DNA from: an uncultured archaeon
GTDB taxonomy: Archaea; Asgardarchaeota; Heimdallarchaeia; Heimdallarchaeales; Heimdallarchaeaceae
Reading direction: 5' to 3'
Assembly (NCBI GenBank): GCA_964549075.1
Contig: CAZJUB010000074.1
Location: forward strand, 1-12,881
Length of the DNA: 12,881 nt
Both the position numbers and the translations under genes were made by a program. The first letter of the stretch is position 1. Every line of letters starts with the position of its first letter. Below the pieces are notes generated by a model. That model was not told the DNA's origin. It was given only the letters and a program-made list of their open reading frames with translations, and did not search any database. Shown here piece after piece: positions 1 to 12,881 of the stretch.

Positions 1-398
1 CCAGGCGCATCAAAACCTGTACAAGTGACAGTTATAACATGAGAAATTTTACTTTTATCAAAATTTGGATTAGCATCAAACAATTTCTGGACTGCTTGTT
101 TTCCTAATCTAAGCGCTTCAATTGCATAAAGATCATTTCTCTGTTTGGTAGATGGTTCAGGTCTTAGAGTTTTATTCTTTGGATAGAAGGTAAAATCCTT
201 TGGATTTTTACCATAGTCATCAATAACAGTGTGTCTTTTTCTTATTTCAGTTCCTTTGTAAACTTTATTCAAAAACACTCTTTTATATGGTGTGTCTGCT
301 ACTATTCGCTTCATTTCTTTCAAGGCAAATTTTTGTGTATAGAATTTTTCAGGTACAGTTATAGCTATTGAATGAAGATAGACTTTATGCTCTGTCAA
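1..398 (-). CDS. Type III polyketide synthase (chalcone/stilbene synthase family), N-terminal 132 codons; runs off the left edge
   Basis: Not in the ORF track. Manual translation from TTG at 398 gives MTEHKVYLHSIAITVPEKFYTQ...VYKGTEIRKRHTVI...EPSTKQRNDLYAIEALRLGKQAVQKLF...ISHVITVTCTGFDAP(G). The IxxRH, PSTxxRNxxY and 'I(S/T)HxITV(S/T)CTGFxAPG' segments are typical of bacterial-type type III PKSs. An in-frame TGA at 440-438 bounds the start, and AGGA lies ~9 nt upstream of the TTG. Confidence 0.88.
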   Translation of the reverse strand, partial: MTEHKVYLHSIAITVPEKFYTQKFALKEMKRIVADTPYKRVFLNKVYKGTEIRKRHTVIDDYGKNPKDFTFYPKNKTLRPEPSTKQRNDLYAIEALRLGKQAVQKLFDANPNFDKSKISHVITVTCTGFDAP

Positions 399-499
399 TT
401 GAATCTTTCCTGGTACTGCTATAAGGTTTAATGGAACTCATCTTTATCTTTTAGAAACTACTTTTATATTTTATTATAGCGATTGATATTATTAAAATC

Positions 500-1366
500 T
501 CAAGAACTAAAGAAATCAGCTAATTTCTGTTGCCCTTTAAAAACAGTTTTTTTAGGTTCAATTACAATAAGTCTTTTTTCTGCTAAAATTTCTTTGAATT
601 TTCTTGCAGCAGGTGGAGCATAACCAGAAAAGTGGTTGTTGATAAAAACATACCCACTGCTCTTATTTGGATTATTTTGATAAGCTTCTTGTAACTCATG
701 TGCTGTTTTTTCTATTAAACTAGTTCTATCTTTGAGTTCTCTTCCTAGACCAATTGGTTGTTGATGAGATCCAATTAGTCTCAAATAGAAATATTCTTTT
801 TTCACTTCTTCGAATAAATTAAATTTTATGTATGGTAGGTACGAGCTTACAATCCCTAGTTTTTTTTCATTAAGGAGATCATAGGTTTCTTGGTTAAACC
901 ATGTTGCATGCCTAAATTCTATTATTAGTTCATATTCATTGTGAGGAAAGAAATCAATAAATTCAATTATTTGTTCTAGATTAGTTTCGTTCCTCTCAAA
1001 ACTGGGTTGGAGTTGCATGACAAGAGGACCAAGATTCTTCTTCAGAGGACTCATTATATTTAGGAAATCATTAAGCTGTTTTTCAACTCCTGAAAGATAA
1101 TCAGATTGACAAATTGATTTAGGTATCTTTGCTGTTAAGATGAAATCTTCAGGAAGTAATTTAGCCCATCTTGTAGTTGTTTGGAATTTAGGAAAGGCGT
1201 AGAATGTTGAGTTTATCTCGCAAGTTGTAAATCGGGTACTATAATATTCAAGTAAATCCAAATTATTAATCTTGGAAGGATAAAAACCTCCTGAACTACT
1301 TTTCCAGTCTTCATAATTGAATCCTGTACATCCAACATGAATTTTTGCATCTTGCATTTCTCTCAT
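500..1366 (-). CDS. DUF72 (YecE-like) TIM-barrel protein
   Basis: Motifs IHVGCTGFNYEDW, FYP, LEYYSTRFTTCEINSTFYAFP, LGPLVMQLQPSF, IEFRHATW, YLRLIG and YVFINNH...AP match the DUF72 family. Alternative ATG at 1357. Confidence 0.93.
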   Translation of the reverse strand: MREMQDAKIHVGCTGFNYEDWKSSSGGFYPSKINNLDLLEYYSTRFTTCEINSTFYAFPKFQTTTRWAKLLPEDFILTAKIPKSICQSDYLSGVEKQLNDFLNIMSPLKKNLGPLVMQLQPSFERNETNLEQIIEFIDFFPHNEYELIIEFRHATWFNQETYDLLNEKKLGIVSSYLPYIKFNLFEEVKKEYFYLRLIGSHQQPIGLGRELKDRTSLIEKTAHELQEAYQNNPNKSSGYVFINNHFSGYAPPAARKFKEILAEKRLIVIEPKKTVFKGQQKLADFFSS

Positions 1367-1451
1367 CCAAATAGCATTTTTTTACTATAAAAATATCTAA
1401 AATAGCTACTAAAAGCTTTCTAACAATTGCGGATGAAACTATTAGAATGTA

Positions 1452-1476
1452 TTTAAAAAGAAAAACGGTTGTTTTT
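1452..1476 (+). promoter_or_regulatory. Candidate archaeal TATA-like box (TTTAAAAA, 1452-1459) followed by the inverted repeat AAAAAC-GGTT-GTTTTT (1461-1476)
   Basis: The box starts ~25 nt upstream of the first base of the 1477-1565 stem. The inverted repeat has perfect 6-bp arms and sits between the box and the predicted start site. The AT-rich context weakens significance. Confidence 0.4.
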
Positions 1477-1565
1477 ATGCCGATAGGCCCCCTTGCCAAG
1501 AGGATGCATGAGTGGTTAAATACTTCGTGTGGTAGCCACTCAAATTTCCTCTTCAATATCGGCAT
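1477..1565 (+). ncRNA. Candidate structured non-coding RNA (89 nt, three-way junction or long rod), family not recognised
   Basis: ATGCCGATA(1477-85)/TATCGGCAT(1557-65) forms 9 bp; GGC-CCCCTT-GCC is a mini-hairpin (1486-97); AAGAGGA(1498-1504)/TCCTCTT(1547-53) forms 7 bp; a 4x4 internal loop follows; TGAGTGGTTA(1509-18)/TAGCCACTCA(1533-42) forms 10 bp with one G-U; the apex is ATAC-TTC-GTGT with one G-U. It is 42/89 GC in an AT-rich intergenic region, and the G-U pairs only work on the + strand. Confidence 0.62.
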
Positions 1566-1614
1566 TTTCCACCACTTTGAAATTCTTATTTTAATTCTCA
1601 ATGTCTCTTCAGAT

Positions 1615-1650
1615 GATTTTATAAAGATTCGTTATATTCTGAGCCAAGGA
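1615..1650 (+). promoter_or_regulatory. Candidate TATA box (TTTTATAAA, 1617-1625) and RBS (AAGGA, 1646-1650) of lat
   Basis: Position and spacing relative to the ATG at 1659/1662. Confidence 0.45.
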
Positions 1651-1658
1651 AGTGTTTT

Positions 1659-2966
1659 ATGATGGATGCTATTTCAATTATAAGCAAATATATGCTCGCT
1701 GATGGTTTTGATATGGTTGTCGACCTTGATAAAAGCCATGGAAGCAGATTAGTTGATAAAAAAACTGGTAAAAGTTATTTAGATTTCTTCTCGTTCTTTG
1801 CTTCTTCTCCTATAGGATTGAATCATCCAAATTTGTTGGACGATGATTTCTTAAAAAGATTAGCAAGAGTAGCAGTAAATAAACCAAGTTGTTCAGATTT
1901 TTATACAGAAGAAATGGCCGAATTTGTTGAGACTTTTGGGAGAGTAGGGATACCTGGTTTTCTTCCAAATTTGTTCTTAATTAGTGGTGGAGCTTTAGCA
2001 GTAGAAAATGCTTTAAAAGCATCTTTTGACTGGAGAGTTAGAAAGAATTTCAAAAAAGGATATACCAATGAATTGGGGAGTAAAGTTATTCATTTTAAAC
2101 AAGCTTTCCATGGGAGATCAGGATATACATTGAGTTTAACCAATACTTTTGATCCACGAAAAACCAAATATTATCCTAAATTTGATTGGCCTCGTGTATC
2201 TAATCCAAAAGTAACTTTTCCAATCGAAGAAAATTTCGAACAAATAATGATTGCGGAAGATAAGAGCATTCAAGAAATACACGAAGCAGTAGAAAAATAT
2301 GGCGATGATATCGCATGTTTAATTATTGAACCTGTACAAGCAGAAGGGGGAGATAATCATTTCCGTCCTCAATTCTTTAAAAGGTTAAGAGAGCTAGCAG
2401 ATATTCATGACTTTTTACTAATATATGATGAAATTCAAACTGGAGTAGGTATGACAGGCAAATTCTGGGCTTTCGAACACTTTGAAGGTGGTCAACCTGA
2501 TATTCTTTGTTTCGGAAAGAAAATGCAAGTCTGTGGAATTCTCGCTTCCAATAGAATCAAAGAAGTTGAAAAAAGTGTTTTTGAAGAAAGTAGCAGAATT
2601 AATAGTACCTGGGGAGGAAATCTAGTTGATATGTTTCGAGCAACTAAATATCTTGAAGTTATTGAAAAGGAAAAACTAGTAGATAATGCTGCTAAGATGG
2701 GAGAGTATATGCTACGTCAAACTCAGGAGTTACAAGAAGATTTCTCCGAAAAGATTTCTAATGCACGAGGACTAGGTCTTTTAATTGCTTTTAATTTGAC
2801 TAGTGCTGAGAAAAGAAACAAGGTCAAACAACAAGCTTACAAACAGAATCTTTTACTCTTAGGTTGTGGAGAAAAAACAATTCGTTTCAGACCTTATTTA
2901 AATGTTAATGAATCTGAAATTGATGAGGGTATGAATATTCTCAGAGATATTTTAAAAGAACTCTGA
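1659..2966 (+). CDS. lat: L-lysine 6-transaminase (class III PLP-dependent aminotransferase)
   Basis: MLADGFDMVVDLDKSHGS, YLDFFSFFASSPIGLNHP, NKPSCSDFY, GGALAVENALK, AFHGRSGYTLSLTNT, IEPVQAEGGDNHF, DEIQTG, FGKKMQVCG (PLP lysine) and SRINSTWGG are the motif set of lysine epsilon-aminotransferases. Confidence 0.93.
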   Translation: MMDAISIISKYMLADGFDMVVDLDKSHGSRLVDKKTGKSYLDFFSFFASSPIGLNHPNLLDDDFLKRLARVAVNKPSCSDFYTEEMAEFVETFGRVGIPGFLPNLFLISGGALAVENALKASFDWRVRKNFKKGYTNELGSKVIHFKQAFHGRSGYTLSLTNTFDPRKTKYYPKFDWPRVSNPKVTFPIEENFEQIMIAEDKSIQEIHEAVEKYGDDIACLIIEPVQAEGGDNHFRPQFFKRLRELADIHDFLLIYDEIQTGVGMTGKFWAFEHFEGGQPDILCFGKKMQVCGILASNRIKEVEKSVFEESSRINSTWGGNLVDMFRATKYLEVIEKEKLVDNAAKMGEYMLRQTQELQEDFSEKISNARGLGLLIAFNLTSAEKRNKVKQQAYKQNLLLLGCGEKTIRFRPYLNVNESEIDEGMNILRDILKEL

Positions 2967-2969
2967 GAA

Positions 2970-2981
2970 TTTTTGTTTTTT
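2970..2981 (+). terminator. Oligo-T tract (TTTTTGTTTTTT), candidate archaeal-type terminator after lat
   Basis: T-run begins 4 nt after the lat stop codon, with no GC hairpin. Confidence 0.4.
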
Positions 2982-3020
2982 ATCCTAATGGATCAAAATT
3001 AAAGCTTCCATGCTAAACTA

Positions 3021-3054
3021 TTTATATTCAATTCTTGTTGCTAGCACAAGGTGA
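3021..3054 (+). promoter_or_regulatory. Candidate TATA box (TTTATATT, 3021-3028) and RBS (AGGTGA, 3049-3054) for the formiminotransferase operon
   Basis: Box is ~30 nt and GGTGA is 4 nt upstream of the ATG at 3059. Confidence 0.5.
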
Positions 3055-3058
3055 AAAA

Positions 3059-3970
3059 ATGCCTTTAGTTGAGTGTGTGCCTAATTTTTCAGAAGGAAGA
3101 AGGCAAGAGGTTATCGATCAGATTCTTGATGTTATTAAAAAAGCTGGTAAAATCACTCTTTTAGACAGTCGTATGGATCCTGATCACAACCGTGCTGTGG
3201 TTACATTCATTGGAGAACCTAATGAATGCGTTAAAGCTGCATTTGCAGGATGTAAAAAAGCAGCTGAATTAATAGACTTAAACCAACATGAAGGAGAACA
3301 TAACCGTTTTGGTTCTACAGATGTTATCCCCTTTATTCCTGTTTCAGATATTAGTTTAGAAGAATGTGCTGAACTTGCTAAGAAACTTGGAGAAAAAATT
3401 GCTAAAGATTTGAAAATTCCTATTTATCTATATGGAGACGCTGCTATTATCCCAGAAAGAGAAGTACTTCAGAATTACAGGACAAAATCCTTCCAATATG
3501 AACAGCTGAAAGAAGAAATAGCAACTAATGATAAATATATTCCCGATTTTGGAGAGAGGAAAGTTCATCCAACAGCTGGTGCAACCAATGTTGGTGCTCG
3601 TAATTTTCTAATAGCTTACAACATTTACTTGAATACTGATGATATGGAAGTTGCTAAAGCTATTGCTAGAAATATCCGATTCTCTGGAGGAGGATTAAGA
3701 TTTATTCAAGCTGGAGCTATGAATATTGAAGAAAGAGGTGTTGTTCAAGTTTCAATGAATGTAACTAATTATACAGGAACTCCTTTACATCGAGTTTTCG
3801 ATATGGTTAAGCGTGAAGCTGAAAGATATGGTGTTGCAGTAACAGAATCAGAAATTTATGGTATGCTACCTTTAGATGCTCTTCTTGATGCTGCAGAAAA
3901 CTATTTACAATTAAATAACTTTGACAGATCTCAAATTATCGAAAAAAGAATTTTTGGAAAAAGTGAATAA
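3059..3970 (+). CDS. ftcd: Glutamate formiminotransferase
   Basis: MPLVECVPNFSEGR, DPDHNRAVVT, IDLNQHEGEHNRFGSTDVIPFIP, HPTAGATNVGARNFLIAYN and VQVSMN. The start was moved from the track's 3035 to the ATG at 3059, behind AGGTGA. Confidence 0.95.
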   Translation: MPLVECVPNFSEGRRQEVIDQILDVIKKAGKITLLDSRMDPDHNRAVVTFIGEPNECVKAAFAGCKKAAELIDLNQHEGEHNRFGSTDVIPFIPVSDISLEECAELAKKLGEKIAKDLKIPIYLYGDAAIIPEREVLQNYRTKSFQYEQLKEEIATNDKYIPDFGERKVHPTAGATNVGARNFLIAYNIYLNTDDMEVAKAIARNIRFSGGGLRFIQAGAMNIEERGVVQVSMNVTNYTGTPLHRVFDMVKREAERYGVAVTESEIYGMLPLDALLDAAENYLQLNNFDRSQIIEKRIFGKSE

Positions 3971-3971
3971 A

Positions 3972-4610
3972 ATGGCTGAAATGTTAATAGATAAAGTAAT
4001 AACTGAGTTTTTAGATGAGCTTGCTAGTAATTCTCCTGCTCCAGGTGGTGGAGCCGCAGCTTGTTTAGCTGGTGCTATGGGAGCTGCTCTAGGATCGATG
4101 GTTGCTAGATTGACCATTGGTAAAGAAGGTTACGAAGATGTAGAAGAATTTTTCAAAGCTAAGCTTGAAAAGACTGAAACTCTTCGTAAGAAATTAACAG
4201 AACTGACAGATAAAGATGCTAATGCTTTCAGTGGTGTAATCAAAGCTTTTGGTATGCCTAAAGATACAGAAGAACAAAAAGTTGCTCGTTCAGCTAAAAT
4301 ATTAGCTGAGTATAAAATAGCTGCAGAAGTTCCTCTTGAAACTTGTAAAGCTTGCAGAGAAGTGATTGATCTTCAAATTGAAATGGGAACAAAAGGAAAT
4401 CGACAAGCACTTTCTGATATTGCTGTAGGTGCACTGTGTGCTTTAACTGGTCTTAAGAGTGCGTTGCATAACGTTGAGATCAATTTAGGATGGATTAAAA
4501 ATAAAGATGCAGAATATGCTGAAAAGATGTATGCAGAGCTAGAAGGGCTTATTGAAGGTGTCGACGAAAAAGTCAACGAATTAGATAAAGAGATAAAAGC
4601 AACTTTCTAA
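3972..4610 (+). CDS. Formiminotetrahydrofolate cyclodeaminase / methenyl-THF cyclohydrolase (FTCD_C family)
   Basis: FLDELASNSPAPGGGAAA, LGSMVARLT, DANAF, AAEVPLE, GNRQALSD and ALHNVEINL. ATG at 3972 follows the ftcd stop after a 1-nt gap, implying coupling. Confidence 0.93.
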   Translation: MAEMLIDKVITEFLDELASNSPAPGGGAAACLAGAMGAALGSMVARLTIGKEGYEDVEEFFKAKLEKTETLRKKLTELTDKDANAFSGVIKAFGMPKDTEEQKVARSAKILAEYKIAAEVPLETCKACREVIDLQIEMGTKGNRQALSDIAVGALCALTGLKSALHNVEINLGWIKNKDAEYAEKMYAELEGLIEGVDEKVNELDKEIKATF

Positions 4611-4736
4611 TCTCTTTACTTCAATTTTATCGACCTTTAATTGAGTTTAAACATCAATTTTTTCCTATCATTTATTTAGATTTATTATGGTTACTTGGCA
4701 AATATATTTTATATTAAGAAAGAATATCTTTTTGAA

Positions 4737-5291
4737 ATGACAGGTCAGATTAATGATTCCTTCCTTTACAAAGGAGAAGTTTATTCTTTATCTGGGTACA
4801 CAAAAGGAGAACCATTTTCACCACTAGATTATGGTTTCTTACCAAACGCTGCAACCACTGCTTGCTGGAGAGGTTTTGTACTCTGCTATACTATAGAAGA
4901 TGAGGATTTGATTCTCGTCAATATGGAAATTAATAATGAAGAAGAACTTGAGTTAAATGGTATTAAACCTAAGATTCGTGAAGATAGTTTACGTCTCCAT
5001 TACCAATATGTAAATCTTAAACTTGAATATTCAGGAAAGATTCTAATTGCAAAAGATTTCATTCAAAGTATGTACGTTCATATGGGTTTTCAAAGAGCTT
5101 CTTCCTATGAAACTGTGTTAGAACTTAAATTTAAAAAAGGAAAATTAGTCTCAGAAAAAGATTTGTCTTCTACAATGAAGAAGCGAAGAAAGAAGCAACC
5201 AAATGAAGGATTAGAGCCAAAATCTAAAGATGAAAAAGGAATACGAGAATGGATTAAAAATACTTTTTCATTAAAATATAAAGATGAATAA
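4737..5291 (+). CDS. Conserved hypothetical protein (MTxQIxD / TACWRG / YVHMGF type)
   Basis: 184-aa ORF from the ATG at 4737 (track start 4695 is TTG). TTTTATAT at 4707-4714 suggests a leaderless transcript. The motifs recall an uncharacterised family I have seen in diverse prokaryotes; no function assignable. Confidence 0.8.
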   Translation: MTGQINDSFLYKGEVYSLSGYTKGEPFSPLDYGFLPNAATTACWRGFVLCYTIEDEDLILVNMEINNEEELELNGIKPKIREDSLRLHYQYVNLKLEYSGKILIAKDFIQSMYVHMGFQRASSYETVLELKFKKGKLVSEKDLSSTMKKRRKKQPNEGLEPKSKDEKGIREWIKNTFSLKYKDE

Positions 5292-5346
5292 GATATAATG
5301 TAACTAAATTCAAAGAATTAAAAAACAATAAAATCTGTGAAAATTC

Positions 5347-5892
5347 ATGGGACTGCTAGAAAATATAGAAGAAAAATTAAATCCAATTGATGGTTTCCTA
5401 TCTATTAAACCTAATCTTAGACTAGCAGCAGTTCTAATACCAGTTTTTATTGAAAAAAAAGAATTACTTTTCACTAAAAGAACTGAAAATTTACGTCAGC
5501 ATCAAGGTCAAATTTCTTTTCCTGGTGGTAAATTTGAAGAAAAGGACAATACTTTAACAGAGACAATATTAAGAGAAACGGAAGAAGAAGTTGGAATACA
5601 TAGGAAGAATATAGATTTGAAAGGAAGATTACCACCTCTAATTTCAACAAGCAAAAATTATGTTTATCCTTTTGTAGGTTTTATACTAGGTAATCCAAAA
5701 ATTGAGATAAATCCTGAAGAAGTACAAGAATATTTTCTAACAAAAATAGATCATCTCTTAGATCCTGAAACTTTAGAAAATGGTTTAATAAAAGGTGAAG
5801 TTCGGAAATATTATCGTGTGGAACATTACAAAATTTGGGGATTAACTCAACAGATACTCTCTGATTTTCTTGCTATCATTAAAAATCCATAG
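5347..5892 (+). CDS. Nudix hydrolase, CoA pyrophosphatase subfamily (NudL/Pcd1/NUDT7-like)
   Basis: AAVLIP, LLFTKRTENLRQHQGQISFPGG (NuCoA-type motif), Nudix box GGKFEEKDNTLTETILRETEEEVG and C-terminal IWGLT. Confidence 0.92.
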   Translation: MGLLENIEEKLNPIDGFLSIKPNLRLAAVLIPVFIEKKELLFTKRTENLRQHQGQISFPGGKFEEKDNTLTETILRETEEEVGIHRKNIDLKGRLPPLISTSKNYVYPFVGFILGNPKIEINPEEVQEYFLTKIDHLLDPETLENGLIKGEVRKYYRVEHYKIWGLTQQILSDFLAIIKNP

Positions 5893-5922
5893 AACTATTT
5901 CAAGTTAATTTACTCATATAAA

Positions 5923-7551
5923 CTAATTTAATTTTATTCTTCTTAAATGTCTGAGAATTATTAAAATACAAAAAATTACTATAGGGACCCCAACTCCTAA
6001 AGAAATGCCTAAAATAGCAATTAAATTATCTAGAATTTTAAAATTAAAAGGTCCATTATAGAATTCTGATTCATTAGATAAATGTCCTTTTTTATCCGCA
6101 AGAATTAATGATAATTCATAATCCCCAGGTTCAATATCTCCTAAATTATATCTAATGGTTTTAGATTGCCAATACTTGGGGAACACAATACTGTTGTTCA
6201 GTATTAAATCATTATTTAAGTACAAGAAGTATTGTCCCGTAAAATTAGTTTTAGATTTGAAATTATACCAAACATTCCACTCAGCAATAAGCTCATTTCC
6301 AGTATTTACTAATTTTGGTTCTAAAACAAAAGGTGTAAATCTGATTCTCTCGACTTTGTAGATTTCATAGTACATATTATCTCCATGAGTAGAATTTGAT
6401 TGCCAGACAATTTCACCATCAGGACTTACTTCCACAAATTTTGAACCGGTCTCATCAATTGTATCAGAGGTATATGCAAGTACACCGAATTTATTATCAT
6501 TAGGCAACAAATCACAGTCACCCCAAATAGGAGTCCAATATTCTGTAGGACTAATCCATTCCCAAGTTATATTTGCGATCATTTTCTTTTCATCAATTGT
6601 TATCTCCAAAAATCTCGATTGTTTATTTAATGCGTTCGTTTGATTATGAAAATCGTTATCGAAGAGAAGAAATTTATTTTTACCTATTTTTTCAAGACTA
6701 TGACTGTGATAGAAAAGAATGTCTTTTTCTTTTCCATATATGTTGTATAAATTAAAATTACCGTATTCTCCTATCCCCCACACTTTTTCTCCAGTTTCAT
6801 AATCTATTTTATAAAATGTATTTGTGTTTCTACAGTTCAGATATATCATCTTTTCATCTTCATCAAAACAAAGAGAATTAGCATGCGTAATGTCTTTAGA
6901 TGCATTTACCAGATCTTCATAAGGGCAAGTTTGCCAAGGTTCTACATAATTTCTTGTATCAAATGAACGCAATAAAGAACCTGTTGAATTATATTCATTA
7001 ATTAAATCATAGATATATGTACTTCCATTAATCTCGATAGTGTAGAATCCTAAAGTTAAAAACGTTTTATTCAGGTAATTAACTTCAATATCATGATGTC
7101 CTCCAAATCCGAGAATAGAGAGTGTATCAGTTTCTATATTCCACAACCTAACAGCTTCAGAATCACCATAAATTAAAGTAGTTGAGTTGTAAAATTCGAT
7201 ATCAGCTATCTCATCAGTTGAGCTTATGTTCTTTTCAAGAACAATATTCTCATTCATATCAGTAATCAGAATTCTTCTATCAACTACAATTCCTGTATCT
7301 GCCCACTTTCTTTCAAGTATATATAGATTATATCCTTCAAAATATTTGGTTGTGTTTTCGGTGATTTTGTACCTAATGCAACTAAAATTAGAGGTGGAAC
7401 TATCTGATAAAACATAATTTTTTTGTGAAACTAATATGAGACAAAATATCATTAAAGCTGTTATTTTGATATTAAAGAATCGTCTGTTATAATTTCCAAG
7501 GATTTTTACCATCAGTTCATACAACTCTAGTACCTTAAAATATTCTTCCAT
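5923..7551 (-). CDS. Secreted, C-terminally membrane-anchored arylsulfate sulfotransferase (ASST)-like beta-propeller protein
   Basis: GHHDI, DITHANSL, YHSHS and LLFDND motifs and WxW/WxxG blade ends. It has an N-terminal hydrophobic signal (ITALMIFCLILV), an Ig-like segment (PGDYELSLILAD) and a C-terminal TM helix with a basic tail (ILGISLGVGVPIVIFCILIILRHLRR). The start may be the ATG at 7512. Confidence 0.78.
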   Translation of the reverse strand: MEEYFKVLELYELMVKILGNYNRRFFNIKITALMIFCLILVSQKNYVLSDSSTSNFSCIRYKITENTTKYFEGYNLYILERKWADTGIVVDRRILITDMNENIVLEKNISSTDEIADIEFYNSTTLIYGDSEAVRLWNIETDTLSILGFGGHHDIEVNYLNKTFLTLGFYTIEINGSTYIYDLINEYNSTGSLLRSFDTRNYVEPWQTCPYEDLVNASKDITHANSLCFDEDEKMIYLNCRNTNTFYKIDYETGEKVWGIGEYGNFNLYNIYGKEKDILFYHSHSLEKIGKNKFLLFDNDFHNQTNALNKQSRFLEITIDEKKMIANITWEWISPTEYWTPIWGDCDLLPNDNKFGVLAYTSDTIDETGSKFVEVSPDGEIVWQSNSTHGDNMYYEIYKVERIRFTPFVLEPKLVNTGNELIAEWNVWYNFKSKTNFTGQYFLYLNNDLILNNSIVFPKYWQSKTIRYNLGDIEPGDYELSLILADKKGHLSNESEFYNGPFNFKILDNLIAILGISLGVGVPIVIFCILIILRHLRRIKLN

Positions 7552-7600
7552 TTAGGGACTAAGATAATAGAAGTATTGTTCGATCTATCAAATATTTGTT

Positions 7601-8053
7601 CTAATCTTTATCTTTATCTTTTTTCTCTTTAGTAATTTCATCAACAATCTCTTTAGCTAATTGATCTGCTAATTTATCACTGTCAATATCCTCTTCTTCT
7701 GAATTTTCATCATCTTCATCATCTTCATCATCATCTTCATCGGGATATACTAAAACTGGAATTCTCTTGTCTTTCAAGTAATATTGATAAACTTCTGGAT
7801 CACCTAATGCATCCATCATATTACTTACGAGTTCATTATGAGCTTCTTCAAGACTAATGATTGAATCTTGTGATTCTTGCCATGTATAATACTCACTTTT
7901 ATTAGCATAGAAATGTTCGACCATTTCAGCAGGTATAAAGAACTTTTTTTCAATCTGTTCTTTCAAACTTCGTAAATGAGCTAAATTTGATCTGTATTTC
8001 TCAAGAATAGCTGAAGATTTCGCGAAAAATTCTTTAAAAGTTAACTCTTCCAT
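7601..8053 (-). CDS. Hypothetical helical protein with acidic low-complexity C-terminal region
   Basis: 150-aa ORF with typical composition, a TTATAT box ~22 nt upstream on the minus strand, two amphipathic helices and a DEDDDEDDEDDENSEEED tract. Confidence 0.8.
   Translation of the reverse strand: MEELTFKEFFAKSSAILEKYRSNLAHLRSLKEQIEKKFFIPAEMVEHFYANKSEYYTWQESQDSIISLEEAHNELVSNMMDALGDPEVYQYYLKDKRIPVLVYPDEDDDEDDEDDENSEEEDIDSDKLADQLAKEIVDEITKEKKDKDKD
7708..7741. repeat. Imperfect (TCATCATCT)n / trinucleotide repeat encoding the Asp/Glu tract
   Basis: TCATCATCTTCATCATCTTCATCATCATCTTCATC read directly; it lies in frame within 7601..8053. Confidence 0.75.
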
Positions 8054-8144
8054 GAACTAATTATATCTTAAAAGCATATAACTTATTCGTTTCAAAAGAC
8101 CCAAGATGAGTAACTTTCTTAAATAGTAGATTTATTCTCACTTT
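8054..8144. promoter_or_regulatory. Divergent promoter region with back-to-back TATA-like boxes
   Basis: TTATAT on the minus strand (~8075-8080) is ~22 nt before ATG 8053, and TTAAATA on the plus strand (8119-8125) is ~20 nt before ATG 8145. Neither gene has an obvious RBS, consistent with leaderless mRNAs. Confidence 0.45.
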
Positions 8145-8660
8145 ATGTTTGATAGACTTGAACTATCTCCAGCTTTATCTCAATTTCTGAATTCAATCAG
8201 TCCAATGTTAGGAATTACAGGTAATTTAGAGAATAGGAAATACTTTATGATAACTAGATACTTTTCTTTAAAAGATGAGAGGATTCTTGTTGAACTAAGT
8301 ACAAATTCCGCACCCAAAGAGCTGAGTCTTAACCTATTAAGAAAGGGTGAAGATCCTCTTTTAATAGCTGTTTTAGCACATTTTCCAATTGAAGATAAAA
8401 ATTTTCAACTTGGAGAAGCAGTTTCTGTGCCAATCTATGTTAATTCTGTAATTTCATTCGAATGTAAACTAGTGAAACAGCTCTTATCAGAAGTTGATTC
8501 CTCAATTGCAATTTATAAAGTAGTTCAAGCTTGTGGTGTTGCAGGTTTAGATCCCGAATTCAATGAACAAGTTACAATAGCTAAAACAGTTGAAGTAATG
8601 ACTCTTTCTGCAGTTGATACATATGTTATTGATAAGAAATTTAGAGAAGGAAGTGAATAA
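8145..8660 (+). CDS. Hypothetical protein, probable degenerate flavin-reductase-like (FMN-binding split barrel) fold
   Basis: GEAVSVPIYVNSVISFECKLVKQLLSEVDSSIAIYKVV resembles the family segment 'V.AP.I.E....LECKV......GDH.LFIGEVV', and the N-terminal P-M-L-G-I-T-G strand also fits. The conserved GDH histidine is absent. Confidence 0.55.
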   Translation: MFDRLELSPALSQFLNSISPMLGITGNLENRKYFMITRYFSLKDERILVELSTNSAPKELSLNLLRKGEDPLLIAVLAHFPIEDKNFQLGEAVSVPIYVNSVISFECKLVKQLLSEVDSSIAIYKVVQACGVAGLDPEFNEQVTIAKTVEVMTLSAVDTYVIDKKFREGSE

Positions 8661-8663
8661 AAA

Positions 8664-9014
8664 ATGGTTTTTTCAAAGAAGAAAAAATTTGTTAAATATG
8701 AGCTAAATTATCAACAGAAACAGAACCTGATTAAGCTCGCTAAAAAACTAGACAGTAATCCAGATCGAATTGTTAATAAGATCGAGCAATTTCTCGATGA
8801 ATCTTCTGATTTCATCAATTTGGATACTTGGCAGAATCTTTTGACATTTTTAAATATTAAATTGCTAGAAGAAAAAACTAGGCAAAAAGCAGATGATCTT
8901 ATTGAAACTAAAAAGAAAATTAAGATACAGTACAAACTTTTAGATGAGTATGAAGATGATTACATGACAATAGTAGCTTTAGGAGAAGCTCTTGAATCCT
9001 TAAATAAAATTTAG
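8664..9014 (+). CDS. Hypothetical protein with ribbon-helix-helix (CopG-like) N-terminus and coiled-coil C-terminus
   Basis: FVKYELNYQQKQNLIKLAKKLDSNPDRIVNKIEQFL follows the RHH strand-helix(LxxLAKK)-turn-helix pattern. It starts 3 nt after the previous stop. The CDS is solid; the domain call is tentative. Confidence 0.6.
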   Translation: MVFSKKKKFVKYELNYQQKQNLIKLAKKLDSNPDRIVNKIEQFLDESSDFINLDTWQNLLTFLNIKLLEEKTRQKADDLIETKKKIKIQYKLLDEYEDDYMTIVALGEALESLNKI

Positions 9015-9022
9015 GTGATAGT

Positions 9023-9445
9023 ATGAGTGATAAAGTGAAATATAATATCTGGATTCCTGATCAAATCGCTGATCTTTTTCTTGATTTAGAAGAGTTTGTA
9101 GATCATTTAATTACTTTCTATCCATTTCTAGAAAGCATTGATTTTAATGAGATGATAACAATGAAAGAGTTAGATTCTAAGCTTGAAGAAGCAACTGAAG
9201 AATACAGTCAATTATGTCAGCAATATGGGAAAATTATGCAAGAATATGGAGTTGTTAATTTCAAGGGAAGCGAACTTTTTACACGTAATACATTAACTGG
9301 TCTAAAGTTAGGGTTACTTATGGGAAAACTCAAGCGTGCAAAATCTATTTGGGGAGATAAACTAAATGTCGATTACAACGCGGCTAAAGAATTGATTCAA
9401 CATTTTGCAAATCGTTATCTGTTAAAAAGAGATGAGGAAGAATAA
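9023..9445 (+). CDS. Hypothetical coiled-coil protein, probable distant paralogue of 8664..9014
   Basis: AGGTGA RBS at 9013-9018, an N-terminal strand-Pro-helix (VKYNIWIPDQIADLF) and a long heptad helix (KELDSKLEEATEEYSQLCQQYGKIMQEY). Confidence 0.7.
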   Translation: MSDKVKYNIWIPDQIADLFLDLEEFVDHLITFYPFLESIDFNEMITMKELDSKLEEATEEYSQLCQQYGKIMQEYGVVNFKGSELFTRNTLTGLKLGLLMGKLKRAKSIWGDKLNVDYNAAKELIQHFANRYLLKRDEEE

Positions 9446-9446
9446 A

Positions 9447-10916
9447 TTATTGTTGTTCGTTTTTCTTCTGCTTCTTTTTACTGTTTTGTGTTTTAACTTT
9501 TGAGGTTTGAAAAGCTAATTTTAGTAATATTGGTGTTAGGAATACAGTTATCAAAACAAGTAAAATAACTACTGAATAAAGATCATTAGTGAAAGCTAAT
9601 GCATTTGAATTTGAAGAAAAAATCTTAGCTCCTTCATATAAACCTATAGCAGCAATTACTAAAGTTATTTCTCCTTTTGGTATCATACCAGTTGCGATTC
9701 TAGCTGAAGAGATGATGTCGGGTTTTTTTCTTTGCCACCAAACAAAGAACTTATTCACTTTTACTTTATTTTCTTCAATCAGTTTACTTTCAAGATCCCC
9801 AGATTTTTTATGCATCATTTTTAAAAAATCTGCTATAGGATTGGTTGAAAACATTGCACCAGTAAATGAACCTATTCCTTTTGATAGGATTACTAGTGGT
9901 ATAATCACTAAAAAAAGTGGATTAAATTGAGTTAATACAAAGGAACTACCAACAGAGAAAAAGAATAAAGGTATAAATGATCCTTCTCCTATTTTTGTAA
10001 ATGTTTGAAGTGTATTACTCATCAAATATTTATTTCTCTGCATTCCTATTCCTAGAAGAAAAGCACCTATAGCTGCTGAGACTCCAAGATATTCTGCAAA
10101 ATAAGCTAATATTAGTAAAAACGCTAATACAATCCCTATTGAGAAATAACTAGTAGCAGCCAATGAGAAAGTGTTGAACCTATTCTCAAAAAACTCTAAA
10201 GTTCTTGGTAAAAGAAATAGAATTATAACTAAAAGTAATGCTATAAACAAAATTTGAACGACAATTGAAAGAGTAGTTCCTAAACCAAAAATAGAATTAC
10301 CTGAAAAAAGTATTCCTGAAATAACAAGTAATAGAAAGAGTCCTAGAAAATCATCAAATACAGCCAAACTCAACAATGTTTGACCTTCTTTTGTGTTTAA
10401 TTTTTTCATATTATTTAGTGTTCTTACTGTGGTTCCTATACTTGTTGGAACGAAAATTAATGCAAAAAACGCTGAGACACCTACTACCGAATTTTCTTCT
10501 ATCCTATGATAAGAGTATGTTGAAGAGAAAAGAACATAACTAAATAGAAATCCTAGACTATAAGTAATGAATACGTCTGTTATAGAGATTAATAGATTCC
10601 TTTTTCCAGCTCTTTGCAATTCTTTTGTCTTGATTTCAGCTCCTACTATAAACAATAATAATAATATCCCTATTTGTGCAAAGGGTTCAATACTTTCCTT
10701 CATACTTTCAGGACCAATAAAAATGAAAGGAAAATCTCCTCCAATATTTATTTCATTTAAATCAAAAAGTAAGAAAATAGGACCACCAAATAGGAATCCT
10801 GCAAATAATTCTCCTAATATTGATGAAAGTTTTAACCTTTCAAAAATTTCTCCTAAAATTCTAGCTGAAATTAAGGCTATACCAAGATAAAGAAAAACAT
10901 TGAAATTAAAACTCAT
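9447..10916 (-). CDS. Cation:proton antiporter, CPA2 family (NapA-like Na+/H+ antiporter)
   Basis: About 12-13 TM helices; ILGELFAG, IGILLLLFIVGAE, PTSIGTTVRTL, LAVFDDFLG, IGAFLLG, FIPLFF, ILSKGIG and GMIPKGE motifs; GGAG RBS upstream. Confidence 0.92.
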   Translation of the reverse strand: MSFNFNVFLYLGIALISARILGEIFERLKLSSILGELFAGFLFGGPIFLLFDLNEINIGGDFPFIFIGPESMKESIEPFAQIGILLLLFIVGAEIKTKELQRAGKRNLLISITDVFITYSLGFLFSYVLFSSTYSYHRIEENSVVGVSAFFALIFVPTSIGTTVRTLNNMKKLNTKEGQTLLSLAVFDDFLGLFLLLVISGILFSGNSIFGLGTTLSIVVQILFIALLLVIILFLLPRTLEFFENRFNTFSLAATSYFSIGIVLAFLLILAYFAEYLGVSAAIGAFLLGIGMQRNKYLMSNTLQTFTKIGEGSFIPLFFFSVGSSFVLTQFNPLFLVIIPLVILSKGIGSFTGAMFSTNPIADFLKMMHKKSGDLESKLIEENKVKVNKFFVWWQRKKPDIISSARIATGMIPKGEITLVIAAIGLYEGAKIFSSNSNALAFTNDLYSVVILLVLITVFLTPILLKLAFQTSKVKTQNSKKKQKKNEQQ

Positions 10917-10931
10917 GTTTCTAGCTCCACG

Positions 10932-11438
10932 TTATTCATCAAAATCAATACAAGCTCCTACCCAATTGTCTTTTAGAACTTTCATTATGTCAGCGAGAAA
11001 AATCAATCCTTTTACCTTGCTTTTTCTATCAGTAGATCGTGGGAGGAAAACTGTGTTATATCTCTCCATAAGTGTAGCAATTTTTTCTACTGTATCTTCA
11101 TCTTTAACTATAGGAATATCTGATCTCAATAAATCTAATGCAGTTATACATGAGAGTACATGAGTTCTTGAAAATATTTCAATTATTTCGGTATGTTTAG
11201 TACTTATTAACGATAATAAGTGTCTTAATGTAATTAAGCCTATATATTCTCCATTATCATCAACGACCATAGCAGCTAAACTTTTGTCATCTACTAGAAA
11301 ATCTAATAAGTCTGAACATCCTGAACTTCCTAAGATTTTTGGAACCTCTCTTACTGGAAACTCATCCGCTTTCATTTCTTTAATTTTGGAAAAAACATCT
11401 TCCATTATGTCTTCCATAAAAGAAGAAAATATTAGCAC
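10932..11438 (-). CDS. Stand-alone CBS-pair (Bateman) domain protein
   Basis: AMVVDDNGEYIGLITLRHLL and PIVKDEDTVEKIATLMERYNTVFLP...VKGLIFLADIM are two CBS repeats. The true start may be ATG 11417 or 11405 rather than GTG 11438. Confidence 0.88.
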   Translation of the reverse strand: MLIFSSFMEDIMEDVFSKIKEMKADEFPVREVPKILGSSGCSDLLDFLVDDKSLAAMVVDDNGEYIGLITLRHLLSLISTKHTEIIEIFSRTHVLSCITALDLLRSDIPIVKDEDTVEKIATLMERYNTVFLPRSTDRKSKVKGLIFLADIMKVLKDNWVGACIDFDE

Positions 11439-11470
11439 CTAAAAAATGTTATCCAATGTAAAAAACTGGT

Positions 11471-12881
11471 TTATAAATTTTTTTTGTACTTTAAGTTTTC
11501 TTTGTTTAGATTGGATAATAATTTAGAAATTTTGTCACCAAGTTTTGTTATTTTTACTTTTTTTCTCTTTTTTTCAACGTTAATGTCGTTTTCTTGTCCG
11601 CTGACACTTGCCTTTTCTATAATCTTATCAGCTGCTTCATCTGCAAGCAATGCTGCTGCGACTTCTAATTGTGTAATTTTTCCTCCAACTTCCTTAGCTT
11701 TATGAATTGCCCATCTCACAAGAATTGGACCAATGAGTTGAACTATAACTATTGTTCCTGTGATAGTTGTGAAAATAAGATGTGCATGATCAGCATATAT
11801 TGTCCCTTGAAATGTTTCATCTATACTAACTGCTAAACCTAATGCTACACCAGCTTGACTAAATAATGTAAACCCTAAATATTTGCTAATCACAGGTTTA
11901 CACTTCATAGCTTTTGCCGTTAAGTTTACAAATCCAACCTTACCTATTGTTCTTCCCACAAGATATATAACTCCAATAAGACCTATATATTGAAGATCAG
12001 CTGGATTGATATTGAAACCAACTACAATGAAGAATAGAGAAACTATTGGTGTTCCTATTTTGAAAATATCATGAAACACAGCTTCAGTTTTTTGTTCTGA
12101 ACGCGTAAACGTTGCAATCATAATCCCTAAACACATTGCTGCAAGAATGGAAGAAGAATGTATGTATATTGTTAATCCTATTATAACCACTACTCCTCCA
12201 ATGATTAGTTCAAGAATTTCAGCATGATCTTTAACTCTGTTTATTGCCCAAGTTATAATTATTCCTGCTATTATTCCAATACCAATTGCTGCAAAAGCTT
12301 CAAGTGCAAATTCAGAAAAAACCTGTAAAGCGCTAAAATGGTATTCTGGAAGACCACCTTTTGTTATACTTGTAGTAATCTGAACAAGAAAAATAGAGAT
12401 AATATCATCAAATGCTAAAATAAATAGAACTGCTTGTGTGAGAGGTCCTTTTGACTTATATTCCCAAAGTACGTCTGCTGTAGCAGCTGGTGCTGTTGCG
12501 CTTCCTAATGCTCCAAGGATAAAAGCAAAATTCCACCAAATAGGATCATGATAGATGGTAGTTGTTACTATCCCAGTTAGTAAAGAAACCACAAGAAATG
12601 TTCCTATACTATCTGTTAAGAGAACTATGAAAAGTTTCTTATCTATTTTTTTAAGTTCTTTCCATGATAGTTCTGCTCCAATATTAAAACCTATGATCCC
12701 AAGTGCTAAAGTTACTAAAATAGGTGTAATATTTCCTATGAAATCATATGAGATTACATGACTTGTTCCTCCAAATTGCCAGAAATAAAAATCTGGAGTA
12801 ATAAAATTCTTGACATTACCATTTTTCCAGATGTATCTGATAGTTAATCCTATTATCAAACCCATCACGATAAAACCTAAA
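11471..12881 (-). CDS. Cation:proton antiporter, CPA2 family; 5'-truncated by the window edge
   Basis: LALGIIGFNIGAEL, SATAPAAT, LAFDDIIS, FFIVVG, GRTIGK and FSQAGVALGLA motifs. The frame stays open upstream of the track's 12868 start (L-G-F-I) to the window end, so the real start lies outside. Confidence 0.92.
   Translation of the reverse strand, partial: LGFIVMGLIIGLTIRYIWKNGNVKNFITPDFYFWQFGGTSHVISYDFIGNITPILVTLALGIIGFNIGAELSWKELKKIDKKLFIVLLTDSIGTFLVVSLLTGIVTTTIYHDPIWWNFAFILGALGSATAPAATADVLWEYKSKGPLTQAVLFILAFDDIISIFLVQITTSITKGGLPEYHFSALQVFSEFALEAFAAIGIGIIAGIIITWAINRVKDHAEILELIIGGVVVIIGLTIYIHSSSILAAMCLGIMIATFTRSEQKTEAVFHDIFKIGTPIVSLFFIVVGFNINPADLQYIGLIGVIYLVGRTIGKVGFVNLTAKAMKCKPVISKYLGFTLFSQAGVALGLAVSIDETFQGTIYADHAHLIFTTITGTIVIVQLIGPILVRWAIHKAKEVGGKITQLEVAAALLADEAADKIIEKASVSGQENDINVEKKRKKVKITKLGDKISKLLSNLNKENLKYKKNL

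Follow-up and report, generated by a model that had tools for sequence, protein, structure and literature searches.

The window, by which we mean the whole 12,881-nucleotide stretch of DNA that was analysed, comes from a Heimdallarchaeaceae genome (G000) whose 3.23-Mb assembly comprises 217 contigs and is ~90% complete. A DUF72 gene and a class-III aminotransferase gene that is lat-like (lysine 6-transaminase) lie on either side of the structured element studied here, which is preceded by a promoter box and a TATA box (Table 1). Further downstream on the plus strand, formiminotransferase (Pfam FTCD_N plus FTCD) and cyclodeaminase (FTCD_C) lie in two overlapping ORFs (3035-3970 and 3921-4610) and are not fused.

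Table 1. Features of the locus and of two related genes elsewhere in the genome, with the basis for each assignment
Feature	Position	Strand	Basis or remark
DUF72 gene	500..1366	-	Pfam DUF72 7.7e-46; divergent constant neighbour
Upstream promoter box TTGCGGATGAAACTATTAGAAT	1427..1448	+	near-invariant across 21 genus homologues
TATA box TATTTAAAA of the putative RNA gene	1450-1458	+	sequence
Putative small RNA gene, ~90 nt	1477..1568	+	fold, covariance model 86 bits, T-run
9-bp closing stem	1477-1485/1557-1565	+	MFE fold
5′ hairpin option (U)GCC-GAUA-GGC	1478..1488	+	rivals 9-bp closing stem in G000
3-bp side hairpin GGC-CCCCUU-GCC	1486-1497	+	MFE fold
Putative seed (tip) CCCCUUGCC	1489..1497	+	invariant in 21/21 genus RNAs
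P3-P4 stem-loop, GAGGA...UCCUC around GAGUGG...CCACUC	1498..1553	+	folds thus in 21/21 genus RNAs
7-bp helix	1498-1504/1547-1553	+	MFE fold
10-bp helix	1509-1518/1533-1542	+	MFE fold
TTTT run, then CCACCAC tail	1565..1575	+	TTTT at 1565-1568
Class-III aminotransferase (lat-like), not in RNA unit	1659..2966	+	Pfam Aminotran_3 1.5e-81
266-aa TPR protein gene	contig C44 15535-16335 (L193:1588-2388)	+	Pfam TPR_12 1.3e-22
72-aa winged-helix regulator gene	contig C9 61304-61519	-	Pfam HTH_24 4.8e-8, MarR 6.9e-7

The MFE fold of 1477-1565 (+) contains the 9-, 7- and 10-bp helices, the side hairpin and the CAA linker that a preliminary description of this DNA had recognized, and its apical helix has 3 bp where that description had counted 4. 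The energy of this fold is -39.7 kcal/mol, compared with -19.9 ± 2.9 kcal/mol in 200 dinucleotide shuffles (z -6.93), none of which (0/200) folded as well, and the minus strand of the element folds less well (-33.3 kcal/mol, z -4.16). The element has a GC content of 47.2%, while the flanking spacers have 23.6% and 29.0%, in agreement with the 47% in an AT-rich spacer reported before. The two non-Watson-Crick pairs, at 1516/1535 and 1521/1531, are both U.G on the plus strand, again as had been described.

The element had also been said to lack the hallmarks of the known RNA classes, and our searches agree with this. Rfam 15 at the gathering score gave no matches in the window (riboswitches, 5S, SRP, C/D, H/ACA, HgcC and others), and at E<=10 on 1300-1750 it gave four weak matches, none overlapping 1477-1565. 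ARAGORN found no tRNA or tmRNA genes in the window. Readings of the element as a C/D or H/ACA RNA were dropped because the motifs are absent, with the K-turn and ACA judged by eye. A reading as a MITE or other dispersed repeat, against which a copy-number check had been proposed, is ruled out because the element is single-copy: it occurs once in the 3.23-Mb assembly of G000, and there is one copy per genome in the 21 genomes matched by the covariance model described below.

The upstream box is 19-20 nt long, has the form TTGCGGAT-RRAACTAYTAKAA and is located just upstream of the TATA box. Every homologue is preceded by TKGCGGATRRAACTAYTAKAAT followed by a TATA box, and this block is more conserved than the RNA itself; in 21/21 homologues, the distance from GCGGA to the conserved (U)GCC 5′ end downstream of it is 48 ± 1 nt. 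On the 3′ side, 13 of the 14 homologues checked have a run of at least four T residues after the core, and in G013 the first such run lies ~30 nt further on. Transcription of the RNA would start near 1477 and would end at the T-run, with oligo-T acting as the archaeal termination signal here and with read-through into 1569-1575 possible. Both the TATA-like box before the closing stem and the following T-run had been pointed out previously, and so had a separate TATA-like box of lat, which is indeed present at 1617-1625 (TTTATAAAG). A promoter and a terminator of its own, which are expected of a putative base-pairing sRNA, can thus be recognized for this RNA at the level of sequence. Beyond the first T-run, a tail with the sequence UUUUCC(A/U)CCAC is common to the window's subgroup, to genus g2 (G025, locus L205) and to a metagenome locus (L383); the tail either belongs to a longer transcript or represents another C-rich element.

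We searched for homologues in the genus of the window (g1; 25 genomes including G000) and in the family, which has 31 genomes in five genera (g1-g5). The genus genomes are close kin, and counts over the genus are not independent. BLASTN found homologues in 12 of the 24 other genus genomes, and a covariance model built from 14 homologues gave exactly one match in each of 21 of the 25 genus genomes, G000 included. With the stricter filters used for large sets, the model had no matches in 58 genomes from 17 other genera of the class. Candidatus Heimdallarchaeota AB_125 is a member of the genus, and its locus (L089) matches the locus of G010. The four genus genomes without a model match (G002, G015, G019 and G022) have assemblies that are 76-89% complete, and in G015, G019 and G022 only the other box-bearing locus was found. 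In G002 (L222, contig C206, 1-141), DUF72 and the box promoter are kept, and the next 93 nt, up to the contig end, are unlike the RNA; either the RNA gene was lost or replaced there, or the assembly breaks. A metagenome scan with the box returned at least 114 loci, and three carry the RNA among the matches listed.

Conserved throughout the genus are the 5′ hairpin, the invariant CCCCUUGCC and a covarying stem-loop. The GCC/GGC stem of the 5′ hairpin is kept in 20 of 21 homologues around a loop that varies (GAUA, AAUA, AAAAUAA, UUUA or AAAA, and GCAU in metagenome locus L393). In the P3-P4 stem-loop, two-sided changes are seen at three positions of P4 (G-C/U-A/G.U/A-U, G-C/U-A/C-G and C-G/U-A/U.G), and the U.G and G.U pairs fit the plus strand only. 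These pairs were counted on per-sequence folds because MAFFT, applied to the whole RNA and to P3-P4, misaligns the 3′ strands of divergent subgroups. When the alignment was instead fitted to the model, 91.7% of cells were paired, compared with 83.1% in shuffled alignments and 44-57% for slid partners. The fitted alignment has nine pairs with two-sided changes versus 2.7 in shuffles, with 0/500 shuffles as high; this figure of nine is generous, since some of these pairs come from a one-column shift in two rows. The homologue search and covariation check that had been suggested for this element thus gave 21 of 25 genus genomes and a P4 helix that covaries at three positions.

The way in which the RNA molecule is closed differs among members of the genus. 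The three-way junction of the preliminary description (model A) is the MFE fold in the window's subgroup, and it is the MFE fold in only 4 of the 21 genus members (G000, G001, G020 and G023). In model B, a 5′ hairpin UGCC-loop-GGCA is followed by unpaired (A)CCCCUU and by a closing helix between GCC... and 3′ ...GGC. Of the 20 genomes that allow the comparison, 15 have a lower energy for model B than for model A and 5 the reverse; model B is the MFE fold in 14, and G021 fits neither model by forcing. An extra hairpin of different sequence precedes the tip in two subgroup members. An insertion in G004 and G007 shifts the tip beyond the first 34 nt, and both keep the g1 8-mers. The second, more stable fold of the window's subgroup might gate the tip.

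The conserved promoter, the oligo-T, the single copy, the lack of an Rfam match and the presence in 21 of 25 genus genomes bear out the earlier suggestion of a stand-alone small RNA of a new class. From these sequence features we are confident that 1477 to ~1568 (+) is a genuine sRNA gene. The RNA family is a previously undescribed one that would act like a known kind of regulator.

The RNAs of the other genera have diverged, and we located them by inspection of the box and of synteny. In the G025 (g2) RNA, the tip is CCCCUAGCC and belongs to a long unpaired stretch that UGCCCAAA/UUUGGGCA closes, and the G026 (g3) RNA is shorter and has the tip CCUCUU. The RNAs of G027 and G030 (g4) were found by DUF72 synteny and present the tip CCCCAA in the loop enclosed by CCUAG/CUAGG; in G028 (g5), the tip is in the loop of CAAGC/GCUUG. 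Family-wide, the promoter, the position and an exposed C-rich tip persist while the scaffold differs between genera. DUF72 is upstream and divergent in 17 of the 19 genus loci with sequence there, and it is beside the RNA also in G025, G026, G027 and G030; in G028, only a fragment is present, ~1.3 kb off. Outside the family, no box was found at <=1 mismatch in G031, G033 or G036, and the G036 DUF72 homologue has no box or RNA beside it.

At <=1 mismatch, the box has 46 matches in the 25 genus genomes, compared with one for the reversed control pattern; 17 genomes have two matches, two have three and six have one. Only three promoters in G000 bear the box, namely those of the RNA, of the 266-aa TPR protein gene and of the 72-aa winged-helix regulator gene. 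In a weight-matrix scan of G000 these scored 35.9, 34.7 and 21.6, respectively, with the next best match at 15.4, and a looser scan of the same genome for GCGGA before AT-rich stretches gave no further convincing promoter. The regulator promoter has two tandem TTGCGGATAAA boxes and a TATA box, and GCGGA boxes are at the same distance from the TATA box of this promoter in all five genera. The regulator protein is 93-100% identical within the genus and is found in 31/31 family genomes, and its best relatives outside the family are at most 57% identical and may or may not be orthologues. The box TTGCGGATGAAACTATTAGAAT is probably the operator of this 72-aa regulator, which is the box-binding candidate because the box lies in its own promoter. 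For the 266-aa TPR protein there is, in addition, a match to Pfam SNAP (soluble NSF attachment protein) at 2.7e-13, which passes the family cut-off and may be a generic TPR likeness.

The 9-mer CCCCUUGCC that forms the tip occurs nowhere else in the genome. For its C-run, the mean probability of being unpaired is 0.75 in G000 and at least 0.75 in 15 of 26 family RNAs; in 11 of the 26 it is 0.32-0.50, so that half or more of the C-run is predicted to be paired. The conserved, accessible seed that is looked for in a putative base-pairing sRNA is therefore found here, with invariance in 21/21 genus RNAs and accessibility at the level of 0.75 or more in 15/26.

The leader of the regulator gene contains GCAAGGGG in 24/24 genus genomes, and this is the perfect complement of the tip CCCCUUGC, giving 8 contiguous pairs. 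The leader of the TPR gene contains GGCUAGGGG in 14 of 16 cases, which makes 9 of 10 pairs with ACCCCUUGCC. Both mRNAs thus carry GC[AU]AGGGG at Shine-Dalgarno distance, ending 9-10 nt before the start codon. GC[AT]AGGGG occurs 23 times on both strands of G000, the RNA gene's own antisense included, and it precedes an ATG-started ORF at Shine-Dalgarno distance only in the regulator and TPR genes; two other copies precede GTG or TTG frames that look internal. When 4818 ORF 5′ windows were ranked by duplex energy with the tip, TPR was 3rd and the regulator 12th, and TPR was 4th among the 2703 ORFs that remain when those below 100 aa are left out. Other 5′ regions score as well as TPR (C29:14233, for example), and against dinucleotide-shuffled TPR leaders z is only -1.2 to -3.0.

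Between genera, the tip and the regulator site change together. In g2, the tip CCCCUAGC makes 8 contiguous pairs with GUUAGGGG, with A-U replaced by U-A and C-G by U.G, and in g3 the tip AGCCUCUU makes 8 contiguous pairs with AAGAGGUU, with G-C replaced by A-U. The pairing is down to 5 bp in g4 and g5 (UGGGG:CCCCA and AGGGG:CCCCU). A conserved, co-varying mRNA site, as expected for a putative sRNA, is therefore present in the leaders of the genus, with compensatory changes in g2 and g3 and with the 5-bp limit in g4 and g5. In a cross-genus energy matrix, cognate pairs are not consistently better than non-cognate ones because all share the C-run/G-run core. In g2 the pairing of the TPR leader is poor (-8.6 kcal/mol, z -0.9), which weakened the TPR gene as sole target, and the regulator recovered by the weight-matrix scan was added to the set of targets. 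G028 also has a perfect GGCTAGGGGTT, which was rejected as a leader site because it makes up one arm of a hairpin in a spacer, immediately downstream of an open frame and its stop codon.

A second contact could be formed by the 5′ UGCC of the RNA (1477-1481 region), which pairs with the GGCA of the regulator AUGGCA (start plus codon 2). In g3 and g4, GCCC faces AUGGGC at the regulator start, and one genus subgroup is without the contact (start AUGACG). The 16S 3′ end reads ...GGAUCACCUCCU in G001 (g1) and G027 (g4), and GGTGA/AGGTG is enriched before ORFs; it is therefore plausible that the G-run at -10 is a Shine-Dalgarno element, if a slightly unusual one. The 16S of G001 (L278, contig C8, ~1480-1515 minus) and of G025 (L277) has an extra ~30 nt that G027 is without. 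This stretch forms a hairpin, GUAUGUA...UACAUAC, between ...CCUGCGGA and GGAUCACCUCCU, and it may be a small 3′-terminal expansion or an intron-like insert.

We propose the following circuit. An sRNA of ~90-105 nt would be made from its own box-bearing TATA promoter and would end at the oligo-T. The 72-aa winged-helix (MarR/HTH_24-like) protein would bind the box, with an effect whose sign, like the binding, we infer, and so would control its own gene together with those of the TPR protein and the RNA. The tip CCCCUUGC(C), which is invariant and for the most part unpaired, would pair with GCAAGGGG in the regulator mRNA and with GGCUAGGGG in the TPR mRNA, and the position of these sites 9-10 nt before the start codon means that pairing would mask the ribosome-binding site and lower translation. 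The outcome would be a feedback loop of the mixed transcription-factor/sRNA type, to which the TPR gene would be coupled as a co-regulated output. We lean slightly toward this circuit as a whole, in which a trans-acting sRNA masks ribosome-binding sites in a loop with its own regulator.

Several other explanations have to be weighed against this circuit. It is scarcely credible that there is no RNA gene at all, and that the element is instead a small leaderless protein gene starting from the ATG at 1477 or a chance or DNA-level palindrome. There is indeed an ATG at the inferred start with a 61-codon frame open in G000, and a 96-codon minus-strand frame overlaps the element, but the first codon is CTG or TTG in relatives, the minus-strand frame is without a Pfam match and the covariation preserves base pairs rather than codons. 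In addition, 1-nt indels shift the frame in the conserved 5′ part, and the small-ORF reading was dropped on these indels. The preliminary description had offered a cis-regulatory leader of amino-acid catabolic genes as its other possibility and had asked whether homologues always precede lat. At 10 of 20 genus loci the RNA is followed by a lat-like gene of the same orientation, as it is by lat in G026 and G028, which makes DUF72 - RNA - lat the probable ancestral order. The existence of two alternative folds would likewise suit a cis-acting leader or riboswitch of lat. Yet in the other 10 genus loci the downstream genes fall into unrelated BLASTP clusters or have the opposite orientation, and an oligo-T run and a separate TATA-like box intervene between the RNA and lat. 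The architecture of the RNA, moreover, differs between genera, and Rfam gave no riboswitch match. A riboswitch or cis leader would be expected to have a constant gene class downstream and a conserved aptamer core, and we found neither; as the sequences stand, an architecture that varies while only the tip and promoter persist is unlike that of a ligand-binding aptamer. We therefore consider the cis-leader explanation very improbable.

The explanations that accept the RNA or its promoter but not the pairing deserve separate attention. A possible, if less probable, account is that the RNA is real and box-controlled and acts otherwise, through protein binding, other mRNAs or a structural or sponge role, with the leader matches as a by-product. 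The 5-bp pairing in g4 and g5 and the weak pairing for TPR in g2 are what one would expect in that case, and within the genus the first 40 nt of the RNA show more conservation than a seed of 9 nt would require. The invariant GAGG/CCUC and GUG/CAC of P3-P4 could be a protein site, and other genes rank as well as TPR, C-rich tips finding G-rich Shine-Dalgarno sequences anyway. This account is countered by the finding that both of the box-sharing protein genes carry the 8-mer at Shine-Dalgarno distance, out of 23 copies in the genome, and by the two compensatory changes between genera. The shared 8-9-mer might also be a second operator at the DNA level, downstream of the start sites, without RNA-RNA pairing. 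The motif is within about +13 to +35 of the inferred start in all three units, and a DNA site would co-vary between genera too. However, Shine-Dalgarno spacing of the motif is kept in both mRNAs and across g1-g3, its orientation in the RNA gene is in every case opposite to that in the mRNAs, and within the structured RNA it falls in the unpaired part, so that a second operator seems quite improbable. For the proposed circuit, the reach beyond the genus is a matter of even balance in our judgment: the regulator, the TPR (SNAP-like) gene and the sRNA may form a family-wide module under one operator, with the tip co-evolving with the ribosome-binding site of the regulator.

To our knowledge, RNA-based regulation in Asgard archaea is almost unexplored, and in the titles and abstracts that we searched, no trans-acting sRNA is described from Asgard or Heimdall archaea. 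In Firmicutes, the exposed C-runs in loops and linkers of RsaE/RoxS pair with the G-rich ribosome-binding sites of several mRNAs, and conservation in these RNAs is highest in the seed, with a variable scaffold. The Heimdall RNA has a like C-rich seed; it belongs to a different domain of life, however, and neither homology nor an Hfq-type chaperone is implied. In E. coli, OmpR controls the sRNAs OmrA/B, which pair with the regulator's own mRNA near the translation start, and the loop proposed here is alike, although the Heimdall loop could be negative or double-negative. Unlike OmpR-OmrA/B, the Heimdall circuit has an archaeal promoter, with the box just upstream of the TATA box. The closest described case is Methanosarcina mazei sRNA162, an archaeal trans-acting sRNA that is also a cis-antisense RNA on its neighbour MM2442 (PMC3510493). 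Both RNAs are archaeal, and trans action is proposed for the Heimdall RNA too. We saw no relation of sequence or structure between the two, and the Heimdall RNA has no Rfam match here. The abstract on sRNA162 reports no drive of the sRNA by a factor that it targets (PMC3510493), whereas the Heimdall RNA, its putative target regulator and the TPR gene share one box.

The kind of mechanism is an ordinary one, as masking of a ribosome-binding site by an sRNA is known in bacteria and in Methanosarcina. The proposed circuit is testable, since its operator is defined, it has one candidate regulator and two candidate targets, and compensatory variants occur naturally, and with these it offers a concrete entry point to post-transcriptional control in uncultured or newly cultured Heimdall archaea. 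The new family could join the RNA databases, which would allow such intergenic regions to be annotated. Should the module prove true, no trans-acting sRNA circuit would have been defined before it in the archaeal lineage closest to eukaryotes.
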